Virus record (IMG/VR): IMGVR_UViG_3300027972_000014
Span: 1-55,182 of that record
Source of the DNA: a virus
Lineage: Duplodnaviria; Caudoviricetes
DNA: 55,182 bases
Direction: 5' to 3' (one strand)
Shown: in pieces, positions 1-55,182 of the stretch
Position numbering within the stretch: position 1 is the first letter of the stretch
Layout: the number at the start of each line of letters is the position of its first letter
Made by a program: the position numbers and the translations under genes
The notes under the pieces: generated by a model
What the model saw: only the letters and a program-made list of their open reading frames with translations
What the model was told of the DNA's origin: nothing
Database searches by the model: none

Positions 1-148
1 TTCGTGGATAAACACATTATCTGGGGGCAGGCCGAAATACTGATCAACTATCCAACCTGCAACACGTTTATTAACTAACATTATTATCTCCTATTCCAGT
101 TTCTTGAAATTATAATCACCCATCATTAACGTGTGCGGCTCGAAATGC
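1..148. repeat. Terminal direct repeat, left copy (circular assembly overlap)
   Basis: 1-148 equals 55035-55182 except position 22 (T) versus 55056 (C). Confidence 0.97.
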
Positions 149-1047
149 ACCGGCCAAATACCGCTCCCCTCATCGCCACGCTGTTTGAGTAATTTTATGA
201 GTAACAAAAACTTTTCTACCGGTATATCGTGACCGGCCACGTCTATCATTTCTCCAACCCGAATAACTTTCGCCGGTCTGAATAACGATATTTGCTTATC
301 AGCATCTTGCTCTATCGCACTGGCCCATTGGCAGTCCGCCATAGTCGGTATGGCTATCTTGTGCTGTTCAGTCTGGCGGCTGGCCTGCACCCCGGCGATA
401 ATTGGTACAGGCAATTCCATAGCCAGCATCTTGGTTTCGTGACTGGCCTCGGTCACTTCCTCCGTCCGGCTGCGCTTGCCCCTTATCGGTATCTTTTGTA
501 GATAGTCCAGGCATAATAGCACCGGTTCAATATTATGCTCATAGCGCAAAACGCGGATACATTCATAAATGGCGTCAATGGTCATTATAGGCTTTTTGCG
601 TTTGTCAGTCGCAGAATAACCAATGAGCCAAATAGGAAGATGAACGCGCTGAATAGCCTTGCGCCGTACAATATCCAGGTCAACACGTCCCCAGGCTAAA
701 TCGGTAGAATTATACTCCTCACCCGCCTGGAAAAATGCCTCAATTTGCTCTACCGGCTGCTCCCAAGATACGTATATAGCGCACTTGTTTGTCTCGCCGC
801 GCTCGACAATGCCCTGCGCCGTCCGTTTGGTCATATAGGCCATAAAGCTAGTTTTGTCGTGACCAGGCCGCCCAATAACGCTCATCACATCCCCAGGCAT
901 TAGAGGAATAACGTATTTGTCCATTATGCAGCCATAATTGATACGTGGAGCGGTTTGTAGAAATTCAGCCCACTTAACGTAATTGGTTGCGGTTTTGGCA
1001 GGGCTATGCAAGAATATGTCGGCAAAGTCTGTTGTCGGTTTGTTCAT
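91..1047 (-). CDS. DnaB-like replicative helicase (C-terminal RecA-type domain)
   Basis: Walker A-like GRPGHDKT, Walker B LCLDYLQ, SAIEQDAD, KQRG motifs; follows the initiator gene. Confidence 0.9.
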   Translation of the reverse strand: MNKPTTDFADIFLHSPAKTATNYVKWAEFLQTAPRINYGCIMDKYVIPLMPGDVMSVIGRPGHDKTSFMAYMTKRTAQGIVERGETNKCAIYVSWEQPVEQIEAFFQAGEEYNSTDLAWGRVDLDIVRRKAIQRVHLPIWLIGYSATDKRKKPIMTIDAIYECIRVLRYEHNIEPVLLCLDYLQKIPIRGKRSRTEEVTEASHETKMLAMELPVPIIAGVQASRQTEQHKIAIPTMADCQWASAIEQDADKQISLFRPAKVIRVGEMIDVAGHDIPVEKFLLLIKLLKQRGDEGSGIWPVHFEPHTLMMGDYNFKKLE

Positions 1048-1895
1048 ACAGCACCAAAGGAAAGTTTCTCTGTAGGCTTAATTGGTGTCTCTTGCTCGTA
1101 AGTTTTTCGCCTCCAGGCTTCATAACTGCCTCCGGCGTGATACATTTCTATTGCCCGCGCCACCTTGCCCTGCCCCTTGTAATGGCGGGCGGTATCCATT
1201 ACCGCCAGTTCCCAACGAGGCGGTTCAAAGTCGGGCAGGGCAACCAGGGCTAAAATATCACTCTTCTCTACCTGGTTAAATTGTCCCAGGTTGACTTGCG
1301 CCACCCGCAGAGCCGGGTCGCGGTGCTGCCAATAAACGTCTTGCGGGTTGGGCGCGGTGTCCTCGCTCACTCCCTTATTGGCATATTCCAGTATGTCAGC
1401 TAACGGCTCTTTGGTTGGTTTTGTTCCGTTGGTTTTACCAGGGGGAGAAGGCTTACTCTCTTTAGTTATTATTGGATTAGTAATTGCTGATTCAGTAATA
1501 TCTATATCACCACTTTCTTCGACGTTCACACTTTTGACGTTCACATCTTCGACGGTCACATTCTGTATACATCGAACATTGTCCGGGTTCATTTCTTTGC
1601 GTTCGTAAATCTCTGTGACCCATTCAATTCTACCACGTCCAACCATAGCCGGTTTATAAACCTTGTACCGGCGCAAATAACCTGCCTTTTTTAGCTCTCC
1701 CAAGTATCCGTTAACCTTGCGCCTACCATCAGGCGACTTGCGGTAAAGGTCATAGTTACGAACCTCCCACCCGTCGGGCTTACTGAGAAGATAACCCATA
1801 ATACCACGCGCTCCCCAGGACATAGCCGGGTCGTTAAATGGTTCGTTACTGGCGTGAAAATAATTCTTATCTTTGGTAACTCTAACGATGCTCAT
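1044..1895 (-). CDS. Phage replication initiator (N-terminal HTH, lambda O-like organisation)
   Basis: N-terminus KNYFHASNEPFNDPAMSWGARGIMGYLLSKPDGW...LGELKKAGYLRR is typical; internal iterons; helicase directly downstream. Confidence 0.8.
   Translation of the reverse strand: MSIVRVTKDKNYFHASNEPFNDPAMSWGARGIMGYLLSKPDGWEVRNYDLYRKSPDGRRKVNGYLGELKKAGYLRRYKVYKPAMVGRGRIEWVTEIYERKEMNPDNVRCIQNVTVEDVNVKSVNVEESGDIDITESAITNPIITKESKPSPPGKTNGTKPTKEPLADILEYANKGVSEDTAPNPQDVYWQHRDPALRVAQVNLGQFNQVEKSDILALVALPDFEPPRWELAVMDTARHYKGQGKVARAIEMYHAGGSYEAWRRKTYEQETPIKPTEKLSFGAV
1516..1560. repeat. Three tandem 15-bp iterons, putative replication origin
   Basis: tcttcgacgttcaca / cttttgacgttcaca / tcttcgacggtcaca inside the initiator gene. 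Confidence 0.7.
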
Positions 1896-1954
1896 ATTAA
1901 ACTCCTTTGCTCACTAACCAATATCCTAAAAAGTAGCCATTCATATAACCCTCC

Positions 1955-2626
1955 TTAATTATCAAACCAAAATACCAGTCTAACATCATCTGGATTGCCA
2001 AGCGATTTCATATTCTCCAACGTATCAAACCACTGTTTACCAATAGCATCGCGGTATGTTTCTTCCCAGGCGAGTTGAACATAGTATGATGTATTTTCGT
2101 CACGCTTAAACTCGCCAGAGATAATTTTATCCATTAAGGTTTGACATATTTCTTCTACATTTCTACCCGCCACATCACCGCAATAGCCTGTTTTTATCCC
2201 GTCTTTCTGAGCAATATATTCTTCTTCACTAAACACACCAAATAGAGTTGTCTTTTGCTCATAATCGTAATTTAGTACCTCAGACAATAACAGCCACGAA
2301 TGACCGTGTCCGTCCCCGTCCCATTTGTCACTATCAAGTTTTACATATTCCGTGACATCATCCGGCAGACCTCTTGGCATTGATATTGGCTTAAAACTAA
2401 CGCCGGTTGGACACCCGGCAAATCCGCGCCCGTTACGGACATTCGCCAGGACTGCAAAAAGATTATAGTTTCGGTGAATATAAAGCTTGCTGTCAATCAT
2501 TTTGTCCCAATTATATTCTGGCTCGCCGTCGTCATAAGTTCCACGTTGAAACTCTTTTTGCCAATCAAAATACTCCCATTGTCCATTCTTTTTTACTTCG
2601 ATATACGGATGAATATCGCAACCCAT
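1955..2626 (-). CDS. Conserved phage protein (MGCDIH... family), function unknown
   Basis: MGCDIH start, RNYNLFAVLANVRN, PRGLPDD, HGHSWL, DVRLVFWFDN end. Confidence 0.75.
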   Translation of the reverse strand: MGCDIHPYIEVKKNGQWEYFDWQKEFQRGTYDDGEPEYNWDKMIDSKLYIHRNYNLFAVLANVRNGRGFAGCPTGVSFKPISMPRGLPDDVTEYVKLDSDKWDGDGHGHSWLLLSEVLNYDYEQKTTLFGVFSEEEYIAQKDGIKTGYCGDVAGRNVEEICQTLMDKIISGEFKRDENTSYYVQLAWEETYRDAIGKQWFDTLENMKSLGNPDDVRLVFWFDN

Positions 2627-2664
2627 TTTATAAAATCCTTTCTATTTATTAAATATTTTACAAT

Positions 2665-2765
2665 AAAAAAACCCACTTTCGGTAGTATCCCCCCCAATAT
2701 CATAGCCTTTGGAGGTAGCGGCCCCCTTAATTAAAAAGGGGGATACTCCCGGAAATGGGTCTTTT
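2665..2765 (-). terminator. Long stem-loop with U-tract (attenuator-like)
   Basis: aacccactttcggtagtatcccccc ... ggggggatactcccggaaatgggtt inverted repeat, followed by a T run on the minus strand. Confidence 0.7.
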
Positions 2766-2841
2766 AACTTATCATATTTACTTCGGCTATGATACTTTGG
2801 TTAATTTGTTTCAACGATTGCCGCTAACAACCGTCAAATTC

Positions 2842-2870
2842 ATTATAAGCCACTTCGCTCAAAATGTCAA
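2842..2870 (-). promoter_or_regulatory. Sigma70-type promoter
   Basis: TTGACA-17bp-TATAAT on the minus strand. Confidence 0.8.
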
Positions 2871-3104
2871 TAACCAATTCACCAACGCCCGGCACGTTAC
2901 CGGGTAAAACTTTTTAACCCTGTCTTGCTCCGTGATATTCTTGATAACAAAAACCGCATCGTCCGGCTTCATTATCTGCTTACCTCTGGCGTTCACCATC
3001 CGTGTAAATCTGGCTACGTCACCGGCACGAAATGCTTGTAAGTCGCACGCCAGAATTAAGGCGGTTTGTAAATTCAACTTTGCATGCATCTGATATACGT
3101 TCAT
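2859..3104 (-). CDS. Hypothetical protein
   Basis: ORF coupled to the primase stop codon. Confidence 0.55.
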   Translation of the reverse strand: MNVYQMHAKLNLQTALILACDLQAFRAGDVARFTRMVNARGKQIMKPDDAVFVIKNITEQDRVKKFYPVTCRALVNWLLTF

Positions 3105-3997
3105 TTTATCCTATATCCCTGCTCCAAATACTTCGCCATATCCCTGACCGACGCCCCGTACAAAACAAGCATATCATCAGGCTTTGCCGGTAGGTGGCAC
3201 ACCCTCGTATCAAAACCAGCCGCGCCAAACAACGCGCCGGTCTTGATGGCCTGCTCCTCCGCGCCTGGGTCAAAGGCGATATAAACCGTTACGCCAACCG
3301 GGAACAATTTCAGCCACTTGGCCTTGAATGAGGATGCGCCCGGTACGCCAACCGTGCAAAAGCCACATTGGTTAAGTACCATTGCCTTAACCTCGCCCTC
3401 AACAATTATCACTTGCCAGTCAGAGTTAGCCAGCACATCAGCATCGAATAAGGCATTGGGAAGCCCTGCCATTTCCGGCCGATACTTACCGCAGCCATTG
3501 GGAGACACAAGCCGATGTCTGATGTTAAAAAGCCTGTTTTGGTATTTTATGGGAATTGTCCAGGATGCGCTGCCGGGGCAAGTCGGGCATATCTCAGAGT
3601 AGCCAAGTTGATATTTGTCTATCGTCTCATCATTTAACCCTTGCCTGTACCAGTAGCCCCGGTCGGACATTTGTTTGTGATACCGTTCCGCGTTGGGCGA
3701 GTTGGCTATTCGCTCCAAAGCTGGCCGGTAGGCTTCTGCTTCGCGTTCTTCCTGCTCCTGTTTCCACCTGGCATATTCAGCCGGGGGTAACGTCAAAATT
3801 AAACTGTCTTTGACAAAACCTTTTAGCCCACACTCCCTACACCAATAATTACCGGTATCATCCCAATACAAAAACCTCTTTGTTCCCCCACACCCAGGGC
3901 ATGTTGACGAATATTCGTGGCTTGTTTTTGACTTTTGTTGACGGTTGGGAAGTAACTCAATATCTGCTTTTGTCAGGCTAATTGCGGTTGTAGTCAT
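3101..3997 (-). CDS. DNA primase (Zn-binding domain plus TOPRIM)
   Basis: CPGCGG...WCRECG zinc motif; IIVEGEVKAM, GVPGA and IAFDPG TOPRIM motifs; start adjusted to MTTTAIS. Confidence 0.88.
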   Translation of the reverse strand: MTTTAISLTKADIELLPNRQQKSKTSHEYSSTCPGCGGTKRFLYWDDTGNYWCRECGLKGFVKDSLILTLPPAEYARWKQEQEEREAEAYRPALERIANSPNAERYHKQMSDRGYWYRQGLNDETIDKYQLGYSEICPTCPGSASWTIPIKYQNRLFNIRHRLVSPNGCGKYRPEMAGLPNALFDADVLANSDWQVIIVEGEVKAMVLNQCGFCTVGVPGASSFKAKWLKLFPVGVTVYIAFDPGAEEQAIKTGALFGAAGFDTRVCHLPAKPDDMLVLYGASVRDMAKYLEQGYRIK

Positions 3998-4172
3998 TTC
4001 CGGCAGCCTCCTCCAGCACGTCCAAAATATCAAGCCACGTTTTGGAGCGTGGCAATTGTCGCTCTAATGCCAACCGCCGTGACTTCCAAAATAGAAGTTG
4101 GTCACGGTGGTACTCTTCTTGTTGCAATGCTTCGTCTAATTCGTTACTGAGTTTTTTGGCTTCATTGTCCAT
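3978..4172 (-). CDS. Small coiled-coil hypothetical protein
   Basis: ORF with RBS, first gene after the attenuator-like leader. Confidence 0.55.
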   Translation of the reverse strand: MDNEAKKLSNELDEALQQEEYHRDQLLFWKSRRLALERQLPRSKTWLDILDVLEEAAGNDYNRN

Positions 4173-4194
4173 TGTATCCTGCTTTGTGGGGAAA

Positions 4195-4285
4195 TAAAAA
4201 ACCCGGCTCTCTCGTTAGCTTCGGCTCTAGCAGTCCGCCGGACACATAGAGCGGGTTAGCCAAAGCCAACGAGAGAAACGGGTTT
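4195..4285 (-). terminator. Long stem-loop with U-tract (attenuator-like)
   Basis: aacccggctctctcgttagcttcggct ... agccaaagccaacgagagaaacgggtt inverted repeat plus T run. Confidence 0.7.
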
Positions 4286-4352
4286 CCCTGTTGTTATGCG
4301 TCCTGTTGTATTACTTTGCCCGGCTGCTAGACGAGCATTAAGTTGTTAAGAT

Positions 4353-4380
4353 ATTATACCACATCCTGCGCCCGTGTCAA
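4353..4380 (-). promoter_or_regulatory. Sigma70-type promoter with extended -10
   Basis: TTGACA-16bp-TATAAT, with TGTGG before the -10. Confidence 0.75.
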
Positions 4381-4408
4381 TAACCAATCACCTCACCGAA
4401 ATTGGCGC

Positions 4409-4445
4409 AAGGAAGCCCCCGCCTTCAGGCGTGGGGCTAGTTTAC
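4409..4445 (+). mobile_element. IS200/IS605-like end hairpin remnant
   Basis: aaggaagcccccgccttcaggcgtggggctagtttac resembles IS605-family right ends; no tnpA or tnpB nearby. Confidence 0.45.
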
Positions 4446-4711
4446 CCGCTCCCAATACCCGCTATGTTGCTGTCCCCGGTATCCTGTGTTGGAAAATATT
4501 TATTTATAAATTCCGTGTCGGTATCGTCTATTATTTTAACACTAACAGACGACGCACCGAAATCAATATACTCTTTGAGTAATTTTCTAAATTGCTCCTT
4601 ATCCTCTTTATTTTCATTGCACCCATCTACCCACAAATCAATTATGAAATACATTGTAACCTCCGTTGTCAAAATACTATCCACCATAGCTATCCTTGCC
4701 GCCAAAGCCAA
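4442..4711 (-). CDS. Hypothetical protein
   Basis: ORF track; start uncertain. Confidence 0.45.
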   Translation of the reverse strand: MALAARIAMVDSILTTEVTMYFIIDLWVDGCNENKEDKEQFRKLLKEYIDFGASSVSVKIIDDTDTEFINKYFPTQDTGDSNIAGIGSG

Positions 4712-4858
4712 ACTCTATTTAACATTCACCACCCCCAAATACGGGCTATCTCGTTTCCTAACCAGATACAAGCCGTAACTGCACCGCAGCCAAAGATGAG
4801 CGAGGTGATAACAATTACCAACCAACCGGGTATTTGCTCCAATAATTTGCTAAACATA

Positions 4859-5098
4859 TCATTCTCCTGTCACAAAAAAATGTTTATCAGTTACTGACGA
4901 GTCAAGGCGCAACTCGATACCCGCCAATGTGATACCTTGCGCTTCACCAGGACGGAACAATACCACCGTCGCAGGTTTGCCAAACTTGACGGCGTACCGT
5001 TTTAAGCCGGTGGCAACCAGGGCGGCCAAGTCGTCTTTTGCGCCAAATGAGAATGCTAACATTAGTTGAGACATCTCAACCCGCCTTTTCTTTTTCAA
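4859..5098 (-). CDS. Hypothetical protein
   Basis: ORF within the minus-strand operon. Confidence 0.55.
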   Translation of the reverse strand: MKKKRRVEMSQLMLAFSFGAKDDLAALVATGLKRYAVKFGKPATVVLFRPGEAQGITLAGIELRLDSSVTDKHFFVTGE

Positions 5099-5369
5099 GG
5101 TTTGCTAAAAACCCGTCAGTTTCTATTGCCTGCGACCATTGCGACGGTCTAAGTAATGGTCGGTTATTCTGCCAATATTGCAATGCCAGCCGTATGCCCC
5201 GGCTGACTTCACCATCACCGATTACCCGCGCCAGGTCGCGCAAGCTTTCGGGCAACACCGCCGAAACGCGGATACTTTTCTCTTTGCTTAAAAACTTACG
5301 TCCTCTTTTGGTCATAGTTACCATCCTGTTATTAATTGACCGGCGGCCAGGTTGGTCGCCAGCGTCCAT
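5076..5369 (-). CDS. Putative ribbon-helix-helix-like DNA-binding protein
   Basis: KRGRK...IRVSAVLPESLRDLARVIGDGEVSRGIRLAL. Confidence 0.55.
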   Translation of the reverse strand: MDAGDQPGRRSINNRMVTMTKRGRKFLSKEKSIRVSAVLPESLRDLARVIGDGEVSRGIRLALQYWQNNRPLLRPSQWSQAIETDGFLANLEKEKAG

Positions 5370-5461
5370 TGAATTCGCCGGTTGATTTGCAGTTGCGATA
5401 CCGGCTTGTGTTTTTGATTGAAAAATGCTATAATTTTGCTCATAGTATTTTCATATTTTGT

Positions 5462-5498
5462 ATAGCTCCCCTGGGTCACACCGGGGGAGCTATTGTTT
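5462..5498. terminator. Stem-loop terminator
   Basis: atagctcccc-tgggtcacacc-ggggagctat. Confidence 0.65.
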
Positions 5499-5770
5499 TA
5501 TTCCTCACCTTGCCAATGCCCGCCGTTGTCAAATTCGCCGAACCTAAATTCCGGGTCATCTCTATCCTCTGGTAAGATACCTCCGCCGGAGTGATACCTT
5601 TCTCCAAGCTCTCGACATTGGTTCGGGAAAGCCATTAAAAGTCGTTCTTGATTGGTATTGTCTGCGAAACGAGCAGCAGCCATAATGAGGGCATAAAACG
5701 GGTCACTATCCAACTTCGCGGAGTGGGCTGCTATTTTAATTGACAATTGATAGTCTCTATATGACATCAT
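5498..5770 (-). CDS. Conserved small phage protein
   Basis: PFYALIMAAARFADNTNQERLLMAFP...ERYHSGGG; RBS lies in the 47-bp repeat. Confidence 0.7.
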   Translation of the reverse strand: MMSYRDYQLSIKIAAHSAKLDSDPFYALIMAAARFADNTNQERLLMAFPNQCRELGERYHSGGGILPEDRDDPEFRFGEFDNGGHWQGEE

Positions 5771-5810
5771 TCCTCTTTGCCCGGCTATGAGCCGCCGGGC
5801 GTGGCTATTA
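5764..5810 (-). repeat. 47-bp intergenic repeat, copy 1 (stop-hairpin-RBS-ATG)
   Basis: acatcattcctctttgcccggctatgagccgccgggcgtggctatta. Confidence 0.9.
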
Positions 5811-5813
5811 TTT

Positions 5814-6023
5814 TTACATTCTCTCTTCGTGGTTTTTTAGTTCGTCAATTTGTTCTTGGAGTTTTGAAATTTTACCATAAACGGATTTTAAGGCGATAGC
5901 GGCTATAACTTCCCAGCAATTACCGCATACATATTTGGTACATTTCTCTCCCTCATAATCCATTTCCAGGGGGAACAAGCCTCTTGTCTTTTCACAAATT
6001 GCACATTTTCTATCATACATCAT
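5814..6023 (-). CDS. Small Cys-rich (CxxC...CxxC) protein
   Basis: CAIC...CGNC; lies between the two 47-bp repeats. Confidence 0.65.
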   Translation of the reverse strand: MMYDRKCAICEKTRGLFPLEMDYEGEKCTKYVCGNCWEVIAAIALKSVYGKISKLQEQIDELKNHEERM

Positions 6024-6063
6024 TCCTCTTTGCCCGGCTACGAGCCGCCGGGCGTGGCTATTA
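6017..6063 (-). repeat. 47-bp intergenic repeat, copy 2
   Basis: One mismatch to 5764-5810. Confidence 0.9.
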
Positions 6064-6306
6064 AAGGACTATTGCTCTTTCCGGGGGATAACACCCCCAG
6101 TATTTCCACTCGCCCAGTTGCCCCGTCTCCAGGTCAATGTCGGCGTAGAAACATTCCACGCTGTTGTGTTCGTGTTTGTAGAAAAGAAACGGGGAAAGGT
6201 AATCGCAGTGAGTTGCGCGGGCCTCGCGGGCTACATTACGGTAAACGTGTCTCAGGTCTTGCAGGTGGTTTGCATCCACCCTGCCGCAAATAGTGCATTT
6301 TTCCAT
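6061..6306 (-). CDS. Hypothetical protein
   Basis: RBS AGGAG; ends in repeat copy 2. Confidence 0.6.
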   Translation of the reverse strand: MEKCTICGRVDANHLQDLRHVYRNVAREARATHCDYLSPFLFYKHEHNSVECFYADIDLETGQLGEWKYWGCYPPERAIVL

Positions 6307-6397
6307 TGGTTTCTCCTGTAGCCGCCGCCCGGTCTGGTTTGGTCTGGCGCGCCGGGCGTGGCGGCTGATAAGGCATTGCGCCGTCTCGCCTGGATAA

Positions 6398-6592
6398 CTA
6401 TTCTTCTCCGTCCAGGATATTTTGGATATAACGATAAGCCCTGCTTAATCCTTCATATTCTCCTTCGAGATAGATGGCGCGTAAATCATTGCCCGTGTTG
6501 CGATACTTATTCGCTCGTAGCTTTCTATCTTCGAGAATAGTATCGAGGTTTTTTAATTCGGCTTGTAACTTTTCTTTAAGTGTCATTGTCAT
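6398..6592 (-). CDS. Hypothetical protein
   Basis: RBS AAGGAG. Confidence 0.6.
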   Translation of the reverse strand: MTMTLKEKLQAELKNLDTILEDRKLRANKYRNTGNDLRAIYLEGEYEGLSRAYRYIQNILDGEE

Positions 6593-6678
6593 TCTCCTTT
6601 TTTGGTTTAACCGCTCCTCGAAGCCCGCGACCTTACCCGGACGGCTTGCGCCTCACCCGGCGGGGCTTCGAGCGGCGG

Positions 6679-6861
6679 TTAAGCCGCTAAAGTATCAGGG
6701 TATGTTTGCTTTAGTAAAGTTAAAGCAGATTTTAGTAGTCCATTCGAACTTCGCAAAGTTGCTTCGTCTTCCCAGTCAGTGGGTGACATTTTTTGGAGTT
6801 TCATTTGAGCTTGTTTTAGTTCGTATAAAAGCTGTTGCATTTCTGATAATTTTTCGTTCAT
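6679..6861 (-). CDS. Hypothetical protein, first gene of an early unit
   Basis: RBS GGAG, directly after a consensus promoter. Confidence 0.6.
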   Translation of the reverse strand: MNEKLSEMQQLLYELKQAQMKLQKMSPTDWEDEATLRSSNGLLKSALTLLKQTYPDTLAA

Positions 6862-6905
6862 TTTCGTGTCTCCGTGTCGCTCATTTATTTCGTATCTTGA
6901 GGTCT

Positions 6906-6935
6906 ATTATATCATACTTAATTACCATTTGTCAA
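6906..6935 (-). promoter_or_regulatory. Sigma70-type early promoter
   Basis: TTGACA-18bp-TATAAT; near-copy at 50849-50877. Confidence 0.75.
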
Positions 6936-7175
6936 TACTTTTTCTAACTATTTAGCGCGAGTTTTGCCGAATTTACCTTAAAATTATACTGAACATATTG
7001 CATAGTTTAGCGAGTTGTGGTACACTCTTAATTGTAGCTCAGCAACATTGCGGAAATTTACGACGGGCTACCATCAAAAGCCTGCGCCGTTCGTGACAGT
7101 GAATTATACTAAAATTCGCGGGCTGCCGTACAGGCAACTTGACGGCGGCGCGGGCAATATCAAAGGAGTAAGGCA

Positions 7176-7394
7176 TTGAAACGAAACCCAGATAATGACG
7201 GGGTATGGATGTCACGCGCAGAAGCAGCCAGGTATCTTGGCACAACTCGGTCTACCGTTGCCAAACTGGAGAAAAGTGGAAAACTGATTGGCTGTAAGCC
7301 GGGTAGTTATTGTCTCGTATCCGTTGCCTCAATCAAGGCATACCTTGCCGGGGTGCAACAGATAAAAGATGAGGCGCTGGCGAAGGTGAAATGA
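7176..7394 (+). CDS. Excisionase/MerR-like HTH DNA-binding protein
   Basis: WMSRAEAARYLGTTRSTVAKLEKSGKL...VSVASIKAYL. Confidence 0.75.
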   Translation: MKRNPDNDGVWMSRAEAARYLGTTRSTVAKLEKSGKLIGCKPGSYCLVSVASIKAYLAGVQQIKDEALAKVK

Positions 7395-7816
7395 AATACA
7401 TTGTTATCATCCTGGCGTTACTTGGACTCTTGTTTTTTGCTGTTGGCTATGCCAATAGCCGGGCTACGGAGCGCAACTATAGTGAGGCAGCCATTGTTCG
7501 CGCCCAGGCTGAAAGCCGGTTGACGACGGCAACAGCCGGGGCGATTACATCGGTGGCATTGTTACCCTGGGGAGTGTTGGGAATTGTAGGGGTGTTGGGG
7601 TTGGCGGTTACGGCCCTGGCGGGGAGTATTGTTCATTCCACGCTGATGCGCAACAAACATATCATCGAGCGGCAGGTTATATACTTGCCCGCTCCCGGTC
7701 AGTCCAGGGCGCAGGTGTGGGCCGGGGTGTCTAATGTGGCGCAACTTGGCGCGGGTGGTGATGCTATCTCGGTTGAGATGTCTCAACCGGCGAGGTGTAT
7801 CGAGGTGGTACGATGA
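7391..7816 (+). CDS. Membrane protein
   Basis: Two hydrophobic segments; translationally coupled. Confidence 0.65.
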   Translation: MKYIVIILALLGLLFFAVGYANSRATERNYSEAAIVRAQAESRLTTATAGAITSVALLPWGVLGIVGVLGLAVTALAGSIVHSTLMRNKHIIERQVIYLPAPGQSRAQVWAGVSNVAQLGAGGDAISVEMSQPARCIEVVR

Positions 7817-8094
7817 CTCTATCCTCAACCGCAATTATGATATGGACACGCACCAATGACGCGCAGGAATTTATTGTACCATTTCAATTGCAGCGCAATT
7901 ACTCCAGGCAATTTTTACAAGCTGTTTTTATCTGGCTCATAGCAACAGGGATAACCGGTGAATGGGCAATTGACAGAATTGGTGAAGTTCTTGCCAATGG
8001 GATGTTTGTTGCGCTGATGTCTGTTGTTTTTGTTTGCGTAGGCATTGCCTATATTGAGGCATTATGCGAAAGAAGCAAAATGCGGCAACGGTAG
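7795..8094 (+). CDS. Membrane protein
   Basis: Two hydrophobic segments. Confidence 0.55.
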   Translation: MYRGGTMTLSSTAIMIWTRTNDAQEFIVPFQLQRNYSRQFLQAVFIWLIATGITGEWAIDRIGEVLANGMFVALMSVVFVCVGIAYIEALCERSKMRQR

Positions 8095-8792
8095 GGATGC
8101 AGTTCCCTACTCAACCTGCAACAATACACCATCACGAAGCAAACCCTGCGGGGTTGTTTTTTGCTAAAGCGATAACCGTCACAATAGGTATTGTCCTGTT
8201 GTGGCTTGCGCTTTGCGGTCTGGTTGCGGCAATGGGTATAGAAGAACCCACTCGCGTGGTCTCCACCGGTATTGTATTTGTTGTTATCGGTGGGGGATTG
8301 CTCTACATTGCCGGTCTTGGACTGGTCGCAATTATCGACAAACTACTCGGTAGTGTCACCGAATTGCAGCGCGTCACCTGGGAAGGACGCGCAAGAGTCG
8401 AGCAGGTAAAATTACTCTCCGCGCAAACCAACGCAACCGGCCCACGTAGCAATGACGAGGACAATATTATGGTTGGCGCGGCTCTATGCGCCCTGGCAAA
8501 AGCCTACGAGTACACCAAAGCACACGGCCCGTATACCGGCGTCGGGCGGCCCTGGTCACGCAATAAAGCTTTGGGGTACAAAGTGCAAGGGCTAACTGAG
8601 AAACTGGCCGGACGCCTGGGTGAATGGATGAAGGATGAGGATTTGCTTACCTTTGACAACCAAATTAACGTGACTCGTTTCCCATCCTGGAACACAGCCC
8701 AACGGTATCTTAATGGTAAATACCTTGCCCCGATACTGATTAACAACCACCCTACCCCCTATCAAGAAAATACAAGTATCATTGATATTTAG
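8064..8792 (+). CDS. Membrane protein with soluble C-terminal domain
   Basis: Two transmembrane-like segments, then a domain containing PWSR. Confidence 0.65.
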   Translation: MRKKQNAATVGMQFPTQPATIHHHEANPAGLFFAKAITVTIGIVLLWLALCGLVAAMGIEEPTRVVSTGIVFVVIGGGLLYIAGLGLVAIIDKLLGSVTELQRVTWEGRARVEQVKLLSAQTNATGPRSNDEDNIMVGAALCALAKAYEYTKAHGPYTGVGRPWSRNKALGYKVQGLTEKLAGRLGEWMKDEDLLTFDNQINVTRFPSWNTAQRYLNGKYLAPILINNHPTPYQENTSIIDI

Positions 8793-8813
8793 CTAAAATT
8801 ACCGGGTCTGTGG

Positions 8814-9548
8814 GTGTGTGTGCGCCCACACACAAATGCTTTTGGAGGAATTATGAACCGTGTAAAACTGATGTGGATAATTATGATAGCCTCTGCCGTG
8901 ACCGGCGTGGCTCAATACGTGCTGATGGGCGTTACCGGGTACAACCACGACCCACAGACATTCTCCTGGTGGTTTTGGGTAGTTGAGTTTTGCCTATGGG
9001 GGGTTCGCGCCCTGGTTGAATCAATATGCGTTGGCTACATTTTTATGACCATTGCCACACGTTGGCAGGACAAACTCTCTCTGTCACTGTTTGAGACCGT
9101 GATATTGCTGGAAATTGCGTTTACCGTCGGTATAATGACCGCCGCTGTAGGTAGTAGCAAAACAATTTATACAATGCTTGCCGAGTTATCCGGTCAGTAT
9201 TATTTCGCGTGGGCATTTGCAATGGGGGCTTATGCTCCGCTAATGATGGCGGGGTCAGGTATTGCGTTCCGTATTCAACCGGTTAGCGCGGGGCAAGTGG
9301 TTGTCAATGAGGAAGCAATAAAAGACACCGAAGCTTTGCGTCAACATTGCGCCGACTTGCAGGCAAGTAATGAGACGTTGCGCCTTGATAATAAATACAG
9401 TCAGATGTGGCAAGTGATGAGCGCCATTGACAAAGCGCGTGTATATGAGATTGTCAAAGCGTTTGCCAACGGCAACGGGCCGGAATTAGAACGAGCCGCA
9501 AAAATAGAATTGACAGCAACGGCTCGCAGCAGAGCCAAGAAAGGCTAA
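8814..9548 (+). CDS. Four-TM membrane protein with coiled-coil tail (likely start MNRVKLM)
   Basis: Hydrophobic segments; RBS GGAGG before the internal ATG. Confidence 0.65.
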   Translation: MCVRPHTNAFGGIMNRVKLMWIIMIASAVTGVAQYVLMGVTGYNHDPQTFSWWFWVVEFCLWGVRALVESICVGYIFMTIATRWQDKLSLSLFETVILLEIAFTVGIMTAAVGSSKTIYTMLAELSGQYYFAWAFAMGAYAPLMMAGSGIAFRIQPVSAGQVVVNEEAIKDTEALRQHCADLQASNETLRLDNKYSQMWQVMSAIDKARVYEIVKAFANGNGPELERAAKIELTATARSRAKKG

Positions 9549-9551
9549 TCA

Positions 9552-9842
9552 TTACTTAATTTTTAATTCTTCCTCATCACGTTTCTTTCTGTTCTTATAA
9601 TCCGCCTGTCCAAATATCAATTCCAATAAAACAGCCTCATCGGTCGGAATACTGGCTACAGATTTGTTAGCCAGTATTTTTTTTGTTTCACGTTCAATTA
9701 ACCGGCTCTTGCAATTTGCCAGTTTCTCGCTAAAAGCAGTCTCAAACCAGTCAAACGGTTCAATCAGGCTGTCGCCCAGGATAGCTATATCTTGGTCGGT
9801 AAACTCAATTAAAAATGTTTTTTTGTTTTTTGTAATTTTCAT
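9552..9842 (-). CDS. Putative tail-fiber assembly/accessory protein
   Basis: Directly follows the tail fiber gene. Confidence 0.55.
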   Translation of the reverse strand: MKITKNKKTFLIEFTDQDIAILGDSLIEPFDWFETAFSEKLANCKSRLIERETKKILANKSVASIPTDEAVLLELIFGQADYKNRKKRDEEELKIK

Positions 9843-9850
9843 AATAACCT

Positions 9851-10603
9851 CTATGATAATAGATAAGCGCAAAAATATGAGTGAAACGAGGTAGCTGCAC
9901 CATAGACATCTATCGTATCTCCGGCCTCACCTGCTATATCTATGTCTCCGGTCGCCGTGTCTAATATGTCCATATCTGCAATAGTCGAACAGTGAAAACC
10001 GCAATACCCCGCACTTTGTACCGCTCCAACTGCGCGATATGAGCCATAGTGAGGCCGGTTTGATGTCATTACTCTGCACCAGCCTAGCGTAGCTGCCGCA
10101 GTTATTCCGCTACATAATATCGTCAACTCAAATAAATATTTTGCAGTAACAGGAGCGGTAAATGTGCCGTTTGCTGTATTAAAATTTCCATTTCTATCGT
10201 ATATTTCTGTGCCGAAAACTACAGGATATGTAGTTCCAGCGCCGGTAACATTTGTAATCGTACTGGAAACGTGAGCCATAAATAGCGGTTGCACCGCTGC
10301 ACTTAAATAGCCGCTGGCGTCGGCGGATAGAGCCGGGTCTGGCGCACCGTCAGAGGCGACGAGTTTTGATACCTCAACAGCATCTTGCGCCAGTGTTCCT
10401 CCTTCGGCGGCGCTGGCGTGTGAATGAACGGCATCAGTCCATATATTATCCCAATCTAATTGCCCTCCCTCTGCATCACTTGAATGAGCATGGACAGCAT
10501 CCGTCCAGGTTTTATCCCAATCCAAACCAGTAACCTCACCGGTTTCGAGAGCCTCAACCCGTCGCTTTAAATCCTCTATCAGTCTGATAATTTCATCGCT
10601 CAT
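9851..10603 (-). CDS. Tail fiber/receptor-binding protein with C1q-like C-terminal domain
   Basis: VVFGTEIYDRNGNFNTANGTFTAPVTAKYLF...SYFCAYLL C1q-type pattern; duplicated DWD.WTDAVH.H.S.AEGG motif. Confidence 0.75.
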   Translation of the reverse strand: MSDEIIRLIEDLKRRVEALETGEVTGLDWDKTWTDAVHAHSSDAEGGQLDWDNIWTDAVHSHASAAEGGTLAQDAVEVSKLVASDGAPDPALSADASGYLSAAVQPLFMAHVSSTITNVTGAGTTYPVVFGTEIYDRNGNFNTANGTFTAPVTAKYLFELTILCSGITAAATLGWCRVMTSNRPHYGSYRAVGAVQSAGYCGFHCSTIADMDILDTATGDIDIAGEAGDTIDVYGAATSFHSYFCAYLLS

Positions 10604-11751
10604 TGTTCAACCTCAAGAGCTGTTCTAATTTCCTCTCTGCCTTCATTTAGAGTTATCTTGATGCCGTTTATTCGCGCCGTGTATGTTTCACTCTGAAAAC
10701 CTATCTGTATCCTATCGCCGAAGCCATAATCCACGCCATAACGTAACCCGCTGTCTGCCAAATTTCCATTGATAATTGTCTTTCGTTGGTATTTGTCGAG
10801 AGTTTCCTGGGCGATATTATTTAGCGACGCCTGTATTATTGTTTGGCGGGCATCGTAACTTTTTTCTATACGCCCGAACGGATATAAAGCAATTAATGCC
10901 GCATCGTCAGCTATGCCGATAAGTCTTACATCCTGCTGACCTGCGCCAAGAGCATAAGCCACGCTAATTTGATTGGTATAATCATTTGTCTTTTCTGTAT
11001 TTTTCAATGTTCCCGCCGCCTCGGATAAGACAATTTCTTGCCCGCTCCCGCTTCCTCTATCTATCCCTCGCTGTCCATTATAAATCCTAAACTCTAACAA
11101 ATTCCCGGCAATTACTACAATATCAAAATAGATATAAGTGCCAAGTTCTTTTGATTGCCTGGCTGCGTCTTGACATACCGCCAGGACAGATTTACCAATA
11201 GCATCACGCGAATTGATTGCCTCTCCAAAACCCATATCCGGCGCAAGACGAAAAACTGTAGCCGCATATCCACCCGCTTCCCAACGGTCGGCGTCGGCTG
11301 CCCCGACGATGTCCATATTCTCGTAGATAAATTCATAAATTACCGTACCGGCCACGTCTGATTTTGATGTGTGTGCCGACCCGGCAGGATAAGCTACAAT
11401 TGCTCTGTTCATTAACTCGATAGTATCCAGGGCAACAATTTCCAAACTAATACCCCCCTGACTGGATATTTCTCTGATTTTGCGTATCCTGAATTGTGTT
11501 TCTCCTTCCAGGTAAGCCCGCTTTGTCCCGGTTATTTTTCGCCATACCTCAATAATACTATCTGGTTGAATAAATTCAGTCGGGATGGTACTCTTTTCGG
11601 CTACAACTTTGAGCGAGCCAACTTCATTCGTTGCGCGTACCAATTCCAGGAATGTAAAATCGTCAATGATTTTTAGGAGTTGCCCCTGTGGGTTTTTGAG
11701 CCAGAGAGAATATTGAGCCTGATTGTCAGGAGAGAAAAAAACTGATGTCAT
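10600..11751 (-). CDS. Minor tail protein (siphovirus Gp37-like/Tal)
   Basis: Position after Dit; YALGAGQ...GRIEK...RYGVDYGFGDRI motifs. Confidence 0.75.
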   Translation of the reverse strand: MTSVFFSPDNQAQYSLWLKNPQGQLLKIIDDFTFLELVRATNEVGSLKVVAEKSTIPTEFIQPDSIIEVWRKITGTKRAYLEGETQFRIRKIREISSQGGISLEIVALDTIELMNRAIVAYPAGSAHTSKSDVAGTVIYEFIYENMDIVGAADADRWEAGGYAATVFRLAPDMGFGEAINSRDAIGKSVLAVCQDAARQSKELGTYIYFDIVVIAGNLLEFRIYNGQRGIDRGSGSGQEIVLSEAAGTLKNTEKTNDYTNQISVAYALGAGQQDVRLIGIADDAALIALYPFGRIEKSYDARQTIIQASLNNIAQETLDKYQRKTIINGNLADSGLRYGVDYGFGDRIQIGFQSETYTARINGIKITLNEGREEIRTALEVEQ

Positions 11752-11754
11752 TTA

Positions 11755-12105
11755 TCATCCATCAAAACTTAAATATTGATTATCCCATTGCATCGTCACT
11801 GTACAATTTACGCCAACAAAAATACTGATACTATTATCTCCGGGCAATAACCTAAATGTTGCTACATCACTGCCCTCTTGGATAGCCGCCTGCGAGAGAA
11901 GATTTCCGGCAAACGTAGAAACAAATGTCTTTTGTCCGGTGCGAAAATCCAATGTAGCTACCTCGCCGTCCTGCATTGCATAATTGAAATATATCTCATC
12001 ATCAGTTGAGGTGTTCTTGAGATGTGTCAAAACCGCCGTGCCACCGGAACAGGTAAATTTTACAACAGGGAATGCTATCGCCGAACCATTATTTGTTACT
12101 GCCAT
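11755..12105 (-). CDS. Distal tail (Dit) C-terminal domain protein
   Basis: VTNNGSAIAFPVVKF...FRLLPGDNSISI. Confidence 0.7.
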   Translation of the reverse strand: MAVTNNGSAIAFPVVKFTCSGGTAVLTHLKNTSTDDEIYFNYAMQDGEVATLDFRTGQKTFVSTFAGNLLSQAAIQEGSDVATFRLLPGDNSISIFVGVNCTVTMQWDNQYLSFDG

Positions 12106-12114
12106 AAGTCACCC

Positions 12115-15100
12115 TTAATTGACATACGCCGTTACAGCCGTACCACTGGTATCAAAACCTATAACGGTTATCGTTGGCGCGAATAGCATCGCCTCAACCG
12201 CCGCCGTCCCCGGCAAGTCTACGTCTATCGGCTTAAAATTGGTACCGTTCCAAACTGCTACCTTGTCCGGCAATGTTACCCCGCCCGCCGTCGTGAACGC
12301 GCCTCCAATGTAGACCAGCCCGGCGGCGTCGGTTTTTATAACGTAGCCCTGGTTATTGAGGCCGGTCGAAAGAGGTTGAAATTGTGTCCCGTTCCAGGCC
12401 GCTACGTAGTTAACGCCAGTTACCGTCCCGGCGGTGGTAAATGTGCCGGTCAGATAGACGCAGCCATTAGGCGTTATATCAATGCTGTTCACGTAACCGT
12501 TTGTGCCGTTCTCCAAAGCGGAAAAGGTGTCTGTCGCCGGGTCGTATAGGGCGACATAGTCATAGTCAGTTGCGCCGATGTGCCGGAATGAGCCGCCAAT
12601 GTAGAGTTTTCCGCTGGCGTCAAATTTGAGCGTATTTACCGCGCCGTCCGGCTCCGCTGATACCGCTTTCCAGGTTGCCGCCGAAATGTCGTAGTAGGCC
12701 AGGTTTTGAGTATTGGCAACGGAGTTGGTATCTAAGAATAGACCTCCGATATAAAGGTCTCCGTTAGGCGCAATCGCTGTCGCCAGCACCGTCCCGTTAA
12801 TGTCGCCGATGGAAGTCCACACGCTTCCTGATATGTCCCAAACGGCCATTCCTTGCGTAGCCGCCACGCCGCCCATCCCGGTGAAATTGCCCCCGGCTAC
12901 AATGTCCCCGTTGGCAAGTTCGGCCAGGGCATAAACCACGCCGTCATCCGCGCCAGTTCCGAGAGCATTCCAGGTTAAAAGTGTTGTATCCCAGTAGGAT
13001 ATTTTATCGGTATCGGCAACGGAGTCGGTATCAGAAAATCCACCTCCTACATAAATTTTGCTATCAATAGATTGAATAATATCTTTAGATGTTATCGCTA
13101 TCGTTTGCCATCCGTATCCATTCCAACGCGCAAATCGGGCCGTATTTGCCACTCCCCCCACGGATGTATGATTCCCGACGATATACAAATATCCATTTGG
13201 AGCTACTAAAAATTGATAGATATTACCACCTGCGCCGCCAGTACCCATTGCAAAAAAACCACTACTAAAATCATATCCGGCTACATATCCAGTATTTGCC
13301 AATCCGCCTGCCGTTGTAAATTTACCACACAAGTATAATTTATCCCCGTAAATAACAATGTCATAAACATCATCATCTGTTCCAGTTCCTATTGTGTTAA
13401 ATGAGTTCAATGTAATATCATACTCAACTATATAATTATGGGCCACTCCGTTAACTGTAGTAAATTCTCCCCCAAAATATACTTTTCCATTATAATATCT
13501 GGTAGCCCATACCGTTGCATCTGCCCCAGAACCAACAGCAGAAAATGTAGCCGTGCCAATATTATATTTTGCTACTCTATCTATAGCACTTCCACCAATC
13601 GTTGTAAACATTCCACCAACATATAAAATATTATTAATTGGGTCAATATCTATAGACGATGTTCTTGAATTTGCCCCGGTAGAAAGCGCACTCCAAGTAG
13701 TTGTAGCTATATGATACCGGGCGATATTATCAGAATTTGCATTGCCCTCCAGATTTGTAAAAGTTCCCACAATATACAAATAACCATTATAAATAAGCAT
13801 ATCATCTACAATTGTTACTACTGTTGTGGTTATTTGTGTCCAATTTACTCCATCCCAATAACTAACCCCCCAACCTCCACCGGCATAGATGTAACCCGTA
13901 TTCATATCCATAACCATAGAAGTAGGAGCTGCGGCTAAATTAGTAACATCTACCCAATCGGCTCCTGTCCAATAGGCTATTTCTTTCATTGCGACATTAC
14001 CACCAATGCTTGTAAAACTTCCTCCTATCCATACATTCCCAACTAAATCCATAGAAATACATCCAGAGAAATTATTGTCTGGTAAATCTGGCACAGTAAT
14101 CGTTAACCCATCTTCCGCCTTTGACCAGTTACCCTCACTGTCTTTCTGGATAATGTAATTAACCCCGGCAATACTTAATGTAGCCGTCGCTGCCAATGCC
14201 GCGTTTCCTCCTCCTCCTCCGTTCTCCCCTGCTGAACCGGCTGTGCCACTCGCACCCGTCCCTATACCATTGGCTATATTCGTCGCCGTAAATATACGCA
14301 AAAACTCACGCCAATACGGGTCAGTTGCCAACAGCCGCAATTGCACCACCTCGTTGGGACAGCCCAGGCAATTTCCTTCAAAACCGGCCTGATAATAAAA
14401 AGCCGCGTCAAGCATCTTGCCGCTGCCACTATAGCGAATATGGACAGGCTGTTGTGTGGCAAAACGATTAGGATTAAGTAGTCGCAAAATAGCCGACCTG
14501 GTAGCATGGTAGTCTATCAAGTCTGGTTCGTCTATTACCCCGTCCACTTGCATTGTGCGTTCACGGATAGCCTGCTTGCGGAACACCGCGCCGTCCTGAA
14601 CTGCCGGGCGAAGTGAGGTAATCTCAACCGCGCTCATTCCCGCCCCGGCTACCGGCCCGACCTGATAGCCATAATCGTACAGGCTTACCGGACGACCTGC
14701 TCCACTAAATTGCGCCTGGCGTGAACTGGTCGAGGTATGCTTTCCAGCCGTCCACAAACACCCATCAAGGTCTCCGTCGCAGTAGTCTGTTGCATATTGT
14801 TTGGCTTCAACCTGGAAGCCGTCAAGATAAAAAGCTGCAACGCTGGCATTACTATATTTGTATACTCTAACCTGGATAGCCGTATTCGCCCCGGTCTGAG
14901 CCGTGACTGCATATCTCGCCCAACCACCATCAGAGGTAAATGTTACCGGCGCTCCTAAAATAGTTGCGGCCACGCTATCATATATGTCGAAGTTGTAAGA
15001 GACACCGTCCACGCCCTTGATGTCAAATGAAAAAGTGTACCACGTTGCCGCAGTCAATGTTAGCGAGTATTTAGCTCCGTCGCTTAGAGCCGCCGACGGG

Positions 15101-15435
15101 GTGACGCGAAGCGAATAATTACCGCGCCACTGGTAAATCGCAGAGCGGGCAATTGCCGCAGCGCCAACCGCGCTGTAACCCGTCGTGGCATTTTCTACAC
15201 TTGGATTTGTTACGAGGTTGGTAGTAGTTTCAGGTACAACTATCCACCAAAGGTCGGTATTTTCTGCCATTGGTTTTGTTTCCTCTCTAGCCTGCACAAT
15301 AGGCAGGTAATTATTTTGCGTTGGTATTTCGTGCGTTGGCGTCCCGCAAGAAAGCGGGGGAGGGGGTTGGAATACGTTGGGGTAATAGGAGAAAATAATC
15401 AGAGCCAGAAATAGAGATGCTATTCTTTTGTACAT
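12115..15435 (-). CDS. Large tail-tip protein: carbohydrate-binding-like module, Dit N-terminal domain and multiple beta-propeller repeats (alternative start 15270)
   Basis: TNLVTNPSVE...FYLDGFQVE; LRLLATDPYW; many LYIGGxFTTAGG...VAxWNGT repeats; follows the tape measure. Confidence 0.8.
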   Translation of the reverse strand: MYKRIASLFLALIIFSYYPNVFQPPPPLSCGTPTHEIPTQNNYLPIVQAREETKPMAENTDLWWIVVPETTTNLVTNPSVENATTGYSAVGAAAIARSAIYQWRGNYSLRVTPSAALSDGAKYSLTLTAATWYTFSFDIKGVDGVSYNFDIYDSVAATILGAPVTFTSDGGWARYAVTAQTGANTAIQVRVYKYSNASVAAFYLDGFQVEAKQYATDYCDGDLDGCLWTAGKHTSTSSRQAQFSGAGRPVSLYDYGYQVGPVAGAGMSAVEITSLRPAVQDGAVFRKQAIRERTMQVDGVIDEPDLIDYHATRSAILRLLNPNRFATQQPVHIRYSGSGKMLDAAFYYQAGFEGNCLGCPNEVVQLRLLATDPYWREFLRIFTATNIANGIGTGASGTAGSAGENGGGGGNAALAATATLSIAGVNYIIQKDSEGNWSKAEDGLTITVPDLPDNNFSGCISMDLVGNVWIGGSFTSIGGNVAMKEIAYWTGADWVDVTNLAAAPTSMVMDMNTGYIYAGGGWGVSYWDGVNWTQITTTVVTIVDDMLIYNGYLYIVGTFTNLEGNANSDNIARYHIATTTWSALSTGANSRTSSIDIDPINNILYVGGMFTTIGGSAIDRVAKYNIGTATFSAVGSGADATVWATRYYNGKVYFGGEFTTVNGVAHNYIVEYDITLNSFNTIGTGTDDDVYDIVIYGDKLYLCGKFTTAGGLANTGYVAGYDFSSGFFAMGTGGAGGNIYQFLVAPNGYLYIVGNHTSVGGVANTARFARWNGYGWQTIAITSKDIIQSIDSKIYVGGGFSDTDSVADTDKISYWDTTLLTWNALGTGADDGVVYALAELANGDIVAGGNFTGMGGVAATQGMAVWDISGSVWTSIGDINGTVLATAIAPNGDLYIGGLFLDTNSVANTQNLAYYDISAATWKAVSAEPDGAVNTLKFDASGKLYIGGSFRHIGATDYDYVALYDPATDTFSALENGTNGYVNSIDITPNGCVYLTGTFTTAGTVTGVNYVAAWNGTQFQPLSTGLNNQGYVIKTDAAGLVYIGGAFTTAGGVTLPDKVAVWNGTNFKPIDVDLPGTAAVEAMLFAPTITVIGFDTSGTAVTAYVN

Positions 15436-15447
15436 TTCTCCCGCTTT

Positions 15448-18351
15448 CTAGCCGAACGCCAACGCGCTCGACTTCATCAGTTCAAATTCTTGCCGCGCCG
15501 ACGGCACTCCGCCAAGAATAACCTGGCTAAAATTGTAATTGTTTATGATGTTGGTCGTGACACTATTCATCGCGTTTGATACTTTTCCTTCTCCATTGGT
15601 AATGCCCATCGCCAGACCGCTCATTAAATTTTGTCCAATTTCATTAAACACTGCCGACGGAGAAGCTATACCTAAAGTTTCCTTGATTTTTGCAACCAGA
15701 GCATCACCCAACTCTGCCGCCAGTCCGGTAATAGTGTCCCATCCACCTTGAATTCCCTTTTTAATTCCTTCGATAATATTGTCACCAATTTTGACAAAAC
15801 TTTCCACGGAGAATGCTTCAACTATACCATCAATAATTCCAGAAAATGAACTTCCCGAGAATGCGCTTTTGATACTTTCAATAATACTATCTGTTTTTGA
15901 CATAATATCTTCTTTAATCGTTGTAAATGATTCAACGATACTATCCCAGGCAGCATTCCATAAAGTTACCAAGCTTTCCTTAAATGCCGACCACGCTGTT
16001 TTTATTGCTAAAATTAACTCCGTAACCAATACGATTATAGCTTCTTTCCTGGTGGTAAAATATGCTACAATTGCATCCCACAATACCGACCAGATAGATA
16101 TTAACGTAGACTTGAATGCTTCCCATTGCCCACTGATGTAAATTATCAAAGCATCAATGGCGATAAATAACAAGTCCCTTGCTGCCCCCAGGATAGTCAT
16201 AATAAAGTCCCAGGTCAATTGCCAGTTACTTTGCAGGGCTTTACCGAAAGCCGTCCAGTCACCCTTGATGAGAGCAGCGACCATATCAATGACCCCGCCA
16301 ATAATACCCATTACGAACTTTACATAACCATAAATCAAGTCCCAAGCTACTTTGGTTACGGCTAAAATCGTGTCTCCCCACGTAGCCCAGAATTGCCGAA
16401 TAAATGACAATGCACCAACAATAAGCCCCCCGATAACCGTCAAAAACCCATTGACGATTACCATCACATTAGCCCCGTGTGCCGTCCACCAGGCGGTGAT
16501 GGTAGTCAATACCGTATTGACCACTTCCTGAATTTGAGTAAATACCTGCAAGAATATGGGGTATAAAACATTATTGAAAAAGTCGGTTAATGTTTGAATG
16601 GCTATAGGCACATTGACCGCCAACCAATTCCAAACCTCGACCAGGATAGGGTAGACCGACGCCCACACCTCAGTCAATGTATCACGTATCCCAAACCAGT
16701 TCCCGGCCCAGGCTGCACCAAGTAAGGCGGCAGCGGCAATTACGGCGACAATAGGCGATGATAGGGCTGTAATCAGGCCGATAACTACCGATATAACCAC
16801 AGACCCAGCCAGGACTGTCAATACCCCGGCAATAGCACCCTTGACAGATTCAAAGTTATCATTTAGCCAAATAATTGCTTTGTTGAGTAAATCTATTGCC
16901 CCTCCTTTTGATAATTTATCAAGCGATGGTATCAGCACCCCCATTATCATTCCTGCAAAACCGGACAACGTGCCGGTTATTTTTTTTATCAATTCCGATG
17001 TAGCCGGTGTCAAGCCCAATGCCCCCACCAGACCATCTTTTTTGACATTACTGATAAAGCCAACAATATCTTTTAATGCTCCGCCTACAAATTGCCCCAA
17101 ACTTTCACCCCAAGATTTTATGGAAGGTAGGCCCTCTTTTATCATATCCAAAAAATCAACTACATAAGGTCGTATTGCCTCAAAAGTGCCGGTAAAAAAT
17201 TCACGCAGAGCAATGTTTTTATATTCCTCCAAAGTCGAGGTAATACCGGCGAAACTTGTGGCCTGTTCCTTTGCCGCTCCGGTAAAGATTTCCATATCTT
17301 TCATTGTGGCTTCGATAAAATCATCGGCATTAACTAGCCCTTTTGATACGTCATCTAGACTAAAACCCATTCCCTTTAGAATTTCAGTTGTGCCAATACC
17401 GGCATTGGATAATTGAATAAGTTCCTGCCCGGACACCTTGCCCTTTGCCTGCATCTGGCCTAATGCCAGAGAAATTTGTTTTGTTACCTCTGACCCTGCC
17501 CCAGTTGCGGCAGCAAAGTCAACTTCTGCCTGAGTAAGACGTTTGGCTTCCTCAGCCGTAAAACCATATACCTGTGCCGTCTTGAATGCCTGCCCGATGT
17601 CCGTAGAATCGAACGGAGATTCGGCGGCCAGGTTCTCTATCCAGCCCAAAAGTTCCTTTGATTTTTCAGCTGCCAGCCCCATAGCTTCTTTCATACTAAT
17701 CTGACCGGTTCGGACTGATTGAAGCACATCAACATATCCGGCAGACTTATTTGTCAGTTCGCTTATTCGGGCAGTGTGCTCCGTTACTTTCTCGCTAGCT
17801 TCATTGAATTTGTAATTCAATTCATCCAAAGCTGCGCGTTTACGGTTTATGGCTTCCTCGTTGCGCTTGTCTGCCCCTTCCATTTTGGTTAGCTCGGCCT
17901 GGGTCAATTGTATTTTTATAGCCAGTTGGTCACGGCTATGAGTCTCATTGTCAATTTTACCAGATAGATTATCAAGTTCTTTTTGTTCTTTTTTGCTTAA
18001 TTCGACCTGAGCCGTACCAACTTTGACCATTTCCTCTACACCGCTGGTTCGCACCAACTCGCGGGCGTAAAGATTTTGAATAGCCAAGCCAAGCCTTTCG
18101 TGTGAGGCGATTTGCTCCAACGCGGATTTGGCGGCATACAAAAAACCGCCTGCCAGGGCGGTTACTCCGGCGAGCGCCACCCCACCGGCAACCAGGCCAA
18201 TGTTACCGAGAGAACCGCCAAGAGATGATAATTGCCCGACCAACCCTCCACCAACATTACCAAGATGAGACAAGGAATTGGTTACATCGTTCAGTGCGCC
18301 AGAGGCTTCATTTTTTCCGGTTATACGGATTTCAATAGTCCGGTCAGACAT
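15448..18351 (-). CDS. Tail tape measure protein
   Basis: 967 aa; AAESPF...ALGQMQAKGKVSGQEL tape-measure domain; periodic Trp repeats; LGIASPS end motif. Confidence 0.95.
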   Translation of the reverse strand: MSDRTIEIRITGKNEASGALNDVTNSLSHLGNVGGGLVGQLSSLGGSLGNIGLVAGGVALAGVTALAGGFLYAAKSALEQIASHERLGLAIQNLYARELVRTSGVEEMVKVGTAQVELSKKEQKELDNLSGKIDNETHSRDQLAIKIQLTQAELTKMEGADKRNEEAINRKRAALDELNYKFNEASEKVTEHTARISELTNKSAGYVDVLQSVRTGQISMKEAMGLAAEKSKELLGWIENLAAESPFDSTDIGQAFKTAQVYGFTAEEAKRLTQAEVDFAAATGAGSEVTKQISLALGQMQAKGKVSGQELIQLSNAGIGTTEILKGMGFSLDDVSKGLVNADDFIEATMKDMEIFTGAAKEQATSFAGITSTLEEYKNIALREFFTGTFEAIRPYVVDFLDMIKEGLPSIKSWGESLGQFVGGALKDIVGFISNVKKDGLVGALGLTPATSELIKKITGTLSGFAGMIMGVLIPSLDKLSKGGAIDLLNKAIIWLNDNFESVKGAIAGVLTVLAGSVVISVVIGLITALSSPIVAVIAAAALLGAAWAGNWFGIRDTLTEVWASVYPILVEVWNWLAVNVPIAIQTLTDFFNNVLYPIFLQVFTQIQEVVNTVLTTITAWWTAHGANVMVIVNGFLTVIGGLIVGALSFIRQFWATWGDTILAVTKVAWDLIYGYVKFVMGIIGGVIDMVAALIKGDWTAFGKALQSNWQLTWDFIMTILGAARDLLFIAIDALIIYISGQWEAFKSTLISIWSVLWDAIVAYFTTRKEAIIVLVTELILAIKTAWSAFKESLVTLWNAAWDSIVESFTTIKEDIMSKTDSIIESIKSAFSGSSFSGIIDGIVEAFSVESFVKIGDNIIEGIKKGIQGGWDTITGLAAELGDALVAKIKETLGIASPSAVFNEIGQNLMSGLAMGITNGEGKVSNAMNSVTTNIINNYNFSQVILGGVPSARQEFELMKSSALAFG

Positions 18352-18366
18352 AGTCAGGCAAGCTCA

Positions 18367-18609
18367 CTATTGTTTACGTGTCTTTTCTTCTTCGGCTTCA
18401 TTTTCAGCTTGTATCATCTCGATATGCGCTGAAATTACCCGCCAATCCTCATCTTCTAATTCTGAGGGTAGACAGTGATACACGTCCCGGCATAGTACCA
18501 ATTCGGTATATTCACCTGGCGGCGGCTCAAATTCTTTTGATACTTTCTTCCATGCCCAGGCAGGATATTTATTCCTGGCCTCTAAATAGGTTTTGAGCCG
18601 CCGTCCAAG
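18367..18609 (-). CDS. Tail assembly chaperone, -1 frameshift extension (gpGT-like)
   Basis: Open -1 frame LGRRLKTYLEARNK...CRDVYHCLPSEL...KTRKQ* entered at A AAA AAC (18615-18609). Confidence 0.75.
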   Translation of the reverse strand, partial: LGRRLKTYLEARNKYPAWAWKKVSKEFEPPPGEYTELVLCRDVYHCLPSELEDEDWRVISAHIEMIQAENEAEEEKTRKQ

Positions 18610-18926
18610 TTTTTTATTGCTTCCCCGCCAGTTAGACTTTCAGCCAGGAACTTAAATTCATCTGTCGTAAGCTTATCAATGATTGCGGGGTCATCATTGG
18701 GAATGGGCAACGGTTTATCGTTATCGTCTACCCAGTTCCATTCGATGATATGAGCGGCAATAGTATCAACCCCGATTTCGAGCGATACATCATCGGTAAT
18801 ATCTTTGCCAGTTTGTTTGCGGAGTTGCTTCACGTCACCCATTGTCAATTTACGGACAACAACAAACGACCCCTCACCCTGCACTACTTCGGAATTAAAG
18901 CGGGTTGTGCTTTTTCTTTGTGCCAC
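18582..18926 (-). CDS. Tail assembly chaperone (gpG-like)
   Basis: Between the major tail and tape measure genes; slippery site near the 3' end. Confidence 0.8.
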   Translation of the reverse strand: MAQRKSTTRFNSEVVQGEGSFVVVRKLTMGDVKQLRKQTGKDITDDVSLEIGVDTIAAHIIEWNWVDDNDKPLPIPNDDPAIIDKLTTDEFKFLAESLTGGEAIKNLDGGSKPI

Positions 18927-18941
18927 AATTCACTTCTCTTT

Positions 18942-19391
18942 CTACGACGCTACGGTCGTCGGCACCATGGCCCCGGTGTTTTTCATCGAGGTTGAAATTA
19001 AAATAGGCGCGGCGTCGCTGCTACTGAACGGCAGTGACATCTTCTCCTGGATAACTTCAACGGTGTAAATATCCGACCCGGCGCTTGCATCAGGCACAAA
19101 TACCTGTAATGTCCGCGCCTCGCACTTGTGGTTAAACCACCAGTCGGTCAATAACGCCCGCGCTTCCAGGTGGTCGGTTGTGTAAAGCACTTCCAGGGTA
19201 ATGGCGACCTCGCCCTTGCAGCATAGGGTGATTTTCCAGTCGCTCCCAAAGACAGTTGCCGACCCGGTATCATTGGTCAGTTCAAACTTGACATTGTTAC
19301 TCGACCCAGAAATGTCGGTTAGAACGCCTGCGCTATTGTCCAATTTGATAACAACATCACAAGCATTTACTGCGGTAGTTGTTGCAGCCAT
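18942..19391 (-). CDS. Major tail (tube) protein
   Basis: Position and size; LTDISG...ATVFG. Confidence 0.75.
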   Translation of the reverse strand: MAATTTAVNACDVVIKLDNSAGVLTDISGSSNNVKFELTNDTGSATVFGSDWKITLCCKGEVAITLEVLYTTDHLEARALLTDWWFNHKCEARTLQVFVPDASAGSDIYTVEVIQEKMSLPFSSSDAAPILISTSMKNTGAMVPTTVAS

Positions 19392-19433
19392 AATATTCCT
19401 CCAAATTTCTAACTGAAATTATTTACAACCCCC

Positions 19434-19781
19434 TCACCCGCCGCGTCTGGCAGGTGGTGGAGCTAACCATATATTGACAATTTGCCCTTTCCAGGCTTCG
19501 ATAGTCTCATCTTTGACCCGGAATAGTTTCCTGATAGGTTCGTAGTCTGTAATGGCCAATAGTTGCGTAGCCGTGACTATGCCCAACGTTTCAAGTTTTG
19601 TTGCTCTGGCAGTCCAGCCGGGTAATTCGCGGAGCGGAGGTGGGGCAACCTCTGAGATTGCACCACCTGTAATAAGTTTATCTATGTTTTGAATCGGTAT
19701 CCCGGCCAGGTCGGTTATCTGACCTGTTGGGATAACTTTGTTGCCCTTTTGTAAGTTCCTATGCACTCGATAGAATGTCAT
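19434..19781 (-). CDS. Hypothetical protein with helix-hairpin-helix-like motif
   Basis: LRELPGW..RATKLETLGIVTATQLL. Confidence 0.55.
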   Translation of the reverse strand: MTFYRVHRNLQKGNKVIPTGQITDLAGIPIQNIDKLITGGAISEVAPPPLRELPGWTARATKLETLGIVTATQLLAITDYEPIRKLFRVKDETIEAWKGQIVNIWLAPPPARRGG

Positions 19782-20224
19782 CAAAATACCCTTATAGTGA
19801 TAATAAAGCGGCAAGCAATAAATAACTCACCGTTGTAATCAATAAGGACACGGTTAGCCGACCAGTGCATTGCGCGAATACCAACCAGGCCAAAATATGG
19901 TTTTGTTTTTTGCGCTTGCAAAATGTCTATAATTTGGTCTACGACCGGCTGTAGTCTTGCCATTTCTTCGCCCAGGTCTGGGCCACGCGGAGCTCCTAAC
20001 ACATCGGCGTGAAAAACAATGCTAACCTGTTCAACCCCACCGCGCATAGTAGACCGCTCGGTAGTAGTCTCTACTGCTTCCCAACTTTCAAAATACACTT
20101 GCAAAGTTGGGGTGTCAGCCATCCCCTCTGTCAATTCGTTAAAATCCTGCGACCGGGTCAGACCCGCCGCCGCCTCTAATGTCGTCTTTATCGCTGTGTT
20201 AATTTGCGCCGTTGTGATTGCCAT
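19781..20224 (-). CDS. Putative tail terminator/completion protein
   Basis: Synteny and size. Confidence 0.6.
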   Translation of the reverse strand: MAITTAQINTAIKTTLEAAAGLTRSQDFNELTEGMADTPTLQVYFESWEAVETTTERSTMRGGVEQVSIVFHADVLGAPRGPDLGEEMARLQPVVDQIIDILQAQKTKPYFGLVGIRAMHWSANRVLIDYNGELFIACRFIITIRVF

Positions 20225-20703
20225 TATTTGCCTATAATCCTTGTTACAGTATCATCAAAAATTTGCAGTATCCGTTCCCGGTTTTCGTCGAGACCTTTTT
20301 GCAGGAATAACTTGGCCTTGATACCGCGCCGGGCGATAGCCTTTTGTACACCCCGCGCCACCGCGTAAATTGCTGCACCGCTTGCCATTCGCTTGCGCCG
20401 TACCCATTCAGCGATAGGAGCATAAGGCGGCCAGAACGGGCGAGTACCCAATTCCTGAGCGGGCGCGTATCTCAGGTTACTACCGACTACGCCCTCAACC
20501 CGTTTACTCATTAAAACCACTTCGGGCATAATGCTAGCCCTGAGTGTTCCCCTATCTACCGGCGCGGCTCGTTTGGCCGAACCCGTTACCAGCAACGTTG
20601 CCTTATGCATTGCCTCGACCATTGGTTGTCCTGATAAGTCCTGGTCAACCTGCTTTAACTTCGCTTTTTGTTCGTCAATACCGTGAACGGTTACAGTTGT
20701 CAT
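20224..20703 (-). CDS. HK97 gp10-like neck/tail completion protein
   Basis: AKRAAPVDRGTLRASI...VGSNLRYAPAQELGT. Confidence 0.85.
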   Translation of the reverse strand: MTTVTVHGIDEQKAKLKQVDQDLSGQPMVEAMHKATLLVTGSAKRAAPVDRGTLRASIMPEVVLMSKRVEGVVGSNLRYAPAQELGTRPFWPPYAPIAEWVRRKRMASGAAIYAVARGVQKAIARRGIKAKLFLQKGLDENRERILQIFDDTVTRIIGK

Positions 20704-20710
20704 AGTTTGT

Positions 20711-20795
20711 AAAACAAAAAACGGTCCGGTTAGCGATTTACGCATTCCGGGCCGTGTGAGTTTCCCCAGTGGGCCTTAGTTAAATTCAGTTGTTG
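20711..20795 (-). promoter_or_regulatory. Structured leader plus terminator motif, copy 1
   Basis: GCCCAC-hairpin-CACGGC then a terminator stem with T tract; related copy at 32985-33066. Confidence 0.6.
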
Positions 20796-20826
20796 AGAAT
20801 ATTATACCATATTTGACGACAATTGA

Positions 20827-21501
20827 CTATCCGATAGGCGGGCGAATATATCGTCCCAATTTCAGCAAAAAAACCGCATCTGGGTCAATCTCTTTTGTAT
20901 ACATAAGTTGACCGGTATCTGAACTTGCCAAAGTGTCAGACATCCCACTTTCGAAACGCTTGTAAAGTCTTACTGCCTGAATTAGAGTCGCCTCTTTTAC
21001 CGGCAACGGTGCTGTTACCGAATACCCCCACTTCGCCGTAACTTGCACCGTTGGTACTCCCCGCGAAGTCACTTTGGCGTCAATGTCGGGCGGGAATCCT
21101 TGCAGATTACTATACTGCCCGCCGGTGAAAATGCTATAATTCCCCGTAGGATTAACAATGAGCATCGTCTTGGGCGGGCTGTTAAAGTTCGGGTTTCTTG
21201 GGTCTCCCCGCGCCGTGATAAAATCACCCGCAACCCACGCCGTGTAAGTTGTATCGGTTACGCTTTCTTTAACCGCCACTGCTGATACCGATACGCATTC
21301 ATCAATCCATAGATATGACAAGCCACTCCCAGAATATTCCCGCGCCGTACCCACTGCCAACGCCTCAAAACCATCAGGCCGGTTACAATAATTGTTAATG
21401 GCAATCTCAGAGGCGGCAATAAGCGCGGTTAAAACCGCGTCCTGTCCCGCTCCTGTTTTGTTTAGCCTTGCCTTGAGTTCAGAAATTGTAGCGTAGCTCA
21501 T
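20827..21501 (-). CDS. Head-tail connector (gp6-like)
   Basis: MSYATISELKARL...AASEIAINNYCNR...VQVTAKWGY...PVKEATLI. Confidence 0.85.
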   Translation of the reverse strand: MSYATISELKARLNKTGAGQDAVLTALIAASEIAINNYCNRPDGFEALAVGTAREYSGSGLSYLWIDECVSVSAVAVKESVTDTTYTAWVAGDFITARGDPRNPNFNSPPKTMLIVNPTGNYSIFTGGQYSNLQGFPPDIDAKVTSRGVPTVQVTAKWGYSVTAPLPVKEATLIQAVRLYKRFESGMSDTLASSDTGQLMYTKEIDPDAVFLLKLGRYIRPPIG

Positions 21502-21508
21502 AAGTCAC

Positions 21509-22066
21509 CTACCCAGAATAGCAATGAATACCTATGACAAAGCTAATTGTCCCGGCATTGGTAGTGCAACAACACCGCGCCCAATATTTGGCTGTAGAGG
21601 CGACGCGCTCGGATTGTACCAGGTGCGGCGCTTGTCGCAGGTTCGCAGGTATTATCGCTGCTGTCATCCCGGTTAAAACCTGCGCCCCGCTTTCGCCTTT
21701 CCCAAACTGAATATAATAAAGCCCACCGGCTACACTGGCTTGCGTTACCAAAATTTGATGCGGGTCATAGTATGCCCCATAAACCACACCCGCCCCATCG
21801 TCTAACTGCAACCAATTTCCGTAAGCCCCGGCATTGCCTGCCGTTAGTTGCCAGGCATTAAGACCATTTTCAATCATAAAGGTATCCTGGTCTTTGCCGT
21901 ACCAACGCCCCACACTATGCAAATGGACTTCTATTTCGTTGACATCATAACTTAAACTGTCAGTAGCGCCCGCCAGACCGTCAATAGCCTCGTGGTCAAT
22001 TGCCGCCGTGTAGCGCAAAATCGTTGCCAGGGTAGAGCTATCATCAATCGGATTATCAAGAGGCAT
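21509..22066 (-). CDS. Hypothetical (possibly virion) protein
   Basis: ORF in the late operon. Confidence 0.55.
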   Translation of the reverse strand: MPLDNPIDDSSTLATILRYTAAIDHEAIDGLAGATDSLSYDVNEIEVHLHSVGRWYGKDQDTFMIENGLNAWQLTAGNAGAYGNWLQLDDGAGVVYGAYYDPHQILVTQASVAGGLYYIQFGKGESGAQVLTGMTAAIIPANLRQAPHLVQSERVASTAKYWARCCCTTNAGTISFVIGIHCYSG

Positions 22067-22067
22067 T

Positions 22068-22472
22068 TTACACCCCCTCGTTAATGAGTAATCTGCAATT
22101 GGCAACGGTACTAATGGCATAAATTGCGCCGGTGTAAAGGTTATTTACACTGAGGTACATTTCATAACTGCCGCCGTTGGCATTCAGGCGAACACCCCTA
22201 TTCAACCCCGCCGCTCCGCCCAGTGATAAGTAAATCACCGTACCGCTATCATTGATAAAATTGCAATATTTGCGGGATGTATTGGGCGGTAGGACATTGA
22301 TACTAAGTAACCCCACGTCTACTATTGTTTGATTAATCGTTACCGCACTACCCACCACAACCGCACCACCGATAGCAACTACCTCAGCGTGGGTAGTGTC
22401 CCCCATATCCTTATATCTGGTTTGGGTTTCGAGCGGTATCTGTTCCCCTGATGCTAGAATCAAATCAGCCAT
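22068..22472 (-). CDS. Hypothetical (possibly virion decoration) protein
   Basis: Beta-rich; NDSGTVIYLSLG...GVRLNANGGSY. Confidence 0.55.
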   Translation of the reverse strand: MADLILASGEQIPLETQTRYKDMGDTTHAEVVAIGGAVVVGSAVTINQTIVDVGLLSINVLPPNTSRKYCNFINDSGTVIYLSLGGAAGLNRGVRLNANGGSYEMYLSVNNLYTGAIYAISTVANCRLLINEGV

Positions 22473-22476
22473 AATT

Positions 22477-22908
22477 TCACCTCAATATTAACCATCTATG
22501 CTTATCTACATATTGCCATTTTCCGTCTACCAACCGGGCTACAACTTGCGCCGGGTTTCCTTCGACCATAGTTCCCGGCGCAACCTCACATGATTTTACC
22601 ACTGCCCCGGCTGCGACAATTGCATCTTCACCAATGATACAATTATAGAGTAGCGCGAAAGACCCAATCCAGGCCCTCTCTTTAATAATTACTTTTTTAA
22701 GGACAGTATCCCCAACCTTGCCCTCGCTTATGTCGTGTGAGGCCGTCAACACTCTTACCCCGTAGCCCCAAATAACATTGGCGGCAATTTCTACCTCACC
22801 CCGATTGTCCATAAAACAACCACGCCGGATAAAAAAGCCTTTATCCTGTTTGATAGTATCAGCCCATTGCTCATTCAGGATAACCCCCAAATTCATAGCA
22901 TTGGTCAT
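22477..22908 (-). CDS. Hexapeptide-repeat (LbH) O-acetyltransferase
   Basis: VRVLTASHD...WIGSFA...IIGEDAIVAAGAVV...EGNPAQVV. Confidence 0.88.
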   Translation of the reverse strand: MTNAMNLGVILNEQWADTIKQDKGFFIRRGCFMDNRGEVEIAANVIWGYGVRVLTASHDISEGKVGDTVLKKVIIKERAWIGSFALLYNCIIGEDAIVAAGAVVKSCEVAPGTMVEGNPAQVVARLVDGKWQYVDKHRWLILR

Positions 22909-23516
22909 TTTGCTATTTCACCTGCACGCCGTACCAACCCGGCTATACCGGAACTTGTATCGGTGTCCATTATCATCACGTCAAGTTCACGACCCAACGA
23001 GGCAGCCAGTTTGTTAACTGCCTCATAAATGGGGATGTAGTAAATCGGGCCGTAGTCGTGAAATAGAATTAGCCCGCCATCTTTGAGCCGGTTAAACCAG
23101 GGCAAGTCACGGACTATCAGCCCGTGATTGCCGTCTACAAAAATGAAGTCGAAGTTCTGACCGTAGTATATATCATGGTAATCCCAAGAGCACATTGCGA
23201 TAACAGAAACATTAGGCCAGGGCGCGAGATTCTGTTGAGCTAATTCATACTCACCCTTGCGCGGGTTGAGCGTTGTTATCCGCGCCAATGGAGCGCCTTG
23301 AGCAATCATCGAGGCCGAGTAGCCTACCGCAGTCCCTAACTCCAAAATATTAGCATCTGGCCTATTGTATTTGCTTGCCAGTCCATACAGAGCCATTGCC
23401 TGGTAATGTTTCTGTCCGCTTTTGATTGATTGGCTTTTATCAAGAGCCGTCTTTGCTCCTGGAAACGAGGCGTCAAGCTGTTGGGTGATATTTGCTATCG
23501 TATCGTGAATTATCAT
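22905..23516 (-). CDS. Class I SAM-dependent methyltransferase
   Basis: ILELGTAVGYSA; FDFIFVDGNH; LKDGGLILFHDY. Confidence 0.88.
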   Translation of the reverse strand: MIIHDTIANITQQLDASFPGAKTALDKSQSIKSGQKHYQAMALYGLASKYNRPDANILELGTAVGYSASMIAQGAPLARITTLNPRKGEYELAQQNLAPWPNVSVIAMCSWDYHDIYYGQNFDFIFVDGNHGLIVRDLPWFNRLKDGGLILFHDYGPIYYIPIYEAVNKLAASLGRELDVMIMDTDTSSGIAGLVRRAGEIAK

Positions 23517-24070
23517 AATGGTTTCCTGTATGCCTTTAATGCTCCTACGGTTTCCAATTCAATCCATTGGTTTTTGGCCTGCCATTTGTCTACTACTTTT
23601 TTAACATCAATGCCGGTTTTAATTATGCCATAATCGTGAATGGCTAAAATTCCACCCGGCATTATTTTATCAGGCCATACCGCCATATCTTTTGTTATTG
23701 CTGCTTTGCTATGGTCACTGTCAAGAAAACAAAATGCTACTTTGTTTGGGATATAGGTCGGCGCTTCCCAACTATTCATTTCCAGGGATAGAATTTCTAT
23801 ACCAAATTTATTCATCGTCGCCCAAAATCGAGCGCGGTTTTTTGAAGCCCAATTGTCTACGGCGTAGAATACCCCGCGCCCCCAACGAGCCTGCACCCAG
23901 GTCACAACCGAGCCGCCTTCATATACGCCACATTCTACCGCAGCGCCATTTGGGGCAAGTCTTGCCAGGTCGAAAAGATAATACAATTGAGTGGCGGTTT
24001 TAGTTTTATGGTCATAGAGCATAGAATTGGCCTCTATGCCTGCTCTTACCGCTTTATCCCTACCATCCAT
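23513..24070 (-). CDS. Class I SAM methyltransferase (TylF/Methyltransf_24-like)
   Basis: VECGVYEGGS; FLDSDHS; PGGILAIHDY. Confidence 0.85.
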   Translation of the reverse strand: MDGRDKAVRAGIEANSMLYDHKTKTATQLYYLFDLARLAPNGAAVECGVYEGGSVVTWVQARWGRGVFYAVDNWASKNRARFWATMNKFGIEILSLEMNSWEAPTYIPNKVAFCFLDSDHSKAAITKDMAVWPDKIMPGGILAIHDYGIIKTGIDVKKVVDKWQAKNQWIELETVGALKAYRKPL

Positions 24071-24902
24071 CTGTTACCCCTTGTAATAACTGATACCCCA
24101 TAAAATCAGGCGTTGATTTTTTGGCAATCTCTTGTCCCCAATAGTCGAGCGGTTCATTGCCAAGAGTATACCGCCGCTTCATCCGGTCAATCAGAGCCGC
24201 TTTGTAGTTCGGCCAATTCCAGGTTTCATTACCAGGATAATGGAAACGCTTTTGCATCCCCTCAAATTCCTCTGGTAACAGGTTATACGAGGCGTCAACT
24301 AAACAAAGGTTATTAACATTTGGCGGAATTTCTGCCTGGGCAATATGCCGCGCTTTCATATCGGGATAAGAGGCCAGGATAACGGCTTCACTTAACCCGG
24401 TTGGGTTATACAATGCCTCGCGCCTGACAGGTGGGCCGTGTAACCTGTCGTGTACCTGTCCCATTGCCCAGCCATAGCCGGTTGTCGCCCCGTTTTGCTT
24501 AAATTCTAAACAATACTCACGCAATGTTTCTATATTTCGACGTGGCACATACCAATTGCTATGCGTGCTCATAATAACTTTATGACCGTCTTTGGTTGCC
24601 GCCCACCTGCCAATAGCCAGGTTACGCATGTGGAATTTGGTGAACCCGGACATTGTATTGCCGTCCATTATTGTCAAGGCTTCATCGCCCTCGCCTGGTT
24701 TATGATGCCACGTTGACGGGTCAGAGATAAGGGTAATGTTGCTATATTTATTTAGCAACTTATCAATGCCGGTTGAGTCGGCGGTTGACTGGATAAGATA
24801 AACCCGGTCGGCAAATTCGGCTTGACTGGCGATACACTCGTAAGCAGTCCACTGATAACCCCACTTATGAAGCGGGCCGCAGGCGCAAGAAATAGCTATC
24901 AT
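24060..24902 (-). CDS. Possible divergent GT-A glycosyltransferase-like protein
   Basis: ECIASQAEFADRVYLIQSTADST resembles GT2 N-termini; cluster context. Confidence 0.45.
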   Translation of the reverse strand: MIAISCACGPLHKWGYQWTAYECIASQAEFADRVYLIQSTADSTGIDKLLNKYSNITLISDPSTWHHKPGEGDEALTIMDGNTMSGFTKFHMRNLAIGRWAATKDGHKVIMSTHSNWYVPRRNIETLREYCLEFKQNGATTGYGWAMGQVHDRLHGPPVRREALYNPTGLSEAVILASYPDMKARHIAQAEIPPNVNNLCLVDASYNLLPEEFEGMQKRFHYPGNETWNWPNYKAALIDRMKRRYTLGNEPLDYWGQEIAKKSTPDFMGYQLLQGVTDGW

Positions 24903-25507
24903 AATACCTCATCTCTTTGGCGATAAATACCGGCCATACCTATCAAGTTGGTATCTATTATCTGTATATCTAATGGCCTATTTATTAAGGCAGAAATTTT
25001 GTTTATCGTATTATAAACCGGCGGGCAGGCGATTGAACTGTAATCGTGGAAAAGGATTAGACCGCCAATTTTAAGCCAATTAAACCAGGGCAGGTCGCGC
25101 CCTACTCGCTTGTGGTCTCCGTCTACAAAAATCATATCAAGTTCCGGGCCAGTATATTCCGCTAAATATTTCCAGGAATAAACCTTAAACACTTTCACAT
25201 TTTTATACTGTGCCAAATTTCGGCATGATAAATCGAACTCGGCAGGCTTGGGTTCAAGTGTGACTATTTTAGCCAACGGCGCAGCCTGAGCCATAATAGA
25301 GGCCGAAAAGCCCAACGCTGTGCCTATTTCCAAAATATTAGCATCAGACCGGTTGTACTGTTGCGCCAGAACAAATAGGGACATCGCCTGGTAAGGCAGA
25401 ATTTGCGCCTTGATTTCCCGGCTGTTGTTCAGGGCTACTGCCACCTGGGGGAACGTCGTCTCTAGCTCTTTGGCTATCTCGTTCCCGCTCTTGTTTTGCT
25501 CGTTCAC
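24899..25507 (-). CDS. Class I SAM methyltransferase (paralog of 22905-23516)
   Basis: ILEIGTALGFSA; DMIFVDGDH; GGLILFHDY. Confidence 0.88.
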   Translation of the reverse strand: MNEQNKSGNEIAKELETTFPQVAVALNNSREIKAQILPYQAMSLFVLAQQYNRSDANILEIGTALGFSASIMAQAAPLAKIVTLEPKPAEFDLSCRNLAQYKNVKVFKVYSWKYLAEYTGPELDMIFVDGDHKRVGRDLPWFNWLKIGGLILFHDYSSIACPPVYNTINKISALINRPLDIQIIDTNLIGMAGIYRQRDEVL

Positions 25508-25994
25508 GAATTTGCTCCACTTCTAAATTTGATAATTTTTTTAGTGTTGCCACTACCGATGACTTACAATTATTCAGGTCACACCTGATAATGCTCCATT
25601 TTTTATCGGTATAAAAAAAGTGCTTATTTTCTTTCTCTAAAGCGGGGTCTAAAATATCAAATACCCCACGCCCAACCACATAACGATGGGTAGGGTCATT
25701 GTATGACGTTTCGCTGTCCCAGAATGGCAACTTAATTCCCAAATAACCACCCGGCTTGAGGATACGCCAGCACTCATTAAGTGCTTCTAGTAAAGTCAAG
25801 TCAAGATGTTCTAAAACCGCCCTGGCGCTGATTGTCTCAAAACTCTCATTCTCCCAGGGCCAGGGTAATACATTCAAGTCCCAGGCAATATCAATAGTTG
25901 GACTATGATAATACAAGTCGTGATTGACTGCATTGGCCGCGCAATGAGTGCCGGCGCCTAAATTAAGAATTGCCCTGGTTTGTTCTTCTATCAT
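25344..25994 (-). CDS. Methyltransferase type 11-like
   Basis: ILNLGAG; DLNVLPWPW; VLEHL; ECWRILKPGG; DPTH. Confidence 0.85.
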   Translation of the reverse strand: MIEEQTRAILNLGAGTHCAANAVNHDLYYHSPTIDIAWDLNVLPWPWENESFETISARAVLEHLDLTLLEALNECWRILKPGGYLGIKLPFWDSETSYNDPTHRYVVGRGVFDILDPALEKENKHFFYTDKKWSIIRCDLNNCKSSVVATLKKLSNLEVEQIRERAKQERERDSQRARDDVPPGGSSPEQQPGNQGANSALPGDVPICSGATVQPV

Positions 25995-26440
25995 TTTATC
26001 GGCCTCAATACCGCTTTCAGGTTACGCTCTTTAATAACACCACTGCTGACTATTGTCCATTTATACTTCGTGTAGTACCCGTTAGTTTGTCCATATCTGG
26101 TTGCCGGGTCTACAAAGTCAATCGCTTTTTCTGACCAGTACCATCTATGAGTAGGGTCATCGTGAATATTGATACTGGTAAATACCGGATACTTTAGTAC
26201 CAGAGACCCCCCTGGCTTGATTATTCGCCAGCACTCGTTTAGTGTTTCTATGAGGTTTAGTTTCAGGTGTTCGGCAACGCTAATTAACTGTACCTCATCA
26301 AAAGAATTATCAGGCCAGGGCCAGGGTAAAATATTCAGGTCGTGGGTTACGTCTATTTCTGGGCGGTGCTTGGTCAGGTCGTGGTTAATCACGTCGCCTG
26401 TCATCACCCTATCACCACACCCCAGGTTAAGGATGTGCAT
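25991..26440 (-). CDS. Methyltransferase type 11-like (paralog of the adjacent gene)
   Basis: ILNLGCG; DLNILPWPW; ECWRIIKPGG; DPTH. Confidence 0.85.
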   Translation of the reverse strand: MHILNLGCGDRVMTGDVINHDLTKHRPEIDVTHDLNILPWPWPDNSFDEVQLISVAEHLKLNLIETLNECWRIIKPGGSLVLKYPVFTSINIHDDPTHRWYWSEKAIDFVDPATRYGQTNGYYTKYKWTIVSSGVIKERNLKAVLRPIK

Positions 26441-28070
26441 TGGCTGCCTCCCATTTCTGCACCGCCGCCCACGCCTCTTTACTATCCAACCGCGCCGGGC
26501 CAGGTAAGGCGTGTTTGTCCCACCGCCGCGCTGTCATATTATGGTGAATGATAGCCAACGGGCCAGGCGGCAATGGGTAACGGTCGCTGGCATTGAATTG
26601 GTTCATCAGGACAAAAGTCCTCATCTGGTTAGTGTAAAACGAGCGTATCAAAGCACCCTGGTCGCGCTTGGCCCATTTCTGGTATTCCTCATTCCAACCT
26701 GCAAAAAATCTGGCGGTCGCATCGCAACGGCGAAAAGCAAACACCCCGCCGCCGTATTGCATCACCTGGTTAGTGCCGACCATGTCCTCGGTCTGGTCAC
26801 ATTCACGGTCATTGTCACCCCGGCGCATTTTGGCTAAATAGTGCCGTTCATCTTGGTCTTTGCAAATAATAAATTCCCACCCATCAGCCAAGAATTGAAA
26901 AACACTATCAAGCGGTTCGGTTGGTTCGGTATCAGCATCCAGATAGAGAACATAACGCCATTCTTTAGGAGCGAGTTCGTCTACTGCCAACTTTGCCAAC
27001 CGTCCCCCAATGTCACGGTCTGATTGCTTGATAAAAATATCCTCACCGGCGTTAATAGGTTCTGCGCCCACGAAGGCAATAGGAACATCTGGGTTGAATT
27101 GCTTAAAAGCCGGTATAAGACGCCTGGCGCAATCTCTGGATGGAGTACCAAAAGCCACACAATATGCGCCGCTATTGCCGCGCCAGCCAGGTAAGTTTTC
27201 CTTGACTGCCGGTTGTGTCCCCCATAAAAACTTCTCAAATGCTCTGATGTGGTCTAGTTTCCAGTTCTCGCGACTATACCCCTCTACTGCTGCCCTCAAC
27301 TGTTCCAGGTTAGCCGGTTTATCATTCAAGGCATATTCAAATACTTTAAGTAAGTCCTGATAGTCGCCCGCCTTAAAGCGGTAGATACCGTGTATATCCG
27401 GTAGGTCGTCCAGCATCCCCACGTTGCGCGGGATAATAACAGGTATGCCACAACTGAGCACCTCCAACGGGGGCATTGGTACGCCTTCAATACGGCTGGC
27501 GCAGATGAACAGGTCGAGTGATTGGTAAAAGTTTGGTAAGTCCTTCCAGGCATATCCTTTTGTAGGTACAGGCCAATCGCGCCCGCTCGCCCGCCAGTCA
27601 CAGGTACGCCCTGCAACAGATTGAACCAATTGCGTTATCAGGTCTTCGCCCTTGCGGTTATCGCTGTAAGAATAACCACTTAGACCAACCACACGCCCGC
27701 GTTTCTTTTTAACCGGCGTGAATACACTACGCTCAACCGCCGGTCTGACCATCTCTACCGGGCCAAATGGGGTCAGGTGAGGCTTGTATATTTGCGCTGT
27801 TAAGGTACGCAAGCCCACCCTTTGGGCTACACCATCCCAAAGGTTTGTTTTGTTTTTGTCGTTGGTATCACGGTGCGTAAACCACGCCGCTGTTAGCGTA
27901 TCTTTCCAGGTTCGTTTTTGTAATTCCAGGTAAGGGAAGAAATAGTTGAGTTTAGCCGTTACGCTTGGCACTTCGTCAATAGTCCACTTAGTTTCTTCGG
28001 CTAGGGTACGAGCCAATCTAGGCAAAACACGGTCGGCGTTAAGACGACCACAAACGATGTGTATATTCAC
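26427..28070 (-). CDS. Two-domain glycosyltransferase (GT-B/GT4-like fused to GT-A/GT8-like)
   Basis: FYQSLDLFICASRIEGVPMPPLEVLSCGIPVI; then VLYLDADT...GGVFAF...RDQGAL. Confidence 0.88.
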   Translation of the reverse strand: MNIHIVCGRLNADRVLPRLARTLAEETKWTIDEVPSVTAKLNYFFPYLELQKRTWKDTLTAAWFTHRDTNDKNKTNLWDGVAQRVGLRTLTAQIYKPHLTPFGPVEMVRPAVERSVFTPVKKKRGRVVGLSGYSYSDNRKGEDLITQLVQSVAGRTCDWRASGRDWPVPTKGYAWKDLPNFYQSLDLFICASRIEGVPMPPLEVLSCGIPVIIPRNVGMLDDLPDIHGIYRFKAGDYQDLLKVFEYALNDKPANLEQLRAAVEGYSRENWKLDHIRAFEKFLWGTQPAVKENLPGWRGNSGAYCVAFGTPSRDCARRLIPAFKQFNPDVPIAFVGAEPINAGEDIFIKQSDRDIGGRLAKLAVDELAPKEWRYVLYLDADTEPTEPLDSVFQFLADGWEFIICKDQDERHYLAKMRRGDNDRECDQTEDMVGTNQVMQYGGGVFAFRRCDATARFFAGWNEEYQKWAKRDQGALIRSFYTNQMRTFVLMNQFNASDRYPLPPGPLAIIHHNMTARRWDKHALPGPARLDSKEAWAAVQKWEAANAHP

Positions 28071-28672
28071 TATTTAGCCCTTCCAAAAAGGTGTTCTATC
28101 AATTCTCCGCCATTCCAACAGCGGCCTAATAAGCCAATCCTGACAGGTTCTCTATGTAACGCCCTGAGCAATGCTGCCTGGTCTTGTCCGTGCCAGCGTT
28201 GCCATTCTTCGCGCCAGGCAACAAATAGGTTGAGACATCTCAACCGGTTAAATGCCATCACCCCGGCTTGTAACTGTAATGGATAAGGGTTTCCCAGTTC
28301 TATCAAAGTTTCCCCGCGTTCCTCATTCCCTACGTGGCTCATCAGGTCACGCCCCTGGTTGACACTATAAGTTAATACCAGGTCGAATGTATTAAGCATT
28401 TTAACGAGCGGGTTAAGGTCGGTATTGATACGGGTATCAGCATCCAAATAAATAACCTTGTCCCAATCCACTATCCGGTCTATGTTCAGCTTTGCCCACC
28501 TCGCCCCCGCGCCCGGCTCATCAAATTTGATAAGTTGCGCGTCGCCTATCGGCTTCTCCCCAACTGTACAGACCGGCAAATCATTATACTTTTTCAGCGA
28601 AGCAATGCTGGCAGTTGCCTCGTCTCTGGCATTGTCTCCATAAGCCACATAGACAACCCCTACGCTTTCCAT
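28070..28672 (-). CDS. GT-A (GT8-like) glycosyltransferase
   Basis: VIYLDADT DxD motif; QAGVMAF; QDQAALLRAL. Confidence 0.85.
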   Translation of the reverse strand: MESVGVVYVAYGDNARDEATASIASLKKYNDLPVCTVGEKPIGDAQLIKFDEPGAGARWAKLNIDRIVDWDKVIYLDADTRINTDLNPLVKMLNTFDLVLTYSVNQGRDLMSHVGNEERGETLIELGNPYPLQLQAGVMAFNRLRCLNLFVAWREEWQRWHGQDQAALLRALHREPVRIGLLGRCWNGGELIEHLFGRAK

Positions 28673-29268
28673 ATTGACGGCAACGCCAGAACATAAGGCT
28701 TAACTTGATAAAGCACTCTCAAAAATGCCAGCCGTTCGTCGCCCTTTTCTTCTCGCCATAACCTAAATAATTCCTCTGTTGCCGTACACTGGCGAGCAAA
28801 GACCAGCCTTGTATCATAGACAGGCACTCTCATTTCGTGAATGATAGCCTGGGTATACTGTCGTTCTTTCTCTGTGCCGATGTCACGCGCCAGTAGGTTG
28901 TAGTCGGTAATCGGGACGGCAATTTCCCAACGGTCGAGCAGGTGTAATCCTATCGGTATCAGGTTCTTATTTAGCGGAAAGTCAGGAGACCATATAACGG
29001 TCTTTTCAAACTTGACTTCTAGCCCGCCCTCAATTACTTCCAACCCATCATATTCAAATTTAACATTCTTGCGTAGGACAATTCCAGCATCGGGGGGGAT
29101 AATATCTCGCCTGGCGACGATATTCAATATTTCGCATTGGCCGGTTGCCAACCAATTGCGGGCGTCGTGTTTGCCAACTTCGATAAAGTCACCGGCATAA
29201 CGCATTATCGTCTTGCCGTTCTCTTCGACTATCTGAGATGATAGCAGTTTGACCCAAACCTTACTCAT
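28660..29268 (-). CDS. Hypothetical protein, degenerate GT-A-like C-terminus
   Basis: LFRLWREE..DERLAFLRVLY..K...LALP..W parallels the neighbouring GT. Confidence 0.55.
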   Translation of the reverse strand: MSKVWVKLLSSQIVEENGKTIMRYAGDFIEVGKHDARNWLATGQCEILNIVARRDIIPPDAGIVLRKNVKFEYDGLEVIEGGLEVKFEKTVIWSPDFPLNKNLIPIGLHLLDRWEIAVPITDYNLLARDIGTEKERQYTQAIIHEMRVPVYDTRLVFARQCTATEELFRLWREEKGDERLAFLRVLYQVKPYVLALPSIWKA

Positions 29269-29323
29269 ATAGTTTATGGGGGGAGCGACTTGCCCCCCCC
29301 ATCCTTTCGTGTTTGAATTTGGC

Positions 29324-29761
29324 TCAGTCTACAATTTCAGTCCAGTTCGTGGTGGGAACAGCAGCGAAGCGAGGCTCAAGGCCAAACAGGGTATAAGCCA
29401 GTTCGACACCTGAAACCGTGATGACCATTCGCACCTGGACACAATCAAAGTCATTGTTGACATCAAGCTCTTCGGTGCGTAATTCGATACAACACAGGTC
29501 ATCCATATCACCCGGTTGGGTGAATTGCGTCAATTGCTTCCCGGTAATAGCTTTTGCTCCTGTGCCATTGGTATCCTGTGCCTGGCGCAATGATACGGTA
29601 CAGGTGGCCCCAGGGCCAGTATCGCCCAGGTTAAAAACCAAAGCCGCCCGGTGATAAGTAGACAACGACACCCAGGCGCTATCAATTGTCCCCGGTACTT
29701 GCTGGTCGGCAAATTCGGTGAGTAACGGATAGGCTAATTCAGTAAAACGTGCAGTATACAT
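29324..29761 (-). CDS. Putative capsid decoration/minor capsid protein
   Basis: Directly after the capsid gene; QAQDTNGTGAKAI...ELDVNNDFDCV. Confidence 0.6.
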   Translation of the reverse strand: MYTARFTELAYPLLTEFADQQVPGTIDSAWVSLSTYHRAALVFNLGDTGPGATCTVSLRQAQDTNGTGAKAITGKQLTQFTQPGDMDDLCCIELRTEELDVNNDFDCVQVRMVITVSGVELAYTLFGLEPRFAAVPTTNWTEIVD

Positions 29762-29794
29762 ATTGTGTTACCTCCTTAATATTTGTTTAACAAT

Positions 29795-31111
29795 TTAGCT
29801 CGAAGGCGTTGGGCCAAGTTTAACGAACGGCGAGACGGTCGTGGTCCCGTCACTGTAAGTCAACGGCGCTCGTAACCAGGGCTGACCATCCACACGGCTG
29901 ACACACCGCCACGAGGTCAGGTCATACCGGAAACGGTACGCCTTCGTGCTGTCAATGGTGATGCTGGTGCGGTCTCCAATCAGATACTTTGACCAGTCCA
30001 CCAAAAGCACGCTGCCGTCTTGCCCAGGTAACGGCATTTGCTCCACGTAAAAGACCGGGAAACCGAACAGCGTCGCCGGTGCGCCTTCGCGAGCGTTGGG
30101 AATGAACACATAGGACGGATTACCTACCGGGCCATTGAGCCGTAACAGTTGATCCATCCAACGGCGGTTGAGCATCCAGATTGGGTTTCTCCCCTGGAAG
30201 CTCATCAACATCGTGGTGAAGTCCTGCACCGCCAAAGCGTTGACTGCCTGCGGAGCAACTGAGATAGTCGCCCCTGCCCCGATAACTCCAAGCGGCATAC
30301 CCGCGCCAGTACCATTGATAAAGGCGTTCTGCCGTTCCCAGGAGGTCGCCCCGGCGAATGCAGCCCGCAAGATAGCCTCCAAAGAAACAATGCTATCTTC
30401 CAGGAGTTCGTCGCTGGCTTCGGTGTAACATACCAGCTTATGCGCTACAAGTTCAATCTGGTCAAAGGTCGGGTCGTTTTCGGTTTTGTAAGTCGCTTCC
30501 TCTGTCCAGTTAGCCTGCACGCCGCCCCACCAGTGCGGGACGCCTGCGGTCGTGGTCGTCTGGTGCAACACCGGGAAGGTGATACTGCGCCGTTTCATCG
30601 GGATTTTGGTGGCCCGGCTTTCGCAGACCATATTATCGCCGGTATCCTCCCATTGCAGCAGTGAAGTACCGGACTCGGTAGGAACAAGGAAACCGCCAGA
30701 CGTGCCGACATTTTCAACAGCAGTCTTGGTTTCAGGCCAGCCGCTTTCGCCTGTCTTTGGTTCGGCAGGTTCGCTGTTATCTCGGAATGATTTCAGGAAG
30801 CGGTTAGGTTTGCCCCCGTATTTCACCGCGTGTATTTCAGCCAGGAAGTCACCCAGGCTTTTGAAGCCCGTCGCCTGAGGTTCTGGTTTTGACGAGCCTC
30901 CGGCTGCGATAGCTTTGGCTGCCATTGCCTCGCCGGCCTCTTTGATTTGCAACAGGGCTTCGATGTCTTTGGTCAAGCTTTTGGCATCCTCGACCATTTT
31001 ATAAGCCGGAACTTTCTCGTCGTCGGTCACACCGGCTTTGGTTAAAATGGCTTCGGCGTCTTTGAGCAACTTAGTGTGTTGCTCCTTCAATTCTAAAATT
31101 CGGTCACTCAT
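29795..31111 (-). CDS. Major capsid protein (HK97 fold, with delta domain)
   Basis: GGFLVP; SDELLEDS; AFINGTGAGMPLGV; RVDGQP. Confidence 0.95.
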   Translation of the reverse strand: MSDRILELKEQHTKLLKDAEAILTKAGVTDDEKVPAYKMVEDAKSLTKDIEALLQIKEAGEAMAAKAIAAGGSSKPEPQATGFKSLGDFLAEIHAVKYGGKPNRFLKSFRDNSEPAEPKTGESGWPETKTAVENVGTSGGFLVPTESGTSLLQWEDTGDNMVCESRATKIPMKRRSITFPVLHQTTTTAGVPHWWGGVQANWTEEATYKTENDPTFDQIELVAHKLVCYTEASDELLEDSIVSLEAILRAAFAGATSWERQNAFINGTGAGMPLGVIGAGATISVAPQAVNALAVQDFTTMLMSFQGRNPIWMLNRRWMDQLLRLNGPVGNPSYVFIPNAREGAPATLFGFPVFYVEQMPLPGQDGSVLLVDWSKYLIGDRTSITIDSTKAYRFRYDLTSWRCVSRVDGQPWLRAPLTYSDGTTTVSPFVKLGPTPSS

Positions 31112-31117
31112 AATTGT

Positions 31118-32128
31118 TTACCTCCATACATCGGCTTTTAGCCGTTCAATTTTGATTAAGGTTAAATAGTCAACGGGTGCATTCTTTCCCTCTTGCGGCC
31201 CGGTCTCTGGTAAGATGGGTGCAGGGACATTCTTTTGCGGCCCGGTTGTTTCTTCGGTTTCTTCTTCGTCATCATCAGCCAGCATTGCCAGGATACCGGC
31301 ATCGTCAAGAGCTTCTTTGAGCGCATCATAAGCTCGCTTGATACGGTCAGCATTACGGCGAGCCAGGACACGGCCAGCCTTTGCTTCTGTTACCGGCTCA
31401 TCAGCTTTACCTGGTGTAGGTTTGCCTTCGTCGGTGTTTGCATACAACGCCTCAACTTGCGCTATGGCTTCATCCTCCGTGTCGTGTTCGCCTAATGGCT
31501 TGCCGGTTGGTTTGCCGTCGGCGTCAAGCTTGTAGACGCGCCATTTGCCGTCTTCACGGATAGCGCGGTATGGCTTGCCTTCGGTTGGCTCGGCAGATTT
31601 GGCACTTAACGTAGTAGCCGCCTGATTCATCCCAAAAATTGTGGGCGAGTACTCATATAATTTTAGTGTTCTGAGGTTTCTAGCAGTTACTTCTTTGCCG
31701 TCTCTTTGCGCTATCGAATTATCGGAATCCATTGTATCGTAACCGATTGACCAATCACCCACTGCCCCTTGCTTGATACGTTCAAAAGCGCCCTTACCCT
31801 CTGGCGTATCAAGCAAAAATTGGGTCTTTGCCCAAAGAGCGCCGGTTGCCTCCGGGTATTCATTCAATAAGGATTGTGGTAACTCTACTTTCTCAAGTTC
31901 GCGGATAGATAGGGGCTTGCCAATAACCCGTAAAATACTATCCGTATTATGTGAATCAAGTACTCTAATTTTAAGACCACGTTCGCTTAACGTTTTACGA
32001 AAAGCCGATGGGTGGATAATATCATCACCCTCATCTAAGTTGCCCATAACAGCCACGATAGACTCAACGATACCCTGGTCAGTATCAAGTATCTTTGTTT
32101 CAAATGCTCTAAAAACTTTGTGTTCCAT
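31118..32128 (-). CDS. HK97-family prohead protease
   Basis: GNLDEGDDII..SAF..T; LDSHN; WSIGY; LYEYSPTIFGMN. Confidence 0.92.
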   Translation of the reverse strand: MEHKVFRAFETKILDTDQGIVESIVAVMGNLDEGDDIIHPSAFRKTLSERGLKIRVLDSHNTDSILRVIGKPLSIRELEKVELPQSLLNEYPEATGALWAKTQFLLDTPEGKGAFERIKQGAVGDWSIGYDTMDSDNSIAQRDGKEVTARNLRTLKLYEYSPTIFGMNQAATTLSAKSAEPTEGKPYRAIREDGKWRVYKLDADGKPTGKPLGEHDTEDEAIAQVEALYANTDEGKPTPGKADEPVTEAKAGRVLARRNADRIKRAYDALKEALDDAGILAMLADDDEEETEETTGPQKNVPAPILPETGPQEGKNAPVDYLTLIKIERLKADVWR

Positions 32129-32176
32129 CTTCTCCCCCAATTTGGCGAGCCTGCCAATTTGTGTTATAATTACTCA

Positions 32177-32237
32177 GGGATAGGATTGACCTAGCTAGTC
32201 AACCCGAAAAGTCCGTCACCGATAATGGGCCTTCCCA
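32177..32237 (+). ncRNA. Compact structured 5' leader of the endonuclease gene
   Basis: gggatagg-ttgac...gtcaa-cccgaaaag...cttccc; TATAAT just upstream. Confidence 0.4.
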
Positions 32238-32289
32238 ATTTCACTAAAAAATAATGTCGGTCGCTATCCTTTATCGGGAGGATTTTTCT

Positions 32290-32988
32290 ATGTCCAAAAA
32301 TCATATACCAAATAGAACTTGTATCAGATGTGGTAAACAATTCTTTACTATAAAAAGCAATCCTAAAAAATATTGTTCTTTTGAATGCTATGCTCAATAT
32401 AGACGCGAAGTGGAAAATACGAAATATAACCCAAGTTTCAAAGGGGTTGAATGTATATGTCAAAAATGCGGTAAAATATTTGTTATTAGTCAATGCGAAT
32501 TTGCAGCCGGATATGGAAAATATTGCTCTATGGCTTGCCGTAGACTTCCAAGAGAAGAATACATTTGTAAACTTTGTGGCAAGAAATTCTATCGGTTGCC
32601 ATGCCAAGTTGCCACAGAAGGATATGGTCAATTTTGCTCTATATCTTGTCGCCAAAAATATACTTGTATGACCGCTTTTCGTAGGAAACCGTCCTCTATC
32701 GAACAACTTCTTATAGATTCTCTTGACGCCAAAAATATTAACTACGAATTTCAGTACCCATTTATTAATTGTGTTCTTGATTTCGCTTTTCCGGCCCACA
32801 AATTGGCAGTCGAGGCCGATGGTACATATTGGCATAGCCTTGATAATGTCAAAGAAAAAGATAAGCGTAAAGATAAAAAGTTGATAGAGAATGGTTGGAC
32901 TATCCTTCATTTTACTGAGGATGAAATTCACGCTTCCCCATCGGTTTGTGTTGAAAAAATCGTTGCTCATCTAAATATCCAGAAATAA
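32290..32988 (+). CDS. DUF559/Vsr-like PD-(D/E)XK endonuclease with N-terminal Zn-finger repeats (homing-endonuclease-like)
   Basis: Repeated CxxCGKxF...YCSxxC; FQYP...LDFAFP..KLAVEADGTYWH...DKRKD...GWTILHF; antisense to the head operon. Confidence 0.85.
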   Translation: MSKNHIPNRTCIRCGKQFFTIKSNPKKYCSFECYAQYRREVENTKYNPSFKGVECICQKCGKIFVISQCEFAAGYGKYCSMACRRLPREEYICKLCGKKFYRLPCQVATEGYGQFCSISCRQKYTCMTAFRRKPSSIEQLLIDSLDAKNINYEFQYPFINCVLDFAFPAHKLAVEADGTYWHSLDNVKEKDKRKDKKLIENGWTILHFTEDEIHASPSVCVEKIVAHLNIQK

Positions 32989-33066
32989 AAAACGGCCCTT
33001 GAGCCGTTCCTTTCGGTTTGCTCAAGAGCCGTGTGACTGCTAGTCAGTGGGCGATATTATTAAGTT
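32985..33066 (-). promoter_or_regulatory. Structured leader plus terminator motif, copy 2
   Basis: Same GCCCAC-hairpin-CACGGC-terminator layout as 20711-20795. Confidence 0.6.
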
Positions 33067-33213
33067 ACTATTCCCGTTTTCCTATCTTTGCCTCGGGCGG
33101 TAAGTAGCCAAGATTCAACTTGGCTAACAGGTACATCAGTGCCACAACTTGCCGAATTATCTGACACCACAATTCGGCCTTAGCCTCTATTGTACCATAT
33201 TTTTCGGTATTAT

Positions 33214-33468
33214 TCAACTCTTCGTTTCTGTCGGGCCGGGTTTGCGTTGCTCCTGTACCGGCTTCACTAAGAATTCTAGTGTCCATAATGCTCCACATTT
33301 ACAACGTGAAACGTCCCCGGGCAACTCCCCCGACTGCGGGATGGTAACAATTTGCTTACAAGTCGGGCAGATGTAGTGAATCGTTACACCGGCATTGAGA
33401 TGTGAGATAACGTGGTTAAATGATTTTGTCATAATTATATCCCCTTCGGAATCACGGTGCAGCGACAA
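33214..33468 (-). CDS. Small Zn-ribbon protein
   Basis: CPTC...CKCG; likely start MTKSF. Confidence 0.5.
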   Translation of the reverse strand: MSLHRDSEGDIIMTKSFNHVISHLNAGVTIHYICPTCKQIVTIPQSGELPGDVSRCKCGALWTLEFLVKPVQEQRKPGPTETKS

Positions 33469-35897
33469 TTACAAATTTCTCCAGCGGGTGCATTCATATC
33501 GCCCGGAAATTGCATATCATAACCACCTACGTTAAACGGTTTCCCCGTTTTAACCACTTGCCCATTAGCCGTTGCGTGCGTGTCTCGTACCCTGCTATCC
33601 ATAGTAGCCAGCCATTCTTTTTCAGGAGCACCCCACGCATCGTAAAGATTGGTCGAAACCACATTCATAGATTTTATGGTTTCTGTTCGTGCAATGTTTT
33701 CGCGCCGATACTGCGGCATTCTTTCAGTATACCACGCCAACTCATCAAGCGGCACGTCGCCGTCCATCCACTGCTTGAACATTACCTCTAACCGGCTGCG
33801 CATATTATCAATTGTCCAGCCCTCATCGGTAGCTTGCTCTACCATCCGCTTGATAGTCTCATTGGTTGTATCATTGATAGGCTGCGCGAAGCGGATAGTA
33901 TACTCATTGAACCATTGCTGCTTGAGTAACTTTGCCGCCGGGTAAGTTTGGTTAAATTCGCTATTAAGGTCTTTAACTTTGGCAGTCATTAGCGAGGTCA
34001 TTGGAGCGAGGAACGCATCCTTCCAAGTTACATTGTCGGTCAGGTATTTGGCAACGGACGCTCCAAACACCGCCCAGTCAATAGTGGCCTTTTGCCGCAA
34101 TGCCCCCGCTTTGCTCTTGCCAAGCAGGGCCAGTATAGCCCGCTTGTCCATTTCTAAAGCATTGACAGCCGCATCGCCAAATTCGCCCTCATAGTCACGG
34201 GCCAGTTGGTCAGCCTTATGCCAGAAGGCCGCTTTTTGTTCCTGACTCATTACCGACATTTTTATTGACTTTGCACCTGCTTCTTTTTCCTCTTCTTCTT
34301 CTTCTACCTCCGGCATACCTGCCTGGGTTTCATCTTGCGCGGGTTGTGGCTTAGGGATAGGTGTTGTCACTATTGGTTTGGCCGGCATACCTAATGAAGC
34401 AGCTACTATTCTTACCGCCCTGTCCTGAGCAATACCAACGGAGGTTAACAATTCGACGGCCACTAATTCAGCCATTGTACCGGCTGCTAATTGCGCCAAA
34501 ACATCTAACACGGAGGTGACTTGCGCCCCGTTTAATCCTACCGTACTGGCAAGATTTACCGGGCCTTCGTCGCCGCCTCCCGTTGGGGTACTACCTGCGG
34601 TTACGGCTTGTAGTTCTTTTTTGCTTCGCGCCGGTTGTTCGACAACTGACGTTGGCAATAGGTACACGTTACCATCATCTGCCGGGTCTTGCCCAATAGC
34701 AGCCCGGTACTCGTTGCGTAAAATACCACCGCTGATAAACGCCTGTCTCGCCTGTTCTCCTGCCTCTTGCGGGGTCATTGACAGGGCGGGCACTTTGGTG
34801 AAGTCAAACATCACGAACTCGCCGCGCTCGCCTTGCAGGTAATACTGATACTCTGCCTCAAATTCCTTTGTCTCAGACCACATTCTATCTTGCCAAAACA
34901 TCTTGCGGTCTTCACTGCGGTTATTGTATGTCGAGGCTACCAATTCCGGGCGGCTGGTAATGAGTGATAACGGCACACCAAAAGGCGCAACTATAAGCGA
35001 CTGGTTGCGCCCATCCAGCTTGCTCATATCCATTTCCGCAAACGTCAAACCAACGCGGGTGTACTTGCCGCCCTGGTCTAGCACGGCTAACTTCGCCCAT
35101 TCCTCATAGCCGCCGTATATTTCCATCAGCCGGGTACGAGCGGTCTTAATCTCATCATCAGTCATTGGCGTATCATAGCTAAAATAGCCGGGCGGCATTG
35201 CCCCGTTTTGAAAGAACAGTTGCAAGAAGTCTGTTATCATATTGTCAACGTTTATTGACTTTGCCGCAACAGAGCCGGGGGCAAGACCTTCGCCCAGTCC
35301 GTCAATATCGTCGCCAGGGTTGGGCATACGAATACACATTATCTCGCTGGCCTTGTAGGGTATGCCGTCATGCCAACCCCTGCCCTCCGGCACATAGTAG
35401 TAGCCAATAGGGTCAGGCCCGCGTGTTAGTGGCGTGATATAAACCCGGTCGGGTCGCAAGAGGTACATACTATCCGGCTGCCCGCCCACCTTCTTTATGT
35501 AAATGTAACAAGTTCCGGCAACGTTGGCAAAAATATCAGCCAACCCCTGGAAGGTCGGGCCGGACTGAAAGCGGTTAGGACGTAAGCATAACTTTTGGAG
35601 GGGATGGTCAGCCGGTAACAGTTCCGGCTTATCGAATGAGCCTTTATAGGCGCGAAGGGGTACGGACTTGAAGGCATAATACTTATACATTGCGGCGGAG
35701 TAGAGGATTGAGTTGCGATTGAAACCATCATTGATAAGTGACTGGTAGTCGCTGATGTGCCACATCGGGGTATTACTTTTCCACACCGGCCAGTAGAAGG
35801 GCAGGCCGCCCGCTTGTTTGGTTTGCAACGCGCCGAACCCGTGCCGGTAGAATTGAAAGGTGTATTTGAGCCGGTTAAATAACGATGGTTTTTTCAT
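33435..35897 (-). CDS. Portal protein fused to a MuF/SPP1 gp7-like minor head domain
   Basis: HK97 portal motifs LRPDRV, FFQNGAMP, FGVP; C-terminal IARTET...KEWLATMDSRVRDTH...NCRC. Confidence 0.92.
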   Translation of the reverse strand: MKKPSLFNRLKYTFQFYRHGFGALQTKQAGGLPFYWPVWKSNTPMWHISDYQSLINDGFNRNSILYSAAMYKYYAFKSVPLRAYKGSFDKPELLPADHPLQKLCLRPNRFQSGPTFQGLADIFANVAGTCYIYIKKVGGQPDSMYLLRPDRVYITPLTRGPDPIGYYYVPEGRGWHDGIPYKASEIMCIRMPNPGDDIDGLGEGLAPGSVAAKSINVDNMITDFLQLFFQNGAMPPGYFSYDTPMTDDEIKTARTRLMEIYGGYEEWAKLAVLDQGGKYTRVGLTFAEMDMSKLDGRNQSLIVAPFGVPLSLITSRPELVASTYNNRSEDRKMFWQDRMWSETKEFEAEYQYYLQGERGEFVMFDFTKVPALSMTPQEAGEQARQAFISGGILRNEYRAAIGQDPADDGNVYLLPTSVVEQPARSKKELQAVTAGSTPTGGGDEGPVNLASTVGLNGAQVTSVLDVLAQLAAGTMAELVAVELLTSVGIAQDRAVRIVAASLGMPAKPIVTTPIPKPQPAQDETQAGMPEVEEEEEEKEAGAKSIKMSVMSQEQKAAFWHKADQLARDYEGEFGDAAVNALEMDKRAILALLGKSKAGALRQKATIDWAVFGASVAKYLTDNVTWKDAFLAPMTSLMTAKVKDLNSEFNQTYPAAKLLKQQWFNEYTIRFAQPINDTTNETIKRMVEQATDEGWTIDNMRSRLEVMFKQWMDGDVPLDELAWYTERMPQYRRENIARTETIKSMNVVSTNLYDAWGAPEKEWLATMDSRVRDTHATANGQVVKTGKPFNVGGYDMQFPGDMNAPAGEICNCRCTVIPKGI

Positions 35898-35906
35898 TAT
35901 TCCTCC

Positions 35907-36164
35907 TTATTGTAGCCATATAAAAACGCCAGGATAGTAATGAATTACCACCGCCCCGACAATAAAACCGAGTACAAAAGATGCAAGTAACATGTTAAAG
36001 AGGGCAATATCCATAACTGATTTTTCTTTCACAATTTGCATCTGTATTTGTTCTTGTTCTTGTTCTATTTCTTTTATTAAAGAGTCTCGCTCATTCATCC
36101 CACAAAACTCCCTCGCCGCCCGCCCCCTGCGGCAAAATAGCGCAATACGTCCAAGTGATGCCAC
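35907..36164 (-). CDS. Small membrane protein (likely start MNERDS)
   Basis: Single hydrophobic helix. Confidence 0.45.
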   Translation of the reverse strand: MASLGRIALFCRRGRAAREFCGMNERDSLIKEIEQEQEQIQMQIVKEKSVMDIALFNMLLASFVLGFIVGAVVIHYYPGVFIWLQ

Positions 36165-37378
36165 ATACTCTTGTCGGCAATACCTTCTTTAGTGTCACGG
36201 ACGCAGTTCTCCAACTGGTCAATCGTCAAGGTCATATCACTGCAAACTTTTAGAATACCATTCTCAAACATTCTGTTTGTCAAATCTACTTGCGCCTCGA
36301 CATCGTCGGTTGGTGGTTGGCGAATGATAACACCCTCTTTTGAGTAGTCGAGCCGCTGTTGCTTCTCGCTTGGAGCGCCACCCCACCCGCCAACCACCTT
36401 GCGATTGACGAAATGCTTCTTCATCATCGCAGCCCTGGCCGGCGTTGTACCCTCCGGAAGTATCTCTTCGTAAACGAGATAGAACACGTCGCCTATCTTT
36501 GCGAATAGTCCAAAAGCCTCGTTAACTGCTCCAAAATCGTGAGCGTGATAAAACGAGGCGTTGGTCAAGTCGAGGTCGCCGGATGCAACCGCCAGACACT
36601 TGTCATTAAAGGCGTGGTAAACCAACCCGGCGCGGCGAATATTCCAGTCACCGTGTCGTAACCGTTGGAAGTCCACGCTGTCCAGTTGCGACAGGCCGCG
36701 CTCGTATTCGCTATTGCCATCAAGCCACAGGTACGGATTATCTTCCAACCTTGATTGAATGAATAACCTGGCCGTGCCAAGAGAGTCACCCGGCGTTGTC
36801 TCTGTATCCAATCCATTGACCCGCTTAAACCATTTCGGCTTGTCTGTAATGCCGGTATCCAGGAAACGCTTCTTAATCCAAAAGTGTCCAATGCCACCGG
36901 GGTTAAACGTTGAACGAATGTACAGGTTAACATCCGGGTTACTGCACCGGTTACGAGAGAACATAAACAAATAAGGTCTCTCTGAAAAATTCCCCAACTC
37001 GTCGAATCCAATCCAGGCATATTGCGGGCCGCTGATGTTCTCGATTGACTTCTCATCCTCAAGATAACTAAAACGGATAGTATTACCGTGATAATTTGGA
37101 AATGTCCAGGTGTAATTACCCTGATGGTAGACGCCGCCCAGGTGCGGGTATATCCTATGTGACAGGTTAACCAGGCCGTCGGCAGCCATAAGTTGTTTGT
37201 AGGTTCGCCGAAATAGAATTGCATTGTAGCCAGGTTTGGGCAATTGGTAAACCGCATCCAAGACCAGGCCAAAAGATTTAGCTCCGCCTGCTTGCCCACC
37301 AAAGCCAACCTCACGAATGGTTGAGCGGCATAGTTTCTCTTGTGGTGAGCCTGGAATAGGTCGTATCTCATTTGTCAT
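36095..37378 (-). CDS. terL: Terminase large subunit
   Basis: FGGQAGGAKS Walker A; WIGFDEL Walker B; STFNPGG; HDFG and HHLDVLRY nuclease motifs. Confidence 0.95.
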   Translation of the reverse strand: MTNEIRPIPGSPQEKLCRSTIREVGFGGQAGGAKSFGLVLDAVYQLPKPGYNAILFRRTYKQLMAADGLVNLSHRIYPHLGGVYHQGNYTWTFPNYHGNTIRFSYLEDEKSIENISGPQYAWIGFDELGNFSERPYLFMFSRNRCSNPDVNLYIRSTFNPGGIGHFWIKKRFLDTGITDKPKWFKRVNGLDTETTPGDSLGTARLFIQSRLEDNPYLWLDGNSEYERGLSQLDSVDFQRLRHGDWNIRRAGLVYHAFNDKCLAVASGDLDLTNASFYHAHDFGAVNEAFGLFAKIGDVFYLVYEEILPEGTTPARAAMMKKHFVNRKVVGGWGGAPSEKQQRLDYSKEGVIIRQPPTDDVEAQVDLTNRMFENGILKVCSDMTLTIDQLENCVRDTKEGIADKSMWHHLDVLRYFAAGGGRRGSFVG

Positions 37379-37898
37379 CTTTTGCCGGTAGAATAATCAG
37401 GGTTTGTTCAATTGGCCCGCCGCCTGCGCCGGTATGCTCCAATTTTGCAGGCGCATCTATACCAAGTATCTTACACCGCCGCTCGATACACCACTGTACA
37501 CCTTGCAAAAAACGAGGGTCGCCATTTCTGCCCTCTGCTTTTGAAATGGACTCAATAGGCGTTATCCTGGTTTCATCCTCTTGCCCCTGACGTTCTATTT
37601 TTGCGGCTCGTTGTTTAATTGATTTGCTCCTGAACTCTTCCAGGCTACGTTCCCACGCTTCCCAATTCGTCAATTCAAGCAAGTCAATACGGGCTAATTC
37701 TCTATTCTTGGCTTCGTTAAAATCAAATAGGGTATCCTTGCGCCACTGGGCGCGAATAAAGGTCAGGTCACGGCTAACCGTTGACTGGTCAACCTTAACC
37801 TGGTCGGCTATGTCCCATTGCGCCAGTCCCTTTAGGTATAATTCTGCTATTATTTTTCTATCGCGGTCTCTTTGAGCCGCCTGTCTTGTTTCTGCCAT
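37368..37898 (-). CDS. terS: Terminase small subunit (HTH)
   Basis: AQWDIADQVKVDQSTVSRDL; ERRCKILGIDAP.K.EHTGAGGGPI; directly upstream of terL. Confidence 0.8.
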   Translation of the reverse strand: MAETRQAAQRDRDRKIIAELYLKGLAQWDIADQVKVDQSTVSRDLTFIRAQWRKDTLFDFNEAKNRELARIDLLELTNWEAWERSLEEFRSKSIKQRAAKIERQGQEDETRITPIESISKAEGRNGDPRFLQGVQWCIERRCKILGIDAPAKLEHTGAGGGPIEQTLIILPAKDDK

Positions 37899-37923
37899 TA
37901 TGTTATGTACTCAGTATGTACTA

Positions 37924-38160
37924 TTATACCACATTCCTACCCGGTTGCGTAACTGTCTCCGCTGCCTCTATCGCCTGCGCTACGACAGCCCTTAATGCGC
38001 AGGCTATTTCCGATAGCGCGTCTCGCTGCGCGTCGGTGAGCGAACGCAGAAACGCCGCCGGGTCGGTCGCGGCGAGGTACTGCTGTAAAATGGTTTGGCT
38101 TGCGGTTGGGTCAGGCATTGGGACGCTCCAAGAGGACGGGCTGAATTTGAGTGTGGTCAA
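37924..38160 (-). CDS. Small hypothetical protein (paralog of 40284-40490)
   Basis: ILQQYLAATDPAAFLRSLTDAQ. Confidence 0.55.
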   Translation of the reverse strand: MTTLKFSPSSWSVPMPDPTASQTILQQYLAATDPAAFLRSLTDAQRDALSEIACALRAVVAQAIEAAETVTQPGRNVV

Positions 38161-39328
38161 GGAAACGTTGCAAGCACACGCTAACGTAGGGTGGATGTAT
38201 TTCTATGCCGCGACAACGGCGGTTAAGGTTGTGGCAAGCGATAAGGGTTGTGCCACTGCCTAGAAATGGGTCAAAAATAACATTATTTTTAACCAAATTT
38301 ATTGCATCCTCAATAATACCTATAGGCTTTTGCGTTGGGTGTGGTTGTCTTTTTTCGCCAGCCTCTTTTATGTATCCGGCCCAAACGTGCCTACTTAATC
38401 TGTAACCGTTAAAGGAATTTGAAGCAGCAACCTCTACAGGGTTTCCTAGTCCATTCTCTCCACCGTCACCGCGTTTATCCCAAACTAATAAGCCGGTATA
38501 TTTTTCATCTCTAGCGATATACGGAAAACCAAACACAATCCACTCGTTATATTCATACACCCAAGATAAATCTAAATCCCCGCTATCGTTAGCAAGTTTA
38601 TCATCACTCAAGCAAGCTGGCTTTCCACGTTGCACATTCAACGTGGAAAGCCAGCTTGTGTCAACGTCAATTCCATAAGGCGGGTCTGTAACTATCGCCG
38701 CCTTCTCCCCCGCCATCACCCTTTCAACCGTTGCCCTATCCGTGCAATCGCCGCAGATAATCCGGTGCTCGCCACAGCCCCATAAGTCACCTAAATGCAC
38801 TTTCCAAACCTCTTGCAATTCCTCAGCGCGTGATATTTGCGGCTCTGTATCCTTGCCCGCGTCTCCCCCCTCCGCCGCCAGCATATCCCCCAGGGCGAAG
38901 GTGTCCTGCTGCCATTCTTTGAGCAAATCCTCATCGAAGCCAAAGCCGGTTAATGTGTCGGCGTCCAGCCCCCAATTCGCCAACTCGCTAAAGTCCCACG
39001 AACCGCCGTCAAGGTTCGCCTTGATATTAGCTGCAAGGCATTGCTCCGGCGTCCAGCGCACCGCCCGGTAACTGAATTGCTCCCCACGCCATTCTATGTA
39101 GCCCCGCGCAACCGTGCCGGTTCGCGTTGGTGTGTCAAACTGTTCGGTAATAACGGGTTGAATTTTGTCCAAGTCTAGCACCCGACAGCGTTGGTTGCCG
39201 CTTATCACCTGGTCGCTATTCAGGTCGTGGACAATGCCGCCCAGGTCGCCAAAATATTCCAGGTCGGTTGACAACTGCTCGAATTGTTTCTTGGATATTT
39301 TGCGCGGGTTATGGTCAAAAAACTTCAT
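38111..39328 (-). CDS. ParB-like domain plus N6A/N4C DNA methyltransferase
   Basis: HNPRKI...VISGNQR; TDPPYG; HPTQKP; DPFLGSGTT. Confidence 0.9.
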   Translation of the reverse strand: MKFFDHNPRKISKKQFEQLSTDLEYFGDLGGIVHDLNSDQVISGNQRCRVLDLDKIQPVITEQFDTPTRTGTVARGYIEWRGEQFSYRAVRWTPEQCLAANIKANLDGGSWDFSELANWGLDADTLTGFGFDEDLLKEWQQDTFALGDMLAAEGGDAGKDTEPQISRAEELQEVWKVHLGDLWGCGEHRIICGDCTDRATVERVMAGEKAAIVTDPPYGIDVDTSWLSTLNVQRGKPACLSDDKLANDSGDLDLSWVYEYNEWIVFGFPYIARDEKYTGLLVWDKRGDGGENGLGNPVEVAASNSFNGYRLSRHVWAGYIKEAGEKRQPHPTQKPIGIIEDAINLVKNNVIFDPFLGSGTTLIACHNLNRRCRGIEIHPPYVSVCLQRFLDHTQIQPVLLERPNA

Positions 39329-39540
39329 TTTGTTTCCTTGCACGTTTTAACTTTGGTATCCTTTAGCGGTAAACAGGAAATATCCTCCGTAGCCGAAATG
39401 AAACATAGCACGCCAATCTTATCGTTGCACCACACGTCAAGTTCTGCTTTTGGAGCAGGCGCAGCGCCAACGTTGTAAGCCATAACCAATATCAGGATAA
39501 AAAAGATTACAGCGGGTAAAGCAGGTAAAATGTATCTCAT
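39325..39540 (-). CDS. Small membrane/secreted protein
   Basis: N-terminal hydrophobic helix. Confidence 0.5.
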   Translation of the reverse strand: MRYILPALPAVIFFILILVMAYNVGAAPAPKAELDVWCNDKIGVLCFISATEDISCLPLKDTKVKTCKETK

Positions 39541-39553
39541 CTCTACGCCATTC

Positions 39554-39677
39554 TAGCGCCCGGCCCTGGTCGCTCGGCGTTCCGATGCCGCCGCCTTTTC
39601 CAATTGGCAGGCCAACGCCATAGCCCCGGATAATTACGCCACTTTCGACGCGCCGCCCCGGTGTTGCCGGGCGCTAA
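39554..39677 (-). ncRNA. Candidate structured ncRNA or leader
   Basis: 11-bp closing stem tagcgcccggc/gccgggcgcta; internal GAAA-loop hairpin; TGGTATAAT just upstream. Confidence 0.4.
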
Positions 39678-39690
39678 TAACATTATACCA

Positions 39691-40287
39691 TTAAACGGTA
39701 TTATTTCGCACACCAATTTCATTTGTACCGGCTAATTTCGCGCCCCTGTAATAGTACGCCAGAATCGCCTGCCAGTCGCAGCTATTGCCAACGCAGTCAG
39801 GCGTAGCCATTGCCTTCGCTCCGTATTGGCATAGCCCGACGCCGTGTCCATTGCGCCGCTTACCGCAGGGACAATCCACACTAATCAGGTAAGGCACTTC
39901 GTTGCGCCACACTTCCAGGGCTGATGCTGTATAACCGCCACAAGAGGAGTGATAAACGGCGTCAATAACCTGGTCGTTGTAAGTCAAGATGATACCGGCT
40001 GTTTCCGTAACCGCCCGGCTAATGGCGTCTATGGAGTGCTGTTCTTTCGGTGGACGTTCCAAGTAATTTTGGCAATGAGAACGGGTGCACACGTCCGCGC
40101 CTTCCAGCTTGTGCTTCCCGCCGCGCATAATCTTTTGAACGGCATAAGTTCTCGCCGCCACCGCCTGCGCTTTGAGCGCGTCAACAGGCCACGATGCGGG
40201 CATTTCAGCAGGCACCACACGGAGCAGGTAATCCTCCAATTCCATTATCTTGACTTTTCCTGATGGAAGCAATATGCGAATTTTCAT
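39691..40287 (-). CDS. SpoIID/LytB-domain peptidoglycan lytic enzyme (endolysin candidate)
   Basis: LEDYLLRVVPAEMPASWPVDALKAQAVAARTYA; YHSSCGG; GHGVGLCQYGA. Confidence 0.9.
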   Translation of the reverse strand: MKIRILLPSGKVKIMELEDYLLRVVPAEMPASWPVDALKAQAVAARTYAVQKIMRGGKHKLEGADVCTRSHCQNYLERPPKEQHSIDAISRAVTETAGIILTYNDQVIDAVYHSSCGGYTASALEVWRNEVPYLISVDCPCGKRRNGHGVGLCQYGAKAMATPDCVGNSCDWQAILAYYYRGAKLAGTNEIGVRNNTV

Positions 40288-40490
40288 TGTGTCCCTTCCT
40301 GTGGCGGCTTATTGCCAGCCGCTATATCCCGCGCCGTAAATGCGATGTCGCACATTATCCGCCCCACGTCGCCGGTCAGTTCTATAAGTTGGTCATCAGT
40401 TAAGGTGCACAAAAACGCGGGCCGGTCGGAAGCGGCCAGATATTGTTGCAATAGCGTGATAACGAGCGGAGGTGGATGTTTTTCGTTCAT
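40284..40490 (-). CDS. Small hypothetical protein (paralog of 37924-38160)
   Basis: LLQQYLAASDRPAFLCTLTDDQ. Confidence 0.55.
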   Translation of the reverse strand: MNEKHPPPLVITLLQQYLAASDRPAFLCTLTDDQLIELTGDVGRIMCDIAFTARDIAAGNKPPQEGTQ

Positions 40491-41575
40491 TCTATTATAT
40501 CACCGGCTGATTCTAGTTTTTTGTCAATATCTCGTAAGTCAGTAATATGATTTTTTACTCGCTCAGATAAAACCAGGAGACTATCAGCCAAATCCATAGC
40601 AATAACTGCGTTTTCATCTAATTTTTGAACAGTTTCTTTCATTTCAACGATGATTGATTTTTCGTCAATCGCGTTCATCATTTCGTCAGTTACGCGATTG
40701 TCAAAGATACCAACACGCTCGAAATCAAGACATAGATTGTACTGGTCAACAAAGTTTTGTACTGTCCTTAATGGTTCCCCCCCTATAGTGGTTTCCATAG
40801 CAGCGATGCACGGTATAATGTATGGTCGGTATTTTATATCCCACGAATTAATAGCCCACTCGAAGGTTTTTTTTATATCTTTTCCGAACGTGTGAGCGGA
40901 ATCATAATATGCAGATGTAATAACAAAATCAATAGTATGACTATCCAGTAATTTATCCCAACATTGACATAAATAATATCCGTAATAATCCAACATCGCG
41001 TGAATACCAAATTTGTAATTTCCCGCACAGGCTTCTTTGCCCGCCTGCGCCGCATTTGCCAGATATTCCGGCGCATCATTCCCATACAAATCACGCGCCT
41101 CAAGCCCACTGCCGGGAGGAACTCCGTAGATAAAATTATCCAAAGTCACTCCCGCCAATGTTGGATAATTTTTAAGTATTTCCTTGATAAAATCATTGAT
41201 AAATGGAGCAACGGTAGGAACGCGCCAATCTAAAAAATGGAAGTCGGTGAATTTGTCGCCCAATGTCGCCGTATCCCAATTTGGAAAATCCTTCTCTATT
41301 TGATAACCAGACCAATAGCGTGGAATTTTGCCCGCATTCCACCAGGCATATACTCTAATATTTCTACGTATAGCCGTATCAAGCAAGGCGGCGAGGGTAT
41401 CGAATGAACTTAAAGATGCGGGCTCACCAATTAGCGTATTGTGGCAATATACCGGGCAACAGCCAATATATAAAATAATCTCATCTATGTTGTGCATCAC
41501 ACAACGAGATATTAAATTATCAATTTTTGTTTGGCTATTTGCATCAATAATGTGTATTTTAAGTGTTTTTTTCAT
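40487..41575 (-). CDS. Glycoside hydrolase-like TIM barrel (GHL10-like)
   Basis: FDTLAALLDTA...IRVYAWW; FLD...EILKNYP.LAGVTLD; QCWDKLL...IDFV. Confidence 0.65.
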   Translation of the reverse strand: MKKTLKIHIIDANSQTKIDNLISRCVMHNIDEIILYIGCCPVYCHNTLIGEPASLSSFDTLAALLDTAIRRNIRVYAWWNAGKIPRYWSGYQIEKDFPNWDTATLGDKFTDFHFLDWRVPTVAPFINDFIKEILKNYPTLAGVTLDNFIYGVPPGSGLEARDLYGNDAPEYLANAAQAGKEACAGNYKFGIHAMLDYYGYYLCQCWDKLLDSHTIDFVITSAYYDSAHTFGKDIKKTFEWAINSWDIKYRPYIIPCIAAMETTIGGEPLRTVQNFVDQYNLCLDFERVGIFDNRVTDEMMNAIDEKSIIVEMKETVQKLDENAVIAMDLADSLLVLSERVKNHITDLRDIDKKLESAGDIIE

Positions 41576-42339
41576 TGCAATACCTCAATTTTAAACATAC
41601 CCGGCGCTATGGCGTCCAGGCGTTGCAACATTAGCTCTGCCGCCTCACGCGCCATTGGCTTTGACGCTAACCGCGTCATAATCTCAATCGGTAAGCCGGT
41701 TGTCTCAAAAGATAACTTTATAAACCGCTTGTCGCCATATACGGGTACGACGAATTGATACTCGCCAACTCTGACACGATACTCACCATCGCCCCGCGTG
41801 TAACCCACTTCGCAGCTATTTGGGCCAAACTCCGTACCCTTCGCGCCGGTTACGGTACGATTTATGATACTGCTATCTGGAGCTACAAGCTCAACCTGGA
41901 CGCCCGCTTCAAACCAACTCATAACGATATATGGCAAACCGTTTTTGCGCTCAATATTCATTTTTATGGTCATTTCTTGCTCCTCTGGTGGGTCAACTGG
42001 GGGGATAACAACAGGCGGTGGGTCTATGGGCGGTAGGTCTATGGGCGGTATAATGGGCGGTGGGTCTACCGGAGGAGGTTGGGGTGTTCTAAACCACGTT
42101 AGCCGCTCCGGTTGCAATCCTGGTTCAGGGCCAGGGTATTTACTCCCCATCGGTTGCAAATCCGAAACCAATTCACGGTTGATACTCCATTTGTCTTTTT
42201 CGTGATACCGCACCAAAATATCAGGTTCTCTACCGTTGACAATAACAGTATTCTTGAAAAAACCCAGGACGTAGCATTTCCAAAATTGGTGTTGCCCGCT
42301 TATTTTCTTGCAAATATCATAGACCGAAAGTTGAGACAT
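41572..42339 (-). CDS. Hypothetical protein with proline-rich linker
   Basis: PPPVDPPPIIPPIDLPPIDPPP. Confidence 0.6.
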   Translation of the reverse strand: MSQLSVYDICKKISGQHQFWKCYVLGFFKNTVIVNGREPDILVRYHEKDKWSINRELVSDLQPMGSKYPGPEPGLQPERLTWFRTPQPPPVDPPPIIPPIDLPPIDPPPVVIPPVDPPEEQEMTIKMNIERKNGLPYIVMSWFEAGVQVELVAPDSSIINRTVTGAKGTEFGPNSCEVGYTRGDGEYRVRVGEYQFVVPVYGDKRFIKLSFETTGLPIEIMTRLASKPMAREAAELMLQRLDAIAPGMFKIEVLQ

Positions 42340-42376
42340 CTCAATTCACTATTATGGAAATTGGTGGGGTATAACC

Positions 42377-42604
42377 TCATCCTTCAGCTATTTCAGAAAG
42401 CGGAATATAAAATTCCCTGCTATCTAAATAGTAATAAGGAGGAGTATTATCGCCGGTACAATTATCAACCTTTATTATTACTCCATATTTTTCAAGTAAA
42501 GATTTTAGTTCGTCTAAAAATTCCAGTTTTTTTTCATTGCTATCCATTATTATAACACCTTTATGGAAATTGAGGAATAACCTCAATTCTTTGGTGAGCC
42601 TCAC
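42377..42604 (-). CDS. Hypothetical protein
   Basis: ORF; likely start MDSNEKK. Confidence 0.45.
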   Translation of the reverse strand: MRLTKELRLFLNFHKGVIIMDSNEKKLEFLDELKSLLEKYGVIIKVDNCTGDNTPPYYYLDSREFYIPLSEIAEG

Positions 42605-43415
42605 TATGAGGTCGTAAAATTATCTTGATATACCCTACCGGCAATGCCGGATAACCCTTTGTCGTGGCATAGGTGTCATAACCTATACCGTCAAAAAACG
42701 TACCACAAAAAGCGCCCTGCCGAATTTTGCCGCGCATATTGTAGCCGTTGTCAACCTCCTCAACGGTTAGAGCCAATGGAAAAGTGCGATGGTTATGTCC
42801 CAATAGAGCCAGGTCGCAGTCATGGCGCAGCAGCACCCGCTCTAAAACCAACGCCGGGCCACCAGCCAATTGCCCCCCTCCGTGTCCGTGATGAACAAAG
42901 ATTTTTATTTTGGAGACAGCGTTCCTTCTCTCTTTATCCTGATAAAAATTCAGGATTAGCCAACCTGAATAACCAAATTCAAGTTTGTGTTCTGATGGAA
43001 ATTTACCCAATTCTTTGACACCGCAAATTGTTTCCCGATATATATCCCTCTCGAAATATTTACGAATCATAGCCTCGTGATTACCTTCGACTAATCCCAA
43101 ACACTGCCGGGCTATGGGTTTTATCAAGTTGAGGTAATGATTGCTTTGTGCTTTTGCCAGGTCTGACAGGTCATTTATGGTTAGCCAGTCAGCCAGAATT
43201 TCAGGTGAGAAACGGGGGTCGGAACGATTGATAAAGTCGCAACGGTCGCCCAGGTCAAGCCAGTAATTGAGAGGGGATGAAGCTATTTCGGATACCACCC
43301 GCGCCAGTTTGTCTTCCCGGCACGGCTTGATACCACTATGGATGTCAGTCAGGATATAGAGGTAAAACTCATCGGAGCGACTGACGCCGTAAAAATCCTT
43401 GCGGATTGTGTTCAA
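42561..43415 (-). CDS. Calcineurin-like metallophosphoesterase
   Basis: DIH, GD..D, GNHE, HG and GHNH motifs. Confidence 0.88.
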   Translation of the reverse strand: MNTIRKDFYGVSRSDEFYLYILTDIHSGIKPCREDKLARVVSEIASSPLNYWLDLGDRCDFINRSDPRFSPEILADWLTINDLSDLAKAQSNHYLNLIKPIARQCLGLVEGNHEAMIRKYFERDIYRETICGVKELGKFPSEHKLEFGYSGWLILNFYQDKERRNAVSKIKIFVHHGHGGGQLAGGPALVLERVLLRHDCDLALLGHNHRTFPLALTVEEVDNGYNMRGKIRQGAFCGTFFDGIGYDTYATTKGYPALPVGYIKIILRPHSEAHQRIEVIPQFP

Positions 43416-43422
43416 AATTAAC

Positions 43423-43764
43423 CTATAGATATTTAATAATGAGCGAAATAATAACAGCAGATATTATTATCCAGATTTTATCAGATAATAAAAAAGCAAC
43501 CCGTTTTTGTCCTTGTTCTATTTTTCTTTCGGCCTCAATTATACTGACACGCTTTTCTATTTCGTCTATACGTTTTATCAAATCGGTCTTGATAGACGCC
43601 AGGTCGTTACATAAATCGTCAAATTTATCACGCCTGATAATGTCCTTTGCCAATTGAGTGAGACCGTCGGCTACATCCTGTAACTTTTTCTCATGTGCTT
43701 TAAGGCGCTCGTCGAAATAATCCCGTATCGGTACCGTTATATCAGACTGTTTAACAGGAGGCAT
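43423..43764 (-). CDS. Coiled-coil protein with C-terminal TM (lysis-associated candidate)
   Basis: Coiled coil plus a single TM, next to the holin-like gene. Confidence 0.5.
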   Translation of the reverse strand: MPPVKQSDITVPIRDYFDERLKAHEKKLQDVADGLTQLAKDIIRRDKFDDLCNDLASIKTDLIKRIDEIEKRVSIIEAERKIEQGQKRVAFLLSDKIWIIISAVIISLIIKYL

Positions 43765-43797
43765 GTTTTCCTTAACAATTCTAACTTTTATCAGATA

Positions 43798-43830
43798 GCA
43801 TAAAGCCGGGCATTTAACCCGGCTTTATGC
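43798..43830. terminator. Stem-loop
   Basis: gcataaagccggg-catttaa-cccggctttatgc. Confidence 0.55.
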
Positions 43831-43843
43831 GCTTGCTGTAAAT

Positions 43844-44161
43844 CTATAACTTTTTTGTGGCTGACACTTTCTTTAGCCACTTGTCGGCGTAGTGGGCTAT
43901 TTGGCTGACAAGCCAGGCCACGACGGGCACAAACAGGTAAAATAGCGACGTGACTACTTGCTGCGCGTCTCCAAATTCCGGCTTCCACCAGCCACCGACC
44001 CAGGTCAGGACTGCCGGTAGCCCCCAGGCAAATGTAGCATTAATAACCTGCTTCAACCCGGCGCTTCCGATGTCGGCAAATTTACCGATACGCTCCTCAA
44101 TGAACGAGACGGCCATACCCCATATTGCCAATATCAAAACCTGCATTGCTGTTAATTCCAT
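43844..44161 (-). CDS. Holin-like membrane protein
   Basis: Three hydrophobic segments and a basic C-terminus; strong RBS. Confidence 0.55.
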   Translation of the reverse strand: MELTAMQVLILAIWGMAVSFIEERIGKFADIGSAGLKQVINATFAWGLPAVLTWVGGWWKPEFGDAQQVVTSLFYLFVPVVAWLVSQIAHYADKWLKKVSATKKL

Positions 44162-44264
44162 AGTTTTTTCTCCTTAAAATAAAATGCCGCAAGCGACACT
44201 TGCGGCTATACAGTATCGTTTGATACTGTTATTTTACACTATTTTACTTTTTTTTGCAATGAGT

Positions 44265-44296
44265 GTTCGCCCGTCCGCTGCAAATGCTTGTTAGCT
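44265..44296 (-). mobile_element. attC left half-site (truncated)
   Basis: Minus strand agctaac-aagcatttgcagcggacgggcg; no right arm. Confidence 0.6.
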
Positions 44297-44303
44297 GGCG
44301 TTT

Positions 44304-44504
44304 TTAGTATCGCTTGACCCAACTCGTCATTTTAGCTAACCGAGACGCCTGTTCAGCGCCCGCTCCATTGGCTTGTTGGGCGGATACTTCGACTATCCAT
44401 ATTGCCGATGCCCTGCCGTAAGACTTAAATTCATATTTTCTACCACATTTACATTTATTCTTTATCGCACCAGACCCACATCGGCAGTACAACCATTCCA
44501 TCAT
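44304..44504 (-). CDS. Small Cys-rich cassette ORF
   Basis: CRCG...CKCG; reads through an attC-like site. Confidence 0.45.
   Translation of the reverse strand: MMEWLYCRCGSGAIKNKCKCGRKYEFKSYGRASAIWIVEVSAQQANGAGAEQASRLAKMTSWVKRY
44334..44381 (-). mobile_element. Degenerate attC site
   Basis: gcccaac-aagccaatggagcgggcg...gttagct. Confidence 0.55.
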
Positions 44505-44523
44505 ATTTTTATCCTGATGTTTC

Positions 44524-44551
44524 GTCCAACTACAATAATAACTTGTTAGCT
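44524..44551 (-). mobile_element. Internally deleted attC-like site
   Basis: agctaac-aagttattattgta-gttggac; upstream gene stop lies in the R'' box. Confidence 0.45.
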
Positions 44552-44947
44552 GGACGTAAAATCTACCTCGTGCCAGTCCGCATAATAACCAAAATCACAA
44601 AATTGGATAGGATTTTTACAATCTTTGATGCCAGTCAATACTCCGTACCACAGACGACGGGCCACTTCATCGCCAACCTCATCATCAATAGTGATTGGCT
44701 GTTGCGTGTAAGCCGCGCCAGAGTCGGCTTCCGTCATTGCGTCTTGCAAGTCGCCGGAAAATTCTCTGTTTCCTGCTCCGGTGTGGTAATTAATGGTATA
44801 TGTTTTTTTACTCATCTTAATCTCCTTAGTATGTAGATGCTCCGCCATAGCGATTATCGCCTTAGCCTGCGATCCGTAAGTTTTAGCCAATTCGTTTATT
44901 TGTTTGATTGTTGGTTTCGGTAATCTGACGTTTAGTTGGATAGTCAT
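44546..44947 (-). CDS. RHH-like domain in frame with a second small protein (internal RBS and ATG at 44815)
   Basis: MTIQLNVRLPKPTIKQINELA; AAGGAG before MSKKTYTINYHTGAG. Confidence 0.6.
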   Translation of the reverse strand: MTIQLNVRLPKPTIKQINELAKTYGSQAKAIIAMAEHLHTKEIKMSKKTYTINYHTGAGNREFSGDLQDAMTEADSGAAYTQQPITIDDEVGDEVARRLWYGVLTGIKDCKNPIQFCDFGYYADWHEVDFTSS

Positions 44948-44992
44948 CTTTATGCGCTTTGCCGGGCTTGGCCCCCCGGCTGGGCTAAAAGT

Positions 44993-45268
44993 TCAATCTT
45001 GGAAATCTGGATGATGAGAGTCCAAAAAGTCGCGTGCGTCAAATTCCTCTCCATATCCCTCGGTCTGCAACATCATCATCGCTCGTTGTCGCTCTTTTTC
45101 TTCCCGGTTAATTTGCGATTCTGAGATTAGCCAGCCGCTTCCATCCTCAACCATTCCGCTAATTGGCTTTCCGTCTGAACTCATTCTTGCACCACAAGCG
45201 CATATACTTAATTTGATGTCACCAAACGGTAAGGTTCTTGTTTCTTTTGCTTTGTGTATGTGTTTCAT
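44993..45268 (-). CDS. Hypothetical protein
   Basis: RBS AAGGAG, first gene after a consensus promoter. Confidence 0.6.
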   Translation of the reverse strand: MKHIHKAKETRTLPFGDIKLSICACGARMSSDGKPISGMVEDGSGWLISESQINREEKERQRAMMMLQTEGYGEEFDARDFLDSHHPDFQD

Positions 45269-45314
45269 TTTTTAGCTCCTTTATTGCGTGCAATTGATTG
45301 ACTTGATTGTATAT

Positions 45315-45343
45315 AGTATAGCATATATGCTATACAATGTCAA
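45315..45343 (-). promoter_or_regulatory. Promoter with overlapping perfect 20-bp palindromic operator
   Basis: TTGACA-17bp-TATACT; gtatagcatatatgctatac at 45316-45335. Confidence 0.75.
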
Positions 45344-45402
45344 GGGTTTTTGCAATGAGTTTTTGTACCAATTTTGGTACACTCAGGAGCTACAATCAGT
45401 TC

Positions 45403-45526
45403 AGCTAACGGACGGCGCATCACCGGCTGCCGGTGTGGGCGATGCGACCCCCGCGATAATGTGATTTTGTTAGCGCACACTGCCCGATAACGCGCTATAG
45501 GCAGTCCGGTGATGCGCTTGTTAGGT
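45403..45526 (-). mobile_element. Integron attC site
   Basis: R'' acctaac; gcgcatcaccgg(a)ctgcc pairs with ggcagccggtgatgcgc, leaving one extrahelical base; R' gttagct. Confidence 0.8.
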
Positions 45527-45536
45527 TTACGTAAAA

Positions 45537-46214
45537 TCAAGGCTGCATAATAGTATACCCGTATTTATCACCAATCTCACAGCACGCCACCCGTCCGTTA
45601 TTGTTCCAATACGGAGGCCGAAGACGTACTTCGCGCAAGCCGTTTTTGTCGGGTAAATAGCGCATTGCAAGACCGTCTCGTACCAGTGAGTAGTCATTAT
45701 CAATTATTTCAACGGCAATCTCCTCAATACGCCCCATCCCCCGTCGCCGCTTGGTCGCCAAATATCGCACATTACGCTGTAGTAGGTCATTGATACGCTT
45801 GCGATTACCAACACAGTAGCCAACCATTCGCACCGGCATCTGTTTATTATAAGGGATGTCCCAACTACGAGTTGGACCGGTTTTGGTGTTAATCGTGCCG
45901 ACGGTCAGGTATAAAAACGACTCCCGGAATCGCTTACGAAAATGGACAATAGATTCCTCGATCTCGCCGTCATCCGATTCTGGGTGCAAGGCCGACGCGC
46001 ACCAGCCCCAATAATCGCCAATATGCCACGTGCCAAGCGGTAGGCGAATTTCCTCTGGCTCACCATCGCGGGTAGGCGCGATTTCACTTTGACGCACCAT
46101 TGGGCTTAAAGCCCAGTCAATGATACCGTCAAGTGTGGGCGGCACAAATGGGTCATAAATTATCCCAAACGGGTCTATCCAAAAAGTTACCTTTAACGGA
46201 GTTATAGCGCTCAT
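45537..46214 (-). CDS. csf3: Type IV CRISPR-associated Cas5-like protein
   Basis: PLKVTF...LDGII.WA; LPL...WCASA; FRKR; TGP.RSW; YCVGN...I.DLL; KRRRGMGRI G-rich loop; RPPYW. Confidence 0.8.
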   Translation of the reverse strand: MSAITPLKVTFWIDPFGIIYDPFVPPTLDGIIDWALSPMVRQSEIAPTRDGEPEEIRLPLGTWHIGDYWGWCASALHPESDDGEIEESIVHFRKRFRESFLYLTVGTINTKTGPTRSWDIPYNKQMPVRMVGYCVGNRKRINDLLQRNVRYLATKRRRGMGRIEEIAVEIIDNDYSLVRDGLAMRYLPDKNGLREVRLRPPYWNNNGRVACCEIGDKYGYTIMQP

Positions 46215-46216
46215 AA

Positions 46217-47476
46217 TTATCTCCACGCGGGGTTAATATATCTTGCCCCGTCCAGTAGTATTGTTTCGTCCCCCTGAGTAAGAGCAATTTGTCGGGCGTG
46301 GCTTTTTGCTGACATGATGCCATCACACTCAACGCTCCACCCTGGATTTGTTTTGGGGCGTCGAACGTTATCGTGCCACGCCTTTATTAAATTCGCTATT
46401 TCCTGATGGTATACCGCCTTTGCCCCTCCAAGCGGCGTTACGGGTTGCGGGATAAGCGGCGTCCATTTAATACGCAATGATACGGACTTTTTGAGAGGTA
46501 TCGCAAATACGGCTCCCATAACCCTCTCCCATTGTTTAAAATCCTCTTTTGGACGCTCCCAGGGATGGGCAAACATCTGAAATATTTTAAAGTTGACGTG
46601 TCCTTGAGTAATCATTATCCGAAAATAATCAACTATTTGTTTATCGGTGATTTTTTTATTAACCAGAAAGCGAGTTTCTTCGGTTAGTCCATCAATCCCT
46701 ACTCTAACAAGTTGGTTATTATCTACCGGAACACCCCCTTTTTTGATAATTTTATCAAGCCGGTATGAGCCAAACGCCTGTCGTAGTCCAAGTTCGCGCG
46801 CTTTAGCCAGATATAAGTTATACCAGGGTGTACTGGCTTCATCCGGCGCAAAAAAAACTATCTTTTTGGCTTGCAATGTATCAAGCGATTCCATCATCGC
46901 TAAAACATCCTCCGCTTTACGGTAGCGGAATGGCATCGAATGCCCTAACTCGCAATAGTGACAACGGAATGGGCAACCGCGAGCAACCTCTATATACCAG
47001 GCGGCAGATAACGTATTGGGGCGGTTAAGGTATGGTGGGTTGTCCGGCAGTGGTTTTTCATAATTACGTGGTGGAATTTCACCACCTTTCCATAATTCTG
47101 TAATAATCGTCCCGGGTAAATCCTTGAGCGCTATTATTACCCGCTCTTTGTCAAGTAACCTTGCCGCGTTTTTAATCCACGTCTCCCCGTCACCGAGGCA
47201 GATAACATCCATTAATGGAATCATCGGACGTGGATTGTTGTAAGTGACGTGCCCTCCCCCAATTCTGATTTTGCCGTGTTTAGGGGTTGTTTTTAGCCGC
47301 TCGTAATCCTCCGGGTGGTGGACACTAATCAACTCCACATCGTAATGATACCTTGAAGTATGAGGCGCAATCACATCAACTACATGCCCCATCCGGCGTA
47401 ATTGTTCTGCGACAAAAAACGCGCCGATTGACCCCACTTCTTCATCACCGGCAGGCTCTATTATACAAAAATTCAT
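46217..47476 (-). CDS. B12-binding-type radical SAM enzyme
   Basis: IEVARGCPFRCHYC (CxxxCxxC); GGGH...DVICLGDGE Rossmann-like N-terminal domain; ATG overlaps the csf1 stop. Confidence 0.88.
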   Translation of the reverse strand: MNFCIIEPAGDEEVGSIGAFFVAEQLRRMGHVVDVIAPHTSRYHYDVELISVHHPEDYERLKTTPKHGKIRIGGGHVTYNNPRPMIPLMDVICLGDGETWIKNAARLLDKERVIIALKDLPGTIITELWKGGEIPPRNYEKPLPDNPPYLNRPNTLSAAWYIEVARGCPFRCHYCELGHSMPFRYRKAEDVLAMMESLDTLQAKKIVFFAPDEASTPWYNLYLAKARELGLRQAFGSYRLDKIIKKGGVPVDNNQLVRVGIDGLTEETRFLVNKKITDKQIVDYFRIMITQGHVNFKIFQMFAHPWERPKEDFKQWERVMGAVFAIPLKKSVSLRIKWTPLIPQPVTPLGGAKAVYHQEIANLIKAWHDNVRRPKTNPGWSVECDGIMSAKSHARQIALTQGDETILLDGARYINPAWR

Positions 47477-48180
47477 TTTACGCCCCCACTCAATTCCTCC
47501 TGGCTCGGCAACAGGTACTCCATAAACTGATACAACGGCGCTTGATAATGCGCACGTGCCCAACGATAAAACGGCTGCCACACCGCGCCGATTTTATAGA
47601 TCATACCCACCGGGGCATCAAGTGTTTTGATAGCTGTACGCCAAACGCCAGCGTCCTGAACCTCACGCATTATGCGCCAATACTCAGTGACAGTGTCGAT
47701 ATTTGCATTAACCAGCAGATCGTTAAATCCCCACACGCCGTAGGGCCGCCCGTTGACCGGAGAACGTAGAGAACCGTGTTTTTTGTAGGTGGTCGTCACC
47801 CACCCAGCCCAATGTTTTGCGGTTGTGCCGTTAAGCACCAAATCTCTAATCTTTGGCTTGCCGACCTCGATAAATTGCTCTCCATCACACCACCAACAAG
47901 CCATCATTTCTGGCTTTTTCTTACGCTTTTTTGGGGTATCGTCCTCGTTAGTGCCATACTCTCCATATTGCCAGGCGTACCAGGCGTTAAGTCCTACCCT
48001 GTCACTATCAGGAGCAGCCAGCAGTGACGTATCACTAAAATTACTACTGAGTAATCTAGAGCGAGGGATAGTATCCCCCGCTCTACCTGTGATACAGCAC
48101 ATACCAAATTGCGGTTCGATTGGCGGCGGCTCACGATTTGTTATAGGTATAGCTTGTGCTAATAGGTCTACAGTGTGCAT
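47473..48180 (-). CDS. csf1: Type IV Cas8-like large subunit
   Basis: CCITG...LLSSNFSDTSLLAAPDSDRV; TTTYKKH...PVN; sits between csf2 and csf3. Confidence 0.65.
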   Translation of the reverse strand: MHTVDLLAQAIPITNREPPPIEPQFGMCCITGRAGDTIPRSRLLSSNFSDTSLLAAPDSDRVGLNAWYAWQYGEYGTNEDDTPKKRKKKPEMMACWWCDGEQFIEVGKPKIRDLVLNGTTAKHWAGWVTTTYKKHGSLRSPVNGRPYGVWGFNDLLVNANIDTVTEYWRIMREVQDAGVWRTAIKTLDAPVGMIYKIGAVWQPFYRWARAHYQAPLYQFMEYLLPSQEELSGGVK

Positions 48181-48206
48181 TACGCCTCCTTAAACATCGG
48201 TGTTTT

Positions 48207-49484
48207 TTAGTTATCTGACTGCTTTTGCGAGGCGAATCCGCCAATTTGCCGGAGGTAGTCTATAATCGCCTGCTTATTATCGGCCAGGTAGCGATTATAC
48301 AATGATCCATTAAGTGTTAATTTGGACTGATACTCAATAGTCGCCCGGCCAAAACCCCGGTGAACCTTGCCACCAAGATAACCAAACTGCTGCATCATTT
48401 CTAATCCCTTAGCCAGCGCAGATATTTCTACGTCGGTGATGTGTAGGTCAACGTCAATACCGCCCTCTAGCACTGCCCCCTCTATAAGACATTCATAATT
48501 GGCAATCATTGACTTGTTAGCCATATCGCCATTGCCAGTTTCTTTAGCTTGCAACTTGCTGATTTTATTCTCAAGGTCATCACGATTGACGATGTATCGC
48601 CAGTCCATTAACATTTCCACTGATTCATCGCCATTCCCCCATTCGACGCATTGCGGGCGTAGATCGTTGATGTACACACGACCCTCAAGCGGGCTTTTGC
48701 CCACACCACCCAACAACGAAAAATAAGGAATCATATTTCGCAATTGGATCGCCCCGTTTACTTTTATTGCCCCGGCTACGTTGCCAGTTAAGGCTGCCTC
48801 GAATAATTTAGGGATCGCTCCATCGGCCATAATGCCGCCAGATGTCAGTAAGTGCAAAAACCAAGGCGCAAATAACCGCTCTCGGCTTTTAGTATCGTAA
48901 CCAAGCGCGGTGACAAAATGCTTTGCAAACAGGTCACGCATCTGTCCCGCCCAGGCGTTGGCTGAATAGTACGGTAATTCTTGGCCGCCTCGCACGCTAC
49001 CACGGCGAAACAAAGTATTGTTACCGGCCTTTTTGTCATCGCCGTGAGTAAAAGCGTTTTCTAGCGTGGCTATAATGCCAATATCAAACGGGCGACGGCG
49101 GTGCATTTGCACATTTTTAACTATTCGTGGTTCGTAAGCCGCGCAAAAGTCGGTAATCATTTTTGGCCTATTGTCCATGCTGGCCGTCGCCATTGATATG
49201 GAAATTGACGGTTGCTCTCGGAGCCAAATATAACACGAATCGGCATCTTCTGCAGCAGCTGCGCTCATAAGCCCCTGCGTTGTAGTACCGCGTAGTACGG
49301 GACTTCCCAATAGCTCGCCAAACCGATTAATAGTAGATAGTAACTTACCGGACGTGCAAGCAACACGAAGCCTCCCGGCAAAGAAATCATATTTGCCGGT
49401 TGAGCCACTTTTTACAGATGCGTTATTCATAATCTCGCCCAATGCGGCGAGGGTCTTTCCAACGGTATCGGTCGTAAGTTTCAT
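48207..49484 (-). CDS. csf2: Type IV Cas7-like backbone protein with N-terminal Cas11-like extension
   Basis: FTHG...GN..LFRR; LPYYSANAWAGQMRD; LTSGG; IPYFSLLGG; YECLIEG; LGGKVHRGFG G-rich loop; about 110-aa helical N-terminus ending WLREQP. Confidence 0.85.
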   Translation of the reverse strand: MKLTTDTVGKTLAALGEIMNNASVKSGSTGKYDFFAGRLRVACTSGKLLSTINRFGELLGSPVLRGTTTQGLMSAAAAEDADSCYIWLREQPSISISMATASMDNRPKMITDFCAAYEPRIVKNVQMHRRRPFDIGIIATLENAFTHGDDKKAGNNTLFRRGSVRGGQELPYYSANAWAGQMRDLFAKHFVTALGYDTKSRERLFAPWFLHLLTSGGIMADGAIPKLFEAALTGNVAGAIKVNGAIQLRNMIPYFSLLGGVGKSPLEGRVYINDLRPQCVEWGNGDESVEMLMDWRYIVNRDDLENKISKLQAKETGNGDMANKSMIANYECLIEGAVLEGGIDVDLHITDVEISALAKGLEMMQQFGYLGGKVHRGFGRATIEYQSKLTLNGSLYNRYLADNKQAIIDYLRQIGGFASQKQSDN

Positions 49485-49486
49485 TT

Positions 49487-49858
49487 TTAGTCCTTTCTAA
49501 AATCCATATCGTTGTAATTTTCCCAGGGATGGCGTTTGCCCCCCCCTCTATATTTTTTTCTTGCTTCGTTCATTATGGGCACTTTCTTGAGCGCAGCCTT
49601 GTGAGCCGCATCTGTTTTATGTTTAACCTCAACAATCTCCGGCGGCGTCCACCGGTTGACGGTCATAATATGCACACCCAACTTATTAGCTACCTGTTCT
49701 ACGGTCAACCCTTCGCCGATGCGTAAATATTGAATCACGTCTGATGGATGGCGGCCAGGGAGTATATCCGCACATGCCCTCACCATCTTTGTGTGCCATA
49801 AAAATATTCTGTCTGTGTTGACTTTTCGCAACCTGGTTTTTTGGTTAGTAGATAGCAT
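49487..49858 (-). CDS. HTH DNA-binding protein heading the cas operon
   Basis: EGLTVEQVANKLGVHIMTVNRW. Confidence 0.7.
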   Translation of the reverse strand: MLSTNQKTRLRKVNTDRIFLWHTKMVRACADILPGRHPSDVIQYLRIGEGLTVEQVANKLGVHIMTVNRWTPPEIVEVKHKTDAAHKAALKKVPIMNEARKKYRGGGKRHPWENYNDMDFRKD

Positions 49859-49869
49859 TGTCTTAGTAA

Positions 49870-49977
49870 ACCTAACGCCCCCGGTTTCGCCGGCTGGCGC
49901 GTAATAAAACTACTTGATTTCTAAACTCATTTTCATTTGCCCGGCTTCCACCAGTCCGGCGCAAACCGTTGTTGGGT
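49870..49977 (-). mobile_element. Integron attC site
   Basis: R'' acccaac; cggttt(g)cgccgg(a)ctgg pairs with ccagccggcgaaaccg, leaving two extrahelical bases; R' gttaggt. Confidence 0.82.
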
Positions 49978-50155
49978 GGCTGTTTGCGCTGCGCCAAATT
50001 CCATTGACATATTTATACCCATTTTCTTGCATAATGATAGGGTAGCAATCGTCACAGATGTTACGAAAAGCGTCTTTTTCCCTGGAATTTTTAGCGGGCA
50101 TCATTACCCGCACCGCACTTTCCAGATTAGATTTTTTGCACCTATAACACTTCAT
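49910..50155 (-). CDS. Small Zn-binding cassette ORF
   Basis: CYRC...CDDC; RBS AGGAG; ends inside the attC. Confidence 0.6.
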   Translation of the reverse strand: MKCYRCKKSNLESAVRVMMPAKNSREKDAFRNICDDCYPIIMQENGYKYVNGIWRSANSHPTTVCAGLVEAGQMKMSLEIK

Positions 50156-50179
50156 AATATTTTCTCCTGGTGACGTGAC

Positions 50180-50210
50180 GCCCAACGCCGCATTTCAGGG
50201 GCGGTCACGT
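50180..50210 (-). mobile_element. attC right half-site
   Basis: Minus strand gcccctgaaatgcggc-gttgggc; left arm not found. Confidence 0.55.
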
Positions 50211-50368
50211 ATACTTTACATTTGCAATTATCTAATTTCCCGCCTGATAATAATACCACATATTCCACAAATTACATCACGTACCAACGCCACAATACCG
50301 CCACGTAATACGGTTTCAAGCCAGGGGGTATATCTATGATTATATTCGGGATGATTACACATTATTCC

Positions 50369-50812
50369 TCAATTCTCTGGTTGTAACCCGTAGCTGTCAT
50401 CGTCAACCCCGTCGCCAGGTTTGCCGTCAAACGAGATGTCATTACCTATGGCATCAATTGCCTCAACTGCCCTACGTGGATGTCCAAAGTTGGGATATTC
50501 TGCAATCAATTCAGCCACAATTCCCGGCAATTCCGAGGCGTCAATTTCGTGACGTTTAACATCGCGCCTGAATGTAATAGTCATTTTATCCGATGATACA
50601 TTCAGCCAGGCTAATTCAACCACACGGTCATTGTCGAAAGCCGTGTAGGTGTAAGTATCCCACCCGCTAATACTTTGACGAATATCGAAGCCAAGTCGGG
50701 TTATAGCCGGGTCGCCCTGACCGGGGTCGGTTATTTTTCGAAATGCTTTTTGGCTAACATTACCCTTACCGCGTTCTTGCGCTGTTAAAAACCATAACAT
50801 TGATGCGTTCAT
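50369..50812 (-). CDS. Hypothetical protein
   Basis: RBS AGGAG, directly after a consensus promoter. Confidence 0.65.
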   Translation of the reverse strand: MNASMLWFLTAQERGKGNVSQKAFRKITDPGQGDPAITRLGFDIRQSISGWDTYTYTAFDNDRVVELAWLNVSSDKMTITFRRDVKRHEIDASELPGIVAELIAEYPNFGHPRRAVEAIDAIGNDISFDGKPGDGVDDDSYGLQPEN

Positions 50813-50848
50813 TGTCGTGTCTCCTGTCTAATTCAATCCTATGTGTCT

Positions 50849-50942
50849 ATTATATCGCACTTTATTCCATTTGTCAATAACTATATTACATAATATACAC
50901 CCAATATTGATTATTGACATTTAGGACAAGTTGGGTTATAAT
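50849..50942. promoter_or_regulatory. Divergent sigma70 promoter pair
   Basis: Minus: TTGACA(50877-72)-17-TATAAT. Plus: TTGACA(50914-19)-17-TATAAT. Confidence 0.8.
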
Positions 50943-50990
50943 GAAGGTATCTATTCAATATATTTATGCCAGTCAAAGAAAGGTTATAAA

Positions 50991-51803
50991 ATGTCTGACC
51001 AAAATTTCTATGAACAAGATTTTGATTTTATTGATGAGACTCAGGCCGAGGCGGTTCTGCCCCCGCTTATCCAGTGGCATCGCGGAGACTTGCAGAACGT
51101 CAACGAGATGCTCAAAGTAGGTTGTTTCCAGTTGCCGGTAGAGCGGTATAGCCTGGACAACCAAGAGCCAGTTGATGTGCTGCACGGCACGGTTGTCATC
51201 CCCTCCTATCTATTCAAGGGATTGCATATTGCTATCCTGGCTTACCGCAAAGATTGGTTTACCGGGCGCGGTAAGGAAAGCCGCCCACAGGTTTCCTTTG
51301 ACCCCAACGCCAAAGCTTGGAGTCGTATCCAAGTATGGGCAATAGTAAAACAACTGGATAATGCCCAATTTATTCTTACTTTTTCCCGCTCGAACGCAAT
51401 GGGGATTGAGGAAACTATCAAGCAATTTCGCAATGTTGTTATTGGCCCGGTTAGCCAAAAAGTCAAGAAAAATTTCCCGCTCTATTCCTTTTGGTGTCCT
51501 ATCGGCCCGGACAAGCCAAAGGAATTTAAGGAACAGGGCACTTATGCCACACCTCCCAAATTATTCTTGACCCCGCCGGTATCAGAAAATAAACTAAAAG
51601 AATTATTCACCGGCAAAGATATAGTCGAAATGGCCGCCGGTATCTATCCTCTCGCCAAAAAATGGTCAAAACAACCATTGGGACAGCGGGAAGAAACAAC
51701 AGTAATCCCCGATGAAACTTTACCTGATACCGGCGATGTGCAACCGCCGCCATTTCTGCCAAATGAAGAAACAATTATAACCGATGAAGAATTTCCTTTT
51801 TAG
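50991..51803 (+). CDS. Putative ssDNA-binding/annealing protein
   Basis: Acidic tail ending TDEEFPF, like the SSB C-terminal motif. Confidence 0.5.
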   Translation: MSDQNFYEQDFDFIDETQAEAVLPPLIQWHRGDLQNVNEMLKVGCFQLPVERYSLDNQEPVDVLHGTVVIPSYLFKGLHIAILAYRKDWFTGRGKESRPQVSFDPNAKAWSRIQVWAIVKQLDNAQFILTFSRSNAMGIEETIKQFRNVVIGPVSQKVKKNFPLYSFWCPIGPDKPKEFKEQGTYATPPKLFLTPPVSENKLKELFTGKDIVEMAAGIYPLAKKWSKQPLGQREETTVIPDETLPDTGDVQPPPFLPNEETIITDEEFPF

Positions 51804-51812
51804 GATAACCCA

Positions 51813-52037
51813 ATGACACCGCAAGAGCTAATTGATGACATCAATACCCAAGTGTCCACACCAACCGCTCGTTTCCGTTGCCCGATGCACTTCTACCGGA
51901 CAATGCGCAAACATTACAACCCGTCCTGGACGTGGCCCAAGCCTGATGCGCCGGCGAGTGAATGGGCGTGGCTCTACGGTTACGGCGTTGAATACGCCAA
52001 ACAAAAGGAGGTGATGCAACAACAAATAGAGGAATAA
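51813..52037 (+). CDS. Hypothetical protein
   Basis: RBS AGGA, follows the SSB-like gene. Confidence 0.55.
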   Translation: MTPQELIDDINTQVSTPTARFRCPMHFYRTMRKHYNPSWTWPKPDAPASEWAWLYGYGVEYAKQKEVMQQQIEE

Positions 52038-52055
52038 CCACAATAGCCTAAAACA

Positions 52056-52096
52056 AAAAAAGCCGGGTGAGTTTAGACGCTCACCCGGCTTTTTTA
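52056..52096. terminator. Bidirectional intrinsic terminator
   Basis: aaaaaagccgggtgag-tttagacg-ctcacccggctttttt between convergent genes. Confidence 0.85.
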
Positions 52097-52113
52097 TAAT
52101 TTACTTAGGCTTA

Positions 52114-52305
52114 TTAGTTGTGTTTTGCTATAGCAACGCGCACAGCCTCGACAATAAACCCATTGCGGTTATCAATGTTTGCCGCCAGCCATTCTAGCGC
52201 ATCTGGCGGGAGTTTAAGGGTGATGCTGACGTACTTTTCTGCTGCCGGTTTTGGTGGGCGGCCTCCTGGTGGATTGCGGAGGCCGCCGCGCTTTGATTTT
52301 TCCAT
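52114..52305 (-). CDS. Small RHH-like DNA-binding protein
   Basis: RGGLR..GGRP...SITLKLPPD..EWL...NGFIVEAV. Confidence 0.65.
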   Translation of the reverse strand: MEKSKRGGLRNPPGGRPPKPAAEKYVSITLKLPPDALEWLAANIDNRNGFIVEAVRVAIAKHN

Positions 52306-52647
52306 TTACGCCCCCATACTCACGAGGCCGGAGGCGTAAACATAATCATAAACTGGTTTGTCTGCCCATTCCAGACCTTCGCCAGTAAACTCAACAAACT
52401 TGATAGCCGGGTCAATGTCCAAGCCAGACTGGGTACAGATGATAGTGCTGGCGGTAGTGAAACCAATCACCTTATACATCCGGCCAGACCGGGATACTAA
52501 ACGCATCCCGATATTGACGGTCAGCCATTTAGCCCAACCTTCGGCATCGTAGCCGGTTACTACATCCAGGATGATTGCCGGGCTTAAAGGGGCGGTAAAT
52601 TCCGCGTCCCCGGTGAGGGTGGTAAGGGTTTGAAGTTGAGCGGCCAT
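52306..52647 (-). CDS. Hypothetical protein
   Basis: RBS AGGAGG before MAAQLQ. Confidence 0.6.
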   Translation of the reverse strand: MAAQLQTLTTLTGDAEFTAPLSPAIILDVVTGYDAEGWAKWLTVNIGMRLVSRSGRMYKVIGFTTASTIICTQSGLDIDPAIKFVEFTGEGLEWADKPVYDYVYASGLVSMGA

Positions 52648-52723
52648 TTGGCCTCCTTTCGGGCTTTCGCCCTCACCGATTGGGCCGGTGTAACCCATAA
52701 GCTATTGATTAGCTTATAGTTAC

Positions 52724-52752
52724 AGTATATACCATAACCTAAGAATTGTCAA
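52724..52752 (-). promoter_or_regulatory. Sigma70-type promoter
   Basis: TTGACA-17bp-TATACT. Confidence 0.75.
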
Positions 52753-52783
52753 TAGGTTTTGCCACGAGTTTTTAACGAGTTTT

Positions 52784-53470
52784 TTATTGTAAAGTTGCCA
52801 ATATTTTCAGCACCCCCCACAAACCCCGCTCCGCCTTGCTCAGTTGCCGCGCCAGTTGAGATGTCTCAACCGCCATTTGTTTCAATTCTACTCCCCGCTC
52901 CTGATGCTTAATTTCCAGGTTGTACAATTCTTTGGTGAGGTCATACTTCCTGTCACTACTATTGCCTGGCGGCGGAGGTGGAGTCGTTTTTAACTCTCGG
53001 TAGTTCTCCGCCACATAACTATTAAATGTAGTATAAGTCATATTGCCGTCAAAACACGCTCCTAGTGCCTCTGGTTGCGTCTCAGGTGGTAATTTGGCAA
53101 CTATCCTATGAAACCATAATGACAATTCTGAACGGCGGTTCTCAGAGGGAACATTGCGCTCTACATAAGACCATTGCTCGATTGTTTCAGGCTTGACACT
53201 AAACCCGCTCACTGCTACTGCTTTCTCGTAGGCATTGCCGCCGAATCGCTTCCGGTACTCATTAGCCCACGCCCCAATTTGCCAACGCAACTTATCAAGG
53301 TTCGTTGCCAGTTGCAAAGCACACAAGTCAAAATGCTGTTGTGTCGGCGCGCCGATGATGGTCAACCCGGTATCGGTAAAGGTAAAATATTTGGCTAAAA
53401 TTTCTTCCGGCGTCTGGTCTGCGACAAATGTCACCTTCCCGGCGGTGTAGGTGGTCTTGGTTTCTGTCAT
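52784..53470 (-). CDS. LmbU-like DNA-binding protein
   Basis: WQIGAW...YEKA...ETIEQWSYVERNVP..NRRSELS..FHRIVAKL. Confidence 0.55.
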   Translation of the reverse strand: MTETKTTYTAGKVTFVADQTPEEILAKYFTFTDTGLTIIGAPTQQHFDLCALQLATNLDKLRWQIGAWANEYRKRFGGNAYEKAVAVSGFSVKPETIEQWSYVERNVPSENRRSELSLWFHRIVAKLPPETQPEALGACFDGNMTYTTFNSYVAENYRELKTTPPPPPGNSSDRKYDLTKELYNLEIKHQERGVELKQMAVETSQLARQLSKAERGLWGVLKILATLQ

Positions 53471-53519
53471 AAAAAGAACTCCTTAACTGAGGATAAAAAG
53501 CGAGGTTTAGACTTTCATT

Positions 53520-53861
53520 TTACTCTGTTTTGGCGGAGGTGTCAATGCCTACTACCGCCAGCGCCGCCGCCGCGTCGGTAATAATGTTGTATCGGCAACC
53601 TGCGGCTTGCACTAGCATCATTGTTGCTACTTCGTTTGGCGTTAACATTGCCTCAAGTTGCTCCCTGGAACAATGCCGCCTGTCAACGTTCTTTACCTCG
53701 ACAAAATACACGAAGCCAAGATATAGCAAGAGTAAGTCATAGCCCGCGCTCTTATCTTGTAGCAATACCGTCACGCCGTTTTGCCGTAATCGGCGAACAA
53801 TATCAGCCTCATTTTTGTCGCGTTGTTGGTTGCGAAGGTCAATATGTTTTCTATACATCAT
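53520..53861 (-). CDS. VRR-NUC/PD-(D/E)XK nuclease (resolvase-like)
   Basis: RDKNEADIV..LR..G...GYDLL......FVEVK...LTPNE. Confidence 0.75.
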   Translation of the reverse strand: MMYRKHIDLRNQQRDKNEADIVRRLRQNGVTVLLQDKSAGYDLLLLYLGFVYFVEVKNVDRRHCSREQLEAMLTPNEVATMMLVQAAGCRYNIITDAAAALAVVGIDTSAKTE

Positions 53862-54232
53862 TCCACTCCCGGCAACTCTTGCGCCACCGGTCGCTTATAT
53901 TTCGGCAACCCCGCTGCTACCGCTGCCTGCGCCATAAATAACTTGTCGCTATCTGGAAGCTTTACGCTGTGGCAACGCCAACGGTATTTATCATCGTCAA
54001 CCCAGGGCGGAACAGTCCAGCGTAACACGCCAAACATATCAACATAATAAATGGCGTAAAAATGAACGTTCTTCGCCGCCGTTTCCCGGCTAACCGGTAT
54101 CAGCATTCCCCGGTGACGGTCACAAGTACGACACGTACCGGTTGGACAAAAATAATGCTTGTGAGCGGACGCGCAGTATTTAGTTGTCATTGGTCTGTCC
54201 TCGCTAATTCTATCAATACATCGCCGTGACAA
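53858..54232 (-). CDS. Hypothetical protein (likely start MTTKYC)
   Basis: Coupled ORF. Confidence 0.5.
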   Translation of the reverse strand: MSRRCIDRISEDRPMTTKYCASAHKHYFCPTGTCRTCDRHRGMLIPVSRETAAKNVHFYAIYYVDMFGVLRWTVPPWVDDDKYRWRCHSVKLPDSDKLFMAQAAVAAGLPKYKRPVAQELPGVE

Positions 54233-54510
54233 TTATCAGATTCTCCGCACCAACAGGCAATAAATTCAGCATCTCTTATCAGGTACAGGTGGTCGAGTAT
54301 CCACCTGCGTTTGTCGGCGCGCCCGTATTCGCCTTTTGATAGCCAATGCTCATATTTCGAGCTAGCATACTCCTTTTTTAGTTCCGGCGTTGCACCCATC
54401 ATATCTCGCCAGTCAAACGGGTTTCCCCACTTGCTTGGTCTACTTACCACCACCGTTCCCGGCGGCAACTTTGAGCCCCTCTTGCGACTGAGTTGGATAC
54501 GTGTTGTCAT
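54187..54510 (-). CDS. DUF4326 domain protein
   Basis: VSRPSKWGNPF...IACWC....CHGDVLIELA. Confidence 0.85.
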   Translation of the reverse strand: MTTRIQLSRKRGSKLPPGTVVVSRPSKWGNPFDWRDMMGATPELKKEYASSKYEHWLSKGEYGRADKRRWILDHLYLIRDAEFIACWCGESDNCHGDVLIELARTDQ

Positions 54511-54666
54511 TCTGTCACCCACCACCACCACCCAAATAGTGTCATCAGCACCCAACCACGAACACGCCACCAAAACCGCTTCAAATTTGTTAACGGCAAG
54601 TTCTGGTCGTGAGCGCAAATGTCATCACCGCAGCCGGAAGCCCATAAATTAAAACACCATACAGGT

Positions 54667-54912
54667 TTAGGATTGCTCATAACTGCACCACCATTCTTGA
54701 TATTTGAATTTTTCTTGACCGTTCTTTTCAAACCCCACCGATTCAAAACCTCGGAGTCGAATACCATCAGGGGTAATACTTATGACTTCCACCTTACGCA
54801 GTAGATATGTTTGTAAACTGTAAAAAAAGAACCCGTCACCACTATCAATTGCCAACGCCCCAACGCCAATAGTTTTTGTTTTTGGTAGTAAAATATTCAA
54901 AGTATATTTCAT
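54667..54912 (-). CDS. Hypothetical protein
   Basis: Coupled ORF. Confidence 0.5.
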   Translation of the reverse strand: MKYTLNILLPKTKTIGVGALAIDSGDGFFFYSLQTYLLRKVEVISITPDGIRLRGFESVGFEKNGQEKFKYQEWWCSYEQS

Positions 54913-55115
54913 TCCGTAATCTCCTCAATAAACGGCCCGTTTGCCCACTCTACAAAATGCAAAAACCGGTCGCAGTGTATCAATGCTTCTTTTGCAATTT
55001 CCGCCTCGGTCGCCGTATCCTCTACGGTAACAGCTTCGTGGATAAACACATTATCCGGGGGCAGGCCGAAATACTGATCAACTATCCAACCTGCAACACG
55101 TTTATTAACTAACAT
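54909..55115 (-). CDS. Hypothetical protein (follows the helicase across the circular junction)
   Basis: RBS AGGAG overlapping the helicase stop codon. Confidence 0.55.
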   Translation of the reverse strand: MLVNKRVAGWIVDQYFGLPPDNVFIHEAVTVEDTATEAEIAKEALIHCDRFLHFVEWANGPFIEEITE

Positions 55116-55182
55116 TATTATCTCCTATTCCAGTTTCTTGAAATTATAATCACCCATCATTAACGTGTGCGGCTCGAAATGC
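55035..55182. repeat. Terminal direct repeat, right copy
   Basis: Matches 1-148. Confidence 0.97.

What the first reader, a model, noticed from the sequence alone, without database searches (positions are those of the whole stretch)
45403..49977. The entire cas/radical SAM operon is delimited like one 4.3-kb integron cassette
Seen: well-formed attC hairpins flank the operon at 49870-49977 and 45403-45526. The operon's own ends are exact 11-bp reverse complements: gtaaacctaac at 49866-49876 and gttaggtttac at 45520-45530. The first ATG is about 12 bp from the upstream R' box and the last stop about 10 bp from the downstream R'' box. Known: a cassette's start (from R') complements its own R'', because the two re-form one attC in the excised circle. 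Cassettes usually carry one short gene. Inference: a five-gene Cas module that is, or was, mobilisable by a host IntI integrase. This would be an unusual route for Cas gene spread.
Basis: partly seen in the sequence, partly recalled or inferred. Interest (0 to 1): 0.9.

Follow-up and report, generated by a model that had tools for sequence, protein, structure and literature searches.

The report
Cas operon framed by integron-like hairpins
In this 55-kb phage genome a five-gene CRISPR-less Cas and radical-SAM operon sits between two folded DNA sites that look like weakened versions of the sites bacterial integrons use to swap gene cassettes, so the operon may once have moved as one unusually large cassette.

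Summary
Two related imperfect hairpins lie at 49977-49870 (site A) and 45530-45403 (site B), read on the minus strand. They frame a minus-strand operon: HTH, type IV Cas7, Csf1-like, B12 radical SAM and Cas5. The 11-bp reverse complement is exact.

Both sites have RYYYAAC/GTTRRRY-type ends. Their bulged bases match published attC geometry: positions 16 and 23 in A, 22 in B, and 16 and 23 in a natural variant of B.

Four successive modules each begin with a sequence complementary to their own 3' box, at 8, 11, 10 and 8 of 11 positions. The chance of 10 or more is 5.6e-4. One soil-metagenome contig lacks the next module, with its junction at site B's R' box.

The attC reading is only partly supported:
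- My covariance model of 38 real attC sites scores A at 17.5 bits. That is the best hit in the window, against a background maximum of 13.7.
- B scores 7.3 bits.
- Independent true sites score 21-25 bits.
- Both sites carry a 3' spacer 2 nt longer than any of the 38.
- The phage has no integrase.
- Three distant relatives of the operon lack flanking sites.
- Other variant breakpoints are not at the boxes.

Attc arrays in phages are published. This scan has noted many on other DNA. What is new here is the cargo and its size.

The parts
49870..49977 (-). Site A, the upstream attC-like hairpin. It runs ACCCAAC ... GTTAGGT, with bulged G at position 16 and bulged A at 23 on the minus (top) strand. 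Its 5' half lies inside the last codons of the 82-aa gene at 50155-49910.
   Evidence: It is the best hit of both attC models in the whole window: R1 14.4 bits and R2 17.5 bits, E about 0.08.
45409..49875 (-). Putative single cassette of 4,467 nt. It runs from the T after the G of site A's GTT to the G of site B's GTT.
   Evidence: Inferred from the integron crossover rule. The 11 of 11 complementarity of 49876-49866 with 45530-45520 comes.
49487..49858 (-). First gene of the operon, a 123-aa protein with a weak helix-turn-helix match.
   Evidence: HTH families at E 1e-3 to 4e-3, all below their cut-offs.
48207..49484 (-). Type IV Cas7 (Csf2-like), 425 aa, with about 130 extra N-terminal residues.
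   Evidence: PADLOC typeIV_Cas7, E 5e-35, residues 137-421. TIGR03115, E 9e-6, below its cut-off.
47473..48180 (-). Csf1-like (type IV Cas8-like) protein, 235 aa.
   Evidence: PADLOC typeIV_Cas8 (Csf1), E 6.4e-7. No Pfam match.
46217..47476 (-). B12-binding radical SAM enzyme. The start is taken at the ATG at 47476; the longest frame starts at 47581.
   Evidence: PF04055, 34.5 bits, above its cut-off of 29.5. B12/radical SAM families down to E 6e-16, all below their cut-offs.
45537..46226 (-). Type IV Cas5 (Csf3-like), 229 aa.
   Evidence: PADLOC typeIV_Cas5, E 2.1e-27. TIGR03116, E 7e-18, below its cut-off.
45403..45530 (-). Site B, the downstream attC-like hairpin. It runs (GTAA)ACCTAAC ... 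GTTAGCT, with a 17-bp stem and one bulged A at position 22.
   Evidence: R2 aligns it full length in the expected register but gives only 7.3 bits. A variant in runs X5/X6 has an extra base at position 16.
45315..45343 (-). Sigma-70-type promoter (TTGACA, 17 nt, TATACT, with TG) just downstream of site B. It drives the next module.
   Evidence: 11 of 12 hexamer positions.
44520..44555 (-). Site C, a degenerate short site (GTCCAGCTAAC, 14 nt, GTTGGAC) at the end of the next module. It has boxes but no arms.
   Evidence: It is complementary at 10 of 11 positions to the start of its module (45409-45399).
44313..44385 (-). Site E, boxes GCCCAAC ... GTTGGGT inside the 3' end of the 66-aa gene, with no stem.
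   Evidence: 11.5 and 10.6 bits, within noise. It is complementary at 8 of 11 positions to 44530-44520.
44290..44300 (-). Site D, a truncated site (CGCCAGCTAAC followed by AAGC). It is followed by a promoter-like stretch similar to the one after site B.
   Evidence: (family D19). A contig in X5/X6 shows an intact hairpin behind a near-identical box.
50849..50877 (-). Perfect sigma-70 consensus promoter at the head of the leftward early genes. It probably drives the operon through site A.
   Evidence: 12 of 12. No terminator-like site was listed between it and the operon.

Best explanation
The stretch 50186-44313 is an integrase-less row of integron-type gene cassettes (CALIN-like) in the early region of a tailed phage. 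The type IV-like Cas and radical SAM operon is one 4.47-kb cassette in that row.

Sites A and B are attC-derived hairpins whose plus strand is the recombining 'bottom' strand. At some time a tyrosine recombinase of the integron-integrase kind, supplied by a host cell, exchanged strands at the G|TT of the 3' boxes. Each module therefore starts with the complement of its own 3' box.

**Shown**
- The hairpins, the boxes and the bulge positions.
- The chain of complementarity across four modules.
- One natural variant lacking the neighbouring module, with its junction at a box.

**Inferred**
- That an IntI-type enzyme made these junctions.
- That the whole operon moved as one unit.

The sites now look partly decayed. 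B has lost the first bulge, and sites C, D and E have lost their arms. Present-day mobility is unlikely for B.

The operon is probably transcribed from the consensus early promoter at 50877-50849. Sites A and B may also act as RNA stem-loops between transcription units.
For: 1. **Boxes and flanks.** Site A has ACCCAAC and GTTAGGT; site B has ACCTAAC. All three fit RYYYAAC/GTTRRRY. Both sites continue with AACAA, and A ends GGCGTTAGG, matching the consensus of models R1 and R2.
2. **Bulges.** Counted from the 5' box on the minus strand, A has unpaired bases at 16 and 23 with a 6-bp stem between them. Nivina et al. 2016 (PMC5027507, passages read) place the extrahelical bases at 16 and 23/24, separated by a 6-bp stem, on the arm opposite the AAC triplet. 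The last one is a T on the bottom strand, as it is here. The real sites printed show the same.
3. **Orientation.** The model hits A only on the gene strand.
4. **Complementarity chain.** The start of each module against its own 3' box gives 8, 11, 10 and 8 of 11. Non-cognate pairs give 5-8. Background probabilities are 5.6e-4 for 10 or more and 5.3e-5 for 11. Within A and within B the arms pair perfectly but differ from each other. Any crossover must therefore lie between the 3' arm and the variable part of the 3' box.
5. **Natural variant.** One contig of run X2 skips 44517-45413. It joins site B through a GTT box to the 66-aa gene. Its new box extension is complementary at 10 of 11 positions to 44385-44375 (I counted this by hand).
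6. **Model scores.** A is the top hit of R2 in 55 kb, both strands, at 17.5 bits. The next best is 12.9. The best hit in 80.6 kb of unrelated DNA is 13.7.
7. **Related phage.** Phage G001 carries the homologous operon and has one 30.3-bit site with bulges 7 nt apart.
8. **Precedent.** CALINs occur in phages, virulent ones included, and 5 of 6 tested phage attC sites recombined with IntI1 (Qi et al. 2023, PMC9892861, sections read).
Against: 1. Site B scores 7.3 bits on R2, below the window's noise. R1 does not find it full length.
2. Site A's 17.5 bits is below the 21.2-25.0 bits that 10 independent true sites reached on R1 (3 from TJE1, 7 from Shewanella). It is also below the 20-bit threshold that Qi et al. 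used with a different model.
3. In the model's frame both sites have an 8-nt 3' spacer. All 38 real sites have 5 or 6 (that alignment is fitted to the model). The first bulge is C on the bottom strand, where G is usual.
4. Neither this phage nor G001 has a tyrosine recombinase.
5. 0 of 3 related operons (L001, L002, L017) has a site at its 3' end.
6. Other variant breakpoints are not at GTT. One lies at the -35 box of the promoter (45344, X2). One lies at the 5' box of B (X5/X6). One short piece shares only 49902-49937, inside A's loop.
7. A and B lie 4,339 nt apart, beyond IntegronFinder's default 4-kb clustering distance (PMC4889954, passage read).
8. The operon's composition is ordinary for this genome: GC 0.477 against 0.471, and tetranucleotide distance rank 17 of 102 windows.
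Confidence: 0.55

Rival explanations
1. The hairpins are phage regulatory stem-loops paired with early promoters, like the PeSL cassettes of T4-type phages. Modules are shuffled by the phage's own homologous or illegitimate recombination between these repeated units, with no integrase involved.
For: - Site B is followed 60 nt later by an 11 of 12 sigma-70 promoter. The remnant site D is followed by a similar promoter-like stretch (family D19).
- The layout is stop codon, stem-loop, promoter, start codon. That is the PeSL layout, and PeSLs form mini-circles and explain gene gain and loss between close phages (PMC2839356, abstract and sections 14 and 16 read).
- One X2 contig breaks at the -35 box (45344). 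One X5/X6 piece shares only 36 nt inside A's loop. Neither is an integron-type junction.
- No integrase in the phage.
Against: - A and B share only 7-8-nt cores and GTTAG, which is too little for homologous exchange.
- The model does not predict that each module starts with the complement of its own 3' box (8, 11, 10 and 8 of 11).
- It does not predict bulges at 16 and 23.
- Neither A nor B is followed by a T run, and the terminator scan listed neither.
Confidence: 0.22
2. The sites belong to an integron-like system that uses a different structure-specific recombinase, for example a Xer-like enzyme of phages or hosts. The cassette logic would hold, but IntI would not be the enzyme.
For: - A and B share the same departure from 38 real attC sites: a 3' spacer 2 nt longer and a bottom-strand C at the first bulge. 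A shared departure looks like a family trait rather than random decay.
- Earlier notes of this scan on other phages describe hairpin-bounded cassettes beside Xer-like recombinases. Those notes are unchecked by me.
Against: - No tyrosine recombinase of any kind in this phage or in G001.
- The boxes, the AACAA extension and the bulge spacing match canonical attC closely.
- The site in G001 scores 30.3 bits on a model built only from IntI-type sites.
Confidence: 0.12
3. The two hairpins are ordinary intergenic structures, and their resemblance to attC sites and cassette ends is coincidence.
For: - Site A's fold is not exceptional (z -2.0 and -1.3; 7 and 22 of 200 shuffles fold as well).
- Model scores are below usual thresholds.
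- 11-bp inverted repeats within 5 kb are expected by chance somewhere in 55 kb.
Against: - The joint pattern occurs 2 times against 0 in 100 shuffles.
- 11 of 11 and 10 of 11 at consecutive junctions have anchored probabilities of 5e-5 and 6e-4.
- A is the single best model hit at exactly the predicted ends and strand.
- CTAACAAG lies on the gene strand at three successive module ends.
Confidence: 0.08

Closest known systems
Clusters of attC sites lacking an integrase (CALINs) in phage genomes (Qi, Rajabal, Ghaly, Tetu and Gillings 2023, PMC9892861)
   Same: Both are integrase-less rows of attC-type hairpins in a tailed phage with no integrase of its own. Genes are co-oriented with the sites, and several ORFs can lie between adjacent sites. 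The TJE1 sites from that paper score 21-25 bits on my model.
   Different: Only one site here (A) rises above background on the model, and it stays below the scores of those sites. The spacer is 2 nt longer. One module is a 4.47-kb five-gene Cas-like operon rather than one or two small genes. I could not see that paper's supplementary tables, which may list larger cassettes.
Canonical integron cassettes and attC sites (class 1 arrays; Vibrio chromosomal integrons)
   Same: They share RYYYAAC/GTTRRRY boxes, an AACAA extension, bulges at 16 and 23 separated by a 6-bp stem, and a long variable loop. Each cassette starts with the complement of its own 5' box. The 5' arm of the estX site (L009:33793-33723) resembles site B closely.
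   Different: - Spacers are 5 x 8 nt in the model's frame, against 5 x 5-6 in 38 of 38 real sites.
- There is no integrase and no attI.
- The module after B carries its own strong promoter.
- The cassette is more than twice the size behind IntegronFinder's 4-kb rule. That rule is stated as twice the largest cassette (PMC4889954).
PeSL mobile regulatory cassettes of T4-type phages (Arbiol et al. 2010, PMC2839356)
   Same: Both combine a stem-loop and a sigma-70 early promoter between small accessory early genes. Close relatives differ by gain and loss of the flanked genes, and a circular intermediate is proposed.
   Different: PeSLs recombine through about 100 bp of shared sequence and have no RYYYAAC/GTTRRRY boxes, no fixed bulges and no start-to-end complementarity. 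The sites here share only short cores.
Type IV-B (CRISPR-less) Csf systems, which are the cargo rather than the frame
   Same: Both have Cas7 (Csf2), Cas5 (Csf3) and a Csf1-like protein, and lack Cas6, DinG and a nuclease. I saw no CRISPR-like repeat array in the repeat scans of the window. Type IV-B is described as assembling on non-CRISPR RNA (PMC7937560, abstract in the listing).
   Different: The accessory gene here is a B12 radical SAM enzyme (that type IV-B uses a CysH-like gene is my recollection). I saw no separate Cas11 gene. The operon sits in a phage, and the Cas matches are below NCBIfam cut-offs.
Defence-system cassettes in chromosomal integrons (Darracq et al. 2024 preprint, 10.1101/2024.07.02.601686)
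   Same: In both, immunity-type genes are carried as integron cassettes.
   Different: [quoted passage not shown] Here a full Cas-like effector operon would be one cassette.

Membership tests
Integron attC site | 5' box RYYYAAC and 3' box GTTRRRY on the top strand | tested here: met
   A has ACCCAAC and GTTAGGT, both fitting. B has ACCTAAC, which fits, and GTTAGCT, which has one departure.
Integron attC site | Extrahelical bases on the arm opposite the AAC triplet of the bottom strand, at positions 16 and 23/24, with a 6-bp stem between and the last one a T | tested here: met
   A has bulges at 16 and 23, 6 bp apart, reading C and T on the bottom strand. B has a T at 22 only. A natural variant of B has an extra base that restores 16 and 23. 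The first bulge is C, not the usual G. The rule comes from PMC5027507.
Integron attC site | Unpaired central spacer of 5-6 nt on each arm | tested here: not met
   The 3' spacer is 8 nt in the model's frame in both A and B (2-nt insertions). As folded, the bubble is 3x6 in A and 2x5 in B. All 38 real sites have 5-6.
Integron attC site | Length 57-141 bp | tested here: met
   A is 108 nt and B is 124 nt from box to box.
Integron attC site | Scores on an attC covariance model at the level of true sites | tested here: inconclusive
   These are my own models, not IntegronFinder's. A scores 14.4 bits (R1) and 17.5 bits (R2, E about 0.08) and is the best hit in the window. B scores 7.3 bits. Ten independent true sites score 21.2-25.0 bits on R1. 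The background maximum is 13.7 bits in 80.6 kb.
Integron attC site | Recombined by an integron integrase at G|TT | not testable with these tools
   This needs the attC x attI1 conjugation assay or an excision assay.
Integron cassette | The start of the cassette (after G of GTT) complements the 5' box of its own attC | tested here: met
   11 of 11 for the operon. Neighbouring modules give 8, 10 and 8 of 11. The background probability of 10 or more is 5.6e-4.
Integron cassette | Precise presence or absence of the unit between relatives, with ends at the GTT boxes | tested here: inconclusive
   No relative lacking the operon block was found. One X2 contig lacks the next module with its junction at B's GTT box. 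Other breakpoints are elsewhere. All of these are short assembled contigs.
CALIN (IntegronFinder definition) | At least two attC sites less than 4 kb apart on one strand, with no integron integrase nearby | tested here: not met
   Only A exceeds background on the model. A and B are 4,339 nt apart (the rule comes). The absence of an integrase is met.
PeSL-type regulatory cassette | Repeated composite of a sigma-70 early promoter and a terminator stem-loop with about 100 bp of shared sequence | tested here: inconclusive
   Hairpin plus promoter is present at B, with a truncated copy at D (D19). A has no promoter. Shared sequence between A and B is limited to short cores. Neither was listed as terminator-like.
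Type IV CRISPR-Cas effector module (cargo) | Csf2 (Cas7), Csf3 (Cas5) and Csf1 proteins | tested here: met
   PADLOC gives E 5e-35, 2.1e-27 and 6.4e-7. The NCBIfam matches are below their cut-offs.

The most novel reading that the evidence does not exclude
The five-gene, CRISPR-less type IV-like Cas and B12 radical SAM operon is a still-functional integron cassette of 4.47 kb carried by a lytic-type phage. A host integron integrase can excise it as a circle and capture it. That would make it the first Cas effector module known to travel as an integron cassette, and a cassette more than twice the usual upper size. Its attC sites would be a variant with a longer spacer, tuned to the integrase of an unsampled host clade.
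Probability: 0.15. Interest if true: 0.8.

Novelty: new variant of a known kind. Interest (0 to 1): 0.55.

Why it matters
Integron cassettes are thought to be small. A survey of 85,204 cassettes reported no CRISPR-Cas loci at all (preprint passage). If a whole Cas-like effector operon can be framed and moved as one cassette, and by a phage, integrons and phages together could spread multi-gene immunity or counter-immunity modules. Current detection rules (4-kb spacing, canonical spacers) would miss such units.

The case also gives a concrete pair of sites with a shared, non-canonical spacer. They can be used to test how far integrase substrate tolerance reaches.

If the sites turn out to be inert relics, the finding is still useful. 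It would be one more integrase-less cassette row in a phage, of a kind already published and seen repeatedly in this scan.

Tried and rejected
**Relatives**
- GenBank phages have no DNA match to 43000-52000 and no tblastn match to Cas7. The portal protein finds only relatives below 30% identity.
- Three flanking proteins (147 aa, 91 aa and 82 aa) have no relatives in IMG/VR.
- DNA patterns for the sites found only chance hits inside high-GC coding regions. These were L003 in IMG/VR and L004-L006 in JGI metagenomes. A second IMG/VR pattern found nothing. The tools warn that records very near the window may be left out.

**Contexts of the related operon**
- L001 and L002 (IMG/VR; Cas7 53% and 48% identical) and L017 (a contig of a Chloroflexota MAG; 53%) have no hairpin site after Cas5.
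- In L002, a 9-nt complement of the degenerate upstream box lies inside a downstream ORF, with no hairpin beside it. I treat it as chance.

**Host lead**
- The genome holding L017 encodes an integron integrase (469 bits against a cut-off of 265).
- My model found no clear attC array within 20 kb of it. The best hits were 15.5 and 15.2 bits.
- The link from that MAG to this phage is indirect, so I make no host claim.

**Reads**
- Runs X5 and X6 gave identical tables and are probably one data set. I count them once.
- The loose ends at 49902 and 49937 may be the two sides of one short contig sharing only 36 nt. They say nothing about the operon's presence.
- Parts of the stretch without contig cover are not evidence.

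**Other checks**
- Rfam found nothing in 43700-51000 except one sub-threshold rimP-leader match at 43757-43855 (25.1 bits against a gathering score of 47).
- Other hairpins in the window, such as 6605-6684, have symmetric stems without bulges and did not score on R2.
- A transposon reading (11-bp terminal inverted repeats) was rejected. There is no transposase and no target duplication, and the two hairpins are direct repeats.

**Not available to me**
- IntegronFinder's own model and HattCI.
- Supplementary tables of the papers, which are closed. Those of Qi et al. may list multi-gene phage cassettes.

**Literature limits**
- A search for type IV-B with radical SAM listed no paper holding both terms among the 10 shown. 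That is one search, not proof of absence.

Full report
**What the window is.** The window is a whole IMG/VR virus record of 55,182 bases, estimated 100% complete. It has a 148-nt direct repeat at its ends. GenBank phages hold no close relative.

**The operon.** The finding covers a minus-strand operon.
- A 123-aa protein with a weak helix-turn-helix match (49858-49487).
- A type IV Cas7 (49484-48207; PADLOC E 5e-35).
- A Csf1-like protein (48180-47473; E 6.4e-7).
- A B12-binding radical SAM enzyme (about 47476-46217; PF04055 at 34.5 bits, above its cut-off).
- A type IV Cas5 (46226-45537; E 2.1e-27).

I saw no CRISPR-like array in the repeat scans. A perfect sigma-70 consensus promoter at 50877-50849 heads the leftward early genes. 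No terminator-like site was listed before the operon.

- The 11-mers at 49866-49876 and 45520-45530 are exact reverse complements.
- The ATG lies 11 nt after the upstream GTTAGGT, and the Cas5 stop lies 10 nt before ACCTAAC.
- Both flanks fold as long imperfect hairpins. B is strong (z -3.6 and -4.9) and A is moderate (z -2.0 and -1.3).
- The two are related and in direct orientation. A pattern built from their shared core occurs twice in the window, against 0 in 100 shuffles.
- Site A's 5' half lies inside the last codons of an 82-aa gene (50155-49910). Real attC sites often overlap the end of their gene (this point is from my recollection).

**Geometry against published attC rules.** I compared the sites with the rules given by Nivina et al. 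2016 (PMC5027507, introduction passages). I also compared them with real sites that I took from public records.

Read on the minus (gene) strand, site A runs as follows:
- ACCCAAC at positions 1-7;
- three unpaired bases, then five pairs;
- a bulged G at position 16, then six pairs;
- a bulged A at position 23.

On the plus strand these bulges are C and T, on the arm opposite the AAC triplet. This is the published layout, except that the first bulge is usually G.

Site B has a 17-bp stem with one bulged A at position 22. A contig from runs X5/X6 carries one extra base exactly where position 16 would be, which restores 16 and 23. The 5' arm of the class 1 estX attC resembles site B closely.

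**The cassette signature extends beyond the operon.** I took 11 nt from each GTT box and 11 nt ending in each AAC box along the minus strand. The start of each module is complementary to its own 3' box at 8, 11, 10 and 8 of 11 positions (Z to A, A to B, B to C, C to E). Non-cognate pairs give 5-8.

Among 188,356 GTT/AAC-anchored pairs in the window, 10 or more matches occur at 5.6e-4 and 11 matches at 5.3e-5.

Inside A and inside B the two arms pair perfectly, yet the arms differ between the sites. So whatever made the hybrid boxes crossed over between the 3' arm and the variable part of the 3' box. That is where integron integrases act. A and B share only 7-8-nt cores and GTTAG, too little for homologous exchange. 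This is my strongest argument for a site-specific, integron-like origin.

**Natural variants.** These are assembled contigs only. X5 and X6 are probably the same data.
- One X2 contig joins site B, through a GTT box with a different extension, directly to the ribosome-binding site of the 66-aa gene. It skips 44517-45413, which holds the promoter, the 91-aa gene and the 133-aa gene. The new extension is complementary at 10 of 11 positions to 44385-44375 (hand count). This is the presence/absence pattern expected for a cassette, but it concerns the neighbouring module, not the operon.
- An X5/X6 contig shows a hairpin of B's type behind a different upstream sequence, diverging just 5' of CTAAC. 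It looks like the intact form of the truncated site D.
- An X2 contig breaks at the promoter's -35 box (45344).
- A short X5/X6 piece shares only 49902-49937, inside A's loop.
- No variant lacking exactly the operon was found.

**Covariance models.** IntegronFinder's model was not available, so I built my own.
- R1 was built from 18 sites: class 1 arrays in a P1 phage-plasmid and two plasmids, and a Vibrio anguillarum phage integron.
- R2 was built from 38 sites after adding 2 TJE1 and 7 Shewanella phage sites.
- Controls outside R1's training set scored 21.2-24.7 bits (3 TJE1 sites, as many as Qi et al. report) and 22.4-25.0 bits (7 Shewanella sites).

Results with filters off:

| Target | Model | Score |
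|---|---|---|
| Site A (best hit in window, exact predicted ends and strand) | R1 | 14.4 bits |
| Site A | R2 | 17.5 bits, E about 0.08 |
| Next best hit in window | R2 | 12.9 bits |
| Best hit in 80.6 kb of unrelated DNA | R2 | 13.7 bits |
| Site B (full length, expected register) | R2 | 7.3 bits |

Site B aligns with the bulge at 16 deleted and a 2-nt insertion in the 3' spacer. Site A has the same 2-nt insertion. In the model-fitted alignment all 38 real sites have a 3' spacer of 5 or 6.

So A is marginal and B fails. Both share one systematic departure from canonical sites.

**Relatives of the operon.**
- L001 and L002 (IMG/VR) and L017 (a contig in a Chloroflexota MAG) carry Cas7 at 46-53% identity, with the same gene order or a similar one. 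None has a site after Cas5.
- The complete phage G001 (L002) has one strong site. It scores 30.3 bits (E 4e-5 to 8e-5), folds with z -4.3, and has bulges 7 nt apart. It lies between an ORF and a DNA methyltransferase gene, about 1 kb upstream of the operon.
- G001 also has a degenerate second site with the same 12-mer box directly upstream of the operon.
- Neither phage encodes a tyrosine recombinase.
- The MAG holding L017 encodes a true integron integrase (469 bits). I found no clear attC array beside it, and the link to this phage is indirect.

**Literature.**
- Qi et al. 2023 (PMC9892861; abstract and sections 2.1 and 3.4 read) found 17 CALINs in 10,705 phage genomes, virulent phages included. 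Five of six tested sites recombined with IntI1.
- IntegronFinder clusters sites less than 4 kb apart, a limit set at twice the largest cassette (PMC4889954, passages read). A and B are 4,339 nt apart.
- A 2024 preprint (10.1101/2024.07.02.601686, passages read) states that CRISPR-Cas is entirely absent from 85,204 integron cassettes.
- PeSL cassettes of T4-type phages (PMC2839356; abstract and two sections read) are the closest non-integron analogue. Site B with its promoter has that layout.
- This scan has already noted many phage-borne attC-like arrays on other DNA.

**Verdict.** The frame around the operon is real and non-random. It is best read as an integron-type cassette boundary, now partly decayed, in an integrase-less row of at least four modules. 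I give this 0.55. A PeSL-like regulatory and homologous-recombination reading gets 0.22, a non-IntI hairpin recombinase 0.12, and coincidence 0.08.

That the operon can still be mobilised is unlikely, given site B's state. The operon's ordinary composition and its presence without such flanks in three other contexts suggest a phage-lineage module that became framed by these sites, or was captured once, rather than a cassette that circulates widely.

The kind of element is known. The cargo (a Cas-like effector operon), the size (4.47 kb) and the shared longer spacer are the new elements.

Noticed in passing
window 45537-49858 (minus strand): The cargo is a CRISPR-less type IV-like module (Cas7, Csf1-like, Cas5) with a B12-binding radical SAM enzyme inserted between the Csf1-like gene and Cas5. 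I saw no separate Cas11, Cas6 or DinG gene and no CRISPR array. Related operons occur in two IMG/VR phages and one Chloroflexota MAG contig. In that contig (L017) the third gene is a 273-aa ORF rather than a full-length radical SAM enzyme.
   Followed up: partly
L002 3229-3365 (G001:C1), plus strand: A complete 49.7-kb phage with direct terminal repeats carries one strong attC-model hit (30.3 bits). It lies just upstream of a DNA methyltransferase gene, followed by a degenerate site with the same 12-mer box (4041-4145). The methyltransferase looks like a cassette, as in the phage CALINs of Qi et al.
   Followed up: partly
window 50849-50942: Two back-to-back perfect sigma-70 consensus promoters (12 of 12 each) face in opposite directions. 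They probably form the early divergent control region of the phage.
   Followed up: no
window 45454-45475, inside the loop of site B: The loop of site B contains a second CGCTAAC-AAAA box that nearly complements B's 3' box. Model R1 preferred it (7.1 bits). Site B may be a composite of two sites, or this may be chance.
   Followed up: no
window 43800-43850 and 44950-44990 (minus strand): The motif AAGCGCAT, which opens site B's 5' arm, also precedes a perfect 13-bp terminator-like hairpin at about 43834-43800. It occurs again just before the ATG at 44947. Overall there are 5 matches in the window against 2.5 expected, which is not significant.
   Followed up: partly
G002:C187:31615-32562: The Chloroflexota MAG that holds the related operon contig encodes a full integron integrase (469 bits). 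My gammaproteobacteria-weighted model saw no clear attC array within 20 kb. It is either an In0-type element or has attC sites of a type the model misses.
   Followed up: partly
window 1-148 and 55035-55182: There is a 148-nt terminal direct repeat (99% identical), although the record is classed as linear without end repeats. This is either an assembly overlap of a circular map or true terminal repeats.
   Followed up: no

What the first reader, a model, noticed from the sequence alone, without database searches (positions are those of the whole stretch)
45537..49858. Phage-encoded, array-less type IV-like Cas complex with a B12 radical SAM enzyme instead of CysH
Seen: a tightly coupled operon of HTH, csf2-like (Cas7), csf1-like (Cas8), radical SAM and csf3-like (Cas5). 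The radical SAM ATG overlaps the csf1 stop and its stop abuts the csf3 start, so it sits in the middle of the effector genes. Known: type IV-A uses DinG, and type IV-B usually lacks arrays and is linked to a CysH/PAPS-reductase-like gene. I recognised no DinG, CysH, Cas6, Cas1/2 or array in this apparently complete genome. Inference: this is a variant type IV-B-like system in which the ribonucleoprotein recruits a cobalamin-type radical SAM enzyme. It may carry out RNA-guided chemical modification (e.g. methylation) of nucleic acid, or sequester host crRNAs as an anti-CRISPR.
Basis: partly seen in the sequence, partly recalled or inferred. Interest (0 to 1): 0.95.

Follow-up and report, generated by a model that had tools for sequence, protein, structure and literature searches.

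The report
Phage type IV-B CRISPR, radical-SAM partner
An uncultured tailed phage carries a guide-array-less type IV-B CRISPR-like protein complex whose usual CysH-like helper enzyme is replaced, in the same gene slot, by a dedicated radical SAM enzyme, which gives a testable clue to what this unexplained CRISPR subtype does.

Summary
On the minus strand of a complete 55,182-bp phage genome lie five coupled genes: HTH, Csf2/Cas7, Csf1, a radical SAM (rSAM) enzyme with a B12-type fold, and Csf3/Cas5. I found no array, Cas6, Cas1, DinG-type helicase or CysH.

The rSAM family is tied to type IV genes. 43 of 48 rSAM-anchored loci carry csf genes, in at least seven gene orders, and one further locus carries a Cas6. 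One locus has a 9-repeat CRISPR array.

The rSAM is not an odd insertion. Related phages have the same order csf2-csf1-X-csf3 with X = CysH-like. On a Csf2+Csf3 tree the partner switches between rSAM and CysH at least 5 times. One locus has both enzymes.

Cobalamin binding, physical docking and the substrate are not shown. A separate Cas11 is missing, and the helical N-terminus of Csf2 could not be shown to be Cas11.

I found no paper linking radical SAM enzymes to type IV systems; supplements were closed. This scan has already reported the same theme on other DNA (at least four other genomes). New here are the middle-slot architecture, the array-bearing relative and the locus with both enzymes.

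Verdict: a real, new variant of a known kind.

The parts
50849..50877 (-). Candidate early promoter of the transcription unit (TTGACA-17-TATAAT, 12 of 12), back to back with an equally perfect plus-strand promoter at 50914-50942
   Evidence: Consensus scan. The total number of promoter-like sites in the region is not above shuffles (17 against 14.0), so function is inferred only from the perfect match and the position.
50369..50812 (-). 147-aa ORF of unknown function, first gene after the promoter
   Evidence: No Pfam hit. No homolog in the related loci. Membership of the operon is inferred from strand and position only.
49910..50185 (-). Small ORF (91 aa as listed) with two CxxC pairs, a zinc-ribbon-like protein
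   Evidence: Translation. No Pfam hit. Not found next to relatives' csf genes.
49487..49858 (-). Helix-turn-helix protein (123 aa); its stop lies 2 nt before the csf2 start
   Evidence: Weak HTH hits only: HTH_23 1.1e-3, HTH_3 4.3e-3, all below cut-off. Homologs lie before csf2 in L140 and between csf3 and cysH in L194. Junction.
49137..49484 (-). N-terminal all-helical domain of Csf2 (residues 1-116, seven helices); possible fused small subunit (Cas11), not proven
   Evidence: Model, pLDDT about 90 in this part. No PADLOC Cas11 hit. hhalign against Cas11 of related loci gives probability 0.2%. The domain is conserved in 13 long-form Csf2 ORFs of the rSAM loci.
48207..49484 (-). Csf2 (type IV Cas7), 425 aa; RAMP core from about residue 135
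   Evidence: PADLOC Csf2_0_IV 5e-35. Foldseek best hits are 7xg0_E (IV-A Csf2) 1e-7 and 7jhy_a (IV-B) 1.3e-6, then Csm3 chains. 38 other long-form clusters at 90% identity.
47473..48180 (-). Csf1 (type IV large subunit), 235 aa
   Evidence: PADLOC Csf1_0_IV 6.4e-7. hhalign of alignment A4 against canonical Csf1: 99.5%, E 5e-23, 226 columns.
46217..47476 (-). Radical SAM enzyme, 419 aa: N-terminal Rossmann (B12-type) domain, CxxxCxxC core (C168, C172, C175) and a family-specific C-terminal part
   Evidence: Pfam and NCBIfam hits. Invariant residues in 33 sequences. Model pLDDT 95.1. Best folds are MgmA 9ccb 4e-15, TsrM, MtaB, OxsB and MiaB. ATGA overlap with csf1.
45537..46214 (-). Csf3 (type IV Cas5), 225 aa
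   Evidence: PADLOC Csf3_0_IV 2.1e-27. NCBIfam cas5_csf3 7e-18, 65 bits against a cut-off of 140. Its start lies 2 nt after the rSAM stop.
45269..45536 (-). Intergenic region after csf3: a GC-rich hairpin without a T tail, then a strong promoter-like site (45343-45315, 11 of 12 with TG) for the next gene; end of the module
   Evidence: Sequence; scan. No conserved counterpart in related loci except a 39-nt weak match. No Rfam family in the window.

Best explanation
This is a phage-borne, array-less CRISPR-Cas effector module of the type IV-B kind. It has Csf2 with an extra helical N-terminal domain, Csf1 and Csf3. Its dedicated accessory enzyme is a radical SAM protein with a B12-type N-terminal domain, which takes the place of the CysH-like (CasCysH) enzyme of canonical IV-B.

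Shown here: the gene identities, the tight coupling, the near-obligate linkage of this rSAM family to csf genes, and its interchangeability with CysH in the same slot.

Inferred: the genes are transcribed early from a consensus sigma-70 promoter. The Csf proteins assemble on an RNA. This phage encodes no array, so the RNA would be a host crRNA or a non-CRISPR RNA, while at least one relative supplies its own crRNAs. The RNA-protein complex positions the rSAM enzyme, most likely at the Csf3/Csf1 end. The enzyme then performs a radical-based modification, most likely a methylation, of the bound or targeted nucleic acid. The phage would use this for counter-defence or competition with other mobile elements.
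For: Identity.

Coupling.

Linkage. Of 48 rSAM-anchored loci (the window, 7 IMG/VR loci, 1 MAG contig and 39 metagenome loci), 43 have at least one csf gene beside the rSAM gene. One more, L156, has a Cas6e-family gene. Three of the four remaining misses are contigs under 2.4 kb. At least 5 rows repeat another row. Linkage survives at least seven gene orders: csf2-csf1-rSAM-csf3; csf1-cas11-csf2-(cas6)-csf3-rSAM; the same with two rSAM genes; csf2-csf1-csf3-rSAM; csf2-rSAM-csf3-csf1; csf1-csf2-rSAM-csf3; and rSAM-csf1-csf2-csf3.

Same slot as CysH. Of 46 Csf2-anchored viral loci, 37 have a CysH-like gene in the locus, 3 have the rSAM gene, none has both, and 6 have neither (5 of those are cut by a contig end). 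L215, L219 and L226 read csf2(long)-csf1-CysH-csf3. L183 (CysH) and L006 (rSAM) share 78% Csf2+Csf3 identity.

Tree. On the Csf2+Csf3 tree of 63 rows the partner label needs 10 changes, at least 5 of them forced by starred branches. The window's 7-row rSAM clade (100*) sits in a 17-row clade (96*) with 8 CysH loci.

Constraint. Mean pairwise identity is 0.51 for the rSAM against 0.28 for Csf2+Csf3. CxxxCxxC and 45 other positions are invariant.

Fold. The best matches are B12-dependent rSAM enzymes (MgmA, TsrM, OxsB, CysS) and the tRNA-modifying MiaB/MtaB.

Guide dependence is possible: L170 has rSAM-csf1-csf2-csf3 followed by nine 37-nt repeats.

It is a real, circulating phage: pieces at least 99% identical occur in runs of other studies.

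The published proposal for IV-B is that the complex recruits CasCysH to modify a nucleic acid (PMC8175902, passages read).
Against: There is no evidence of physical association.

Cobalamin binding is not shown. Pfam B12-binding scores 13.6 bits against a cut-off of 32.1. Some enzymes with this N-terminal domain are not methylases; OxsB and AprD4 are among the fold hits.

The closest solved relative, MgmA, modifies a protein, not a nucleic acid.

This genome has no array, no Cas6 and no recognisable RNA gene, so the guide is unknown.

The solved IV-B complex bound heterogeneous non-CRISPR RNA (PMC7937560, abstract seen in the listing).

L156 has both the rSAM and a CysH-like gene, so the two may complement and not merely replace each other.

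L158 has a 277-aa rSAM ORF (the usual length is about 405-460 aa) with no csf gene within 3.7 kb upstream or 6 kb downstream.

The early timing rests on one consensus promoter match.
Confidence: 0.6

Rival explanations
1. The rSAM enzyme modifies a protein and not a nucleic acid. It would install a C-methyl or other radical modification on a Csf subunit or on a host protein that the complex brings to it, as MgmA does on methyl-coenzyme M reductase.
For: The best sequence and fold match among solved structures is MgmA, a glutamine C-methyltransferase: 9ccb, profile E 4.4e-13 and Foldseek 4e-15. No RNA-binding TRAM-like beta barrel appears in the C-terminal secondary structure of the model.
Against: Identity to MgmA is only 14%, so the substrate cannot be read from it. 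The enzyme alternates with a PP-loop/PAPS-reductase-type enzyme. As recalled, and not tested here, relatives of that family such as DndC act on nucleic acids. No conserved candidate substrate motif was sought in the Csf proteins.
Confidence: 0.15
2. The module is a sensor-and-signal device. The Csf complex senses an RNA or DNA and switches on the rSAM enzyme, which makes a small molecule such as a modified nucleotide. CasCysH would likewise make a nucleotide-derived messenger.
For: A 2026 paper cites the proposal that CasCysH AMPylates substrates or produces second messengers (PMC13676074, passage read). Two chemically unrelated enzymes in one slot fit 'any output enzyme' as well as 'any modifying enzyme'.
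Against: No receptor or effector gene for such a signal recurs next to the modules in the 48 loci mapped. Only families that I seeded were searched, so this is weak evidence. The fold hits do not include viperin-type enzymes near the top; 7n7i ranks 33.
Confidence: 0.15
3. The Csf proteins act alone as an RNA sponge or anti-CRISPR that soaks up host crRNAs. The rSAM gene is unrelated cargo that happens to sit in a recombination hot spot.
For: The phage has no array and no Cas6. The slot is clearly a hot spot for exchange: the partner switches between rSAM and CysH, and L004 and L008 have near-identical Csf proteins (end branches 0.043 and 0.034 on the Csf tree) but rSAM genes 73% and 48% identical to the window's. 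The sponge idea was raised, and judged unlikely, in PMC7038947 (passage read).
Against: Unrelated cargo would not stay with csf genes in 43 of 48 loci through at least seven rearrangements. It would not be more conserved than the Csf proteins. It would not be translationally coupled on both sides. In two general collections, 50,697 phage records and 72,556 plasmids, the family has no hit at all.
Confidence: 0.07
4. The module is a decaying remnant without function.
For: It lacks several parts of a canonical system: array, Cas6, a separate Cas11 and an adaptation module.
Against: All four genes are intact and coupled. Catalytic cysteines and many other residues are invariant across 33 sequences. 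Long-form Csf2 has 38 other clusters. The same DNA, at least 99% alike, occurs in runs of other studies filed seven or more years apart.
Confidence: 0.03

Closest known systems
Subtype IV-B CRISPR-Cas (csf1-cas11-csf2-csf3 plus cysH-like gene), e.g. the Mycobacterium sp. JS623 Csf complex, PDB 7JHY
   Same: It has the Csf1, Csf2 and Csf3 core. It has no array, no Cas6, no adaptation genes, no helicase and no nuclease. One dedicated non-nuclease accessory enzyme is tightly linked, and the module sits on a mobile element. The Csf2 fold matches 7jhy_a. Relatives of the window's rSAM sit after canonical csf1-cas11-csf2-csf3.
   Different: The accessory enzyme is a radical SAM protein, not a PAPS-reductase-like protein (PF01507 is absent). 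There is no separate cas11. Csf2 carries a 116-residue helical N-terminal domain. The gene order is csf2-csf1-X-csf3. The carrier is a tailed phage, not a plasmid.
Phage IV-B loci with the order csf2(long)-csf1-cysH-csf3 (L215, L219, L226 and others in IMG/VR)
   Same: The gene order is the same, Csf2 is the long form, and Csf2+Csf3 are 40-43% identical to the window's. They fall in the same starred 17-row clade.
   Different: The slot between csf1 and csf3 holds a PAPS_reduct protein (Pfam 1.1e-14 for L215) instead of the rSAM enzyme.
MgmA (methyl-coenzyme M reductase glutamine C-methyltransferase, PDB 9CCB) and other cobalamin-dependent (class B) radical SAM enzymes (TsrM, OxsB, CysS, TokK)
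   Same: It has an N-terminal Rossmann domain plus a radical SAM barrel with CxxxCxxC. These are the best sequence and fold matches. The 'S-x-(L/H) ... GG' pattern aligns with MgmA; that this pattern is the cobalamin-binding signature is recalled, not tested.
   Different: Identity is only 12-15%. The C-terminal 130 residues are family-specific. The genomic context is CRISPR-like, not biosynthetic. Cobalamin binding and the substrate are unknown.
Subtype IV-A (DinG) and IV-D (RecD) systems
   Same: They share the Csf2 and Csf3 folds; the best Foldseek hits are IV-A Csf2 chains. One rSAM locus (L156) also carries a RecD2-type helicase, and one (L170) an array.
   Different: The window has no helicase, no Cas6 and no array.

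Membership tests
Type IV CRISPR-Cas effector module | Csf2 (type IV Cas7) | tested here: met
   PADLOC Csf2_0_IV 5e-35. The model's best matches are IV-A and IV-B Csf2 chains. NCBIfam cas7_csf2 scores only 25 bits against a cut-off of 130.
Type IV CRISPR-Cas effector module | Csf3 (type IV Cas5) | tested here: met
   PADLOC Csf3_0_IV 2.1e-27. NCBIfam cas5_csf3 7e-18 over the full length, but 65 bits against a cut-off of 140.
Type IV CRISPR-Cas effector module | Csf1 (signature large subunit) | tested here: met
   PADLOC Csf1_0_IV 6.4e-7. hhalign against canonical Csf1: 99.5%, E 5e-23.
Type IV CRISPR-Cas effector module | No adaptation module, no effector nuclease | tested here: met
   Cas1 (PF01867) is absent from the complete genome. 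Cas2 and nuclease domains were not searched for separately.
Subtype IV-B | No DinG helicase | tested here: met
   PF13307 is absent; the same search rang in 12 of 14 control genomes.
Subtype IV-B | No CRISPR array and no Cas6 | tested here: met
   Repeat finders found no array. PF08798 and PF01881 are absent. A very divergent Cas6 cannot be excluded.
Subtype IV-B | Cas11 small subunit | tested here: inconclusive
   There is no separate gene. The Csf2 N-terminus is a confident seven-helix domain. It gives no PADLOC Cas11 hit and hhalign probability 0.2% against Cas11 of related loci. The structural aligners that report aligned ranges were not available.
Subtype IV-B | Linked cysH-like (PAPS reductase family) gene | tested here: not met
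   PF01507 is absent from the whole genome; the control rang in 14 of 14 genomes. It is also absent from 5 related viral records.
Subtype IV-B | Csf2 groups with IV-B in phylogeny | tested here: inconclusive
   The window nests among phage loci that have Cas11 and/or CysH, but no reference IV-A, IV-C, IV-D or IV-E sequences were in the tree.
Radical SAM superfamily | CxxxCxxC cluster motif in a partial TIM barrel | tested here: met
   C168, C172 and C175 are invariant in 33 sequences. Pfam Radical_SAM scores 34.5 bits against a cut-off of 29.5. Fold.
Class B (cobalamin-dependent) radical SAM enzymes | N-terminal Rossmann-type cobalamin-binding domain | tested here: inconclusive
   The fold and profile match MgmA, TsrM, OxsB, CysS and TokK. 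NCBIfam B12_SAM_MJ_1487 is 6e-16 but far below its cut-off. Pfam B12-binding scores 13.6 bits against a cut-off of 32.1.
Class B (cobalamin-dependent) radical SAM enzymes | Binds cobalamin and transfers methyl | not testable with these tools
   This needs purified protein (UV-vis, EPR, activity assay).
Methylthiotransferases (MiaB/RimO/MtaB) | Three conserved cysteines for an auxiliary cluster in the N-terminal domain | tested here: not met
   The only invariant cysteines in alignment A1 are C168, C172 and C175, although MiaB and MtaB are good fold matches.

The most novel reading that the evidence does not exclude
Type IV-B modules are RNA-scaffolded 'writer' machines and not interference machines. 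The Csf filament uses a bound RNA to aim an exchangeable chemistry cassette at a nucleic acid. The cassette is a PP-loop CasCysH, this B12-type radical SAM enzyme, or both. In the radical SAM version the output would be guide-directed radical C-methylation, or another C-H functionalisation, of DNA or RNA. Phages would use it to mark or disarm host or rival genomes. That would be the first natural RNA-guided radical enzyme.
Probability: 0.25. Interest if true: 0.92.

Novelty: new variant of a known kind. Interest (0 to 1): 0.75.

Why it matters
The function of subtype IV-B is still open. A 2026 paper states that its biological function and complete architecture remain unclear (PMC13676074, passage read).

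Most thinking has centred on the 'nearly invariant' CysH-like partner (PMC7038947 and PMC8175902, passages read). This work shows that phages repeatedly swap that partner for a chemically unrelated radical SAM enzyme in the same slot. That constrains the models. Whatever IV-B does must be achievable by either a PP-loop ATP-using enzyme or a radical SAM enzyme, and the common denominator is more likely a shared substrate held by the Csf complex.

The work also yields concrete experimental material: near-isogenic pairs (L006 and L183), an array-bearing member with defined candidate guides (L170), and a locus with both enzymes plus a RecD2 helicase (L156).

If the enzyme proves to be guide-directed, it would be a new kind of programmable nucleic-acid chemistry.

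Tried and rejected
1. Complex prediction with Csf1 + Csf3 + rSAM (alignments A4, A5, A1; partner rSAM) returned 'no answer' with scores 0.00 and 0.02 against a mark of 0.32. It is not used for or against binding.

2. Cas11 fusion. The Csf2 N-terminal 119 aa gave no PADLOC hit at E up to 1. hhalign of 29 N-termini against 5 Cas11 sequences gave probability 0.2%. The Foldseek list for the whole model shows only Cas7-type chains in its top 50 and gives no ranges. The idea stays open.

3. Close DNA or protein relatives in named collections. The operon has no megablast match in phages. The rSAM protein has no tblastn match in phages or plasmids. Csf2 has none in phages. The major capsid protein is at most 38% identical to isolated phages, so no host could be named.

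4. A single-protein scan of viral contigs with the rSAM found nothing; alignment-based scans were needed.

5. The genome-contig scan gave 1 ortholog among the 80 loci kept.

6. The L170 array had no match in phages or plasmids at E up to 0.1. Its repeat is absent from the window (up to 3 mismatches) and from the other 255 loci (exact match only).

7. No Rfam family reached its gathering score in the window. No conserved intergenic element was found next to the module in relatives.

8. Expression: no RNA holder was listed. Parts of the stretch without contig cover mean nothing.

9. Integron-cassette readings of the same stretch by first readers (e1-6338106, e1-6338107) were not pursued.

10. 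Literature searches for a radical SAM and type IV link gave only unrelated papers. PMC11437467 concerns a different rSAM module in Thermus phages (passages read). PMC4158269 and PMC9723712 were seen in the listing only. The main text of the 2025 classification update (PMC12669027) has no occurrence of 'radical'. Supplementary tables of these papers were closed and may list such variants.

Full report
1. What is there.

The window is a whole virus record of 55,182 bp with a 148-nt terminal direct repeat and an estimated completeness of 100. It is a tailed phage. It encodes a tape-measure protein, portal, major head protein, large terminase, DnaB-like helicase, primase and a ParB-DNA methyltransferase fusion.

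Five genes lie on the minus strand between 49858 and 45537:
- an HTH protein (123 aa);
- a 425-aa Csf2;
- a 235-aa Csf1;
- a 419-aa radical SAM (rSAM) protein;
- a 225-aa Csf3.

The HTH stop is 2 nt from the csf2 ATG. A 26-nt spacer with AAGGAGG precedes csf1. csf1 and the rSAM gene overlap as ATGA. Two nucleotides separate the rSAM stop from the csf3 ATG.

A perfect sigma-70 consensus promoter at 50877-50849 lies upstream of two small unknown ORFs and the HTH gene. No terminator-like site interrupts the string. Another strong promoter-like site follows csf3. Promoter function is inferred only.

2. Gene identities.

- PADLOC profiles give Csf2_0_IV 5e-35, Csf1_0_IV 6.4e-7 and Csf3_0_IV 2.1e-27.
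- NCBIfam gives cas5_csf3 7e-18 and cas7_csf2 9.3e-6, both under the curated cut-offs. Pfam sees only a faint RAMP signal.
- An AlphaFold model of Csf2 (29-sequence alignment, pLDDT 80) best matches type IV-A Csf2 chains (7xg0_E, 1e-7) and the IV-B chain 7jhy_a (1.3e-6), ahead of type III Csm3.
- The weakest call, Csf1, was checked by profile-profile comparison. An alignment of 14 window-type proteins matches canonical Csf1 proteins at 99.5% probability over 226 columns.
- The rSAM protein passes the Pfam Radical_SAM threshold. It also hits Radical_SAM_N2 and several B12-type rSAM NCBIfam models far below their cut-offs.

3. What the genome lacks.

Two repeat finders show no array. Six-frame family searches of the whole genome found no PAPS_reduct (CysH), no Helicase_C_2 (DinG type), no CasE-type or Cas6_C-type Cas6 and no Cas1. 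Every search rang in control genomes. The operon's rSAM gene is the only radical SAM gene in the genome. Cas2 was not searched for.

4. The rSAM enzyme.

Its model is confident (pLDDT 95.1). The best structural matches are:
- MgmA, the B12-dependent glutamine C-methylase of methyl-coenzyme M reductase (4e-15);
- TsrM;
- an MtaB model;
- OxsB;
- MiaB;
- AprD4;
- CysS.

All are at 12-15% identity. A profile search of PDB sequences agrees: 9ccb 4.4e-13, then CysS and TokK.

In 33 family members C168, C172 and C175 (CxxxCxxC) are invariant. So are S51-x-H53-H54 and G74-G75-H76 in the N-terminal Rossmann domain. These align with 'SLQ' and 'GG' of MgmA. That S-x-L...GG is part of the classical cobalamin-binding signature is my recollection, not a test.

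No cysteines other than the three are conserved. An auxiliary cluster of the MiaB/RimO kind is therefore unlikely. The enzyme is best described as a single-cluster rSAM with a B12-type domain. Cobalamin binding and methyl transfer are plausible but unproven.

5. Size and habitat of the family.

- A word-indexed search found 220 proteins at E up to 1e-3. The 120 listed are all 46-100% identical over 87-100% of the query (at least 92% in all but one), and almost all are unnamed metagenome proteins.
- A full HMMER pass over 1.84 billion representatives gave 33 representatives scoring at least 176 bits. Scores then fall to a broad plateau of generic B12-type rSAM proteins at 141 bits or less.
- There is no hit in 50,697 GenBank phage records or 72,556 plasmids.
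- Among species-representative genomes only one ortholog appeared, on a 3.6-kb MAG contig.
- The nearest ESM Atlas clusters are 73-100% viral (a lead only).
- DNA at least 99% identical to the operon occurs as short contigs in soil and wetland runs of studies other than the likely source. Two of those runs may be one data set.

6. Linkage to csf genes.

I gathered rSAM-anchored loci from IMG/VR (L002-L008), one MAG contig (L060) and a metagenome scan that used the family-specific C-terminal part as query (L140-L178). A marginal 23-residue match, L179, was dropped. ORFs were searched with HMMs seeded from PADLOC-verified proteins.

Of 48 loci, 43 have at least one csf gene next to the rSAM gene. 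The five without are:
- three contigs under 2.4 kb (L144, L165, L175);
- L156, with only 441 bp upstream, which turned out to encode the end of a CasE-family Cas6;
- L158, a 10.5-kb locus with a 277-aa rSAM ORF (the usual length is about 405-460 aa) and no csf gene, the one true exception.

At least five rows duplicate others, because the same contigs are held in two collections.

The linkage persists through at least seven gene orders:
- the window's csf2-csf1-rSAM-csf3;
- the canonical csf1-cas11-csf2-(cas6)-csf3-rSAM (L005, L006, L176);
- the same with a second B12-binding rSAM gene in tandem (L007, L153; Pfam B12-binding 5.8e-8);
- csf2-csf1-csf3-rSAM;
- csf2-rSAM-csf3-csf1;
- csf1-csf2-rSAM-csf3;
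- rSAM-csf1-csf2-csf3.

Across 26 loci the rSAM proteins average 51% pairwise identity against 28% for Csf2+Csf3.

7. Relation to CysH.

An independent Csf2-anchored scan of IMG/VR gave 46 loci. PF01507 is present in 38 of the 46 records. Within the loci, 37 have a CysH-like gene beside the csf genes, 3 have the rSAM gene, none has both, and 6 have neither. Five of those six are cut by a contig end, and L209 is a real blank.

Three points matter.

First, several CysH loci have exactly the window's unusual order with a long-form Csf2: csf2-csf1-CysH-csf3 (L215, L219, L226, and with extra genes L220, L221, L223, L225). Their Csf2+Csf3 are 40-43% identical to the window's. That is closer than rSAM loci of other architectures, at 20-27%. 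PAPS_reduct was confirmed by Pfam for L215 and L183. So the rSAM gene does not interrupt the effector genes. It occupies the CysH slot of this lineage.

Second, L183 (CysH) and L006 (rSAM) share 78% Csf2+Csf3 identity.

Third, a maximum-likelihood tree was built from concatenated Csf2+Csf3 with 63 non-identical rows (26 rSAM, 37 CysH). Left out were rows without both proteins, rows with both enzymes or neither, and exact duplicates. On this tree the partner label needs 10 changes, and starred branches alone force at least 5. The window lies in a 7-row rSAM clade (100*) inside a 17-row clade (96*) of 9 rSAM and 8 CysH loci. This was the 'quick' search with SH-aLRT support only. Four long branches and some compositional outliers were flagged. 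The two label groups come from differently anchored searches.

Even rSAM-for-rSAM exchange seems to occur. L004 and L008 have almost identical Csf proteins, but their rSAM genes are 73% and 48% identical to the window's.

PF01507 is absent from the window and from five related viral records. Among the 48 rSAM loci only L156 has a CysH-like gene. There the order is Cas6e-like, rSAM, PAPS_reduct (Pfam 3.5e-27), unknown, RecD2-type helicase.

8. Guides.

This phage has no array. L170, however, carries rSAM-csf1-csf2-csf3 followed directly by nine 37-nt repeats spaced 71-74 nt apart. It is flanked by DNA methyltransferase genes, and PADLOC sees no Cas6 among the ten ORFs I tested. Its spacers match nothing in the phage and plasmid collections. 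L005-type loci carry a CasE-like Cas6. So at least part of the rSAM-linked group can be expected to use crRNAs.

9. Cas11.

Canonical relatives have a separate cas11 just before csf2. The window has none, but its Csf2 begins with a confident seven-helix domain (residues 1-116). The domain is conserved in the long-form family. Sequence tests for Cas11 kinship failed. The structural aligners that would give ranges were unavailable. A fusion is plausible from position and helical content only.

10. How it most likely works.

Shown: a conserved, coupled Csf2-Csf1-rSAM-Csf3 module, and an rSAM family that is dedicated to type IV modules and interchangeable with CasCysH.

Inferred: early expression; assembly of a Csf ribonucleoprotein on an RNA not encoded as an array in this phage; docking of the rSAM enzyme near the Csf3/Csf1 end; and radical SAM chemistry, most likely methylation, on the nucleic acid held or targeted by the complex, serving counter-defence or competition between mobile elements. 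This parallels the published proposal that the IV-B complex recruits CasCysH to modify a nucleic acid (PMC8175902).

Rivals are a protein substrate (the MgmA analogy), a signal-producing enzyme, unrelated cargo beside an RNA sponge, and decay. The linkage data argue strongly against the last two.

11. Novelty.

Four full-text searches found no paper that links radical SAM enzymes to type IV systems. The main texts of the type IV survey (PMC7038947), the type IV review (PMC8175902), the 2025 classification update (PMC12669027) and the Bathyarchaeia virus paper (PMC10848311) contain no occurrence of 'radical'. Supplements could not be opened.

Within this scan the same theme has already been reported for at least four other genomes (e1-5963270, e1-5324816, e1-3434310, e1-5963271). 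My reading, formed before that look-up, agrees with them.

What this window adds:
- the csf2-csf1-X-csf3 architecture with X = rSAM or CysH;
- the possible Cas11-Csf2 fusion;
- an array-bearing rSAM-linked relative;
- a locus with both enzymes and a RecD2 helicase.

I rate it a new variant of a known kind, with high but not top interest, because the biochemical function remains open.

Noticed in passing
L170:9347-9977: An rSAM-csf1-csf2-csf3 locus is followed directly by a CRISPR array of nine 37-nt repeats (spacing 71-74 nt). It is flanked on both sides by DNA methyltransferase genes, and no Cas6 was detected among the ten ORFs tested. The spacers have no match in the phage or plasmid collections.
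   Followed up: partly
L156:3-5841: This is the one locus with both enzymes. Its order is: end of a CasE-family Cas6, rSAM, a PAPS_reduct (CysH-like) gene overlapping it by 4 nt, an unknown 330-aa ORF, and a RecD2-type helicase of 767 aa. RecD is the marker of the proposed subtype IV-D.
   Followed up: partly
L007:3523-6233 and L153:3767-6399: Two different radical SAM genes stand in tandem after csf3. The first has a Pfam B12-binding domain above threshold. A relative of it also lies 1.5 kb upstream of the csf genes in L003 (2354-3292).
   Followed up: partly
L004 and L008 (csf2 to csf3): The Csf2+Csf3 proteins are almost identical (end branches 0.04 and 0.03 on the tree), but the rSAM genes are 73% and 48% identical to the window's. 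This suggests cassette exchange inside the slot even between rSAM alleles.
   Followed up: no
window 47473-47520 (Csf1 C-terminus) and alignment A4: The Csf1 proteins of this lineage end in a nearly invariant L-L-P-S-Q-E-E-L motif. Many relatives add an acidic tail ending in F-L-H-D or similar, which the window's protein lacks. Its role is unknown.
   Followed up: no
window 50849-50942: Two perfect sigma-70 consensus promoters (12 of 12 each) stand back to back: one towards the csf operon and one towards a 290-aa ORF on the plus strand. This looks like an early control region.
   Followed up: no
window 38111-39343: A ParB-like N-terminus is fused to a DNA methyltransferase (PHROG 498, 9e-57), about 6 kb from the csf module.
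   Followed up: no
L194:8669-8845: A homolog of the window's HTH protein (44% over 61 residues) lies between csf3 and the cysH-like gene of a CysH-type phage locus. The HTH gene may therefore be a recurrent companion of phage IV-B modules.
   Followed up: no
window 42561-43415: A calcineurin-like metallophosphoesterase (Pfam 1.9e-9) lies downstream on the same strand. A 26%-identical homolog lies on the opposite strand about 3 kb beyond csf3 in L160.
   Followed up: no
window 45200-50900: Short contigs at least 99% identical to the operon (0-1 differences) occur in soil and wetland metagenome runs of studies other than the likely source, filed seven or more years later. The phage is therefore widespread and stable.
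   Followed up: partly
L189, L197, L202, L211, L213, L216, L220, L223, L225: Many CysH-type phage IV-B loci carry two PAPS-reductase-like genes, one of about 230-290 aa and one of about 360-450 aa. This parallels the tandem rSAM genes seen in L007 and L153.
   Followed up: no
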